A DNA stretch of 58,366 nt, the filler included, from Sphacelaria rigidula (lineage: Eukaryota), in NCBI GenBank assembly GCA_964200075.2. It is 6 parts of 6 records of this genome, joined end to end, with 100 filler letters (N's around TTAATTAATTAA, not from the genome) between each part and the next. Parts side by side here need not be neighbours in the genome. Positions count along the whole stretch, not along the records: positions 1 to 9,645 come from CAXNAA020008045.1; 5 more parts are not named here. The stretch is one strand, 5' to 3'. Under the pieces are notes generated by a model. It saw only the letters and a program-made list of their open reading frames with translations. It was not told where the DNA came from and did no database searches. Of this stretch, positions 1-58,366 are shown piece by piece (the stretch's first letter is position 1; each line of letters starts with the position of its first letter). The position numbers and the translations under genes were made by a program.

Positions 1-410
1 GAGGCCAGTGGATTCTGGAGAAGTCCCTCACTGAATAGCCCTCTTGTCCAGATCGTCTGGCAGAGGCTATAGCCGCCACGCCTATCGAACACCTCCGCCC
101 CTTTCCCGACACCCAGTTGCCATTCAGCCAGGTTCTTCGCGGCAGTGATACAGTATTGTGAATATGTGACTTTTGGACGTGGACGGACAATTGTTTTTCG
201 TCCTCCTTTCGATGAACAGCCTCCAGCGCTCGCAGGATGACTTGGAGGCGGTCGGTCCCCCCAGTGCTCGGAGGACTGATCACCCTCGTTGTACCCTTGT
301 GCTGCCAGCCATCCGGACGTGATGCGCTTCCGAAGACCTGTTTCGTCCCACCGGACAAAGACCTGTGACGAAATCACGCCGTTACGTTTAGTTGATACTG
401 GTGATCTAGA
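1..410 (+). mobile_element. Probable truncated 5' LTR and primer-binding site of a Ty3/Gypsy element
   Basis: Non-coding region upstream of gag, followed by TGGTGATCTAGA at 399 (TGG-initiated, PBS-like). Its start resembles the start of contig 6 (gaggccag...agtccctc). Confidence 0.4.
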
Positions 411-1020
411 CAATGACCGGAGACACGGGGATGATACCCTGACGGGTCTATGAAGCTGTGCCTGCAAGGGCATTCCGGAGAATGAAATAATGTTGTAAAG
501 GCTGACAACTGAAACTGAGACGAGTGAGACGGGGGAGTCCCTCAAACAGCAGTGATCCAGCAATTCTTCTGGCTGGCGTCACAATATCGATATTAGTGCT
601 AGTACCTAACGGAACCTGCTGGAAGAATTTCGGCGGAAGAGTCTGGAAGCTGGGGACAACCTGATTCATCACGGATGTGTGGAGGGGGTTCAAGCTGAGG
701 TGACTGCAGGAAGGCGGCTGGCCTGTGATTGATCCAGGCTGGAAATTTGCTGAAGCTGCGTGCAGCGGGAGTTTGGAGGCTCTTACGACTGTTCGATGCG
801 GCTACGCAGGAAGGGTGAAGTGTGCAGTTCGCGACGATCCGCTAGCCTGCGAAAGGTTCGCAGATCCCCGACTGCCGCTACGGCGACCGACTCGCGTGCT
901 GCGTCCAGCATGATGCCCATGGTTATGCGGGAAGAAGTGCGACCTCCCCAATACGGGGATAGGCACTCCGAGAGTGCATCTCGCAATTTCTAAACCAAGT
1001 ACTCGGAGTACAAGAAGCGT

Positions 1021-1830
1021 GTGGAGCACGCTAACGCAGTGGGTGCTGTACGGCATCAGGTGGTGTCGATGGCTCAACAAGTGCCAACGCATGTGCACAG
1101 AGTTTTTGCCCATTTGGAACATGGTGAGAGCACAATCACTCCGCCGCATTCGGTTGCGGCGATCAAAAAGCATGCTGGGCATGCGGCGGGCGCCGCGGTG
1201 GAGCTGACCCAAGCGTCTGCGGCCGTAGCGCGAGCTGTCGCCATATATTCTCGGGAAAAGACAGTGCTAGAGCGGGTGGAGCCGATCTTGTCAAATCTGG
1301 AGAAGTACTTCACGAAAAATCCAAACGTTGAACTGGTATATCGTCCCCCCTATAGTGAGTTTATTCCGGGCCCTGCTGCAGTAATCACCAAGGCTTTGAA
1401 GGAGGGGTTGGCGCCGGCAAAATTTAAGCAAGCCGTGCTCGTCAAGTTGCAGCACGAGACCAACTGTAAGGCCGACCCCTACCTTGTAATGGACACCGTC
1501 GTGGCCGAGGCCAAGGAGTGGCGGAAGATAGAGGTGTTCAGCCAGTCGCCCACCTCCTCGCCGAAGTCTTTGCGCCACCACGGCTCAACATCGACCGGCC
1601 GCGCCGCGGCCATCACTTGCCACCGCTGTGGCCAGGTCGGCCATTACGCGCGCGATTTCCCAACGTCTTCCGGTGGGGAGTCTGGGCAGTCTCATGCCGC
1701 GCGCCATCAGCATCATCAGCACAAGGGCAAAGGACGAGGTGGTCGGGGTGGTGGCGGCGGCGGATCCTCCGGCGGTGGATGGTTGCAGTCAAGTTCTCAG
1801 CAGCAGCACCAGCAGCACCAGCAGGGGTAG
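1021..1830 (+). pseudogene. Gypsy gag with degenerate zinc knuckle
   Basis: CHRCGQVGHYARDF matches CX2CX4HX4C with the last Cys lost, followed by a Gly/Gln/His-rich tail; lies upstream of protease and RT. Confidence 0.85.
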
Positions 1831-1901
1831 GGGCAGCGGCGTTGGCATGGGTCTGGTTCTGGGTTCGGCTCCGCCGTGCTGCTACGCAACGGGCGGTGTG
1901 A

Positions 1902-2603
1902 GTGGGAACGACTTTTACAGTGTCGAACATTGCGCCGGCGCCGGTGGTGGCGACGCCGGCAGCAGCGCCAGGCGCGACGCCTGCTGATGCGCTGGTCGGA
2001 GTTTCGCCAAATTCTTGGTCTTCTGGCCGGGGATTTTACCCGCCGGCGATACCATTTGAACTTGCCGGGGCGTCTTCGCCTATGCAGCCTGCGCAGCCGT
2101 GGCGTCGAGTGAAATTAGCGGCGCATCGGTCGGCGGATGAAGTGCCAGTGAAGTTTGCGGACAAGTACGTTCCTACGGAGCTATTTCTTCCAAATCAACG
2201 GAAGCGTGGAGCCATCGCGGTTCGGGCTATGCTGGATTCTGCCGCCCACTTCACGAGTCTGTCGGTGAAGATTGTAGAGATGTTGGAGCGTCTTCTCCCG
2301 GGTGTGCCGCTGCCCATTCCGTTTTCCCTCGGGGCGCGGCAGGGCGTCACCGCGTCGGATCAGCATGTTTCCGTCACGGAGCGTACTGTTCCGCTGCAGT
2401 CGGCTTTCACGACTGAATGGGGACCGGCGCCGTTGCCTCCGACCTCGTTTTCGATCATACCGGGGTCGGATGACGTCATTCTTTTAAAGTTGCCGACGCT
2501 TCAGGATCTTGGAGTTCCTGATGATACGAGAGTTGTGGGACTCCATGAAGACGCGGATGTCTCCGCCTGGTCCACGCGTGGAGACGCCCGCCTTTTTGGG
2601 TAG
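1902..2603 (+). pseudogene. Gypsy aspartic protease region (frameshifted)
   Basis: AVRAMLDSAA resembles the retropepsin LDSGA motif; DDVILLKLPTLQDLG resembles the C-terminal 'ilG.p.L..lg' motif. Confidence 0.75.
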
Positions 2604-2869
2604 TCATCGCGGGAGCTTATCGGTGGATGCTTTCCCGGAGGCTAGGGCAGGTGACCGAGGAGCGGGATGAGGCGGTGAAACGCTTGGCGGAGCGCGGCCC
2701 GGAGATGTTCATGGATCGGCGGAAGAGGAGTCCACTCGGAAGGTCGCGCTGGAGGAGAGTGTGACGGATGCTGTGGCGAAAGGCCTGAGCGTCTCAGAAG
2801 CGGAGCGCCTGCGCGGCACCGCGTCAACGCGTTTCGTCGTGCGCTGCGGGGTAATCCCCCTGCGCGAGC

Positions 2870-4370
2870 GGAGCCCATGCATGTTCAGCTATAACCTGGG
2901 GCGTCCGCGGTGAAGATGAAGCCGCGGCGGTACGACCCGGTGAAGTCGAGCTGGTTGGCGTCGTGCATGGTGGCTCTTTTGGCGCTCGGGTTGGTGTTAC
3001 GGAACTTTCGAGCGGTGCGGTCCAGTCCAGCTATGGCGATTTCAAGAAAGGACTCGTTCCGCCTGGCAAGCGACTACAACGCCGTGAATGAGCAGGTTGA
3101 GAAGTCGCCGGGTGTGATGCCCGACCAAGAGTCGGACATGCTTGATCTGCTGAGTGCTCGTTTTTTGGCAAGTTGGACCTCCTGCAAGGTTACTGGCAGG
3201 TGCCGTTGGCGGAGGAGACGCAGAAGATTTTCGCCATCACGACTTCCTTTGGCTTGTTTATCCCGAAGCGAATGCCGCAAGGTGTGCTGAATGCCGCGGC
3301 ATATTTCCAAGGTATCAAGGCAGAACTTCTCGTCGGCTTAACATGAAATATATGGGTGGATGATCAGTTTTTTTTCGCGGACACGGAAGACGAGCTTTTA
3401 GACACGCTTGATGCTATCGTGGCTCGTTTAGAGAGTGTTGGCTTGTTTGCGGCTGCGCACAAGTGTACCTTTTTCGCTAGTGAGCTCGTGCGGTGTAGGA
3501 AGTGACTCACTCGGGCGCGTATCTCATGACCCTGTCAGAATGCAAGGCTTGTTTGATATGCGGCGCCCGGAGACGGCCGCAGAACTCATGCAATTCCTTC
3601 AGGCCGTGAACTGGACGCGTACCTTGTTGCCGCGTATGGCGGAAATCGTAGCTCCCCCTCGCGTTTTTTCCTCGTAGAACTCATGGCGGGTGCTGCGAGG
3701 CGGACGAAGCTTGTGGAAAAAAAACGCGCTATTCCGCCTGCATCTTGGACGGAGGGCAGGCTGGAGACGTGAGCGGCAGCGAAGGATTTAGTGGCCCATG
3801 CCGAGACGCTTTTCCATCCCCGTCCTGATTGTCAGTTCTTGATGTTTCCGAACGCTTCTGAGAGCCATTGGGACAGTTTTGTCACGCAGGTGCCTGAAGT
3901 TGAAATGAAACGACGCTTGCCGGTCGAGGATATGACGCATGAAGTGCTGGCTTTCTTCAGTGGTAGTTTCCAGGGTTCGCAGTTCCGTTGGGCCACAATT
4001 GACAAGGAAGGTTTTACTATCGTGAGCACTTTTCTTCCTTTGGAGAATCGTTTGTGGGATGGCGTGCACATTTCCACAGATCACCGACATCTCGTGTATA
4101 TTTTCAACCCGGAAGCGTGCGTTACGTCTGTGTCGAAGGCGTTTGCACAACATTTGGAGGCTTGAAAAGGTGTTCTTGGCAGTATCGTTACTCGATTTGC
4201 CACTTGTCAGGTGACCGTAAGGCGTGGGGTGACTTGCTTTCGCGTTGGGTGAATATTCCGGCGTTGCCTGTGCGCGCTTTGGCTGTGTATGGTCCGAATG
4301 AACCTGATGACTCGATGCCGTCCAAATCTGTTGTCCACCAAGCACAGCGGCAAGATATTGGGGCCGAAGA
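2870..4370 (+). pseudogene. Gypsy reverse transcriptase and RNase H (multiple frameshifts and stops)
   Basis: FRLASDYNAVN, LDLLQGYWQVPL...MPQGVLNAAAYFQG, catalytic IWVDD at about 3350-3364, LMQFLQAVNW, RNase H WATIDKEGFTIV and TDHRHLVYIF. Truncated by a LINE at about 4370. Confidence 0.9.
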
Positions 4371-5520
4371 TACGGATGTGCAGCTGGCGTCACAGACCTC
4401 TCCGAAACAGGGTTGACACATGCAGATGGTCGTTTCGATACGCTTACAGTTGGTCATCTCGAGGACGGCTTTGTATGGAAGAGTCTTGCGTCCAGTGCGA
4501 TGCCTCCTACGGAGTCCAATTGGTCTGTGATGGGCAGGACACAGGCTTTCGAAGTCTTCTGGGCGCAGCGTCATTGCAGCACGTCCGTATAGAACAACTT
4601 CTACAACCTCCGCCTTGAGCAGCCAAATTTCCAACAAGAGTCGGGTATTGGATCGATCGTATGATTAGGAACTATACCTTCGGAGGCGTGCCCATGCCGC
4701 GCGAATACGGCGCTTGATTTCGATGGAAATATTCACGTCTGTATTGACGGCATCACCGAGGTAGAGAAGCTCGGACGTGTGGTTGTACAGTTGGCCTGCC
4801 GTCTTGATGTGCAGTGTGGTCTCTGGGGAGCTGGGCACCGACCACAGGGGTTTGCATTCTACTTTCTCCTGCGATGCCGTAAACCTCAACCTCTGACAGG
4901 CCACCACCATCACAGCCATCATTATCCCAGCAAGTCCTTCTGGGGACATTGAGGTTATGTCTACGTCATCTGCGTATAGCTCTCCCCACACGGTGCGCTA
5001 CACCCTCGCCAGGGCGTCTCGGCCAGAGAACTACCATCCTCAGACTTCGGCGCATCACCTATACATACCAAGTCTGAGACGTTGATCGGGTCTATCGCAA
5101 AACGCTGTAAAATCATGTCAAGGATTGTGAGCGGTAGCGGGGACGGCATGCATCCTTGCCCGAGTCCCTGGCAGCCGTGAACCCCTCTGATAATTTCTCC
5201 CATCCGGCTGTACCCGAGCTCACATGCCATCGTGGAATATACGGATGATCTTGATCATCCGCGGCGGGATTCTGAAACGGGTGAGTACTTCTCATAGGAG
5301 CTTGTGGTCGACGGAGTCGTATGCCTTCCGCAGGCCGATGAAACAAATGATTCAGCGAGACTTTGCTGGTCCGTTCAACCTCCTGCAGTCTGCGTCCTAC
5401 GAATATCATATCGGTGGTCGATCGTTGATGCCGGAGTCCGCACTGCTATTCCGCGAAGATTTCTTCTCTCCTCGCAAAAACTACCGAGCCTCTTGGCTAC
5501 GATTTTGAGGAGGGATTCAC
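4370..5520 (-). mobile_element. Decayed RTE-like LINE RT fragment interrupting the Gypsy pol
   Basis: Minus-strand frames give GLGQGCMPSPL, LYADDV, IKRRIRAAWARLRRYS and LKAEVVEVVLYG, which are non-LTR RT and C-terminal motifs. Confidence 0.85.
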
Positions 5521-6399
5521 AAGTGTATGCATCTAAAAGAAATTGAACACTGTATAAGTACCACACGCACCCGCATCGACCGTGTTCGTTGGGTGGTATC
5601 GATGGCGTTCTGACAGCGAGCAAACTGCCGGGAATCGGTTGTATGACCAATATGTTGAACGACGGAAAAAAACGTCGTTTGATGTTAATCATCGCTCTCC
5701 CTTCCACATTCTCCATGCTGAACCATCTGTACCGAACCAGACGGTCGATGTGACCACCTGTCCCCCGAATCACACACATCGGTGCCATTTCCGCAGTGTC
5801 ACTCTTTTCATACCGAGATATTACGGTCTCGCTGACGGTATGAGGAGTCGCACTACTTGCGCGTGTGTCTGTGTGTGCGTGCGTTTTAGCTTTGCGCGGC
5901 GGTTACGCGGCGATCCTCTAAGTACACTTCACGCGCCACCCCAGCGACAACGGCATTCACATCTTTTGGCAACGTCTTTCCTACCGACGAGCAACGTTGA
6001 CGTTCGCATGTATGACTACGGGAGAAGATATCCCCCAGAATAAAACCACCTGAACGCGGCACAAGTACCGCCTGCTCAATTTGGATACTCGTCGTTGACT
6101 GGCGTCGCGAACTGGTCGTGTATGTTGTTGGTGTGGGCACCTTCTTGGGTTATATGTGGTCTTCTTCCTCACTTGGAGATAACTAAAACTTCGAATTTTC
6201 TCACTAGCGGCGGGTGGAGGAGTATCTGGCATTCTAGTCTACGGGTGCACCTCAGGAAAAATCATCAAAAACAATGTTTTCGTGAGCTTGAGAGTTCAAT
6301 ATATGATTCAGAGTGACCTTTTCCCCGAACGGCGGTGGCATTCACCTTTCAAATTGTTACACGACACGTTAGCTTCTAGCATAATAAGAGGCCCGTTGA

Positions 6400-7119
6400 C
6401 CCTTAGAGCAGTAGACCTGATGAAATATTCGTACACGATGATCGACAGGGATGACTACTCGATTTTAGATGTGATGAAGTTCTGACAAAAAGTGTGGTTT
6501 GGGGTAGGTGAGCAGTGGACCCAGCTCGTCCAGAACGTGCTTTTGTCGAAATCGGCGCCTGCCGCGACGATTCGAAGTCTGCCAACGCACACTTTGCCTA
6601 GGGGAAACCATGCACCCTCCTCGCCCGAGGGTCTCGTGCGCCTCGGGTCGGGGTTAGTGTTAGGATTAGGCTTACTTTTAGTCTGTAACATTCGATGATG
6701 TTCCCCATCAACCATTATCTACGAACATTTCTTCAGGCCCCCTCCGTCAGACCGCGAGGGTAGGTCACCTGCTGAATCGGTATTGCTTTTCACTTGAAAA
6801 AAGTATGCGTGATCCAGATGGACTACCCGGATCGTACCGGTCGCCGTGGTGGCTCAGTTGGTAGCCTTGGATCCTTCTGACAGTTGGGTCGTGGGTTCAA
6901 ATCTCGTAGCGATCTGGGATTTTTTCTCACACCCACCATGCCCAACAGTGGAAAGCGACTATGTCGTGGGTACACAAATTCGACTTAATGGTTGACGAGG
7001 GAAAGGGACTGCTGACCCCCTCTCGCGATAAAAAAGGAAAGGCAAGCACCGCAGAAGGAAGATGAAGTACCAAAAACAAATGGGACGACAACACACACAC
7101 CCGAATCACGGTCTAAGGG
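6400..7119. mobile_element. piggyBac-like non-autonomous element, unit 1 of a tandem chain, carrying a SINE
   Basis: Begins ttga|CCCTTAGA and ends TCTAAGGG|caaa. Internal modules recur at 7124-7568 and 9405-9645. Confidence 0.6.
6834..7099 (+). mobile_element. tRNA-derived SINE with (CA)n tail
   Basis: A box TGGCTCAGTTGG, B box GGTTCAAATC, tail acaacacacacac and an approximate TSD acccggatc/acccgaatc. Related copies at 28671, 26080 and 47675. Confidence 0.75.
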
Positions 7120-7123
7120 CAAA

Positions 7124-7568
7124 CCCTTTGACCGCGAGGGTAGGTGACCTACTGAATCGGTACCAATATTCACTTGAAAAAAGTATGCGTGATCCAGATG
7201 GACTCTCCAGTGGACCTTACGAAATGTACATGAACAATGGTTGGTACTCAATTTTACTTGATTTCATAATGAAGAAAGTTCTGAGAACGTTTATGGTCTG
7301 GGGCAGGTGAGCAGTGGCGAGCAGTAGACCCAGCTCGCCCAGAACGTGTTTTGGCCCAAGATCGGCTGAAAGGCGTCGATTTGAGCTCTGGCAACGCACG
7401 TTTTGCTCAGGGAACACTTCGCACCCCCCCTGCTCAAGGGCTCTCGGTATGCCTTGGGTCGGGGTCAAGGTCAGCGTTAGGGTTGGCAGCATCTCTATAG
7501 TATCAACCATTGTTTACGTACATTTCCTCAGGTCCCCTCGATGGACTACCTGTACCGGGGTCAAAGGG
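7124..7568. mobile_element. piggyBac-like non-autonomous element, unit 2
   Basis: CCCTTTGACC ... GGTCAAAGGG|ttaa terminal inverted repeats. Confidence 0.65.
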
Positions 7569-7572
7569 TTAA

Positions 7573-7670
7573 CCCTTAGACCGCGAGGGTAGGGCATCTG
7601 AATCACGCATACCTTTTCCAAGTGAAGTTGATGCCGATTCAACCGATGACCTACTCTCGTCGTCCAAGGG
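7573..7670. mobile_element. 98-bp piggyBac-like MITE, unit 3
   Basis: ttaa|CCCTTAGACCGCGAG ... CCAAGGG|tcaa; same length and family as 35231-35328. Confidence 0.7.
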
Positions 7671-8454
7671 TCAAGTTCCGGCTCGAATCTTTCCTTGGTC
7701 TGAGATTCGAAATATTGCTAACGACCATCGTACACCTGCACCCGCCACCTGGTCAACAACACGCCGTTCGTGTGTGCAACCATTTCATAATATGTAGCCC
7801 AACAACGGATCGAAAAATATTCGGAACCAATGAAAACCCAATCCTTGGGCTCCGGAGCGCAATTTTTTCTTCTATTAAAGGAAAAATTGACGGTGGTGAG
7901 CATTCACTTCTTAGGAAAGGTACCCGACCGGGAAGGTACCCTATCATTGTACAGAATAATCGGAATAACTTCGTGATTACGTGCCGGTTTCACGATTTCA
8001 CCTATTGGATGACTGTCGATAGAGTATGGTTGATTTGTTCGAAAATTTGCACAACAAGTACTTCAGCGATATCAAAATCTCTAATTCGAACAAGTGCACG
8101 TAGAAGATTCGTAGTCAGGTGGCATGAGCCTTGCACCTACTGTTGGGAACATACGCTGGGATGTCACTTCTGATCATCAAGGAGGCGGCCGATCGACGGA
8201 GGCTAGTTAACCATCGCTGGGCTACGTCCATCAGAATTCCTGAATGATCAGATTCCGTCAACGCCTCGGGAAGCATGATCCCTTCCTGCCTCCAGCTGTA
8301 AAATTTATCCCTTGTTCGACCACCAGGGTGGGCATTCTTGAAATGAAAATTGTGCCGAAGAAACAGAGGACCGACTCTCGGTGTGACACGTTCTCCATGT
8401 TCTTTCAAACAACAGCGGACGGATGCTGTAGGGCTTCCGGATATAACCATCCTT

Positions 8455-9216
8455 GGGCTACGTTTTAGAATGCTTGACATGATTTTACAAGTTTCGCTAC
8501 CCTTACCCTTAACCCTAAACCCGACCCAACGGGCACCGAGAACCCTTGGGCGAGGGCGGAACATGCATTCCCTAGGCAAAGTGCGGCATTGGTAGACCCT
8601 GTGACTATTTATAGGCAACCGATTAGACTACCGTACAGTCAGCGCTGACTGTACGGTAGTCTAATCGGTTGCCTATAAATAGTCACAAAATTTAGTCGCT
8701 GGTTCGATTCCCGTCGGGCGCACTTTATTTGAAGAAGAAGAAGAAGACCTACCTCCGGTAAAAAGAGGGTGATGGGGGAGGGTCCAATCCCCGAGTTGAC
8801 TGCTAGGGACTCCAGTGCACACACTCTGAGAATGAATGGGGGAGACGAGTAACTCCGAATGGATACGTGTGGCAACATTAGACCGATACCGTGAGGGCGA
8901 ACAGTTGAACAGCGCTCGCAAGGGAAGTCGCCCTCCTCGGAGTGAAAGTGACGGGGATCGAACCCCCACGACTAACTTTTGCGACGATTTATAGACAACC
9001 GATTAGACTCCCGTACAGTCAGCGCTGACTGTACGGTAGTCTAATCGGTTGCCTATAAATCGTCAGAACCCCAAATCGGCCCTGTGGCGCCGATCTCAAC
9101 GAATAACGCGTTCAGTACGCACACGGGGAGCACACGGGACCGTCAGCCACAATGAATTCCGCTCCTCGTGGTTCACACTCAATCCGTGAAATATCAACCA
9201 TTCTAAAACGTAGCCC
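8455..9216. mobile_element. MITE with GGGCTACGTTTTAGAATG TIRs (Harbinger-like ends), interrupted by a palindrome-capped insertion
   Basis: Inverted termini at 8455 and 9216 and an internal TAACCC-like tract. A partial inverted sister copy at about 9236-9392 lacks the insertion. TSD not clear. Confidence 0.65.
8600..9064. mobile_element. Insertion with palindromic termini and inward-facing tRNA-like A/B boxes
   Basis: Perfect 88-bp palindrome at 8600-8687 and a near-identical palindrome at 8983-9064. Each leads inward to a GGTTCGAT(T/C)CCC B-box. Confidence 0.7.
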
Positions 9217-9404
9217 GATGCCGGTAAACTCTACTGCACAGGCGCCGATTTGGGCTCCACCAAGGCCACACGTTCCCTGGGGAATGTGCGTTCCACCCTT
9301 GCCCGAGGGTTCTCGGTGTGCGTTGGGTTGGGGTCAGGGTTATAGGAGTAGCGATACTTGTGAAATCGCATCACCTATTCTCAAACGCAGCCTAACGACG
9401 GTTA

Positions 9405-9645
9405 ACCCTTAGACCGTGGTGCGGGTAGTCCATCTGGATCACGCATACTTTATTCGAGTGAAAATTGATGCCGATTCAGCAGGTGACCTACCCTCGCGGT
9501 CTAACGGAGGGGGCCTGAGGAAATGTACGTAAACAATGGTTGATACTATAGAGATGCTGCCAACCCTAACGCTGACCTTGACCCCGACCCAAGGCATACC
9601 GAGAGCCCTTGAGCAGGGGGGGTGCGAAGTGTTCCCTGCGCAAAA
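9405..9645. mobile_element. Truncated piggyBac-like non-autonomous element
   Basis: ttaa|CCCCTTAGACC start; 9510-9645 is a near-identical reverse complement of 7401-7537. Confidence 0.6.
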
Positions 9646-9745
9646 NNNNNNNNNNNNNNNNNNNNNNNNNNNNNNNNNNNNNNNNNNNNTTAATTAATTA
9701 ANNNNNNNNNNNNNNNNNNNNNNNNNNNNNNNNNNNNNNNNNNNN
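9646..9745. other. Artificial contig linker (N + TTAATTAATTAA + N)
   Basis: 100-bp spacer with stops in all six frames. Confidence 0.98.
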
Positions 9746-12489
9746 ACCGCAGCTGTCTACGGTCGACGACTGCCCTTGTATGAGAAAAACATACGGTTTG
9801 AGTTACGAGCCGAAAACAGGATCAGCAAGCCACATACTCTCCCATCTTGGGTCGTGGCCTTGCTTTGCTAGCGATTACATCGCACCCCCCAGTATTTTCT
9901 TTCTCGATGATTAAAAAAAATCATCGCAATCATGTTGAGGATCAAGTTCAAAATAAATCATAACCAAACTACGGTAGTACTTCGTAGGGCGTAGGGAACA
10001 AAAACTAGAACAATCAAACAAAAAAATGCAACCACGGGACGGTACACATGGTTGAAATGTCACGTTGCTGCGAACAACGATACGAAAACGTTCCGAATCA
10101 AATGCAAACTCCCAAAGAAATCAAATGATAAAAGCCTAAAAGCCAAGGCGTGTCTGGTTCCTGCCCTGGCTCCTGCTAAGCCCCCCAAGCGATTGTGTTG
10201 TCGTCGCCCAGGCCGCGGTCGCTGTTTTCGGTTTGGCTCTTGCGGTGTCGCGGTCCGGACTTCGTCATTTGTGTGCACATCCGCCTGGGTTCGAAAGCAG
10301 TTGCCTCGCCATAAAGATTGCCTCGCATCATCGGGGGCAGGTCACGCGTAGCGGTAGAAAATAGTCACAGAGATAAGTCGTCCGCTGTATTTCGTGCAAA
10401 TATGCGAAAAGTATTCGAATCTACCGTACATCCATCATATCAAAGATGAAATTCCTCCCCTACAAACCCATGCATCTTTCCTCGCAACGCAACAAAAAAA
10501 ATATTCACGCAAGTATCCCAGGAGGTGGGGTACCAAAGGAAAACACGGAACAAAAATAAATCCTGTGTTGACCCTTCCCCTGTCAGATTCCGGCTGGTGC
10601 GCACTCATATACCGTTACGCTCTACAAATAGTGTAAGCATGCTCAACAAACAATCTGTAGAAACCAAAAAAAAACAAAAATCATTCATTGGTCCGCATTT
10701 GCCCGCAACATGAGAAATGTACCGTCATACGCCGATACACAGCAGACTGTAATGCAGTACAGTCTACAAGCAGTGACCAGCCAGGAGTACAGTATACAGA
10801 AGATAGTTGAGCATGACAAATGCTGCGTGAAATCATTCATAACACTTCGCAATTCCGTTTCTGTTTCCAGTCTGCGCGCTCAACGTGTTTGATCAGCGTC
10901 CAATGTCCGACAACACAAAAAAAACGATCGCATCTCATATCACCAGCCAATGTGATCTTGCCCTCCTGTACTGTATATCGCGGTCAGTTGAAGTCACGAC
11001 TCTTAATCCATTCAGTTTGGAACACAAGTAGCTGTGCACACAAGGCAGCATGTCTGTATAACGCAACATCTCTCGTCGAAGTCATCTCGAGTCAAAAATG
11101 GAAGTTCAACTACCGTAGATGACGGAATATAACACCCCCTTCTACAGTCAAGGGGATCATATCATTCTGCAGTGGAGAAGGGAAAAACCGAAGTCTCACA
11201 CATATGAGAACCAAAATATGGCACTCATTAAATACTCCAAAATCACGCTTGCGCTCCGTCTCATTACAGAGCGATCAGGGCGTGATGCTGAATGGAAAAG
11301 CAAACCAACACTGTACACTTTTGAAAAACTGGTCCTCGATCCAAACAAAAATGATGGTTCATGAATTCGAAACGTCCACCATATCAACTACACAATGACG
11401 GTAGATGACGGAATATAACACGCCTACACGACGAAATATGAAATCACATCCATACCCTCGGGGTATACATGTATGAAAGATACTGCATAGATGGGCAGGG
11501 CATAACAGTGATCGAAAAAACAGGGGATAAAAGAGAAGGGCAATGTGTTGCCAACAAAAAACAATCCGTCTGTAAGCCTGCAAAATGAATCTTCGCCACG
11601 TTACACGTGGCCAGATGTCAATTTAGTGTGACGTTGTATAACACCCCCAGTTCAACAGAAGAACAAGGACATGATACTCTAGAAAGCAAAAACATATGCG
11701 AACCAAATCGCAAACTAGAATATAATGACTACCTACCGATAACAAAACATTCTTCAAGTCATCCTACTCTTCCATCCTGGTAGTTCTATCAAGATTTATT
11801 TGATGTTCAATCGATTGTAAAATTTAGAGGGAAAACGTGCCTTGATGAGCACTGCGGCTCGTGTTGAAGTAGAAGCTGGGAAGCTGGTGACGTTGTCGTC
11901 CCGGACGTGGCTTGTTCATTGGCGTTCGGATGCTAGAGTTGGTGACGCGCGTGTCGAGGGATATTGCCGCTGCCGATCTTCGGTACCGTGTACTGCTCCG
12001 GTTAGCTCAAAAATACAAAATGAAGATGAATACATGCCTTCGGGACTCCTCCGCCCATCTGGGATATAAGCTGAGAAGCTCTGATTCTGTTGTCCTTGAT
12101 ATAGCTGCTCACTGGCGTTTGGATGCTAGAGCTGGTGACGCGCATGCCGGGGGGTGTTCCCGCTGCCGGTCTTGGGTACCTTTCTGCTTCAGTCAGCTCT
12201 TGTGGTGCTGTGATGCTGTCCGTTGATGATGTGTTTCTTCTTGTAGTCGTCGCGGCCTATGCACATTTTCGATGCCTTGTGGTTGAAAAACCCGTTTTAA
12301 CTCTCCTTTTTTTTGAATACCGTAGAGATATTTTGTATCATGTTTGACGGTTTGAGAAAACCTTGAGGTCGCCTGAGCGAAGCGTATCCTGATCTAAGCC
12401 TACGGCGTGTAAATACCTAGCAGTCCGTACATGAGCCTTGACCCAGGTTTAATGCTAGCATAATAGGAAGCCTCATGCACCGGGTGCAT

Positions 12490-12845
12490 TGTCGCGGGAA
12501 GTTGTAGGCCTGCCATGGCCAGTTGAGACCAGGTATTATTCATGTCATTAATTTACCCGTATCTGCCCACTCTCAAACACATAACACACACTGCCGAACA
12601 CCTAACACCAAGACTGAATCAAGTGGGGTAGGAGATCGTTGCAAGCACCACATCGGGTATACCTCAGATAACAGAACTAGTCTCTTTTACGTACTTCCCC
12701 TGTATGTCATGACCCAATGTTGATATCAATTCCCCCTGTATCCAGGCAGATCCTGGAGCAGAAGTATAATCGAATGAGTGGTGCTTGTCGCATCTTGGTA
12801 CCTTGGCCCCCATAGGGCCCACTCCCCTTCCTTCCCTCTTCATCA
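12490..12845 (-). mobile_element. Possible 3' LTR and polypurine tract of a minus-strand Gypsy
   Basis: Minus-strand AAGAGGGAAGGAAGGGGAG followed by TG at about 12821, downstream of the integrase. The distal LTR end is uncertain. Confidence 0.4.
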
Positions 12846-12949
12846 AGAAAGCTTTATATACATTTCTACCTCATCTTGATCGGCAGACAGCCGTGTCCAT
12901 TGATCGACTATCGGAGTCGTGTCCATTGATCGACTATCTGAGTCGAGTC

Positions 12950-14162
12950 TGCACCCCATCCTCTCACGGGGTCACGAAGCTACAAACACACCAAAGTATT
13001 CGTCCGACATTCACCTTGAGCATACGAATGGGTGCTGGAATACATCTTTGAGTTCCGCAGTGATGCGCAACTGCGAGTCAGCATAGAAACGCATACGAGC
13101 GATATGGGCTGGGTATACGGCCAGAAACAATGTCCTGCACCGAGGACACGTGAGCGTGATTGGATCTGACCACTCGCCACGGACCTGTCCATGTATACAT
13201 CAACTTTGGCGTCACACCTTGCCTACGGACACGGGCATACAAACACGAAATCGCCGACTGAAAACTTGGGCAACACAGCTTGGTCCTTAGCAAGCTTGCG
13301 TTTGGTTTCGCGAGACACCGCGACAGCAGCTTGCACTTCGTTACAAAACCGCACTTGCTCGTCAACCATGCCTCGAACCTTGCCATGCAACGAATCAGCA
13401 TCCATGACACATCGACGTTCCACCCGCCGCCAGTGATAGAAGCCAGCGCGGGAAACGCGGTACGCGGCGCACGCACAAGTATTACACAATGCGGAGTGTT
13501 ACGATAGCGTTCACGAAAATAAGTATTCAACGCCCACTGAGCGGCTGGCAAAACATCAACCCATTCAGCCACCGGCCGTCTTTGTTTCGACAAAATGAAC
13601 CGCAACGCACGAATAACCTCTTTCACCATGCGTTCACATGTAACATTCGACCAAGGGGTATACGCAACAGTAGACTGATGTTGTACCTTGAGCGCGCTGC
13701 TCAGCTGCGCGATTACTTGATTCTTAAAGTGCGTGGCGATATCACTCACCCACACACGCGGCGCCCCCAAAGTCTTACACCAATGGAGCAAGTGCTTAGC
13801 CGTAACCTCGGCAGTGAAAGCCTCCGTCGGCTCCAAGCAAACGAAATTGGACAAATGATCCATGGTAACCAAAACGTACCGAAAACCATCCTCCTCAGGC
13901 AAACCATTAGCACCTCCAGGTCTGCTACTTCCGACGTACAGAACACCAAAGTGAACAACTTCACCTGGCGCTGCACCATGCACGGTATTGCCATACAGAT
14001 GAGGTACAATCTCACCAGCACGAGTGTGTACTCAATGCAAACACTGGCGAACGAACTCACGAACGTGAGAATCCATGTGAGGCAACACACGGTATTCTTT
14101 CGAACGAAACAGAGTCGGCGCCACACCACGATGACCAGCCGATCGCATGTGAGCGCACACCA
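12950..14162 (-). pseudogene. Gypsy integrase (HHCC zinc finger and rve core), decayed
   Basis: AHMRSAGHRG...REFVRQCL, then YVLVTMDHLSNF, APRVWVSDIATHFKN and AYTPWSNVTCERMVKEV (DDE core), and KLMYTWTGPWRVV (GPY/F motif). Confidence 0.9.
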
Positions 14163-14530
14163 CACACGTGGCCACTGGGGTGCCTGGAGGGTGGCATTTT
14201 GGACCCTCCAGACCCTCCGCAAGGTAGGTTGCCGTGGAGGGTCAGAACGTTGACGTTGCCATCGTATATGTTGGAACCCACTACAGGTTGCAGGCATGTT
14301 CAAGGCAAGTGTACCATCGCAGTGGCCACTGGGGTGGCTAGAATGCCTGAATGGATGTTCCACATGTTCGGCAACGTACCTTGCGGGGCAAGGTCGGAAA
14401 CGTGACGTTGCCACACGTCGCCACACGTTGCCACACGTTGCCACACGTTACCGGGGTATACGTTGAAACCCATTACATGTTGCAGGCATGTTCAAGGCGA
14501 GTGAATGACCCATACAATTCCCATCGCCCC
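14163..14530. repeat. MITE-family fragments (CACxxGTGGCCACTGGGGTG end) and (CCACACGTTG)n tandem
   Basis: Same terminus as 49515-49627; short tandem repeats at about 14410-14450. Confidence 0.5.
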
Positions 14531-15749
14531 ACCCCAGCTCCGATTCCGATCATATCGAGGCTTCTCGTACCTTACCACCCTCCACTGATCGCTCCACCCG
14601 TGACCACACCTCACAGACACGCTCTGTTTCACAACCCTCTTTGACACTGGTTGCACCCGTCGCAGGGCACCCTCCATCTGACACAACCGTTAGTATTGGC
14701 CTTCCCCTGATTTCGAAGTTTGAATTGGTGCTTGTGGCTGGCAGCGAAAGCGTGACATACGACACGTCACACGCTACACGTCACACGCTACACGTCACCC
14801 TTACACCTTACACATAGAGTCAGCTCGCAGAGACCACAATACTGCGGAGGTGGCAAACACACTTGCATACTCGAGACTGCCGCGGGGGTTGTTTTGGGGG
14901 TATTCTCGCGTACTACCTTTCGATAGAGCTCTAAAGGGCTACTAGCGTCGGTAGATTTTGGTCAAATGAGCAGATAATCCTGAAAAAAACAGTGCCCAAG
15001 TAGTGTGACGTAGTGTTATCGGACGATAGGAGCAGATACCCCGTTTATAAGGAGGGTATTCTTGATCGCGAAACACAGTTATTCGGCTCCGGTGCAGTGA
15101 GTAGATAGAATTCCAAAAAAATAAAACTGTACATTTCTTTACAACAACGATCGGGACAGGCGCGATCGACCAAAAATTCCAAAGAGTCAGAATCTGTGCT
15201 GAAAAATTGCAGGACCCCAGATGACCGGTCAGCCTGTAAGTCAACCAATGTTGAGTACAGATGATTTTTGTTTTCATTGAATGTGGAGCGGATCCAAGTA
15301 TCTTCAAATCCCCAATATGATAGACGGTGACAAGCGGAAGAGCCTGAAAAAATCGCCGATGACGAGGAAAATAGAGAAAGAACGATTCAGGTTCCCACTA
15401 CTATCTACTACTCCGGAGTATAGTTTTTTATTTTTTACTTTTGACACCCTGTGTTTGCTAGGGATAGGTGCAAGATTTGAACAGCAGCTGTTCACGTAAT
15501 CAAGAACACGATTTCCTATCACGCATAAAGCTCTTGGTCACCAGTCGTCAGCCATTGTGCTGTAAAGTTCGACGAGTGTTGCACGGGTGCGGAGTGCAGA
15601 GTGCGGAGGTGTGAGATTGAACCTTGCCGTTACCGGCAATGGGTGTGTTCGAGAGTATCCATCACCCACCACACACCAAACATACAACAACAACAACAAC
15701 GCCGAATTCACCTGCGTTCCAATGATTTGAAGGCGTTTTCCCTTGCTTA

Positions 15750-15911
15750 TCCGGTTAAACCGTTTTTCCGGTGAACCGGTTGAACCGTTTTCCCGGTGAA
15801 CCGGTTAGACCGGCCGAAAAATAACAGTTTAATCGGTTTTTCGTTTTCCAAAAGAATGCCTCCTTATCCGGTAACCGGTTTTTCGATTTTCTTATCCGGT
15901 GCCCACCTCTA
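15750..15911 (-). mobile_element. hAT-like DNA transposon end truncating a gag
   Basis: Minus-strand terminus TAGAGGTGGGC and a dense subterminal cluster of AACCG/CCGGT motifs. Confidence 0.55.
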
Positions 15912-16398
15912 GTTGTGTCGCCTTCTTTCCCGTCAAAGTGCAGGCGGCTGCCCCGCGTTGTTGCTTCAGACGCGGGCGAGCTGGAAATACTGCACCCTTG
16001 ACAAACGAAATGTCGTGCCTGTCCCCACCGCCATCGACCTTCACACTATCTTTTACCACACTCGGCGATGCACAAAATGCATGCTTGCGCAGCGCAAAGA
16101 GCAATTTATCGTGCCCAACATCATTCGCACCATTCAAACATGTGTCACATAGACAGTCCTCGATATGTGCGGATATGAGGTCACAGACCGCTGGCTCCTC
16201 AATAACGTGCCAGCGTGCTTGACGGGCGTTCGTTGCGTGCACCTCACGAAGGTAGTTCTCATACTTCCGCAGAAACTGAGCAGATTTTTCACTTGAGAAC
16301 TTGCGATCGTAGTAGGGCATATCCAGAAATCGTACATGGACAGCGCAATTATCGATGACAACATACTGTTGAGGCGCAAGAACAACATGGCCGTCCAC
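15912..16398 (-). pseudogene. Gypsy gag N-terminal fragment
   Basis: AQFLRKYENYLREV...LISAHI...LLFALRKHA, similar in pattern to 19688-19975. Preceded by a PBS-like TGGTGGCACCAGCC at 16651-16634. Confidence 0.6.
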
Positions 16399-16633
16399 CG
16401 CGACATACTCTTGTGTACATTTCGGTCAGCAGTACAGCACTCCACATCACCTTTTTTTTATAACGAAGTCGCCTCCCACTCATAGGAACAACAACTTTCT
16501 CCATGCACCGAGACGCGCTGTACCATCTTACAACGACGATCACACACGCCTCTTCCTCACACGGTTCTCGCCACGACTTGAAGTCCTTAGGCTCCTCTCC
16601 CTGACCGTACCTGGGCAAGTGTGGACCAGGCAA

Positions 16634-17166
16634 CCCTGGCTGGTGCCACCAGGTAGTAATTGCGCCGTTATTTTGGAACGCTCACGGGCTCGCCAGCTGT
16701 CGATCAACCCCCCACACCTCGCGCACGAGCGATACCACAGCCCACCCTAGCACTGCCTCAGAACCTCCTCGGCTCTACTTCTCCAGCTCCTCGCGACGTT
16801 AACACGCCTTGAGCTGGTCTTGTTTGCTGCGAACTGATCAGGCCTGCAGACTTCCCCATCTTGATGTGTCAGCTGCTTTTCAGCGGACCTACCGCCAGTC
16901 GGCGGACGTAATGAACGTTTATTATAGACCTCTGTCACTCAATATCAGATCGCCACGTGAACTCCTCCCATCACGGGCACATGGACTTCAGCAGCTTTAG
17001 TTATTCATGTATTATTACCCTCAGCATAGTACAGGAGGTCAGGATCATAGCCTGTCTCCACCAGAGTGGCATAAGCAAGCCTACACGTTATGGAGGTCAC
17101 CCATCACAGGGCCCGGCAATCAGACCCGCAACTCTACCTACAGAATGTCCCTAACCTCAGGTAACA
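16634..17166 (-). mobile_element. Probable 5' LTR and PBS
   Basis: Minus strand starts TGTTACC at 17166 and runs to a TGG-initiated PBS-like sequence ahead of gag. The canonical CA end is not seen. Confidence 0.45.
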
Positions 17167-19390
17167 ATGGTGGCTAGAGTCTACGGGTGCAAGTTCATCG
17201 ATGCCAAACTTTTTGATGGTATCGATTTTGAAATATCGTAGTGGTTGTTTAAAAACAAGATACCATTACATTACTCATATGCGTTGGAGGGATGTTTGTC
17301 ATGCTGGGGGGAAGTTCGATACAGTTCGAGCGGTATGTCGAGGAAGTGTATGCAATACATGCCTTGACAGACAGCTTATAGTACATAGGAAAACAACCCG
17401 AAATTGAAAAACACCCGTCCGTATGCTGCATAGGTGCAGAGTCGTGATGCACTCGGATATCCGACGCGTTCGTTTCGGATACTGTCCGTGCGCAGGATGG
17501 TTTCAGTGAGTACTGAGTTTCCCATACTTCACCAGCGCCTCCTCTCCAAATTGCGCTGACACTACGAAAGTGGGAGGGCTGGGCATTTCTATGCTGGTCC
17601 ACTGTGTGTGGAAACCGAGAGACTCCGAACCGGAGAGCCGGGGGCTCGAATAGTATATCGATTCAAGCATCACAACTCGCTTGCGCTGCTGGGAATCACA
17701 ATTCGTGATTGGGTTAAGGATGTTTGATGGACAGACTACTGAACACAAGCTGCTACTCATCCCCATCAGGCTGGGCTGGGCGGCGCATGCTCCAAGGTGT
17801 ACTGGTATCGAAAATCCACTTGAAAAAATGATCACGCACCCAGGAGACGGGGCGCACGCCTACAGGGTAGAAATAGTAATGCCGCTGAACGGCTGTGTGT
17901 GTAGAAAACTGTTGTGAAATGGAACTAAACGGAATTGACCCGCAAGCTTCGGTCGGCACCTGCAATGTTGCTCCAACACGAGGGTTGCGCGGGAACACGT
18001 GACTCGCGATTCTCAACAGGAAGGGCTGTACTCGTGTGATGAACCCCGAAAGAAAAGAAAAAGAGGCGACCGAATATCTTCTAGTGCTACAAACCACTTG
18101 AGATGGCAGCATTTGTCCATCAGTGGGAGTCCGATTCCGAGACTGTGTTGCTACTGTAGCATCCATGTACTGTAGTGCCGAATAACCCGCATATATGGCA
18201 CATTTTCGGTTGTGCGACGGGATCTCAGGGTCTTGTGAGCACAAAATGTGAGCCCAGTGCTGCTATGAGTCGTATCCGTCACTAATGCTCCGCACAGAAA
18301 TGTCCCGGATACCAAGCATGGGCCGCCAACGGTGATTTCAGAGCCTAGGGCACATGTACATATTCGAAGATGGGGCACTCGACTGCAGTCGCGTCACATG
18401 CCTGCGACAATCAAATCAAACACTCCGGCGAAGGAAAGGTATCGGGTGCATGGGGGGCAGAAACGCCTGTCGTCGAATAGCTCGTGGTGCGGGGTAGGCG
18501 GACCATATCGGAACTATGACAGCAATTCACTGTGGCTACAACCCGACTCCAATTTACTGTACTGAAGTACAGGGTAATTCAAAACAAGCCCAAAATAAAA
18601 ATTCCAATCGTGCATGAAGTGCAGTGTTTCAAGTTACCCTGTGCACTACAGAAAGTTCAGCGGACGTTCAGTACTGCATAGTGCATGGAACCGAAGCACT
18701 CGTAACCACAACGCCGGTGTCTCGGCGAGGGTGTTGATTTCATCACGACCGCTGACATGGGCTATGGAAACTCGCAGGGAAATCCACCAGTAGAGGGAAC
18801 TTGGTGACAGCGATGACGAAAGATATAGTATCCAACGCTGCCACTAAAAAAACAAGATACAAACCCGGTACAGGGCATCGTCCAAGGGAGCGACGACGCA
18901 CCTGCCGATCAAAGCCTGCATCATGCGCGGGCACATGGAAAAAAGATACACTGTCATGGGTGGGACTGGGACCCGATTTTGGATACTATATTACAGGAAA
19001 ATGGATCACGAACGCTATATGCGTAAGAACTGGACCGCAATCAGGCAAATCATTTCAATCAAAAAAATATGTGCCACCTAAAAACAACCACCTGGCTCAT
19101 ATAAAATGTACCATAAACATGGTACACATCTTCAAGCCTGTGAGGCCGTGTATTATCAAATTGTTTTGGTGTCGAAAACGAGCGGTCGAATCGAATTCGC
19201 TTGTTTCTGATTCGTCCACACTACTAATTTTCTCACATGGTTGAGAAAATGAATGCCGCCGACTGTAATAAATAGCAAGCGGCAGTATAATGCAAGGACA
19301 CAGCTTGCAACCCAAGGCACAAGCTTGGCAGGCAAGTGTACAACCGTCAGGCTGTTACAACTTGTAGATACCGTGTGACCTGCTCAGTAT

Positions 19391-19490
19391 NNNNNNNNNN
19401 NNNNNNNNNNNNNNNNNNNNNNNNNNNNNNNNNNTTAATTAATTAANNNNNNNNNNNNNNNNNNNNNNNNNNNNNNNNNNNNNNNNNNNN
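19391..19490. other. Artificial contig linker
   Basis: N + TTAATTAATTAA + N, 100 bp. Confidence 0.98.
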
Positions 19491-19687
19491 GAACGAACCC
19501 AAGCGTGGCAATTCTCAGCTGCTTGTTGTGCTCGGGTTTTCCCATTTCGATTTACGTGAAGATTTCGCCTCCCAAAACCATGCACTTTTGGGGGGGGGTA
19601 TGGTAGAAAGTGTCTTTCTGGTATAGTAAGAACTTTGCGTAGATCTGCTGCAGCCCGCGCAGCGACATGCTTTCCGCCGGTTGTAGT

Positions 19688-19975
19688 TTACCCAGCATGC
19701 TGCTTCACAGCATCCAGCAGTTCGTCAGGGGTCATAGCCCGACGTTCCTTGTAGATATCTTCGAAACACCGGTGAATGTAGGTAGGAATGAGTTGTCCAA
19801 TGCTCACTCTCTCATGCCGTATGACTCCTGTACTATTGACTGAAATCAGCCTCTCTAAATAATCGAGATAAGCGACATAAAACCTTCTTGACGCCATTTC
19901 AGTCCACACTTCGCCATACTTTGGCGGCTGTAGTGGCTCACCTAACACCAACGCCGCTGCCGCCGCTTGAGCCAT
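19688..19975 (-). pseudogene. Gypsy gag N-terminal fragment
   Basis: RRFYVAYLDYLERL...IGQLIPTYIHRCF...ELLDAVKQHAG; PBS-like TAGTGATGCCACGG upstream at about 20462-20449. Confidence 0.55.
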
Positions 19976-20677
19976 GTCGACTAGACTTCAAAACTTCACT
20001 GAGAGACACTTGCCTGACTTGTGCGTCCTCCAGCCCACAGAGCGTCCCCCACAGCTGTGCGCTTCAAGTTGGTCTCAGCCTGTCTGCGGGCTAAAATGAC
20101 TTCCAGCTGCAGCCCACTTTCTCCCCAGGCAAAGTCCTTCAACAGAGTGCCGGAAGAATATCTAGATATTGTAGCCTCTGCCAGACGATCTGGACAAGAG
20201 GACTTTCAACGAGGGACGTCTCCAATATCACTGGCCTCATGCTCGACAAGTCCTTCCTTCTCACTTGTTATTATCAACGAGCGATCCTCAACAGATCACA
20301 TCATGAGCCCGCAGCAAGGGGCCGCACAGATAAGGACCATCAATCCAGGATCCCCTGTCCCCTGCCACTGCTCCAATCATGCATGCGATTGTACTGAAAC
20401 CTACGGCTTGGTATCATTTGGCTACAGGGCACAAGTGTGCAACACCTACCGTGGCATCACTAAAAGTCTGACAAGGAAAACACAACAAGGGACAGTTCTG
20501 GGGTCAGCGACAACGGAGAGACGCACCCGGGGGAAGGGAGCGGGCAAAAGGCGTCGAGGCGTGCGTTTCAAACGTGGGGAACATGATCATCATAATCGAA
20601 AAGCTACCCTTCTCCCTCGCGAAAAGCTGCACATAACGAAAAGGCATGAGGCACTGCAGGATGCCGGCGGTGACATC

Positions 20678-20870
20678 TGTAATACGTGAAAGGACCGCGT
20701 GCTTAGAGGGCTGCGCCATAGTTCAAAATACCTCAGGATCGACGTTTTTCAGAACCAATCGGGTCAGTTCCTGCAGATACCACGCCCCTGACCCTAACCC
20801 TAACCCTAACCATAGGGGTGTTTAAATCCCGATGCGGTCCTCTAAGCACGCAGTCCTCTCATTCATTACA
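20678..20870. mobile_element. MITE with ~35-bp TIRs and internal (TAACCC)n, copy 1
   Basis: TIR consensus TGTAATGCGTGAGAGGACCGCGTGCTTAGAGG; internal accctaaccctaaccctaacc. Confidence 0.75.
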
Positions 20871-21011
20871 ACATTCACCTTGAATGCCTCTCAGCATACC
20901 ACAGACTCGTCCGGTTTCATTTCAACCAGCCCACACAAGGTGTACACCATACAAGAACTAGACACCAGCTCACTTTACATGAATCTATGCTTCCGCTGCA
21001 AGGCAAGTGTG

Positions 21012-21222
21012 TGTAATGCGTGAGAGGACGGCGGGCTTGGAGGACCGCATCGGAATTTGAACATCCCTATGGTTAGGGTTAGGGTCAGGGCTAGTGTTAG
21101 GGTTATAGTCAGGGGCGTGGTACCGGCAGGGACTGGCCCGATTGGTTTTGAAAAGCGTCGATCCTGAGGTGTTTTGAAGTACGGCGTGGTCCTCTAAGCA
21201 CGCGGTCCTTTCACGCAATACA
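21012..21222. mobile_element. Same MITE, copy 2 (opposite orientation)
   Basis: Same TIRs; internal ggttagggttagggtcaggg; flanked by gtg on both sides. Confidence 0.75.
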
Positions 21223-23071
21223 GTGTGTTTGCGGACGGGGGTCTGAGGTATTGTATTGGTGCACTGGTGGAACTTTCATTCCCTCCACTTGGACAAATCT
21301 TCGGGGGCGTGAAAGCCCAGTCCGCAAAGAACTCAACTGAGCGACCGGGTTACGCAAAACGCTCATCACTGCCTCCCCAACACACACTAGAGTATGTGAA
21401 GTGCTCTCTAAACGCCCACTAGTGAGCACTACACGGGGGTGAGGAGCAACGTCAGTGAAGACAGGCGTGATATCGATGTGGGCATGGTCTGCTCGTGACT
21501 GAAAGAAAAAAGCCGTGTCTCTTCAAAAGCTTCCCCGCGCTTGTGTTCGGGCTACTCGAACACACGAACTCACCACGCATAGAACGTACGCATGCTATGG
21601 GCAGCACGTAGCGACACATGCATGTTGTCCATACCAATACATTCGTTCCGGATGTAACTGGTGGGTCATGTGATCATCTATGATGCCGTTCCGTTCCCCT
21701 GATTTAAACCCCCAAGAGATCGGTGTTTCCACCGAAATGGATCCAGACGACGGTGGCGACGATGATGTCGCCTCCTCCGCTGCCAGCACCTCATGGGTCT
21801 CCATCTCGGGAGGAGGCATCTGGCCGCCGTCGACCGTGCCCTCTCCATGACCTTCTTGAGGCTTCATTTCGTCATAACGTGCCAAATAACAGAGAGGCGA
21901 TGAGGTGCGTGAGGAACGTACGCGGTCGACTTTATCCATGTCGTCTGACCCGCCGCTTCCCATCAAGAACCGAATGGCAGCTTCACAATTTTTGTCCTAT
22001 ATTCGGGTGGCACGATACGGGCGTGTTCCATGTTGGACTCCGAGAACAATGGACCAGAATGCGTCCACTGATGTGTGGTTGACTAACGCCATTCCGAAGT
22101 CACAGCGAGGAGACGCTAGAATGCATCGTGATATTTCACCCGTACGCGATGGCTCAGAGCGCGTTGATGCACTGGTGGAATTTGCATTCCCTCCACTTGC
22201 ATATTCTTTCGGCGGCGTGCAGCTCCGGCGATTCAACGACTTTGCTTCTCTACCGCGGATTGAAACACTAACGGACGACACTGCCATTAACGACATCGCC
22301 GTTTCCTCGGCTTCCGAAACTTCCGCTGGGGCCGACGCCTCGTCTCTGTCGCCGCTCTCTCAAACCCGCTGCTCGACGATGATTCATTGCCGTCGAGAAT
22401 ACGCCATTTCCCGCGGGGAAGAGATAGGGGTCGATCCACCCACCCACCGCCCGCACCACCTAGACTTGCGCGGGTGTCTCATAATTGGCCTCTACGTTGT
22501 CCCCGGAGGAGTTCGAGGCTGACCTTGGTGGAACGTTGGCCGCTCCCACTATCGTCTCCGCACCCTCCCCAGTCCCGATCGCGGAAGAAGATCCGTCAAC
22601 CTCACTTCCGCTCTACCTGTCCGAGGCGCGATTTTATCCTGACTTAGCGAGAAAGGGAGAGGTAATGTGGGGCGTAAGGAACGTTCGCGGTTGAAGTCGT
22701 CCATGCGGTCGCACTCACCGCTTCTCTGTAAGAGTGTACTGTCAGCTTCACATTTCTCATTCTCCTCGGGGAGCAAGATCTGGGCGCGTTCCATATTGGG
22801 CTCCAAACACCGCGAACCAGAATGCGACTACTGACGTGTGGTTGATGTACGTGTTTCTGAAGTGACGGCGAGAAATGGCTCTGGCGCATAAGTATATCTC
22901 ACACGTAGAAGACCAAGGTCGGACGACGACGAAACACGAAAAAATGGCTGCCATCCAACGTGCGGCTTTCGGAAGTGGCCAGTGCCTGTGTCCAGCGTAT
23001 ATCACCACTCACAGGGTTTTTGACGTGACCTTGTGCCTCAGTCGCACATAAGAGAGCTGTAGATGGTGAAG

Positions 23072-23269
23072 TGCGTGAGAGGACCGCGTGCTTAGGGGAC
23101 CGCATCGTAGTTCAAAACACCCCATGATTGACATTTTTCAAAACCGATCGGGCCAGTCTCTGCAGGGACCACGCCCCCGACCTAGCCCCAACACCGACCT
23201 GACCCTAACCACAGGAGTGTTCAAACTCCGATGACGTCCCCTAAGCACGGGGTCCTCCCATGCATTACA
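23072..23269. mobile_element. Same MITE, copy 3
   Basis: TGCGTGAGAGGACCGCGTGCTTAG ... CTAAGCACGGGGTCCTCCCATGCATTACA. Confidence 0.7.
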
Positions 23270-23365
23270 GATGGCATCCAAGGATAGCTGCAATGATATG
23301 CACCTTGCCTTCCTCTCAGCACCCCGCCAAACTCGTCTGATCTTCATTCTACTTTCAACAGGCAT

Positions 23366-23624
23366 GACACTGTCTACGATAGCCCACCCCCAAAAGTGCA
23401 TGGTTTTGGGAAGCAAAATCTTCACGTCAATCGAAATGGGAAAAACCGAGCACAACGCGAAGCTGGGAATTCCCACGATTGGGTTCGTTCTAGCCAATGT
23501 CGCCAAGATGTCGCCAATATGAGGCGCTTCATGCAGCCTAAACCCGAGCATCAGGCGCTGTATGGCCATTTGTTTCGTCACACTCTTAGCTGGTTTGGGG
23601 GGGGGGGCTATCGTAGAAAGTGTC
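23366..23624. mobile_element. 259-bp MITE with GACACT(G/T)TCTACGATAGCCC TIRs and a 4-bp TSD (GCAT)
   Basis: gcat|GACAC...GTGTC|gcat; partial copies at 19491-19614 and about 48480-48550. Confidence 0.75.
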
Positions 23625-26079
23625 GCATATACAAGGTGCTTACTTCACGAGAACTAGGCAGCATCACCTCATTTCACATTAATGTACCCTTCACCGGAAA
23701 GGATAATCTGCTTTGCAAATCGAGAGCCTGAGTTGCTGCATTGGTGGAGTAACAGATCTTCCGTTCTCTCCAGTTTCACATTCTTTCGGCGGAGTGAGGA
23801 CCAAGTTATTATAAAAAAACTCAACTATGCTACCGGGCGACACAAAATGCTCTTCACGGCCTCCCCAACATACACTAGAGTATGCGAAGTGTGAACAAAC
23901 GCAAGCTAGCGAACCCAACGCGGGCGCGGGAAGTAAATGACAACTAGGTCAATATCTGTACTGGCATGGTCTGCACCCGATTAATGAAAAGCTTCGACTC
24001 GTCGAAATCTACCCCGGGCTTGTGTCTGGGCTACTCGAAAACACGAAACCAACACGCACAGAAATATTCGGAATCTGCGGGCAGGACGCAGCGATACATG
24101 TGTGTTGTCCAGACCAATACCATATTCACTCACTCCCACAGCTGCTTTGGACATGGACTCCACAGGAACACTTGCAGAGGCCGCCGGTGTGGCTGACATT
24201 ACCCCCTCCGCTGCCAAGACTGGCGATGGGGTTGACGCGTCTTCGATAAGCGCGTTGGAGCAAACGTTGCTACTTTCAACGACGATTAGAGGTGGAATAT
24301 CGTGCAAAAAAGGCCCAAAGCACCCCCCCCTGTCGTAGCATCACACTCTGTTCAGGTTGTGGCGCGCTGGGGTTGTGCTCAAAACGTCGCATAAAATCAG
24401 AGAGTTGGATAGTCAACATCAGCGGAAGAGGGTGGAGTCCAGGCGTCGGACGGTTGATCGTTCCTGAGCGGCCGAGGAACGTTACACAGGAAGACAAAAT
24501 ATCGAGAAGAAAAGCTAACAAACAAGTGCTTGACGAAAAACGGGCATAGACCTACCGACAAACGTGCTTTTGGCTGTGATACCCGATAGGAGCAGAAATG
24601 ACAAACGACAGGCAACCGTAGCCTGCGAATCGTGAACACGTGCGTTCTCAACGAGTAGTGACCAACCAATCTCGCAACCCTCGCATCCCTTCAAAAAGTT
24701 ATCAACGAACGCAGCAAGTGTGGCGCATATACGGCTACTGTGAAAATATCAAATGAACACCGGATGTTACAAATTGCGGTTGAAATGGTTGTGAAGATGT
24801 TCCTTGGGACCGTCATAGTTGTCAAAATGTTGGCGAGAACGTTTGCAAATGCACTTTCCGGCTGCGATATGTGGCCTTGCTTATCGAATATATTAACTTC
24901 ATCCACAACTTGTAAAATTTCGAGTGAATTCTTAACACTTTCGAGCTCCGTTTCCATTTTTCAGAACCCCCTCTTGAAACGCGGGATTTTACGTCCTGAG
25001 GATGGATGGGTGTGGGACAATGAGCGAGGCCACGCACATCACGACCCGACAGTACATGTTGGCCACACATCACGGCTGGAGAGTGCACTGGCATCAGGTT
25101 TCGACATAATATATAATATTTCGATGCTTATCAACGTTCCCAAGGCGCATCAGCGAAACAAAATCCACCTGCAATGTGTTCAATCCCGTGGAAATCGGTC
25201 CTTACTTCGTCCAATCCTAGAAAGTCCTCACGCTTCCACCGATGGACGTTGATAATTCGGGAGAGAAAAATCCAAACTGAACCGATCTGGGAGGACACGA
25301 TGCTGCAGTTTTCAACCTCGTGGTTCGAGTTTCACCATTTGACTACCAGGGCAATGGCGCATCGATATAGTACTGCCATTCTTACCCACAAACGCTCTCG
25401 GCGTCCTAAACGTGACGACGTTTAGCTGGCCCACACGAAGGCGGTAACATGGGTGTTCTGCACGTAGATGTCAAAATGAGCGATAGTGCAATTTTCCAGA
25501 CTAGATTCATGGTGTGGCACTGATTGACGTAGATTGTCAACCCATGAATTTTGATACCAAACCGGGGATTTTCGTCGATCAAACAGGAAAGCTGTCTTTC
25601 TCTTTGCCTCTCAACAAGCACAATGCTTGCCGAATGGGACGAGCCCACGTACCGCAGGAAGTCGACGCCAAGGCTGGACGTTGTGCGACGAAAAATACGG
25701 CGCTAACTCATTCAGTGTTATGGTAGATGAGGCGCCTCTTACAGCCTAAACCATATCGATTCCATTCCCCTTCTTGTGGATCCCGTGACGGTGCTCACCT
25801 CTCCTCCTGTTATCGCGCCGTGCTCACTGCACGACCCTTTTTCCATCTCTTCACCTATTGGCCAGGAGCACGATAGTATTCCGACCTCTTTCCAAGATTT
25901 TTTCTGCTCGACGTGAGAGTAAGAGAGCAGGCAACTAGGGGGCCAGCCGGGGGGGCATCGTCGCGCGCGCAGCAGTAAACTCATCGCGGGTAGGGATGGC
26001 ACTGCTGAACTCCGGTACTGCAGAACAAGGAGATGGGGGCACATGTCGTCCTAATTAACGCGCCCCGCGGCCGGCCGCA

Positions 26080-26260
26080 GATGGAAGGTAATAACGCAAT
26101 GAAACAAACAATAAATATATAAAAACTCCTCTGTTGACGTTCCTTCTGTGTGACCCCTGCTGATGCGCACATTCCGGTAGATGTAGACTGGCCTCCAGAA
26201 CAGATGGGACGGAAAGTCAGAGAGAGACAGAGAGAGAGACAGAGAGAGAGACAGAGAGAG
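26080..26260 (+). repeat. 3' part of the SINE family followed by an (AG)n microsatellite
   Basis: Shares aactcct.tgttgac.ttcct.ctgtgtgacccc.gctg.tgcgc with about 28910-28960. Confidence 0.55.
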
Positions 26261-28670
26261 GCAGCCATTGAGTTGCATACACAACGCCTTTGTTTCCGTG
26301 AGCACAGCTTGACCCCACGTTTGTTTCCTGTTTCACTTGCTTCCATCAGCCTCGAGGGATACCGATCCTCAATCTAACATTTTCGTGTGTTTAGGACAAG
26401 GAAGCGCGATTGCACAACCGAGTCGTGTATAGTACAGGGGGTTTATAAATCTCGATCATCATCTTGAATGTTTTTGCAGACATTTTTGTTTTTCACGTAT
26501 GCATTGCGCTAGAGCTGCAATCACGTTTTTAGAATAAAAAACGATCACACGCTCCGTCGATTCTTGTACCTGAAAAAACATTTACATTTATTTGGAACTT
26601 TCTCGTATAACAACGCTTTCGTGAGATTGAGAGTAGAGCATTGATTGAGAGTGGCCTTGAACGCTTTAGAGTTATCGTACAGGCTGGTTCACGGTGATCA
26701 CCCAAAATTGTGTAATCGGCAAATAATGCCTTCCGCAATACGCACCCAATAGTCGCATATATGGTATTATACTGACCGCAATGAAGAGACGAAGAGGGTG
26801 ACATAGTCGGAGTTTTGTTTAAGGCCCTAGCGGTGGGGCTATGGACGAAATTTTGTCTCAGTCAATCAGCGCCCTTCAAACTGTTCTGAGATCTAAATGA
26901 CGAATACCAAGCCCAATTTTCACCCAATCTCTACCTGCTTCAAATCGTAGTAACAATCATTGAAACGGAAATCTAACGAGATAATCATATTTTTTAAGCG
27001 GTTACTATGGGGGTCGAATTATACCCGAAACCGTGATGTTTCGGTGATGTCGGATGTTGGCGTCGTCTAACTTCCACTAATGATACGCGCGAAAGACCCA
27101 GGCAGTCTCGTGACGGTGTCCCCTATATCTGTGGCAGAAAATCTCAGATCGCCCTCAAACTCGGCAGTTCCGTAGGTATTCATGCTCAAAATGGAAAAAA
27201 TGTATTCTTGACAATATATAATGTTTTCTCCGTTCTCTACCGGCTTCCGGGGGTCCCAGCATGAAGACCCCCGGAAGGCGATACAGAATGCCCTAAAAGA
27301 AAAATAATGAAATTATGCGTCCCGGGAGAGTCCAAGGAACACATATACAAAGTTTGGTGGAGAAACTCGAAAAACTCATACAGTTTGTCTTGCCTTGACG
27401 TCAAATTCACCCAAAAAGACGTTTCCATTCTACACCAAGCAGTTGGGAGTTGCACGCTTCAAGCCCACGTCCTCCACAAACGCGCAAAATTTCACGCTGT
27501 CAGTAGGAGTTAGATCCTGAAACTTCGCATAAATATGCTATCTATCAGTACGCAACTTTCTACGGACGATGGTTTTTGTACTTCTTGAGTTTTTCACCGT
27601 TATTCGAGGGTCCGACGGGATCAAAGTCGTTTTTCGAAGTAGTCTCCATTTTGGGATCCCGGAAAAACGGCACTACGATATTTTTCTTCATTTTTTCGCG
27701 AACTATCTACCTCCACACAACCCAAGGATGGGCTCCACAATTTTTCGCCGCAATGATCGATCAACTGATGCTTGAATTCCCATGTTCACGTCAAAGAAGG
27801 CCCGAAAACGCCGTTTTGGTACTAAAATCAAGTAGTTTGCGGTTTCACCGCGGTACGGCAAACTTCATCGCACAAAGGCCAAAACCTTCACGCCGTTTTG
27901 AAGAGTTAGACCCTGAAATTTTGCACAACTGTGCTTTGGGACATTACACATCTTTGCTGGAACGTTTGTTTTTTTTGTTACCGTTTTACGGGAGTCCGAT
28001 TGGGTCAAGGTTTCCCCCCCCGAAACCTGGAAACCCCGAAAAACGGTGAAAAAGGTAAAATATTCAAGTAAATAAAAAACGTTCCTGCAAAGGTGCGTAA
28101 TGACCCATAGAACATTCGTGCAAAATATCAGGGTCTCCTTAAAACCGCGTGAGGTTTGCCGATGAATGTTTTTGGGGTGATGAGCGTGAACCAGCCTGTA
28201 CGATGGGGGGAGAGGTAGGCATTTGATTGCACGGAAAAATAGGCTCAGATATGTGTCAGACGACCTGCCACACTCGCGGTGCCCTTGTATTTTGTTGTAA
28301 ACGATGTCACGCAGAATGGAGAGCGGTTTATGTAAATTAATATATACATACCATATGAAACGAACTCGTCCGAGCAACTGTCGCTGCTTTCGACGACGAT
28401 TTGACTTGGAATTTCGCGCTGACTTCCCCCCCCCCCCCCCCCCAATCATGGAAAGACTCTTTAACGTAGCCATTTTCCCCTTCTGTGTGTGCTTTTCTTT
28501 GCCCTCATCATTCGCGTGTGCTTACAGCTATACGTCGATATCCTTCTCAGGGATAGTAGTAAGTTTTTTACAGAAAGCATATCGGGCAACTGGGAGAGGC
28601 ATTTTCGGAACTGAAACGATTCATTCACTTCCGCTCATATTATTGAATATATGTTTTTTAGACAGAGCTG

Positions 28671-29000
28671 GTCGCCCCGGTGGCTCAGTTGATAACTTCG
28701 AAACGTTCTGACGGTTGAGTTATGGGTTCAAATCTAGGAGCGACATGGGATTTTTTCTCACACAATGCCCAACAGTGGAGCGTGGGTAAACGAAATTCAA
28801 CTTAACGGTCGACAAGGGAAATGCATTGCTTACCTCCTCTCGCGATAAAAAATAAAAGCAAGCACCGCAGAACGAAGGTGGAGAACCGGAAACAAACAAG
28901 AAAGAAAGAAAACTCCTGTGTTGACCTTCCTCCTGTGTGACCCCAGCTGGTGCGCCCACATATACCGAAAGGTGCAGGGTGACAAAATGGCCCCGTGTCA
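28671..29000 (+). mobile_element. tRNA-derived SINE
   Basis: TGGCTCAGTTG A box, GGTTCAAATC B box and a body matching 6834-7099. Confidence 0.7.
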
Positions 29001-29135
29001 AAGATCGAGAACAACAAAAGTCATAATAAGGAGAAGCCCCGAATATTTATTCGCCACATATCCCAAATAACACTATATTCGTGAGATTCAGAGTGTAGTT
29101 TCAGATTCAGAGTCAGGATTTCAAACGGAAGAACT

Positions 29136-29235
29136 NNNNNNNNNNNNNNNNNNNNNNNNNNNNNNNNNNNNNNNNNNNNTTAATTAATTAANNNNNNNNN
29201 NNNNNNNNNNNNNNNNNNNNNNNNNNNNNNNNNNN
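29136..29235. other. Artificial contig linker
   Basis: N + TTAATTAATTAA + N, 100 bp. Confidence 0.98.
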
Positions 29236-29600
29236 CGTCCCGGCTGTGTAGGGATGCGAGGTCGGTGGTCTGATGACTATGGCACGCATGATCATGAGTA
29301 CACCCCCCCCCCGTCTTGGGCAGTGGCGATACCAGATTATGAAGCAACTCATTGTAGGCTGTCATCCAAATGCAAGGTGATCAGTAGGCTTCGGACCGGA
29401 CAATCTTGGCAATCTTGGCAGGATGCAGCTCACCCCTCATGCGACTCGCCGAGCACACCACGGCGCTTCGCGCTTGTTGATTGAGTGCGAGCCTGGTCCG
29501 GTGAACACTCGCCGTGCTCCGTCCCTAGCTTTGTAGGGATGCGCGGTCAATGGTCTCATGACTGCGACATGCAAGATCATGAGTACACCCCCCCCTCTCG
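29236..29600 (+). repeat. Dispersed repeat, two direct copies (29236-29315 and 29510-29600); a third copy is inverted at about 58275-58366
   Basis: Shared tgtagggatgcg.ggtc...atgact...gatcatgagtacacccccccc. Confidence 0.7.
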
Positions 29601-30544
29601 TTCCCCCATATCCTCGGTTGAGTTCCGTTATCAAGCCAAAAGTGCTCGAAACCAAGTGTTGAGCAAGGCAACAAGCACTCGCGTATGCATGACACTGAGG
29701 GCAGTACAATCAATAGTGGTCCTCAAACTTGTTCCGATCATTTCCCGAGAGTTCTACAGTACGGCACAGCACGTCACCGAAGACTGCACCAACATGCCAG
29801 AGTCTACACGAGCGTCAGCAGCAGCAGCAGCAGCAGCAGCAACAAAATCAAAATCAACAGCAGCTGGGACATAGTGCAAAACGGGTGTGATGATATGAGA
29901 ACCGGGGTCAGTATCTCGACGTCCACCTCCGTCTCGAGGCCCCACTCCATCGACTCAAGCCCCCCCCCCCCTCCACCGCAAGGCCCACCACCAGGAGTAA
30001 TACTGCCACAGCACCAGCACCCGAATCCGTCACGAGTTCCGCAGCCGTGGGAGTCGCAAATGGCCGTCCTCCGAGCTGTTCTGGAGCAAGAAGCCGAAGG
30101 TCTAGACCGTCTGAATCATGGCGTAAACTACCTCATCGCCGTACAGGTGCCGCTACCTCAGCATCAACATCAGCATCAGAAACAGTACACTTAACACCAG
30201 CAATACAATCACGCCAACACGACCGCAATTCGCCCGACGTATCAGCCACCGCAACTCACAAGCTCGAGGCGGACCTCAACTCCCGCACTGCCAACACCAC
30301 CACTTCCACCAACTCACCCCAGCCGGCACACCTCAACTATCCCAACACCGACAACGGTACTCTCCCCCAGCAGCGGCACATACCGTAGGGTATTCCTCGG
30401 CCAGCAATGGGATACCCAGGCTTTGATTCGGATCAGCGGAGGCACCAGCGTCCCCACCGGCGCCCGTTGATCCCGTCACGGCGAAATTCAATAGAGCCGT
30501 GTCCCAGGCGGCGAAACAACACGCGTGGTAAATTGGCGAAATAA

Positions 30545-31175
30545 CGCCTCGGTGTCCAAGTGATATATGTTGAATGGTGAACACACTGCGGAATTTGCGC
30601 TGTCAAACGGACATGAGGAGTCTATCTCCCTGGAGGTTTTGGCGTTCAACCTGAAAATGCGTGAAAAGATCCAGGATATCGCATGCTTTGACATCACCGC
30701 GCTCGGCCCGCAGCACCTGGTAGGCTGGACCCCAACATCACATAGGGTTCGATATTCATTTCACTCACGCCGTGAAAGCACTGGTCGCCGCCGTCACCGT
30801 CGTTGCCGTTGGTTTGTCCGCACTGGCGGCCAGCAGACAGTCAGCTACAATATTTGAGTTACGCGATCTTGCAGAGAGAGTCACCAGCGCCAGTGCGGAA
30901 GAGTCAACGGCGCCGCCAGTAATGGCGATTAATGTTTCCACGGCGTAGGTGAAGTAGACCTCGAACCCGCTGTGATGTTGGGGTCCAGCCCGCCGGGAGC
31001 GGCGGGCCGAACGCGGTGATGTCGAAGCGTGCGAGATTCTGGATCATTCCATACATGGCAAGGTTGAATACCTCTACCTCCAGCCAGATGACCTCCACAT
31101 GTTCGTTGTTTGACAGCGCAAATTCCGTAGTGTGTCCACCACGCAGAAGATCACCACTTGGATACCAAGGCGTTC
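30545..31175. repeat. Tail-to-tail inverted pair of ~250-bp coding-like fragments
   Basis: Plus strand GEHTAEFALSN...IACFDITALGP...GWTPTS and minus strand GGHTTEFALSN...LARFDITAFGP...GWTPTS. Confidence 0.75.
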
Positions 31176-32051
31176 ATACGCCAATGGGGTCGAAGCTGGG
31201 TCGGAGTCAGTATCTTTTCGTTCACCTTTTCAATTCTTCTTAGTTATTTTTCCTGATTTCTCCAAGTCTGGACTTTTAGTCTAAAATATATATTTCTGGA
31301 GCACCAGGCATATAAATTCAGAGTTGCTCCCAACAATACCAACCATTTGTTCGGCGACCAGAGAACAAAAAAAGCAGGGGTGCTTTGTGCTTTCGTACTG
31401 CAGCGCGCGCGTGCCCACCGAGTGAAACCATGAAGAGCCCTTGAGAATAGAAAAATCGGAAAAAATACGCGTTGCTCAAAAACGAAAAAAGGAGGGAAAA
31501 AGCAGCAAAAAGAAAAAAGAGACAAGGATCCAAAGTGGTTTGTACGGCTGGGGTTGAACGCGCGACCTATTCCCTGCAGATTGTTCACATCTATCTCTGG
31601 CCTTCGGAGGTATTGTGACGTTGACTGACTTCGGCAATTTATTTTGCTCTCCTCTGCAATGATAAGGGGCAATGTATTTTGCGCGGTAGTTTTTCGATGG
31701 TGGTAAGAAGCCACAGCAATGTCAGTATCTACACGGCAATTGTTTGAACGGAAATGGGAGAATCTGATTTGCTCGGGAGTTTGGATGGGAACGGGAGAAC
31801 GTAATTATTTGAAAACGGTTGGGATGGTAATAACATTCCCGATTTACCATGGTAACGTACCATGTGCCAAGTACCGTGGTTGTACAGAGGTAACTCCCAC
31901 GTGGGAAAATTACCGAAGGGAGCTTTTTTTATTTTTTATTTGCCATCTTCGGCTCGAACAATAACATTTATTATCAAACCGTCATCTATCTCCGTTCCTC
32001 TTTCCCTGTTTATTGTTTGTTTCCCCTTTTCCTCGTTGTCTTGAATTGAAG

Positions 32052-32279
32052 TTGTTCACAGAGAAGTATACTTCGAGAGTGACGTACCGACGGCCTACCG
32101 AAGTGGCCGTGAAAGCAGTGCACTCGCGATTGTTTTCGTCATTAGACAGCACGTGGCGATTTCGGCCTGGAAAGGACCCCAATACCACATTTGTGGACTT
32201 CTCGGTGGAGTTTGAAGTGAAGAATATGCTGGCGGCGCAGGCTATGGATGCTTTCTTCGACGAAGTGGCTTTGCAACAG
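32052..32279 (+). CDS. COQ10: Internal exon of a coenzyme Q-binding protein (START/polyketide cyclase domain)
   Basis: 228-nt phase-0 exon bounded by AG and GT, encoding LFTEKYTSRVT...SRLFSSLDSTWRFRPG...VDFSVEFEVKN...AFFDEVALQQ. This matches my recollection of COQ10 (ERYTS..LF..LET.WRF..LDFSISFEF..FFDEV). Other exons were not found on this contig. Confidence 0.85.
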
Positions 32280-32284
32280 GTGAC

Positions 32285-32323
<39 letters not shown>

Positions 32324-33059
32324 TTTTCTCAACCGGCGAAGTGTAGGAGTGGCGTTTGGGTGTCTTTGGCGATGTCTTTGTTTACATGTGTGATGATTAG
32401 TTGTTAGCGGTGTCTTGAGGTGGTAACGTATCCTCTTTATGTTTCGGCTCGTTGTTTCGTGTCTTTACTGTTGTTTTGATGGGTTTTTCAATGGTGGCTC
32501 AGATCATGGTCGTGCGTCATGGTGTTGCCTGGTGTTGCCTTATACTTCACGAAGCATTGTCTCGCGTTTTCCTACGTTTGTCTTCATGCCTGTTATTGTT
32601 TCAGATCATCTCATGCGTCTACTACTATTTTCTATATATTGTTGTGTTTTCCCTTGTTGTTGTTGTTGTTGTTGTTTTAGCGGTTTTGCACGCACATTCG
32701 CCCAATCTCTCGAACCCGCGGTCACAGACGTAGGCTCGCCTTTCCAGTAGCAGTCACTACTATTCCGCAGATGAGATTGAAGTGCTCATGGGGCTGTTTT
32801 GTCTCAGACTCCGAGAAAACAAACAGACAAAAATTAACACCAAAGAGAGGGACGTCAAGAAAATAGAAGAGAAAAATCCTCCCCCTCCCGAATTGGGCGG
32901 GATTTGGTGGAACCAGTACATCAGATCTGCCAACACAGGAAAGGAACTAAATAGATACCAAGCGCGAGAGTTGAGCAATACCCCGGTACCCACGAAGAGG
33001 CAAGGATAAGTAGAGTTTCTAGGAAGCAGGCGCATTAACGAGTACGTGATGGGCTACCT

Positions 33060-35220
33060 GTTAGATTCCGGTGATCTTCGGCAGACACTCATGGATAGGA
33101 CTCAAGTCGTGACGCAGGCAAAATTTCCTTTTCATGACGCACGTTGATCCAATCTATCATACACTTCTTTGCCCCTTCCTCTGCAACCCGGTAGTACCTG
33201 AAAGCATCTTGGGTGATCTGCATCCATGAAGCAACATCTTTTCCAACGGTGGCGCCGTACTCGGGGACACGGTATTTCGAGCGTTTCACGGGTGGGCCTA
33301 GCTTCGTTTCACCTCGAACCATTGCTCCACGCATGACGATGTTGGGGAGGTGTTCGTCGTGCATACACGCGACGCGGCCGGTGTCCAATAGCCTCGATGT
33401 CATCGCAGCCAGTCCTCTCGAGCACCTCGCGGTAGGGTAGCATGAAGTGGTCGGGGGCGTTGCGACTTGAGATGTACTCGTTGAGGCACCTTAGCAGGAA
33501 CCCGCGATGAACTTCCCGCAACGGGTCGAACTCATCGGACGCGAGCGTCTTGGTCACGCAGCCGTATGGAATGACGTGGATCACGTGTGCCTTCAGGGAA
33601 CGGACCTTTTCGGCCGGGGCGATGTACGGGTTGTCGTCTACCGCTCTGGTGTACTTGACGAAGCACTTCCAGGCGTGGCCAATGCGGCATTTAACCTCAG
33701 GAATAACATCGCCGATGCTGTTGGTTGCCCTCGAGATGGACGAAATACTCGACTTGCTTGTACCGTTGGCCCGCCGTCTCCACCTCGACCACATCTGCTC
33801 TCATCCGTGGGGAGCAAACGTTTATGGTTTCCGTTTGCTCTCCCGCCACAACGACACCGAACGCCCCACAGACTTCAACGATGGCCGTTATCACCTTTGT
33901 CAGGCTTGGTTGAGATCTCGACGCAATACCGGCTTTGTCGGAGTATAGCATGGCACAAGCCACCCCGCTGCAAGCGCGCAAAAAAAAATCGGTAACCTCG
34001 TTTCCTAGCTATGTAGTGGGTGGCGTGTTTTACAACGTCATCGTCAACCGACGCCAACCCCGTAGGGGGTCCCCGGAAGGGAGCGGTCACTGGAGCCGTC
34101 GATGAAGCACACGCACATGGGAAGTTTTTTTTCTCCGACCAGCTCTTAAAGTCTGCGCACAACATATATCATGTAAATTGTCGACCGGCTGGGTCGGAAG
34201 CCGCACTGAGCTGCTGGTAGGATTCCCCTTCATTCGCAGTATGCGCTGAGGCGGGTGGCATCTAATCTTGAGAACCACCTATCCCACGTGGAACGCTAGC
34301 GCCATGCTGCGGTACTTGCCACATTCGTGCCGGTCATTTATCTTAAACAGCACCTTAATGACAGCTTCTCTCCATTCCTGTGGCACTACTCCCTGACGCC
34401 ACACTGTGAGCACGATGTTTCGGAGGCCCTTCAGTATGGCCAGAGTCCTCGGCGAGGCCACACGGCTGTCAGTCCTAATGGCCTTGCTGTTCGCCGGTTG
34501 TCCACTGCTTCCTTCACGTCTTTCATCGAGGGCTCGGCCACGACTGGTGCGTGCCCCGGCATCTGTTCGATGAGATCGACGACAGAGGGATCGAGAAAAG
34601 GCGAGATTGCATTCAAAGGCGTTTCAAACCACACTTCCCCACGTTGTAGGATAGCTTGCTTATCCCGCCACAACTCGCCGGCCGCGCTCCTGATGCTGGT
34701 TGAGCCACACCCCCTCTTCTCTTCCAAATCCAAGGACCTGATGTGTTGGTACAGCCCTGCCTGGTTCTTGTTTTGGGTTAACTTCGCTGTCGTGGCCGTG
34801 AACTCGTGTATATAGTTCTGTAGTTTTGCTTTCTTCATCCGCTTGAACGCCTTGTCTGCCACCTCCAGTGCCTTTCCAAGGCCAAGGTCTTTGGAGCTGA
34901 CGCGTAGCTTTTGCCATACACGCGCCCTGACATCCCACGCCTCTTGAAGGTATTCCTTACCTCGTGACGACTCACTGGAACCTCTACATGGGGGATTATT
35001 CGGGCAACAAGGGCGTGTATCCGCGAGCGTCTGTCGCAGGGTGTTGGCGAAGGTAGAGGTCATGTCATTTCTCCTCCTTTTTCGAGTTTCCTCCACGGCG
35101 TGTTTCTGGGTTTTTTGGGGGGGGGTACGTACGTGAATCTTCTTACCACGGCTAGACTCGTACAGTTGGGCCGGGCAAGAGCTCGGGGATTCGCCGATAT
35201 CGCCACACGGAGCCAACCTT
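33060..35220 (-). mobile_element. Decayed RTE-like LINE ORF2 (RT region, internally deleted or interrupted)
   Basis: VPQEWREAVIKVLFK..DRHECGKYRSMAL, LYSDKAGIASRS (LYADD-like), EVKCRIGHAWKCF, LKAHVIHVIPYGC and MHDEHLPNIVMRG. Confidence 0.88.
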
Positions 35221-35230
35221 ATCGAGTTAA

Positions 35231-35328
35231 CCCTTAGACCGCGAGTTTAGTCTTGTGTTGAATCGGCATCAATTTCAAGTGAAAAAAAGTATGCATGGTC
35301 CAGAAAGACTAATCTCGCGGTCTAAGGT
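35231..35328. mobile_element. 98-bp piggyBac-like MITE with intact TTAA TSDs
   Basis: ttaa|CCCTTAGACCGCGAG ... CTCGCGGTCTAAGGT|ttaa. Confidence 0.85.
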
Positions 35329-37898
35329 TTAAGACGTGAAATTTTGACACGTGGTTGGCAAGGTACTCTCCGATCTGTGTCTGGAAGCTTCTTTTTTTTT
35401 AGTTGTCCAGATACGACCGACCAAGATAATGGCCAATTCGATGGGCCTGATATAGCTAGACCACAGAGAACAAAAACAACTCAGGGCTTCAGGACATGTG
35501 TGGGCGAGTGCATTGCCTATCACGTATCAAAGGTTCAGGTCCCAACTTGAAACGGTTAGCTCCGCGTGACCGTATTTGCAGATATTGTTCCGAAGTCTCT
35601 CGGCATAAAAATTTCCATACAATGTGAAGAATACAGTGTTTCGGCGATACGTTTTAGAATCATTTCTGGGATCCGTTCACCCCGGACGCTAGTATCTCAG
35701 CGAGCACATCAAAAACCGCTCCAACTTTTTTTTCGAGGTCATGCCGTAAGAAAGTCATTCGTTTGACTGCGCTTTACGAGAAGGGAGCATATCAATCGCA
35801 AATCGAGCTTTTGAAAACCCTGAGGGAGAAATGTGGCTACTGTCGGAAGCGCGAGTATCTCTGGATAGGCGTCATATTGAGCACTTGAGGTTAGCATTTT
35901 GGCTGAAGTCTACGGTGGCGTACAGGCCAAGAATATCATATTTTCAATATACGCCGTATTTTACAAGCGTTTCTTCGATATATGAAAAAAAAAAAATCGT
36001 ACTTCGCAGAGCACGATGCAACCAACCGTGCGAGAATCCTCGTTGTTTTTGACGAGATCTGCTCAAGGAAACTGTTTTCAACCAAAGCGCTCCGGCAGTA
36101 TGTTGTTTGGTCTCCTGGGTGCTCAGTTTGCGGACAGAGTTGTACCCACAACAAGTTTATCATGATAACTGAAGAAAAAAAATGCATATCTTAGCGCTGT
36201 TCATGCAAATCAGAAACATCGTGCGCTGCTCAGATATTTGTTGTGAATCGATCTATCTCCGGCCATACGCCACCGTGGACCAACCCGCCGATATCCCACC
36301 ACGCCGCACGACACGGGTGATACTATTATCTGCCGAATGTCGAAGAAGTGAAAAGCACACGGAAGCATGTCTATGTGGTGGTCATTTCTCTGTCCGGTTG
36401 TTGTTGTGGGCTCTTGAATCGTTCGGCCCAGATGACTCAAGCTTGCTATCAAATACTCACACTACTTCAGTCATCGTTCCGAACCACTTCTCCAATTGTT
36501 TGCCAGCGTAGGTGACCCCACAAACCTTACACCATGTTGTATTGCATAGGTGACGCTGATGTGCCAGTGGGGAGGGATGTATTTTATAATGACCAAATTT
36601 CAAATTGCAGAGTGCATAGAAGGGCACGCGTGCTTTATTTCGCCTGATCGCTTTGGAGGGCTACCGATCGCACTCTCAAACCTAGTGCATGGTAAAAAAC
36701 CCTCCTGTTTTTTCTTCATGTCAAGGTGTTCGTTGAGATCCACACTTGTTTTGTCGCACTGTACAGCTTTTCGTCGCAGATTACATCTCCGGTTGTACAA
36801 TAGCGAAGGCCGCGTCCGCGTCCGCGTCTTGTGATATGACTAACGGCGCCATACCAGCGGTTTAGGGTTAAGGGAGAGTGCGAATCGACCGTTTTTTTAA
36901 CAACTATTTACAAAGTCGTGACGTGTGTGGTCGCTCATGATGTGCGTGGTGTATATAATGAGTTCAAGGGCTCCAATCTGTCGATGGCTCAATTGAATTT
37001 TGGTTGAGTTGGAAAAAAACAAGAAAATAATGCGGAGGACAGCATTTTATCCATTGATGGGCCTCCGAACTGCAGCTCAACAGTCATGTGCCATCGATTG
37101 TGAAAGGCATGGGCTTCATCACACGATAATGTAGGAGCACATGGACGTCACTGTGTAAAATGGGAATATCATGGAAAAACCAAAGAAGACAAAACACACC
37201 CACTTATATACAGTAAACATCAGCACCAGTTCGTACTCGACTGGACTGCTGCACGACACATGTAATATTCAGAACACTGCTGTATCACGGTACCATAGGT
37301 GGTGAAAACTACGGGCTGTAGCCCGCCGCGTGCGGTTCTGAAAGCTGTCTCGGATGGTGCAGTACCGACTCTACATCACCACAGTGGTACGCCGGCGTTT
37401 GATGCCGTACACCCGCGGCTTCGCCGCGTGCACCCTCTCAGGCCGGAAGTCTTCGAGAGATCTTGCTTCCTGATAGTTTCGTGGCCACGAAAGAGAAATA
37501 TCGAAAACACATGACAGGCGGCCCCGCTTTCATCCTGCTCACACGCGTGACCTCCTTTCTTCGGTACAGCAATTCGCGTGTTCGTTGCCTTTTTTCTCCT
37601 CTGTGGCTCTCCGGGCTTGTCTCCCTGTCAACATGGGGCCCCTCGCCCGGCGGCGCTAAGGTTGGTTGCGCCTGGCAACGCTTTGTTTTTGCACCTCTCC
37701 CGCGCCCGCCGCTCCGCCGCCCTGCGGCGAACGGAGATCTGAACGGATCGCCCCTCCTCGGCGGCTACGCCGCGAAAAGAACAACCCGAACCCGCCCGGT
37801 TTCCACCAACCCGCGTCGCCGCGTAGGTTATCCAATTGTTTCGGCCCCTCTGCTGCGATCCTCAGTTTTCGCGTTCTGGCGATTTTTGCGCGTGTGAC

Positions 37899-38536
37899 CT
37901 GTAGGTTGCATAAGATATCACACTTTCATAAAATACCACACACCCCTCGAAAATTACACAGTACCACATTCGTGTGCTATTTTCTTCAATTCCGAAAAGG
38001 CGCCAATTCATTGCACGGTGACAAAAGATATCACACCCCCTGGGTCGCACAACATCCACGGAGGCCTCGGCTTATCGCACGGGGATGGTTTAACGCGTGA
38101 CAACGCACACAAGCGCATGCAACCTGCGTGCCACAGCTGTGGAGACCGACAATATCGTGGAGAATAATGTAAAATACAACCCTGCTGAAAGCTCCGCGCC
38201 CCAGACTACAGTGCGTCAGACTCCAGCGGCGGCTCCACGGTTTATTGAGTCGTGTTTTCAACTCGTGCGAGGAAAAGTATGTCTATTACACCCCGTGATT
38301 ATCATCACGGTCCTGTAGGGATATTCTCGTAGCGCCCTCCATCACACGAGTGACATTATCACACCCCATTATTATCACACCCCTGCATGTCGGGTCCCGT
38401 GGGTGCACTTCATCACACCGGTGACGGAAGATATCACACCCCATACACAAGATCACACCAGTGTTATGATTTATTCACGCCCGAAATGCCATCACGCGGG
38501 TGTGATATCTATCTATCTATCTTACGCAACCTACGG
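37899..38536. mobile_element. Non-autonomous DNA transposon (Tc1/mariner-like ends) with many ATCACACCCC motifs
   Basis: TIRs C(T/C)GTAGGTTGC(A/G)TAAGA..TATCACAC, TA after the right end, and repeated internal atcacaccc motifs. Confidence 0.6.
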
Positions 38537-38880
38537 TATTGCTGCCCGACCGCGGGGCGGAGGAGCGGGTGCAATCCGCCGCCCTTCGTCTCACTTGATT
38601 TTTACTGAGCTGCGGTCGCGCCACATAGACGCCTCCTCGGTGCCCGGCAGCGGTCCCGCTCTCTTTTACTCGGTTTTTATTCAGGCAACGCCTCGCCGGT
38701 TCCTGGCGATGGCCCCGAAACATGTAAGCGAAATCTGCGCTGTTTTGCGTCGCTATCTATCGTATGTAGTTGTGATTCATGTAAACACTGAATATAGCGG
38801 GGGCATTTGGTTTCGATTATCGGCTCACTCGCTGTTACTACTTTGTGTGTACACCAGTACGTGGCAAAGTAGTCGGAAAG

Positions 38881-38980
38881 NNNNNNNNNNNNNNNNNNNN
38901 NNNNNNNNNNNNNNNNNNNNNNNNTTAATTAATTAANNNNNNNNNNNNNNNNNNNNNNNNNNNNNNNNNNNNNNNNNNNN
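38881..38980. other. Artificial contig linker
   Basis: N + TTAATTAATTAA + N, 100 bp. Confidence 0.98.
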
Positions 38981-39618
38981 GTAATATTGTGACCACTACG
39001 AATTGCACTAATCCCTCTGGATGGTATGCTTATGGCGCTCTTCCCCACGATCGTGTGTTTGCGGCAGGTGTCCATTTGTGTTATTTTCAAGTGAAATTAT
39101 CAATAAGGCCCCTGCAGCATCATTTTTACGAAAAAAACAACACAAATGGACACCTACCGCAAACACACGATCGTGGGTAAATGGGTCTCAAGCGGAATAT
39201 GTACCCCTTTTCAAATCGATCATTGCTCTGCAAGAAAAATGGAGGCGCAGAGACCTACCTGGACAAGACAACCGTGCCTCCGTCCACCACAAAACCATTC
39301 AGGAAAATAACCACCAACGGACATCTGTCAAGGTGTCTTTATCTTATCTTCTTCTACCCCTGCCCCGGCCCCTGGGGTTTCCGCCCCTGACGGAACTACA
39401 TCTCTCTCGTCTTCGGCTCCCGCGACGATAGATACATCCAAGTCGTCAAGTTCCGCCAGTCGCGCAGGCAAGTACTTGAGCACCTGTGTTTGCGGTTGAC
39501 ACTTGTACATGTGAAGATATGCATATGAACTCGAAGATTCTTAGTTCAAGATCGTCAAATAACTCATTATAATTATTTGCTCATCGGATTGCTGACTCCT
39601 CCACTTAAGTCTTTCATC

Positions 39619-40062
39619 ACGAGCAACGACTCGAGTGCTCGCCCTCTTCATTTTTTCCACAACGAGCAATGACTCGTGTGCTCGCCCTATTCATTTTTTC
39701 CACAACGAGCAACGACTCGAGTGCTCGCCCTATTCATTTGTTTCCACAACGAGCAATGGCTCGTGTGCTCGCCCTATTCATTTGTTTCCACAACGAGCAA
39801 TGACTCGAGTGCTCACCCTGTTCATTTGTTTCCACAACGAGCAATGACTCGAGTGCTCGCCCTATATATATTGTTTCCCCAACCAGCAATGACTCGGGTG
39901 CTCGCCCTATTCATTTGTTTCCCCAACGAGCAATGACTCGAGTGCTCGCCCTATTCGATTTTTTCCCCCACGAGCAATGACTCGAGTGCTCGCCCTATCC
40001 ACTTTCCCCCCAACGAGCAATGACTCGAGTGCTCGCCCTATTATTCTTACGGCCAACGAGCA
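39619..40062. repeat. Minisatellite: 10 copies of a 42-45-bp unit with an internal hairpin
   Basis: Consensus AACGAGCAATGACTCGAGTGCTCGCCCTATTCATTTGTTTCCAC; stem CGAGCA/TGCTCG. Confidence 0.95.
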
Positions 40063-41254
40063 GCCCAACGAGTACGAGTGCCACGAGTCACACTCGTGCT
40101 CGTCCGACGTATGCAAGTGTCGTCTCGACCTTGAGCACACCCACCAATGAATTCCGACCAAAATCTCTTGAGAACGAACGTGGTCTCAACCCCTGTCTAC
40201 ACCAGGGGTTGGCGTGGGGCCTTCTGCATAATAGAATCGCATATATTTTTCGGAAACGCCGACGACCAGGGTATCAGAGTTTTTTCAAAGCTATCTCGCT
40301 ATATGGATGATTTTGCCCGAATTAATGGAGCCGAAGCCCCTTCAGTTCCTTCGCCGTCCGGATCTCTAGTCGCACGCTAAATGAACGAACGTTCTGAGCG
40401 GGTCCGGAATAGTTCTTTCTCAGTAGAAGGAGCCATTGTCACGCATGTGCCGCGCGTTAGAGGGCTGTTCATACAAAGGCCGCAATCAGTAAAACCATTA
40501 TTACCGTTTCAGATTGCCATTTCAGCATAACAACCCGGGATGGGGAAAAATATATGTGGTCATGCATGTACAGTACGAAGGTTTCGGCATCCAGCAGCAC
40601 AATAATGCGTGAAGCGGCAAAAAGTACATCAGCCTCCGGCAACCATGGCGAAAAGCTGCTTTACGTCTATGTATCCAGGCCGGGCGGTGGGTAATCCAAA
40701 GCGTTGGGCGCTGAAATTTTAATACAACATGTTTTCATCATCGCTACGCACAACCTTCCCGGGGATGCTGAGAAAAAGAAAAAAACAGGAAGTTAAAGCG
40801 ATTTGAAGCTTCTGCAGGAACAAAACAAATGCTATAACCCCGTGAAAAACAAGAAATACGGGGGCATCCCTAGTGTAGTTGTGCGACCTTGTGTGGAGGA
40901 GATGCTGGTGTGATTTCGGCCAAAAAATCCAGAAAAATGGCGCAGCATCCAACTTTTCGTGTGGCACGCACGGCTGCGCTCCTTTCATCCAAGTGATGCA
41001 CTTGACTCCAGCTATGGAGGTCACGGGTTCGAATCCCGACGGATTACTTTTTTTTCTTCCGTCGATTAGATAATACATGATACATTATGCAGCATATATA
41101 TTTTTTCATTCAGCGGCGGTCCTGTGCGTTACCACGTTGGTCTGCAGGTCACACCGATATACTCAAGTCGGGCTGATTTGGTAAACTTGATAAGTTATGG
41201 TGTGACATGCAAATTCAGGATTTACTGCTGGCCCAGCTCGTACATTACCGTCAC

Positions 41255-41308
41255 ATATATATATATATATATACACACACACATATATATATATACATAT
41301 ATATATAT
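41255..41308. repeat. (AT)n/(AC)n microsatellite
   Basis: Direct reading. Confidence 0.9.
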
Positions 41309-42950
41309 TTAACATTTTCCATGACACAGATCACCATGATACACCAACGACTAAAGTCCACATGAGGTCACCTTCGAACAAAATCCCCGATTCCCCAAGG
41401 TCTGATACCGTACCGTAAGTGTCCGAATTGAGGAAGTCATGTCGGAGAAGACCAGGGCGATGTTATGTCGTGCCTGCCGTGTATATAACGTAGCCGCTGA
41501 TGAGACATCCCTGTTTCAGACAAGGCTCAAGGCCATCTCATGAAGATGTCCATGAGCACAATTTCTCGTATGAACCATTTTCCATAATACCGCCATCGTT
41601 GCATTCGGAGATTCATCCGACCTATGTGCCCAACTTCATAGCAACGTCAAAGTCAGGCCTTGACTATGCACGTGATTCGGGCCTTGATTATACTCATGCA
41701 AACTAGAGGCATCTAGCGGGAATCGAACCCGCTTTTTTCCCGACCTCATGGTATAGTTGTACTATTTTACTTTAGGCCACCGGGGTGTGTCGGCCACGGA
41801 GGTTGTATCATTCCCACTATGCTGTACCTCTCGGAAAGCAGGCATAATCTAATGAGGCGGTTCAAGTCCACGGAACGTTCGGAAGCGGCGCCCTTTCCAT
41901 CCTGCTTGTCGAGGGTTGACTACCCTGCTTCAAGTGCCCGAAGCCGTCTATTTCCTGACCAGAAGTCATCACCCACGTCATTATTAGCCAGTAGAAATGT
42001 ATTGATGCACTGTATGCATCTGTGCGAGCAAACCCTTTGTCAGCCAGCTACGCCTTCTACTTGCCATGTTTTATTCTCTCTACAAAAACTCCATTTGGTC
42101 ATCGTCGTGGAGTCTGCAGGCAATTAGGCGATGAAAAGGTCAACGACGTCGTGTCTCGCGAACGACGACCGAGCCAAGCGCACGGGACCAAAGTATAAAT
42201 AAACCCCGATCTGATCTCCCACAGCCAATCGCATTCAAGCTATTCGACCCGCGGTACAACGGGAAGAAGGGGAGGCAAGTTTCTACTGTCGCCCGTCCCT
42301 AACCAACACTCGCGTTCCGTCCCCACGAGGGTAGCACTTCAACAAAGAAACCGGATTTCCCGTTGGCCCAGTTCTCACTTACGGGCAATACCCAAGCGCG
42401 ATCGATTGGGGATATTGAAATGTAAACTTCAAGTTCATATTTCTTGACTTTTTATCGACGGGCGCGTAGCGTAGTCGACCCTGGATCGTGGAGGGTGGGT
42501 TGCTCCCTTCCAAAAGTGTTGCTTCGCTTTCTCGTTACATGTCCATGTACCGAGGAAGAAATGTCATGTTGTCTAGCAGTATAGACCATGTGAAGGGAAG
42601 TGGTGGGAGATACATACGGTCGAAAAGTATCACGAAGTACGTACTGTAATACGCATGAGCGAACACACAGCAAACAATCACCGCCTGTTGCAGTACACTG
42701 GATTTCTGCTCGGCAACTTGGAAGATAGTGAAGGAAACCCCGGCCCTATCAAGATCGTCAACTAGCCAAACCCCCGTCCCCCGTAACGTGCTGACGTGGC
42801 ATACTTGAGAACCGCGTTGGACTGAACTGCACTGGAACGCTGTGCCACGAGCTATACAACAGTAACATTTCGAGTGGAAAAGTCTGCACATCGCTGCTAA
42901 CAAATATCACCGCGATTAATTACACAACAATGGAATGATGACCCCAACAG

Positions 42951-43119
42951 GTCGGCATGTTCGACGAGATGCTCTGGCCGATCGAGTCGATCCAGTACTT
43001 CGAGGGTATCGATGATGGCTAATCGGCGAGGTCGCCGGAGGGCCGCAGATGCGAAAAAAGGCAACTCTCCCGCCGGACCGAGATCACAACCTGGCGGTTC
43101 GGGAGCCAAGTGGTTACAG
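42951..43119 (+). CDS. Rieske-like protein, exon A (transit-peptide-like; upstream signal-peptide exon not located)
   Basis: caacag|g ... cag|gtgac. Encodes SACSTRCSGRSSRSSTSRVSMMANRRGRR...GAKWLQ (Ser/Arg-rich, then W..V as at the start of Rieske domains). Phase matches the next exon. Confidence 0.7.
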
Positions 43120-43633
43120 GTGACACGAACGATTGGATAGTCGTGGGACAGCAGTAGCCCCGTCCGCCGCAGCGTGGCGGTTGTCGGGGAGGAGATTCTC
43201 TATCGATATCCTTGTTGTGTTTCAAGTACTCGGCGAGTGTGTTGGAATGCGAGTCCGTCGAAGTGCGCCTTGTGCTGTTCACTGCTCTGTAACGGACAGG
43301 TCACCGCTGATCCGCATTGCCTTCGAATGACGACTCAAAAGTTGACAAGGGCAGCAAGTAACGAGATGGTGGCACGCCCGGGGAAAATCCAAGGCTTGTC
43401 GTGCTCGTTTTCACCTCTTTTTTGTGCGGGTTGTCCTTCGTGTGTGTTGCGTGTGTCACCCGACATTTTCAACCATTTTTCCTCGCAGCATGTGTGGACC
43501 ATCCAAACTCTCGTTACTCCTGACGTGGCGTAATGGCCTGTACTCATGCTAGCGTTTTGCTACTCGCGCACCCGGTGTGCTCTCTTATGCTGATGTTTGT
43601 CGTGATGCTGTTGCTGCATGTTTCGGTTCGTAG

Positions 43634-43675
43634 GTGCTCGACGAGATGCCGGAGATCCCACCGGGCAGCGTGAAG
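43634..43675 (+). CDS. Rieske-like protein, exon B
   Basis: tag|GTG...AAG|gta, 42 nt, VLDEMPEIPPGSVK (matches the Rieske 'el.pG..k' pattern). Confidence 0.8.
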
Positions 43676-44122
43676 GTATTGCAGCACAGCACTTGAGTTC
43701 TAGACGACAGTTGTGCTCTCTGAAGTCCTGCGCGTGCGAGTTAGCTCACGGTTGGCACCTGACCTTACGGTCCGAGCGACTACATGCCCATGTTTGACAG
43801 TGGGGGAGAGTTCCTGTTCATCAGTGTTCTATTACCAAGATGAGCACATGGCGATTGAGATGACGGCTGTGAGGAGCAGTTCCCCGTGAGATGGGAAGAG
43901 GTTCTGGCGTGGGTGTCAATCCGTTGGTCTGAGACTTGGAATCGCGCCACACACCGACATACCGCATGGTGGACTGCTTCATAACACATGTTGTCGGAAG
44001 TTCCGCACGTACGCGTACTCGTCCGCTTTGCTGCTCCATTTTCTCGTGCTTGCACGTTTTCTCCCTCTCCCTCTGTGAACATGCTCGGATGCTACCTTTT
44101 TTTTACACCTCTGTGTGCGCAG

Positions 44123-44230
44123 GTGGTGTCGGGGAAATACCAGGAAGAAGACAAGTTCTTCACGTTGGCAGCGCACGGGGGAAGGTTATTCGCCGTCAGC
44201 GAGGGGTGTGGTCGATGCCAGTTCCCGTTG
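44123..44230 (+). CDS. Rieske-like protein, exon C (ligand box 1)
   Basis: cag|GTG...TTG|gtgag, 108 nt, VVSGKYQEEDKFFTLAAHGGRLFAVSEGCGRCQFPL. Confidence 0.88.
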
Positions 44231-44656
44231 GTGAGACCGACCAAAGTAAATTTGTGTCGTTGTCATTTTGCTGTCGAAATTCCGCCCGCCACTTCCGCTT
44301 TTTCCGACGGCGGAAAGGAAGCGCGTTTTTTTCCTTCGTTGGGTGCTTCGCATGTTGATTTACCGACGCCTTGCGCATGTGTGATGACTCCGTAAAATGC
44401 TGCGAGGTGGTACTTAGTTCTCCTTTTTTGGTGTCTTCGTGACACAAACATGGGAAGCGACTCCCGAGGCTTCTGGGGTTCAGTGTTTGTTTGGTGGTCG
44501 TCAAATCTTTCCTTGGCTCAAACATATCTTGTCCTTCGTCGCTGCCGGTCATGTTGTAGTTATTCGTCAGATAAGACGAGTAGGATCTGCGCTTCGAGCA
44601 ACAACCACGTTTCCTCTTCGGTCTGTGTTGCGATCGTGCCGTGTCGCTTCGGTCAG

Positions 44657-44789
44657 ATAAACGGCAAGGTGAAGACTTTGGACGAGAGCGGTAAGGCTCA
44701 AGACATAGTTCCAGGCGTTGAAGAAGACCCAGACTCAGAAGTGGCCATTAGCTGTCCTCTTTGCGGGGCAGTGTTCAACATGGGAACAG
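44657..44789 (+). CDS. Rieske-like protein, exon D (ligand box 2)
   Basis: cag|ATA...ACAG|gta, 133 nt, INGKVK...EVAISCPLCGAVFNMGT(G). Confidence 0.88.
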
Positions 44790-45736
44790 GTATTTGGTGA
44801 ACATGTGTACGTCAGTTAATAACGGGGAGCTTGTTCATCCCCTCTTTAAGCTCATGAGTTGGCTGACAAGGTGGCACCGAAATGCCCCCCCCCGTCCGCA
44901 TTTGTGATGGAAAAGTCGGGAACATCACGGTACACGGATGTAAAAAATGAAGTTGAAGCCCTTTACCCGTTGCAAATCGTAGTACACATTGGCTGAGAAC
45001 GACGCGCCCATGTACACGCGCCTCCTTCGCTTTGGTGTGAAATGGTGGTGACGATTAGCTACTGTTACCATTGAAATAGCATGTCCTGCTCTGGTGGATG
45101 AAGCTGGTATTTCATTCCCTCTTGGTTATACATGCACATCCGAGGCCACTGATATTCTGAAGCATGTGAAACGCGTCACCTCCTCATGCATTCTGACTGT
45201 AGCGTGGGTAGCATGAGGTAACCATACACATTTCGGACGAGTGTCGGGCCTTCTTCACGTCAAAGTTATCATGTACAAAGAGTCGCGGGTGACTCACTCA
45301 GGCGTATGATGTTCATTCTATCACAAGTTCGTGTTTCCAAGGCGTTCTGACCCCCCGCCACGCGTAAAGAGAACAAGGAGTACAAAGCAGTCACATAAAC
45401 TTGGATTCGCAAGGCATCTGCTAAGGGTAAATGAAGTAGTAACCAGTGCCAGGGGTGTCTAGGTTTGAATGAAAGTCGGTCAGTTGTGTATTTTAACGCG
45501 GCAAGAAGTTCAGGTGGAAGGTGGAGGGAAAACGTTCTTCGAACCCCCCTCACCTTCCCCTTCCCGTTGACGTCAACGTTTTTTTTTACAGTTACCCGGA
45601 TCTTCCATCATCGTTGGTCCCTCAGTATACTAGGTGGGGAATAAGGTCATGTTGAGAAAATTGGTACGAGTATTTGCACCATGGCAAGCATGGTGAAGAT
45701 GTATTCTTTATTCCCCAACTCGCTTCGTTTTGGCAG

Positions 45737-45876
45737 GCGATGTGGTGGGAGAGCAGCCGGAAGGCATTGCGCAGGGATTCATGTCCAAGCTATTGTCGCA
45801 GAAGGTGGCAGAGCGGGTGAAACCGTACGATGCGAGGTTGCTTTCCACCGGAGAAGTGATTATTCGCGTCGCCTAA
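45737..45876 (+). CDS. Rieske-like protein, terminal exon E
   Basis: cag|GC completes the phase-1 Gly; DVVGEQPEGIAQGFMSKLLSQKVAERVKPYDARLLSTGEVIIRVA* matches the Rieske C-terminal 'l..Y.v....g.v.v' pattern. Confidence 0.85.
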
Positions 45877-46978
45877 AACGGGAGTCGACTACTGTCACCG
45901 TGCAAAGTAGTGGCGATAGGTGAAAAGAGAATATTTGGCTGTTCTCAGATGTAGACGGACTCGTTTTGTGGTGGTGCAATGGCCGACATATACACAACGA
46001 TATGAGGATTTCACGAGAAGATGTGAGGAACTGTAGACTTTCTTGGAACACACTGGTGTAACACAGCACAGTCGCACTGCGATCTACTGCAGAGGCACCT
46101 TCATGTTTTGTGCCGAGAACATGTGGAACACAAGTACACACACATGGCACTTGCTGAGTCGATCTTGTACTGGCTCGCTGCTGCTCCGCCCACACGAAAT
46201 GCAGTGTCGAAACTCGCTTCACCTGTTGGGGGGAGCGAGCGGAGGGTTTTATTCTCGTTTTTTTTCCGTGTACTCCATAGCATGGGAGCATCAGGTCGGT
46301 CGGAGGTGTGCGTTTGGTTGTTACAGGTGACAGGGGGTGAGGGGAAAGAGTTTGGCAATGACCGTGCACTGGTATCATCAGTTGGGATTTCTGCACGGGC
46401 ATTTATTTCTTGCTCGAGCAGCTGAAGAAGCACTCGCTCTGCTTCTTCAACCTTGCCCAGTTATATGCTTCTATTAGAGTTGGCCAAAAGTTTTTTATCT
46501 GCCCAAATTTCTATTTCAAACTCGAATGTGTCCATTTCAGTTCGGTTCTACACTAATCGCGTTACGCAAATCCCAGTATAGTTTGGCATAACTGTTCGAC
46601 AGCATCTTCGTACGTTTGACCGAACCCGGAGCGGGCACTTTTCCCCGGTTTTGAGAGCTGTTTTAATTCTAGGAATATGATATAGAAACGAAACTGTTCA
46701 TTTGTACATTGTAAAATTCGGTGGTACGGTCGTTGTACAGGCAGTCAGTACAAGTAGAGTAACGAATGCTATGTCCGGGCTTGTATGACGTACTGGAGTA
46801 CGGTGCTTGTAAGCTATTTTAGGGCAAGACCTTTGCGGTCGGCGCTTGGCGGTGTGGGTCACAAATGCAACGGCAAGTGATTGATCATAGAACACCCTAG
46901 TTCCTGGTGAAACCATAGCCCTATATCGCCTCAGCTAAAGATGTCCTCACACATGGCATTCTTTTCCCCGTTGCAATA

Positions 46979-46980
46979 TA

Positions 46981-47011
<31 letters not shown>

Positions 47012-47035
47012 GCACGCGCACGCACACACGCACAC
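46979..47035. repeat. Compound (CA)n(CG)n purine-pyrimidine tract
   Basis: Direct reading. Confidence 0.9.
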
Positions 47036-47674
47036 AGCGCCCGACCTATATTTCCAATTTCACGAAGTGACGTTGGGTTCTGCTCCGGGTAAAAGTTCGA
47101 CTCACCGGTTTCTTGCAACTCGATTCTTGCGACTTGTTTTTGCTAGACTCCCTACTCTGAAACCCCTATTGATTTCGTATTTTTGGGCAAAACTTTGTCA
47201 AACAAGAACCGAACGCATCTTGCCCCAAGGGACACCTGGACACACAGCAGTTGCTGCTGCCTACCTAGTATCATCCTCTAAATCAAAGTCTTGAGTGAGA
47301 ACGCCCGGCGGGCAGGTGCTTGACGCGGCCACTGCGTCCTGCTACGGACCCTTCCCCACGTACCCGACAAGGGGTCAATATCCCCGTACAGACAGTAGGA
47401 ATGCTAACGGATTTCACGTCCTGACAGTCGGGCAGCTAGCAAGGTGGTTATGGTGATGTCCTTCTAGCGGTATCAGCTTACAGTGCACTGGAGCAGAGTT
47501 TGCAGGTGAATGTTTAGGCGATTGCCTCACTTGCAGTTCGCCCAGATGTTTGTGGGTTTTCCCACGATCTCACGGAGTAACATTACATACATTTACATGT
47601 GGAAATGTACCAGGCCGTGGACAAGGGTTTCTACAGTCGGTACGAACACGATGTTAAAAGTGTACTGCGCACAG

Positions 47675-47875
47675 TGTGTTGTGTATGTTGTCGTCCCATC
47701 TATTCTTGACGCCGGTCTCCACCTTTCGGTATATGTGGGCGCACCAGGCGAGGTCACACAGGAGGAAGGTCAACACAGGAGTGTTTTCCACCTTTCTGCG
47801 GTGCTTGCCCATTTCTTTTTCGCGACAGGGGTCCAGGAGTCCCTTTCCCTCTTCGACCGTTAGGTCGAATTGCAC
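47675..47875 (-). mobile_element. 5'-truncated copy of the tRNA-SINE family
   Basis: Reverse complement of the body and tail seen at 28800-28990 and 6990-7100. Confidence 0.65.
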
Positions 47876-48624
47876 AATATAGAATATATCGCCGACTGTA
47901 ATTTGTGTAATACAGTACTCGAACTTCAACGCGTTAACTGCAACGCCACACTTCGAGACAACAGTGTGTAAACATCTCCCCCGATATGGAATGCTACAGG
48001 CGGCTTTCGCGCCATAGCGGCTGTGTTACCATACAGCTTCGCCCGAGATACAGGCAGCCATTACAGCGGCGGAGGCGGCCTTTCACTCCTGCGATTTGGG
48101 ATTTGAACAGCAGAAGAAGCTCGAAATTAATCTTCACTTTGCCGTCCAATTCTTCCGGAAATTGGGCAAAAAATAATTCTTTAATGCGAACAGCGTCAGC
48201 TGGGCATATCCTTCAATAATCATGCATACTGCACCGTTATCAGCATGTGGGATCCGACAAGCAGAAACAATTGTTTAAAGTAACTGATCCTTTTGCCCCC
48301 CAGTCCATGCACATGGGCTAAAGAATGATTAATTCTCAACAACTTTTGCTGAATGGAGATCCGACACACTGATGACGATCGAGTGTATGTCCACACGCCT
48401 GCGAGTTTAGATATGACGCTTCTGCTCAAGACGTGGATAATGGGACGACAATGTATACCTCGCATATAAGTTTACATTGGACACTTTCTACGATAGCCCC
48501 CCCCCAAAACCAGCTAAAAGTGTCACGAGAAAAATGGCCATACAGCGCATAATAACAGCCGATTCTCGAAAATGGGGTTGAAAAAAAAATGAGGTTCAAC
48601 TCAAAAGCCGTGCTTTCCCTGACC

Positions 48625-48724
48625 NNNNNNNNNNNNNNNNNNNNNNNNNNNNNNNNNNNNNNNNNNNNTTAATTAATTAANNNNNNNNNNNNNNNNNNNN
48701 NNNNNNNNNNNNNNNNNNNNNNNN
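48625..48724. other. Artificial contig linker
   Basis: N + TTAATTAATTAA + N, 100 bp. Confidence 0.98.
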
Positions 48725-49247
48725 GAGGCCAGCGAGAGCTGGGGAGTCCCTCGAACAAGCATATTGACGCTGTCATTCTAGCGCTGGCTAGCGTCACAGA
48801 TCTAAGATCACAGACGGACTTCTGCCCACCCCAGTATGGGCAGTCGGGGGAAGGGGATGGTATCTGAATATTTTAGTGCGATACGAGTTACACTGGCTCA
48901 CGACCCCTGTATCTCCTATCGCCCCAAACTCAGAGTCCACGTCGACACGGTGCTCGGGCTCGTGTCCCCTGCCTTTCCCTGCTCCGCCTTCGTTGGTTCG
49001 GTGGTCTTTGTGTGCGGTCTAAGATCACTAGCGGTCCTGGGCCCACCCCAGCGGGGGGCAGGCCAGGAGGAAGAGAAGGGTAGAGGTGCGTTTGTTTTAA
49101 TCAATCGGACGTTTCATCGAGTCTTTTTGTTATACAACTCTACGTACTGCGTGCTTTGGGTGTTACTATCCGCGCTTGTAGGGTACTGCATTTTTCCAGC
49201 CCCGTCCGAGGAAGAAAACACTGATATAGTACGACCGAACGAAGTGG

Positions 49248-49965
49248 AAGTTTGTGGTGCTGCTAGATTATGTCGCCCAGCTAGCTACCTACCTAGCCAT
49301 ATATTCCGCTCGCGTGCGGTAGTCGTAAGTGCACATGCATGAAATTATTCTTGTATTCGGGAAGAAACCCTCGAGCCCCCCAAATCATGGTTGCGGACTT
49401 ACTGTATTGCACGGTCTTGTTTCGAAAATGAGTAGTATAGAAATCCCCGAGCCTTCCAAACCCATGGTTGCGGACTCACTGTATTGCACGGTCTTCTTTC
49501 GAACATAAATAGTACACAGGTGGCCACTGGGGTGCCTGTAATCTCAAAATTGGACGTCATAGACGTTGTGCAACGTCTGTGACGTCTGAATTTGAGTTAC
49601 AGGCACCCCACCCAGTGGCCACCCGTGTATAGTTTGTGGTGTTGCTAGATGATGTCGCCCGGCTAGCTAGCTATCTAGCTAGCCATATACTCCGCTCGTG
49701 TGCGGTGGTCGTTACAGTAGTGCACGTACATGAAATTATTCTTGTATTCGGGGAGAAACCCCCGACACCGCCAAACTGATGGTTGCGAACTTACTGTACT
49801 GCACGGTCTTGTTTCGAAAATGAATGGTATAGAAACCTCCGGCCCTCCACACCCATGGTTGCGGACCTACTGAACTGCACGGTCTTGTTTCGAAAATATG
49901 TAGTATAATCTGCGGTGTTGCTAGATAATATCACCCAGCTACCTACCTACCTAGCCACATATTTC
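49248..49965. repeat. Higher-order tandem repeat (~270-bp unit, about 2.2 copies, each with two ~75-bp subunits)
   Basis: gtttgtggtg.tgctaga...ctagccata recurs at about 49250, 49632 and 49910; atggttgcg.act.actg.a.tgcacggtctt.tttcgaa occurs four times. Confidence 0.85.
49515..49627. mobile_element. 113-bp fold-back MITE with TA TSD (Tc1/mariner-like)
   Basis: ta|CACAGGTGGCCACTGGG ... CCCAGTGGCCACCCGTG|ta; almost entirely self-complementary. Confidence 0.8.
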
Positions 49966-50008
49966 GTAGAGTAGTGGTCCTTGTTTGAAACGATTGAAGA
50001 CTAAGAAC

Positions 50009-50296
50009 GTTTTCCTGAGATTGAGAGTAGAGCGCTGATTGAGGGTGGATTTGATCATTCGCTTTAACTCAGCCGATTTTGCATTCCGTCTGTGCTTTTC
50101 TTTGCCTTCATGACTGGCGTGTGCTTACAGCTACATGTCAATATCCTACCCAGGAATATCAAGGGCGTCAGTGCCAAGCTACTGCAGAAAGCATATTGGG
50201 CCTCGTGGAGGGGCATTTCGGAACTGAAACGAATCATGAAGTATTTGGGCGCTGTTCACTCTCAATCTCATCCTCTACTCTCAATCTCACGAAAAC
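50009..50296. mobile_element. MITE with GTTTTC(C/G)TGAGATTGAGAGTAGAG TIRs
   Basis: Inverted termini; fragments of the same family at about 26615-26680 and 28480-28630. Confidence 0.65.
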
Positions 50297-50330
50297 ATGG
50301 TTCACTGTGGGTTCCACATCACCGGGTGTC

Positions 50331-50564
50331 ATGGCATTGTAAAGCATGCACTCCTATGTGCACGCGGTCAAGCCTGACAATCCCTGGCAGGATCAGTCCT
50401 CTCAGATTCGGGTAATGATTTCGTCCAAGATAGTGGTACCTACCGTCGACGCCAAATATTATGGTGTTGTAAAGCATGCACCCCTATGTGCACGCGGTCA
50501 AGCCTGACAATCCCTGGCAGGATCAATCCTCTCAGATCCAGGTAATGATTTCGTCCACGATAGT
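50331..50564. repeat. Direct duplication of ~100 bp with a 130-bp period
   Basis: tgtaaagcatgcac...gatttcgtcca.gatagt occurs twice. Confidence 0.85.
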
Positions 50565-53500
50565 TCACAACACAACAGCTTCACGCAATAAGCTATACCT
50601 ACTTGATACAAAAGACTCGTGTTCACTCGTATTCGTTATCGCTCCGTTCGATGCTCTCTCACGTTGCTCACCAGCTGTATCAATGCTTAGCAGTCGGCTC
50701 CACGTTCGCAAGTGAGCCAGGGGGGTTCACGAGCGGCTGGAGAACCCCCGTATATTCCCTTTGATCAATCTCACATCCGGCCTAGTGAAGCTTGGTCAGA
50801 CCCGCAACTATAGAATCCCAGATTTGATCATAAACGCCTCCTAGCTTCATGACACGGGCCTTTTCTTGAAACAGGGTGGTCATTGTTTGCGACATAACAT
50901 TCCTGTGCTGCCGTGCTGCTGTGCCTTGTTCAACTCGCCAACGACCCATTGCACAGTCTTGTGCTTGCTGCTGACTAGGGCAAAGGCAACGTTCGGCCGT
51001 TTTGAACTACTTCGCTCTCACGGTCTCGTGACATTTGCGGCATAACCGGTGTGTTTGTGCTCCCAAATGAACGGGAACACGACAAAGAGAAACATGGGGG
51101 AAAACACCCCGCCAGAAGTAATTATGTTTCAAGTTTTTCATTATCTTCCACAGACGTTTGTAGTTCGGATTCCTGTCTCACGTTTTCCATGATCTTGAAA
51201 AGGCTTTTGTGGTTCGGGATCGACACCCCGCGAAAAAGGGCCAGGTCGAGCGACTGTCGGTGATCAGAACACGCGCCACAGAAATCAGATGACACCCAAA
51301 CCTGATCGGTAATGTACCGCTGAGCCTTATAGTGCACTGAAAAAGAAAGCGTGGGGGGAAAAGCCTTGCCGCCAGAGAAAACTCGGCGAAAGTGATGAAA
51401 AATACGAAATGATACATGTTCATATACTCTGCGATTTGAACGTAGAGACTTACGATACCACACCACTACGTCGCTGTAGGCGCTCAACGTATTAAACATG
51501 TCCGCGAGATCACGGGCGGGGGTTTTTTTCGGAACGGAATGTACCTCGTGAATTACACCAAGTCCAATTGTCCTAGACGGCTGTCCCCCCGAACGCCCGT
51601 GATCTTACGGGAATTTTGGCGCAATCGTTTTTGAAATCAGCTAAGCCTTCCATGAAATATGGCCGAAAATGTCCAAACCCTTCTCTTTTTACACCCCAGT
51701 GGTCACCCGTGATATTTTTATTTACAGCGCTGCACTGACCCCGTCGACTAAAACCTTCTTGCACCGAAATTCCTGTCAAATCACGGGCTTTCAAGGGGGT
51801 AACGAACATTTCGGGCGATTCGACCGTCTCGAGGTAAATCACAAAAAATCCCCCGCTTCGCGAAAGAAAAAAAGGCGTTGTTAATCTCACGAGTATGCTG
51901 AAAGTAACGAAATAGGTACCACTCCCCTTTTACCAAAACAAGAGCAACGTCCCAGGAGAATCGCTGCGCGTGAACATAGCCCCGGACAAACGTAGCGACG
52001 AACAACCGGATCATATCCTTGCAGTGCTACCGTCTTCGATTCATACGCAATTTGCCGCCCAGGAGTTATGCCACGATGGGGGGGGTGTTGGATTCCACGA
52101 AGAAAAAACTCATGTGTGTCAGACGACCCAACACACTCGCGATGCGAAAGTTCTTGTGTACGAAAGAATACTGGCCGCCATTTGTCGGTAACAAGCGCGT
52201 TCGAACAATCGTTGCTGCTTTCAACGACGGTTTGAACTTCAATTTCGTGGTATGAATTGCCCAAAATTACTCTGCTTTCCATAGTACCATGACTCCAGGG
52301 GAATCCATAGACCGGAATTTCCGATAATCCTACATCATGCCGGCCCACCCTTCCCTTGGCGGAAACCCCCAACGTTTGTACACCAAACAATCGTAAAAAA
52401 AGCACACACAGTCAAGTACTTTTTGGAACCACCGGGTCCGAGCAGGTCTGAACAACGGATACACGACTGGAACGAAGTAGCTTGCAATGGCGAAATAAGT
52501 GTCTGTTGATGCAGTACCACACGACTACATGACGCAGAAATCAAGTAGGCATTGATCTTATGCTGGAACTAAACGTATTACACCATGTCGAGACCTCGTA
52601 CATTTCGCACCCCGCCAACATTTAGATACCTTAAAACCATCGTGTCACCTAGTAGTTCCTTAGCTAGGCATTACGAAGCATTGGCGACTGACTTCACGTA
52701 CTCAGAGCGGACGCGGTATTTGCTAGCCATCTCCTCTTCCCCCAGGGAGGTAACGTACCCCATCAAACGTGCACTTCAGGGGCCGAGATCTTGACCTCAA
52801 ACTACATGTGCCCATAACGCCACCAAAAATATATATTTGTTTTCGAATGACGAAAAGATCTTCCAATTTAAAGCACCGAGTAAGAAATGACCCGAATGCG
52901 ACAAGATCGACCAAGATGAAAGCTAGTTCACAAAGATTAGGCGGTGTGCCCAACTGCTCTGTTGATTGATCGAGGTGTGCTCACCACTTGGTCGATGAAG
53001 AAATTAATCGGAAACATATTTTACAATAACGTTAATGCTAGCTCTAACCCCAACCCAACGCATACCGAGAACCCTCGGGCGAGGGGGGTGTGAAGCGTTC
53101 CTTAGACAAAGTGGGGTGTTGGGAGACCTCATAACGGCGCCACAGGCACCGAGTTCGACGAAAACGCGCTCTACCCACGCGAGGGGCAGTTGGAGCTGTC
53201 AGCCCCGCTAGAGATCCAAATATCGGTGTTTGCATTCGAATCAAGTAATAGAACTTCGGAAAGGTTCTAATCGACCAAGTGGTGAACACTACTGGATTGA
53301 TCATTCGGTTGGTTGTCGCACTACCTTGACTAATCCCCGAGGGATCATCCGTGGCCGCGGGTATCCAAAACGAAAGCACTCACCGAAGGAAACTCGAGAA
53401 AGTACAACAGCCTTACAAAAAAGAATTACAACAACAACGAAGGGAGCTGCTCACTCCACACAAATGACTTTGAAAATAGCCACTTAGGGTCATCCGCTTA

Positions 53501-56500
53501 CCATTCTGCATCGTCTTGGCGCCTTACACACAACTACTAGTCAACATACGGTAGACCATTACTTGGTGGACTCAGAAGCACTCCACAACAAACATTATAG
53601 ACTACGAACCTCAAAGGAACGGGGCTTACCCTCAGGCCAATCAACTTCTGGCACTTGCCAGCCATTGGCACGCGTTGCTGATACTCTCATACAGCCGACT
53701 TATCTACGAAATACATCCACCCAAGACAACCGCACTTGCCAGCTACATGCCGCGGGACGCTGAGGTCCGCTCTGCAAGGAGTACACACGCTACCCATACA
53801 AACCTTTCACCATGTGTGGTCCACCGAACCTCATTCCAACACCATTTTTTCGAAACACACAACGAAGACACGGTGGGAGAGGGGGTTACTAACACATGCT
53901 TCGAGTGGAGACAGGAATGTCTGTGCATGTATGTGTTGCTTACGCCTCCTTGTAGATCCATGTACAACCGCTGCGTGGCACTATACTATCCAACACCACG
54001 AAATCCGATGAGTATGGTATTACAGCACCCGTTGAGAAGGGGCCTTATGCAAAAGTGGAACATCCAACAAAACTGGACCCATGGGCGTGGGCAACGGAGA
54101 ATGGATGTTCACCAAACATGTTTTGCCATTCCTGTGGGACTTGTCCAACAGCCTTCCCCCGAAAGTCCTTTGAACCTTCATGCCACAGGCGTTTAAAACG
54201 TCATCCCGCCGCCGCGCCTATATATTTATCATCATACAGCTCCTCATACCTCGACGGTGAGATCGGACGACGATTCTATTGCTTGACCCGCAAAAAATTC
54301 AAGACAAATCGCCTGTCCTTTCAAGCACACACGGATCGTAGAAATGGAAATGGACTCCTCGTGCAACCCGCGGCGGAAAGGGGGCGGTGTGGTATTGAAG
54401 GCATTTCCCATGAAGAATCAAGCGACACTCCCCTGACCAGCGCACTCCAATACGACACATCGTACAGGACAACAGCATCCAATACCGAGTCCGCCCAAAG
54501 GGTTGCTGTAAAACGAAATGAAAACGACGTTGACTTTTGCTCCCTTTCCCAGTACTAATTCTTCCCAAACGCGCACAACAGCTGTTACAAGTTCAAACTG
54601 TTGCCCGCCGAAATGGTGAGATCAAGTTGCCGCCGCCCCTGGTTGCAAACACTGAAAGCACAAGTACTTCACCCACGACGTGATCCATACAACAGGGAAC
54701 GAACATCACGTGAACCCACTCAATGGCGGGTTTCTTCAGTACCCACGCCATGGCCAATAGAATGACTCACTCAATCACCATACGACCCTGCCAATAGTGA
54801 TGATACTGTCACACCGACTGACGACAGCTAGAACATCGTCGGTTCCTATGGTACCGACACAAGAGCCGGGAGACTCACGGGCCACAGCTAAGACTTACAG
54901 TTTTGAAAGGTGGTACAATGGACTCCGAAGGGGGCCCGTGGCACATAAATACCCAACGATGATGCGCACAAATCGACTTTCAACTTGCGGAGATCCACAT
55001 GATGAACCGCGTGCAGGCCTGACGGCCTCATTCTCGGACGCTAAGACTGCGCCGTGGCCACAACCCCGATAGCAACCTGAAGGGGGGCAACAATCACAGG
55101 GACGAAATAGCGCCGGCAACACGGGGGGAGGGGGAAATGAACATTTGTTTCGTCACTATAGTATCAGCTTCATGCAGTGGGAAGCCATTTCAAATCGAAC
55201 CCCTCGGGTGCTAACCTCTCTCAGATTTTCTGCATGCGAATCATCGGTATTGTAAAACGTAAAGCATCTGTCTAGAGCGGACAATCATGAGAGTTGGGCG
55301 ACGCATGCACTGCGCGAAGTTGACGGGGGGTGTTGAAGGGTTCGACTCCCACACTGCCTTGTGCAAACCTTTCCGAACGCTCGAGGCGCCCACCCTACAT
55401 AACTGCCGCGAGGCGGTCTTACCGAGCCTCCGGGTGAGCGGCACACGAACTCGTTCACGGGATAAGTACTAGAGTTGGAGAATGTACGCGAGTCAGAGAT
55501 TGGAGGACACAGAATGCAGGGTGTGTTTCCAGCGGGGATGGTTCTCGCATGCGGAGGGGAGCTCCTCAGTTATTGTACCCGGGTTCCCACCGATGAAGTT
55601 GGGCCAGTGAAAATGTGCCGGAAAGAGGCCCGGCGCACAAAGTGCTAACTTCAAGTACATAAGTCGCATGGTGTTGCGTGGCCATCGGGGGCTATCCTAG
55701 CCCGTGGACCGCCCATGGCCAGGGTTCCAAGGTCTTGTTCGCGGACAGTCCCGCGAGGTTTAGAAGAGTGGCTTGTGCAAGCGTTTGGATCTATGCTAGA
55801 CGGATATGCACGGTCAACCAAACAGTTTACTATGATGCTCGGAGGCGGGTGCACAATTCGTCCTCTCATGCAATGTCCGTTCTTGCGTGATGCAGTCTTC
55901 GTACGTGCAGGACTGCATGCGCTGCTCGTGCGATCACCGCTGCTGCTCCTTGTTGTACTGTAACGGCGAATATGCTGTTGACCGTGGCTCACGAGTCTAG
56001 AATTACGACACTCTCTATGTTGGCGTTATCACCCACCACAAACCTGCTGCAACCCCCTCGCTCAATGTCTGCCCACCTACCGTACGTCTAGGGGTACGGG
56101 CACTCGAAGGGTTGAAGACGATGATCCTTCACGACATTGACCCTACCCTTGATTTAAATTACCAATCGGACGCAACGCACTTCTGGGATCCCTTCTGATG
56201 CAGAAGTATCTGTAGTACTTAATTGATTGCGTGACCGATTAATTGTCGAACGTTCACTGATCTGCCATTAACCCAGCCCTTGTCGTGTGACATAGACGCA
56301 TGCCAAAGGATATACTGGGGAAAACTTGCCAGGAGGAACTAAAGAAAATGAGGAAAATGAAGAGGGTCGAGAAAACAGAGAAACTGGATTAATATTGAGG
56401 AGAAACGAAAGACGAGAGTCGAGAGAGGCGTGAGGACACGATCAAGTACTAAATTGATCTGACGTCATCCCCGACTGGACACTGCCAAGACTTTGGCAAG

Positions 56501-56726
56501 GCAGCCGTATAAAACTTATTGCCATTCAAGCAGGTTGTCCTTCAGCTCTCTGGCGCACTAGTTTTGCTGGCAGTAAGCTGTTTCAGTGATGGATGCCCCA
56601 GTGCAGAGTTGACCAAAACACGACTATAACCCTCACACGTCACGAACACGTCAAAAACGTTCGCATTGCTGACAAGAATAGACAACTTTCTGCGCAGTAA
56701 TATGGCTGCTGAGGACTACAGTCTAC

Positions 56727-56873
56727 CTCGCGGATGGAGATCCACTCGTCGTTGCTGAGGCCGATGGACTCTAGCCGAATCGTTCGCACGTTCTGCTCAT
56801 TGATGAGCAACGTCGTTAGCTCCCCGTCTGGGTTAGACTGAAGGTTTCCCACGCTTGTACCGTTGACGCTTAT
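56727..56873 (-). CDS. Exon of an F5/8 type C (discoidin/galactose-binding-like) domain protein
   Basis: ctgcag|ATA...GAG|gtag, 147 nt, ISVNGTSVGNLQSNPDGELTTLLINEQNVRTIRLESIGLSNDEWISIRE (typical 'W.SI.E' end strand). Confidence 0.8.
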
Positions 56874-57506
56874 CTGCAGGGGAGACACCGAAAGATACCG
56901 ATGATGACAACAATTGGTGGCAAAAGCTGGGAATCAGCATGATGAAAGCACGGCAACCTCCTCTTGGCATGCGACACGACCAGCTACACCGGAATGTGTT
57001 TGGAACAAACACAGGTACAGCTTCATCCAGAATTTGTCAACATACCCATTGCAATCTGACTCTACCAAAGCACCCGATATACTTATTTGCCAACCAGTTC
57101 CCGGCAACGCCTGTATTTCCCATCCTTTCTGATTACTAAAGCTATACTCTACCGAGCCCTAACAGCGACCAGAACGCCCCAAGCGTACGTTGCTAGAGAG
57201 CAACCGGGGGAAAATCTCCTGCAGAAGAGCACATAACGTTACCACACTGACGGGTCTTCTCTCATCGTGAACCTCGCCATGCCCCATTTGAGCCCGCTAC
57301 AGTTTACCGCTGTCCCGCCAAGCCTCGTCCGCCAGATAGATCAGTCGTTTGCCCCAGCAGTCAAAGTCCGACTACAACTTAAGGTAGCCAAGCCAGCCGT
57401 TCAAATCTCTGCCACAGCCAGTGCAGTGAGTAGCCGTCTCCTACATTTCGCGTTTTCGCCTTATATACGCCGAGAGCGAGATCAGCCTCGTAATCATTCA
57501 ACCCAC

Positions 57507-57642
57507 CTTCAGGAAACGTGTGCGCTCGTCCCACTTGTGGAAGTATATTCCAAGCGCCTCGACGTGCTGCACTTCTTCGAAGTGGAACATGAGCTCGCAT
57601 TGATCGTGGGTATCGCCGACGATGTTCTCCTTGCACGACCAT
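57507..57642 (-). CDS. Preceding exon of the same discoidin-like domain
   Basis: gaag|A TGG...AAG|gtggg, 136 nt, (R)WSCKENIVGDTHDQCELMFHFEEVQHVEALGIYFHKWDERTRFLK. The RWSC and F.K.DERTR motifs are present and the phase matches the next exon. Confidence 0.82.
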
Positions 57643-58366
57643 CTTCGGCATGCAATCACGATCGAAGCGTTGACAAAATCACACCGTGTACATATGGGGT
57701 AGAGGGAGTGTGGGTTGGGGGGACTCAACGGGCGTTCCATCGCGGACATAACCACAGCGGATTCATGAAAAATTTCATCCGCTGAGCTCAAGTCACTGGA
57801 AATCACAGGAACAAAAGAAGGGATGAATAAGGCGTCGTACAGCAAAGCAGGCCATTTATCACATCAAGCATACCTATCTACTCGAGCTCACGGAACGGAA
57901 TGGTGACTCAGTGGGTATACAATGCATGACTATTGCGTGCGCAAATATGATACCGTTCTGTTCTCTGTGTGGGCGTGCAATACTTGCAGGTTTCAAGCAG
58001 AAAAGCTGGTAAATAGTTTCACATCGTCTCGCCGTACTGTAAGGAACTCCTACAGCATGCAGGTCAAGCGAGCGGTGCCACGAAAACCAGCCCCAACACT
58101 GTCACGTAAACAAATTCCATACAGCGCATGATATATGATTTTAGACTGCATGAAGCGCCTCATATGGACGGCATCGGCGAAATCCGTGAGAGCCCCCAGC
58201 TGCTCGGTGTTTTCGAATTTGAGCATTTCATTAACATGTACATTTTGCCTGCCTTCTCAAACTGGCCACTTCTCTGGGGAGGGGGAGGAGGTGTACTCAT
58301 GATCATGCATGCCATAGTCATAAACCCATTGACCTCGCATCCCTACAAAGCCGAGACGGAGCACGC

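Follow-up and report, generated by a model that had tools for sequence, protein, structure and literature searches.

Palindromic ends derived from tRNA-like SINE heads on a single inserted unit in Sphacelaria rigidula

SINEs and DNA transposons are generally regarded as distinct classes of mobile element. Parvovirus-type inverted terminal repeats and hairpin telomeres have palindromic ends that are inverted copies of each other, and the unit described here resembles them in this respect. In the available text of the papers cited here, Penelope-like elements (PLEs) insert with an inverted 5'-truncated copy beside their 5' end, which gives inverted repeats around the unit, and they may carry a tail of 30-40 bp at one end or the other; partial tandems, a bias toward microsatellites, and non-autonomous derivatives are also known (PMC8557442). 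The palindromes at their inverted junctions have been read as self-priming, and unrelated DNA has been found caught between their terminal repeats, with a target duplication (PMC3846280). One purified PLE protein cuts and extends both strands, and reverse transcription starts inside a stem-loop (PMC11167929). Chlamys-group PLEs are present in a brown alga in 3 families with 4782 copies (PMC12477816). Ends of the type TGTNR with 4-bp duplications are described for Ginger1, Ginger2, and Gypsy LTR ends, with Ginger1 duplicating CCGG/CCGT and Ginger2 the AT-rich RTATAY, again over 4 bp (PMC2836005). The table of brown-alga transposable elements includes the non-autonomous DNA5-N1_Ec32 from Ectocarpus (502 bp, TGTTG-CAACA ends, 5-bp duplication), which is annotated as "possible Ginger?", as well as a Gypsy family with a 4-bp duplication (PMC12477816). 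The titles and abstract openings that were compared described no tRNA-derived element capped by palindromes. A variant of the head described below had no matches in metagenome contigs, a looser head pattern matched only twice, both times in bacterial tRNA genes, and there were no matches to four patterns in viral contigs or to two patterns in prokaryote genome contigs. No relative was thus detected in these public collections.

The unit that we analyzed lies in a window (the whole stretch of DNA under analysis, 58,366 nt including filler) from the genome of Sphacelaria rigidula. Like tRNA-derived SINEs, it combines a B-box with an A-box-like motif, spaced as usual, and it has a T-run at the end of its right-hand module and very abundant, modular sequence; unlike them, it has two facing heads, an internal (GAA)5, no tail beside its duplication, and 44-nt inverted copies outside the heads. 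With TIR/MITE, foldback, and Ginger-type elements it shares small size, a noncoding interior, inverted termini, a short target duplication that looks fixed in length (4 bp in this one copy), and TGTGA...TCACA, whereas its termini are perfect or near-perfect loopless palindromes from a tRNA-like SINE head, its interior is made of SINE modules, and its target, ACCC, is unlike Ginger targets. The likeness to PLE structures extends to bracketing inverted repeats, a palindrome exactly at the inverted junction, a fixed short end extension, a target duplication, hints of tandem copies in contigs, and an associated microsatellite, but the 5' heads of the unit point outward, it has no hammerhead motif, and it carries Pol III-type boxes, which PLEs do not. 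In contrast to hairpin-ended genomes, it is integrated, 468 nt long, noncoding, and flanked by a target duplication, with no Rep or resolvase in the window.

Table 1. Features of the unit and its insertion site (positions in the window)
Feature	Position	Strand	Details and basis
Interrupted host repeat	left part 8444-8599, right part 9068-9086	+	alignment to uninterrupted sister copy 9404-9237, reverse strand
Target-site duplication ACCC, left copy	8596-8599	.	sequence; empty host-repeat copies in run contigs
Left terminal palindrome	8600-8687	.	outer arm 8600-8643, inner arm 8644-8687; 44+44 perfect; TGTGA...TCACA
Left tRNA-like head	8644-8729	+	A-box-like 8657-8668, B-box 8701-8711, then TTTATTT
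(GAA)5 microsatellite, junction of two facing modules	8731-8745	+	sequence; 25-32 contigs per run depart at 8736
Asymmetric body of right-hand module	8746-8940	-	no inverted symmetry past B-box region; minus-strand T5 at 8764-8760
Right tRNA-like head	8938-9023	-	B-box 8964-8954, A-box-like variant GAGTCTAATCGG
Right terminal palindrome	8980-9067	.	inner arm 8980-9023, outer arm 9024-9067; 4/44 mismatched; TGCGA...TCAGA
Target-site duplication ACCC, right copy	9068-9071	.	sequence and sister-copy alignment

A clean insertion into a host repeat

The unit spans 8600-9067 (468 nt) and is flanked by a 4-bp duplication, ACCC, as read from the sequence and from alignment to a sister copy of the surrounding repeat. 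This host repeat is short, contains a telomere-like motif, and has several copies nearby in both orientations. Its left flank (8444-8599) matched 9404-9253 of the sister copy on the reverse strand, while the right flank (9070-9086) matched 9254-9237. The two flanks are therefore neighbors in the sister copy, which means that the unit interrupts the host repeat, in agreement with the original prediction of an insertion into a repeat with an uninterrupted relative. A second uninterrupted copy lies at about 7340-7539, and the unit is absent from both uninterrupted copies within the window. Additionally, contigs from public sequencing runs (X1, X2, and X3) connected 8599 to 9080/9081 with 9 to 14 letters in between, and those host-repeat copies are thus empty. 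No host sequence was lost at the insertion, and one ACCC duplication encloses the whole 468 nt. These results show that the unit entered the host repeat as a single clean insertion, and the target-site duplication speaks for staggered-cut integration.

The outer ends of the unit carry no simple-repeat or A-rich tail on either side, which argues against an ordinary LINE-driven SINE insertion. The window contained no LINE ORF. Instead of one head and one 3' tail, the unit has two heads, and its palindromes adjoin ACCC at both ends. The earlier judgment that it matches no standard SINE and no simple TIR MITE was fair, given the missing tails and the palindromic terminal repeats. Both insertion boundaries lie exactly 44 nt from a palindrome center, as expected if the outer arms belong to what moves. 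The unit as a whole has terminal inverted repeats in the form of 97-nt arms (8602-8698 and 8969-9065) that are 94% complementary. Beyond these arms its halves aligned only over the B-box stretch, with a score of 13 compared with a shuffle mean of 8.7 and maximum of 15, and symmetry of the whole unit was rejected, the body being asymmetric. The ORFs of at least 100 aa in the unit (8642-8971 and 8676-9002) each contained no Pfam family, as in an element free of coding capacity.

No other copy of the unit was present within the 58-kb window, and a second full copy with both palindromes was seen neither there nor among the contigs listed from public runs. The evidence from the runs consists of contigs assembled from 31-letter words, and among those listed none spans the unit or a whole palindrome. 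Of the 17 sequencing runs that were listed, none contained half of the words or more and none was an RNA run, the latter being uninformative about expression.

Terminal palindromes

The left palindrome is perfect and loopless, with its center between CAGC and GCTG, exactly as first described. The right one is the same palindrome with two mismatches over 8983-9064 (41+41), also as predicted, and it extends further, to 9067 on the outside, at the cost of mismatches at 4 of the 44 arm positions. Compared as direct repeats over 89 nt, the two were 93% alike. A 23-mer taken from the arm was found four times in the window (0.00 expected), and the predicted RNA hairpins had energies of -75.4 kcal/mol on the left (z of -19) and -60.5 kcal/mol on the right (z of -13), so that the palindromes are not due to chance. 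Sub-threshold Rfam matches of the palindromes to microRNA-like families (for example 30.8 bits, where the gathering score is 84) were rejected as generic hairpins.

Chimeric long reads are known to produce perfect palindromes, and a fold-back artefact of assembly would agree with the lack of any contig, among those listed, that spans a whole palindrome. However, contigs built from 31-letter words cannot pass a longer perfect palindrome, and their absence is therefore uninformative. An artefact is extremely improbable in view of the short palindromes (88 nt), which are placed symmetrically at both ends of a duplication-flanked insertion in collinear host sequence. In addition, an X2 contig (9042-9229, 2 differences) crosses the junction of the right outer arm and the flank and confirms this join, and an X5 contig (8613-8738) passes the left palindrome center by 31 nt.

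Each palindrome consists of the first 44 nt of a module head and an inverted copy of those 44 nt, and all four arms stop at the same 44th base. At arm position 38, both left arms have an A, while both right arms and most contigs of the family have a C. Since both left arms carry this derived transversion, one of them is a copy of the other, which demonstrates copying between the arms of the left palindrome.

The 88-bp palindromes could also be the direct terminal repeats of a miniature LTR-type (TRIM-like) retroelement that was integrated by a retroviral-type integrase after reverse transcription. The size range of TRIMs takes in the length of the unit, relics of LTR elements are present in the same piece of the window, and the closely similar direct repeats, TG...CA on the left (TG...GA on the right), and the 4-bp duplication all fit such an element. 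Nevertheless, there is no primer-binding site on either strand, because the sequence beside the left repeat is tRNA-sense and not complementary to a tRNA 3' end, and no purine tract precedes the far repeat. LTR replication furthermore predicts that the left outer arm equals the right inner arm and that the left inner arm equals the right outer arm, whereas these pairs had 4 and 2 differences, respectively, compared with 0 between the left outer and left inner arms. We regard a TRIM-like origin as very doubtful.

Equally little probability attaches to a hairpin-ended replicon or transposon, the terminal palindromes of which would be regenerated by a rolling-hairpin HUH enzyme or a telomere resolvase. 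It would agree with two palindromic ends that are inverted copies of each other, with a derived transversion copied from arm to arm, and with four arms that finish at the same base. However, no Rep, resolvase, or recombinase ORF was present in the window, the 4-bp duplication and the TGTGA ends indicate a staggered cut of the DDE type, and the heads in other contigs end at the center, where they are joined to other sequences. Gene conversion between the arms of a short palindrome also accounts for the shared base without a special enzyme. The related idea of ends like those of protelomerase or tyrosine-recombinase substrates gained no direct support, such an enzyme being absent from the window.

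tRNA-like heads and an abundant modular interior

As predicted, the B-boxes face inward (8701-8712 on the plus strand and 8964-8953 on the minus strand); they are perfect on both sides, and the motif occurred five times in the window compared with 0.55 expected. The A-box-like motif is only approximate. Its exact form, TAGTCTAATCGG, is present in the left inner, left outer, and right outer arms, while the right inner arm carries GAGTCTAATCGG in its place, and the claim of this motif in each inner arm consequently holds for the left one only. Rfam gave no tRNA match to the heads at E values up to 10, and ARAGORN called the left head (8650-8721) only at -ps80/85 and the right head (8942-9029, minus strand) only at -ps80, with these 80-85% thresholds producing 12 calls in 58 kb. 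The RNAs of the heads folded no better than shuffled sequences (z of -1.0 and +0.2). Judged from its motifs, the tRNA-likeness of the heads appears at the motif level only. The part of the original prediction that concerned Pol III-like promoters is thus supported at the level of the box motifs. The A/B-box motifs may still start Pol III transcripts near the palindrome centers, which would begin at 8644 on the plus strand and 9023 on the minus strand; T-runs lie at 8977-8980 (plus strand) and 8764-8760 (minus strand). An ordinary tRNA-like SINE family was also observed in the window, at 6839-6932 and 28670-28763, without such a palindrome.

The core of about 250 bp between the heads had been taken to be unique, which is correct within the window, where it occurs once, but it is highly repeated in the run contigs. 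In contigs of four public runs, its summed word depth was 1e5 to 1e6, while that of the flanks was 3e2 to 1e4, which corresponds to a summed depth 100 to 1000 times that of the flanks. In other contigs the homology stopped at 8682, 8736, 8760/61, 8793, and 8911, and it was lost at 8760/8761 in X1, X2, and X3 alike. In other contigs the head extends no further in the 5' direction than the palindrome center, with joints at 8639-8643 and one contig that begins at 8641, and backward joints were found from 9007 to 8760, from 8973 to 8682, and from 8981 to 8686. At 8633-8669 and 9003-9039 the summed depth was 7 to 70 times below that of the neighboring inner bins, so that both modules share the same rarer head variant, and the two modules differ past the first 44 nt. 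An X3 contig (8641-8787) that is 86% alike contains the same join of left head, GAA run, and right-module end, and the two-module arrangement therefore recurs elsewhere. These results show that the interior is made up of two modules that face each other and belong to a very abundant SINE-like family, which is tRNA-derived as judged from its motifs.

Because heads and bodies exist in other contigs as separate modules with limits of their own, two ordinary SINEs, each with a 5' snap-back palindrome, could have inserted independently and tail to tail, one into the microsatellite tail of the other. The difference between the modules beyond the shared 44 nt, the run at 8731-8745 that is purine on one strand and pyrimidine on the other, and the younger look of the left palindrome (0 mismatches compared with 4 on the right) would also agree with this history. 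It is nonetheless quite improbable, as a single ACCC surrounds the whole unit, with no leftover outer tail and no loss of host sequence, and both outer arms end at the same 44th base. The repetition of the two-module join in the 86%-alike contig and the presence of the same rarer head variant in both modules speak against it as well.

Mode of movement

The structure is real, and its mode of movement is unsettled. In our preferred reading, to which we assign a probability of about 0.4, the unit is of SINE origin, belongs to the foldback-type non-autonomous elements, and moved as a single piece of DNA. The palindromes would have formed first, when the 5' ends of SINE heads were duplicated in inverted orientation, and the unit would now move as DNA in the manner of a foldback-type non-autonomous terminal-inverted-repeat element. 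An integrase-kind DDE enzyme would act in trans, recognize the TGTGA ends, and make a 4-bp staggered cut, while the A/B-box motifs would be an inheritance from the SINE that movement does not need. This reading is favored because of the clean insertion, the inverted 97-nt arms, the asymmetric body, the lack of a Pfam ORF, the TGTGA ends, the recurring join, the absence of a tail, and the position of both boundaries 44 nt from a palindrome center, and the Ginger and Gypsy ends and the brown-alga table entries cited above are in line with it. The ends, TGTGA...TCA(C>G)A, follow the TGTNR pattern of Gypsy-integrase-type substrates, with TGTGA at 8600 and, on the reverse strand, TCTGA at the right end, one change off the pattern.

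Several observations count against movement as DNA: a single full copy was seen, the duplication has the length of those made by Ginger elements (4 bp) but its sequence resembles neither CCGG nor an AT-rich site, the right end is TCAGA, one change from TCACA, and the very abundant, modular interior looks more retroposon-like than that of a typical MITE. The window has a single rve ORF (13081-14031), which is part of the relic of an LTR element, and no transposase or integrase partner with these ends was present there. The DNA reading also leaves unexplained why other copies have the 5' limit of their head exactly at the palindrome center, and it needs an added arm-to-arm conversion because the derived base is common to both left arms. 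We infer the DNA mode of movement, the class of the enzyme, and any transcription. The proposal of a SINE-derived fold-back element agrees with the anatomy of the unit, namely its SINE modules, its palindromes made from heads, and its single insertion with a 4-bp duplication.

The main rival is a complex retro-insertion, in which a self-priming, template-jumping reverse transcriptase, possibly that of a PLE, would have built the whole structure in one event. In that case each palindrome would mark a place where a SINE RNA was joined at its 5' end by snap-back or as a partial tandem, with the outer arms as the counterpart of the fixed-length tail of PLE insertions. We consider this course of events rather unlikely, although the published anatomy, the activity of the purified protein, and the Chlamys-group families of a brown alga favor it, and the unit has the inverted copy at the 5' end, the junction palindrome, and the duplication around the whole that are found in PLE insertions. 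The agreement of the palindrome center with the head 5' limit in other contigs, backward joints suggestive of head-to-tail tandems, and (GAA)5 at the inner junction point in the same direction, and a derived base common to the left arms is the result expected of copying at birth. However, priming on both strands predicts outward 3' ends, whereas here the tRNA-like 5' heads point outward, and the minus-strand T5 at 8764-8760, where contig homology ends, fits heads that are 5' ends. Two equal 44-nt outer arms would require a deterministic stop, which the retro-insertion does not explain. Furthermore, there was no hammerhead, a motif of the canonical PLE clades, or other Rfam match in 8400-9300 and no reverse transcriptase or GIY-YIG family among the 126 ORFs of the 58-kb window, and PLE tails are not described as inverted copies of neighboring sequence in the available text of three papers (PMC8557442, PMC11167929, PMC3846280). 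L1-style twin priming was rejected by reasoning, as it predicts outer tails and central 5' ends, the reverse of what the unit has.

A retroelement that copies itself from two RNAs by means of its inward Pol III promoters and its palindromes is a further, improbable alternative. From each inward-facing promoter a transcript would start at the palindrome center, run through the unit, and end in the opposite 88-nt hairpin. Both RNAs would then be used by a dimeric RT-nuclease able to cut and extend the two target strands, an activity reported for a PLE protein, and the resulting cDNAs would pair along the 380 nt that they share and complete each other's ends. In this way the outer arms would be rebuilt, including the untranscribed upstream promoter halves that an ordinary SINE loses on copying. 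If this were true, the palindrome would allow an element driven by Pol III to take its own upstream sequence along.

Whichever way the unit moved, it was inserted as one piece, with former SINE heads serving as its palindromic ends. Such palindromes break short-read assemblies and confuse repeat annotation, and perfect 44-bp hairpins beside likely Pol III starts could feed small-RNA pathways. Overall, if a family-wide pattern holds, either parts of SINEs would have been recruited as the terminal repeats of a DNA element or a Pol III-driven element would have been shaped by PLE-type self-priming, the latter in an alga, where such elements are barely described.

Palindromic ends and the insertion site

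The repeat analysis bore out both palindromes of the original prediction: the left one (8600-8687) is perfect and loopless, with two 44-nt arms meeting at CAGC/GCTG, and positions 8983-9064 carry its sequence again with two mismatches. At equal length (8980-9067), 4 of the 44 arm positions of the right palindrome were mismatched. The two palindromes were 93% alike across 89 nt, in direct as well as inverted orientation, and the whole unit had inverted arms of 97 nt that were 94% complementary. This structure is not due to chance, since an arm 23-mer occurred four times against 0.00 expected and the hairpins had folding energies of -75.4 kcal/mol (left, z -19) and -60.5 kcal/mol (right, z -13). 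Folded as single-stranded DNA, the entire unit reached -135 kcal/mol (z -16).

The unit is one clean insertion, and it splits a short repeat (the host repeat) that has an uninterrupted sister copy, as had been proposed. The left flank (8444-8599) aligned in reverse orientation with 9404-9253 of the sister copy, and the right flank (9070-9086) aligned with 9254-9237, immediately adjoining the match of the left flank. In contigs from three public sequencing runs (X1, X2, and X3), other host-repeat copies linked 8599 to 9080/9081 with 9 to 14 letters in between, and an additional uninterrupted copy was found in the window at about 7340-7539. ACCC stands on both sides (8596-8599 and 9068-9071), which defines a 468-nt insert (8600-9067) whose target duplication is 4 bp long. 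The distance from each boundary to its palindrome centre is exactly 44 nt. The left end has the sequence TGTGA and the right end, on the reverse strand, TCTGA; the left palindrome reads TCACA at its inner boundary. The host repeat carries a degenerate telomere-like motif (CCCTAA type) and occurs in at least four copies inside 2.3 kb, in both orientations; the stretches 7401-7539 and 9507-9645 are 99% complementary, and one part of the repeat, 9299-9335, was covered by run contigs of very high summed depth. The unit and the sister copy are both in piece 1 of the window.

An assembly artefact is an unlikely source of the palindromes, because they are short, symmetric at the ends of a duplicated-site insertion, and set within host sequence that is otherwise collinear. 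The right outer junction is spanned by an X2 contig (9042-9229, two differences), and a contig of a further run, X5, spans 8613-8738, reaching 31 nt past the left centre. Contigs built from 31-letter words cannot pass a longer perfect palindrome; thus, a missing spanning contig is uninformative.

Comparison of the four arms showed 0 differences between the left outer and left inner arms. At arm position 38, both left arms have A and both right arms C, as do most family contigs (8681 A>C). Thus, one left arm was copied from the other after the change, or both came from one template. Private changes numbered three in the right inner arm and one in the right outer arm. All four arms contain TATAAAT, 31 to 37 nt from the palindrome centre; given a start at the centre, the TATA-like word of the outer arm would sit where Pol III or Pol II promoters have an upstream element. 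Judged by contig consensus, the word is missing from the common family variant.

tRNA-like heads and a modular interior

The inward-facing B-boxes that had been predicted for the two heads (the tRNA-like 5' parts of the facing modules) are present. Contrary to the prediction, the exact A-box-like word is not in both inner arms: it was found in three of the four arms, including the left inner arm; in the right inner arm, G replaces the first T. Rfam searches of 901 nt and 105 nt gave no tRNA match at E values up to 10, and ARAGORN found nothing at its default and 90% thresholds. It called the heads (8650-8721, plus strand; 8942-9029, minus strand) at thresholds of 80 to 85%, and at 85% it made 12 calls across the 58-kb window. 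The head RNA folds were no better than those of shuffles. The heads are therefore tRNA-like only at the motif level. The variable-loop and T-arm stretch was nearly identical to that of real bacterial tRNA genes among the matches of a pattern scan, which makes a tRNA origin credible, although the 5' half of the heads is degenerate. Of the proposed Pol III-like promoters, the box motifs stand, and they remain putative promoters on sequence grounds. If the boxes functioned like those of tRNA genes, transcription would begin close to the palindrome centres. On the plus strand, a T4 is first reached at 8977-8980, whereas on the minus strand the first T-run is a T5 at 8764-8760.

The core had been taken to be unique, and blastn (word size 7) indeed gave no second copy within the window, yet the unit's interior is part of a very abundant repeat. 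When contigs of four runs were aligned to 8300-9400 at 85% likeness, summed word depth was about 1e5 to 1e6 over 8670-8743, 8781-8854, and 8892-9002, compared with 3e2 to 1e4 in the flanks and 2e3 to 8e4 in the palindrome arms; as the tool warns, summed depth does not equal copy number, so abundance is all that it indicates. Nearly identical flank contigs had depths of 17 (X1) and 21 (X2). The bulk of the interior depth departs from the window at 8681, 8691, 8718, 8727, 8811, 8829, 8830, 8836, 8917, 8925, 8982, and 8987. Many contigs diverge at fixed points (before 8682, behind 8736, before 8793, and before 8911), and the letters past these points agree between contigs; this is the pattern of a modular repeat family that comprises several sub-families. 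In the common family form, the head start upstream of 8682 is related to that of the unit yet plainly distinct, so the 44-nt arm sequence is a rarer variant.

Beyond the B-boxes, the inverted symmetry soon ends, leaving an asymmetric body; likeness between the heads is 93% inside the palindromes and drops steeply over the next 40 nt, with insertions and deletions. Contigs of X1, X2, and X3 matching 8760/61-8916/8962 lose homology at 8760/61, just past the minus-strand T5 in the direction of the RNA, and a right module running on the minus strand from 9023 to 8760, with the head at its 5' end, fits. After the left head come TTTATTT and then (GAA)5. An X3 contig (86% alike, 8641-8787) preserves the order of left head, GAA run, and right-module end, so the join is not confined to this locus. 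In other contigs, a head start ending at 8639-8643 was placed beside other sequences, and backward joints linked 9007 to 8760, 8973 to 8682, and 8981 to 8686. As hints from short contigs, these joints point to heads lacking an outer arm and to copies arranged head to tail at other sites.

Neighbouring features

The window consists of six pieces of about 9,645 nt, separated by spacers of 44 N, TTAATTAATTAA, and 44 N, and neighbouring pieces are not necessarily adjacent in the genome. An ordinary tRNA-like SINE family offers a useful contrast, as its 5' end, unlike that of the unit, has no palindrome; its two copies are 82% alike, with a B-box, a T6 run, and an A-box (TGGCTCAGTTGG) far better than that of the unit. 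In a second pair of facing tRNA-like relics, palindromes were absent and inverted arms did not exceed 32 nt; the plus-strand relic is followed by T8 and needed the 85% threshold for ARAGORN to call it tRNA-Trp. A short interspersed repeat beginning GACCGCGAGGGTAGG has copies around the unit, and its two direct copies there are 380 nt apart, the spacing of the unit's palindromes, which is probably a coincidence.

Positions of the unit's motifs and of other features in the window
Feature	Position	Strand	Remarks
B-box motifs of the unit	8701-8712; 8964-8953	+; -	
TATAAAT words	8607-8613; 8674-8680; 8987-8993; 9054-9060	-; +; -; +	
Host ("MITE") repeat	7340-7539; 8444-8599 plus 9068-9086; 9237-9404; 9507-9645	both	
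Ordinary tRNA-like SINE family	6839-6932; 28670-28763		continuing to about 7041 and 28967
Facing tRNA-like relics with B-boxes	40954-41047; about 41700-41790	+; -	about 690 nt apart
Short repeat beginning GACCGCGAGGGTAGG	6750-6824; 7130-7204; 9427-9507; 35236-35310	third copy -	
LTR retroelement relics	994-1827; 3773-4162; 13081-14031		Pfam, below or near cut-offs; broken frames; gag zinc knuckle and RNase H domain in piece 1, integrase core in piece 2
Tandem array	39644-40048		period 44-45 nt, about nine units
ORF, Polyketide_cyc (START-like)	31965-32390	+	Pfam E 2e-9; possibly a host-gene exon
Spacers	9646-9745; 19391-19490; 29136-29235; 38881-38980; 48625-48724		

Origin of the unit

An ordinary LINE-driven SINE insertion was rejected, as both outer ends lack a tail and a single duplication surrounds two facing heads. 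Two independent SINE insertions were likewise set aside as very unlikely: the second element would have had to strike the precise boundary between tail and flank without leaving a remnant, and its outer arm would have had to end at the same 44th base. A TRIM-like element would need a primer-binding site and a polypurine tract, which are absent, and the likeness among the arms does not follow the expected pattern. As for the hairpin-resolution-type ends suggested earlier, the copying between arms is a hint of them and the sole point in their favour.

We place first, with a probability of roughly 40%, the proposal of a SINE-derived foldback element, which would move as DNA. Structurally, the unit corresponds to the working definition of a non-autonomous terminal-inverted-repeat element (inverted ends, target duplication, and no coding capacity). 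TGTGA-type ends with a 4-bp duplication are reported for Ginger and Gypsy-integrase substrates (PMC2836005); the unit shares both, but its target differs. Among the entries of a curated brown-alga TE table is a non-autonomous element of 502 bp that has TGTTG-CAACA ends, a duplication of 5 bp, and the annotation "possible Ginger?" (PMC12477816). The structure, the Ginger-like ends and duplication, and this listed element are why the foldback reading comes first. However, it leaves unexplained why the palindrome centre is the 5' limit of the head in other copies and why both left arms share a derived base.

Reverse transcription with snap-back or template jumping would readily account for both features; we regard such an origin as the main rival, though a rather improbable one. 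The anatomy of Penelope-like elements (PLEs) was the closest published match found. PMC8557442, PMC3846280, and PMC11167929 describe insertions in which inverted 5' copies yield inverted repeats around the unit, palindromes at inverted junctions interpreted as self-priming, a fixed tail of 30 to 40 bp at either end, microsatellite bias with partial tandems, foreign DNA captured between terminal repeats with duplication, and an enzyme able to cleave and extend both strands. A brown alga is reported to carry Chlamys-type PLEs (PMC12477816). Against a PLE-like origin, the unit's heads point outward, where PLE chemistry predicts 3' ends, and neither a hammerhead (Rfam search of the unit region) nor a PLE enzyme (window ORFs) was seen.

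An Ectocarpus TE survey reports no Pol III-type SINE in the sections available (PMC12477816), and the partly accessible literature yielded no description of palindrome-capped tRNA-derived elements.
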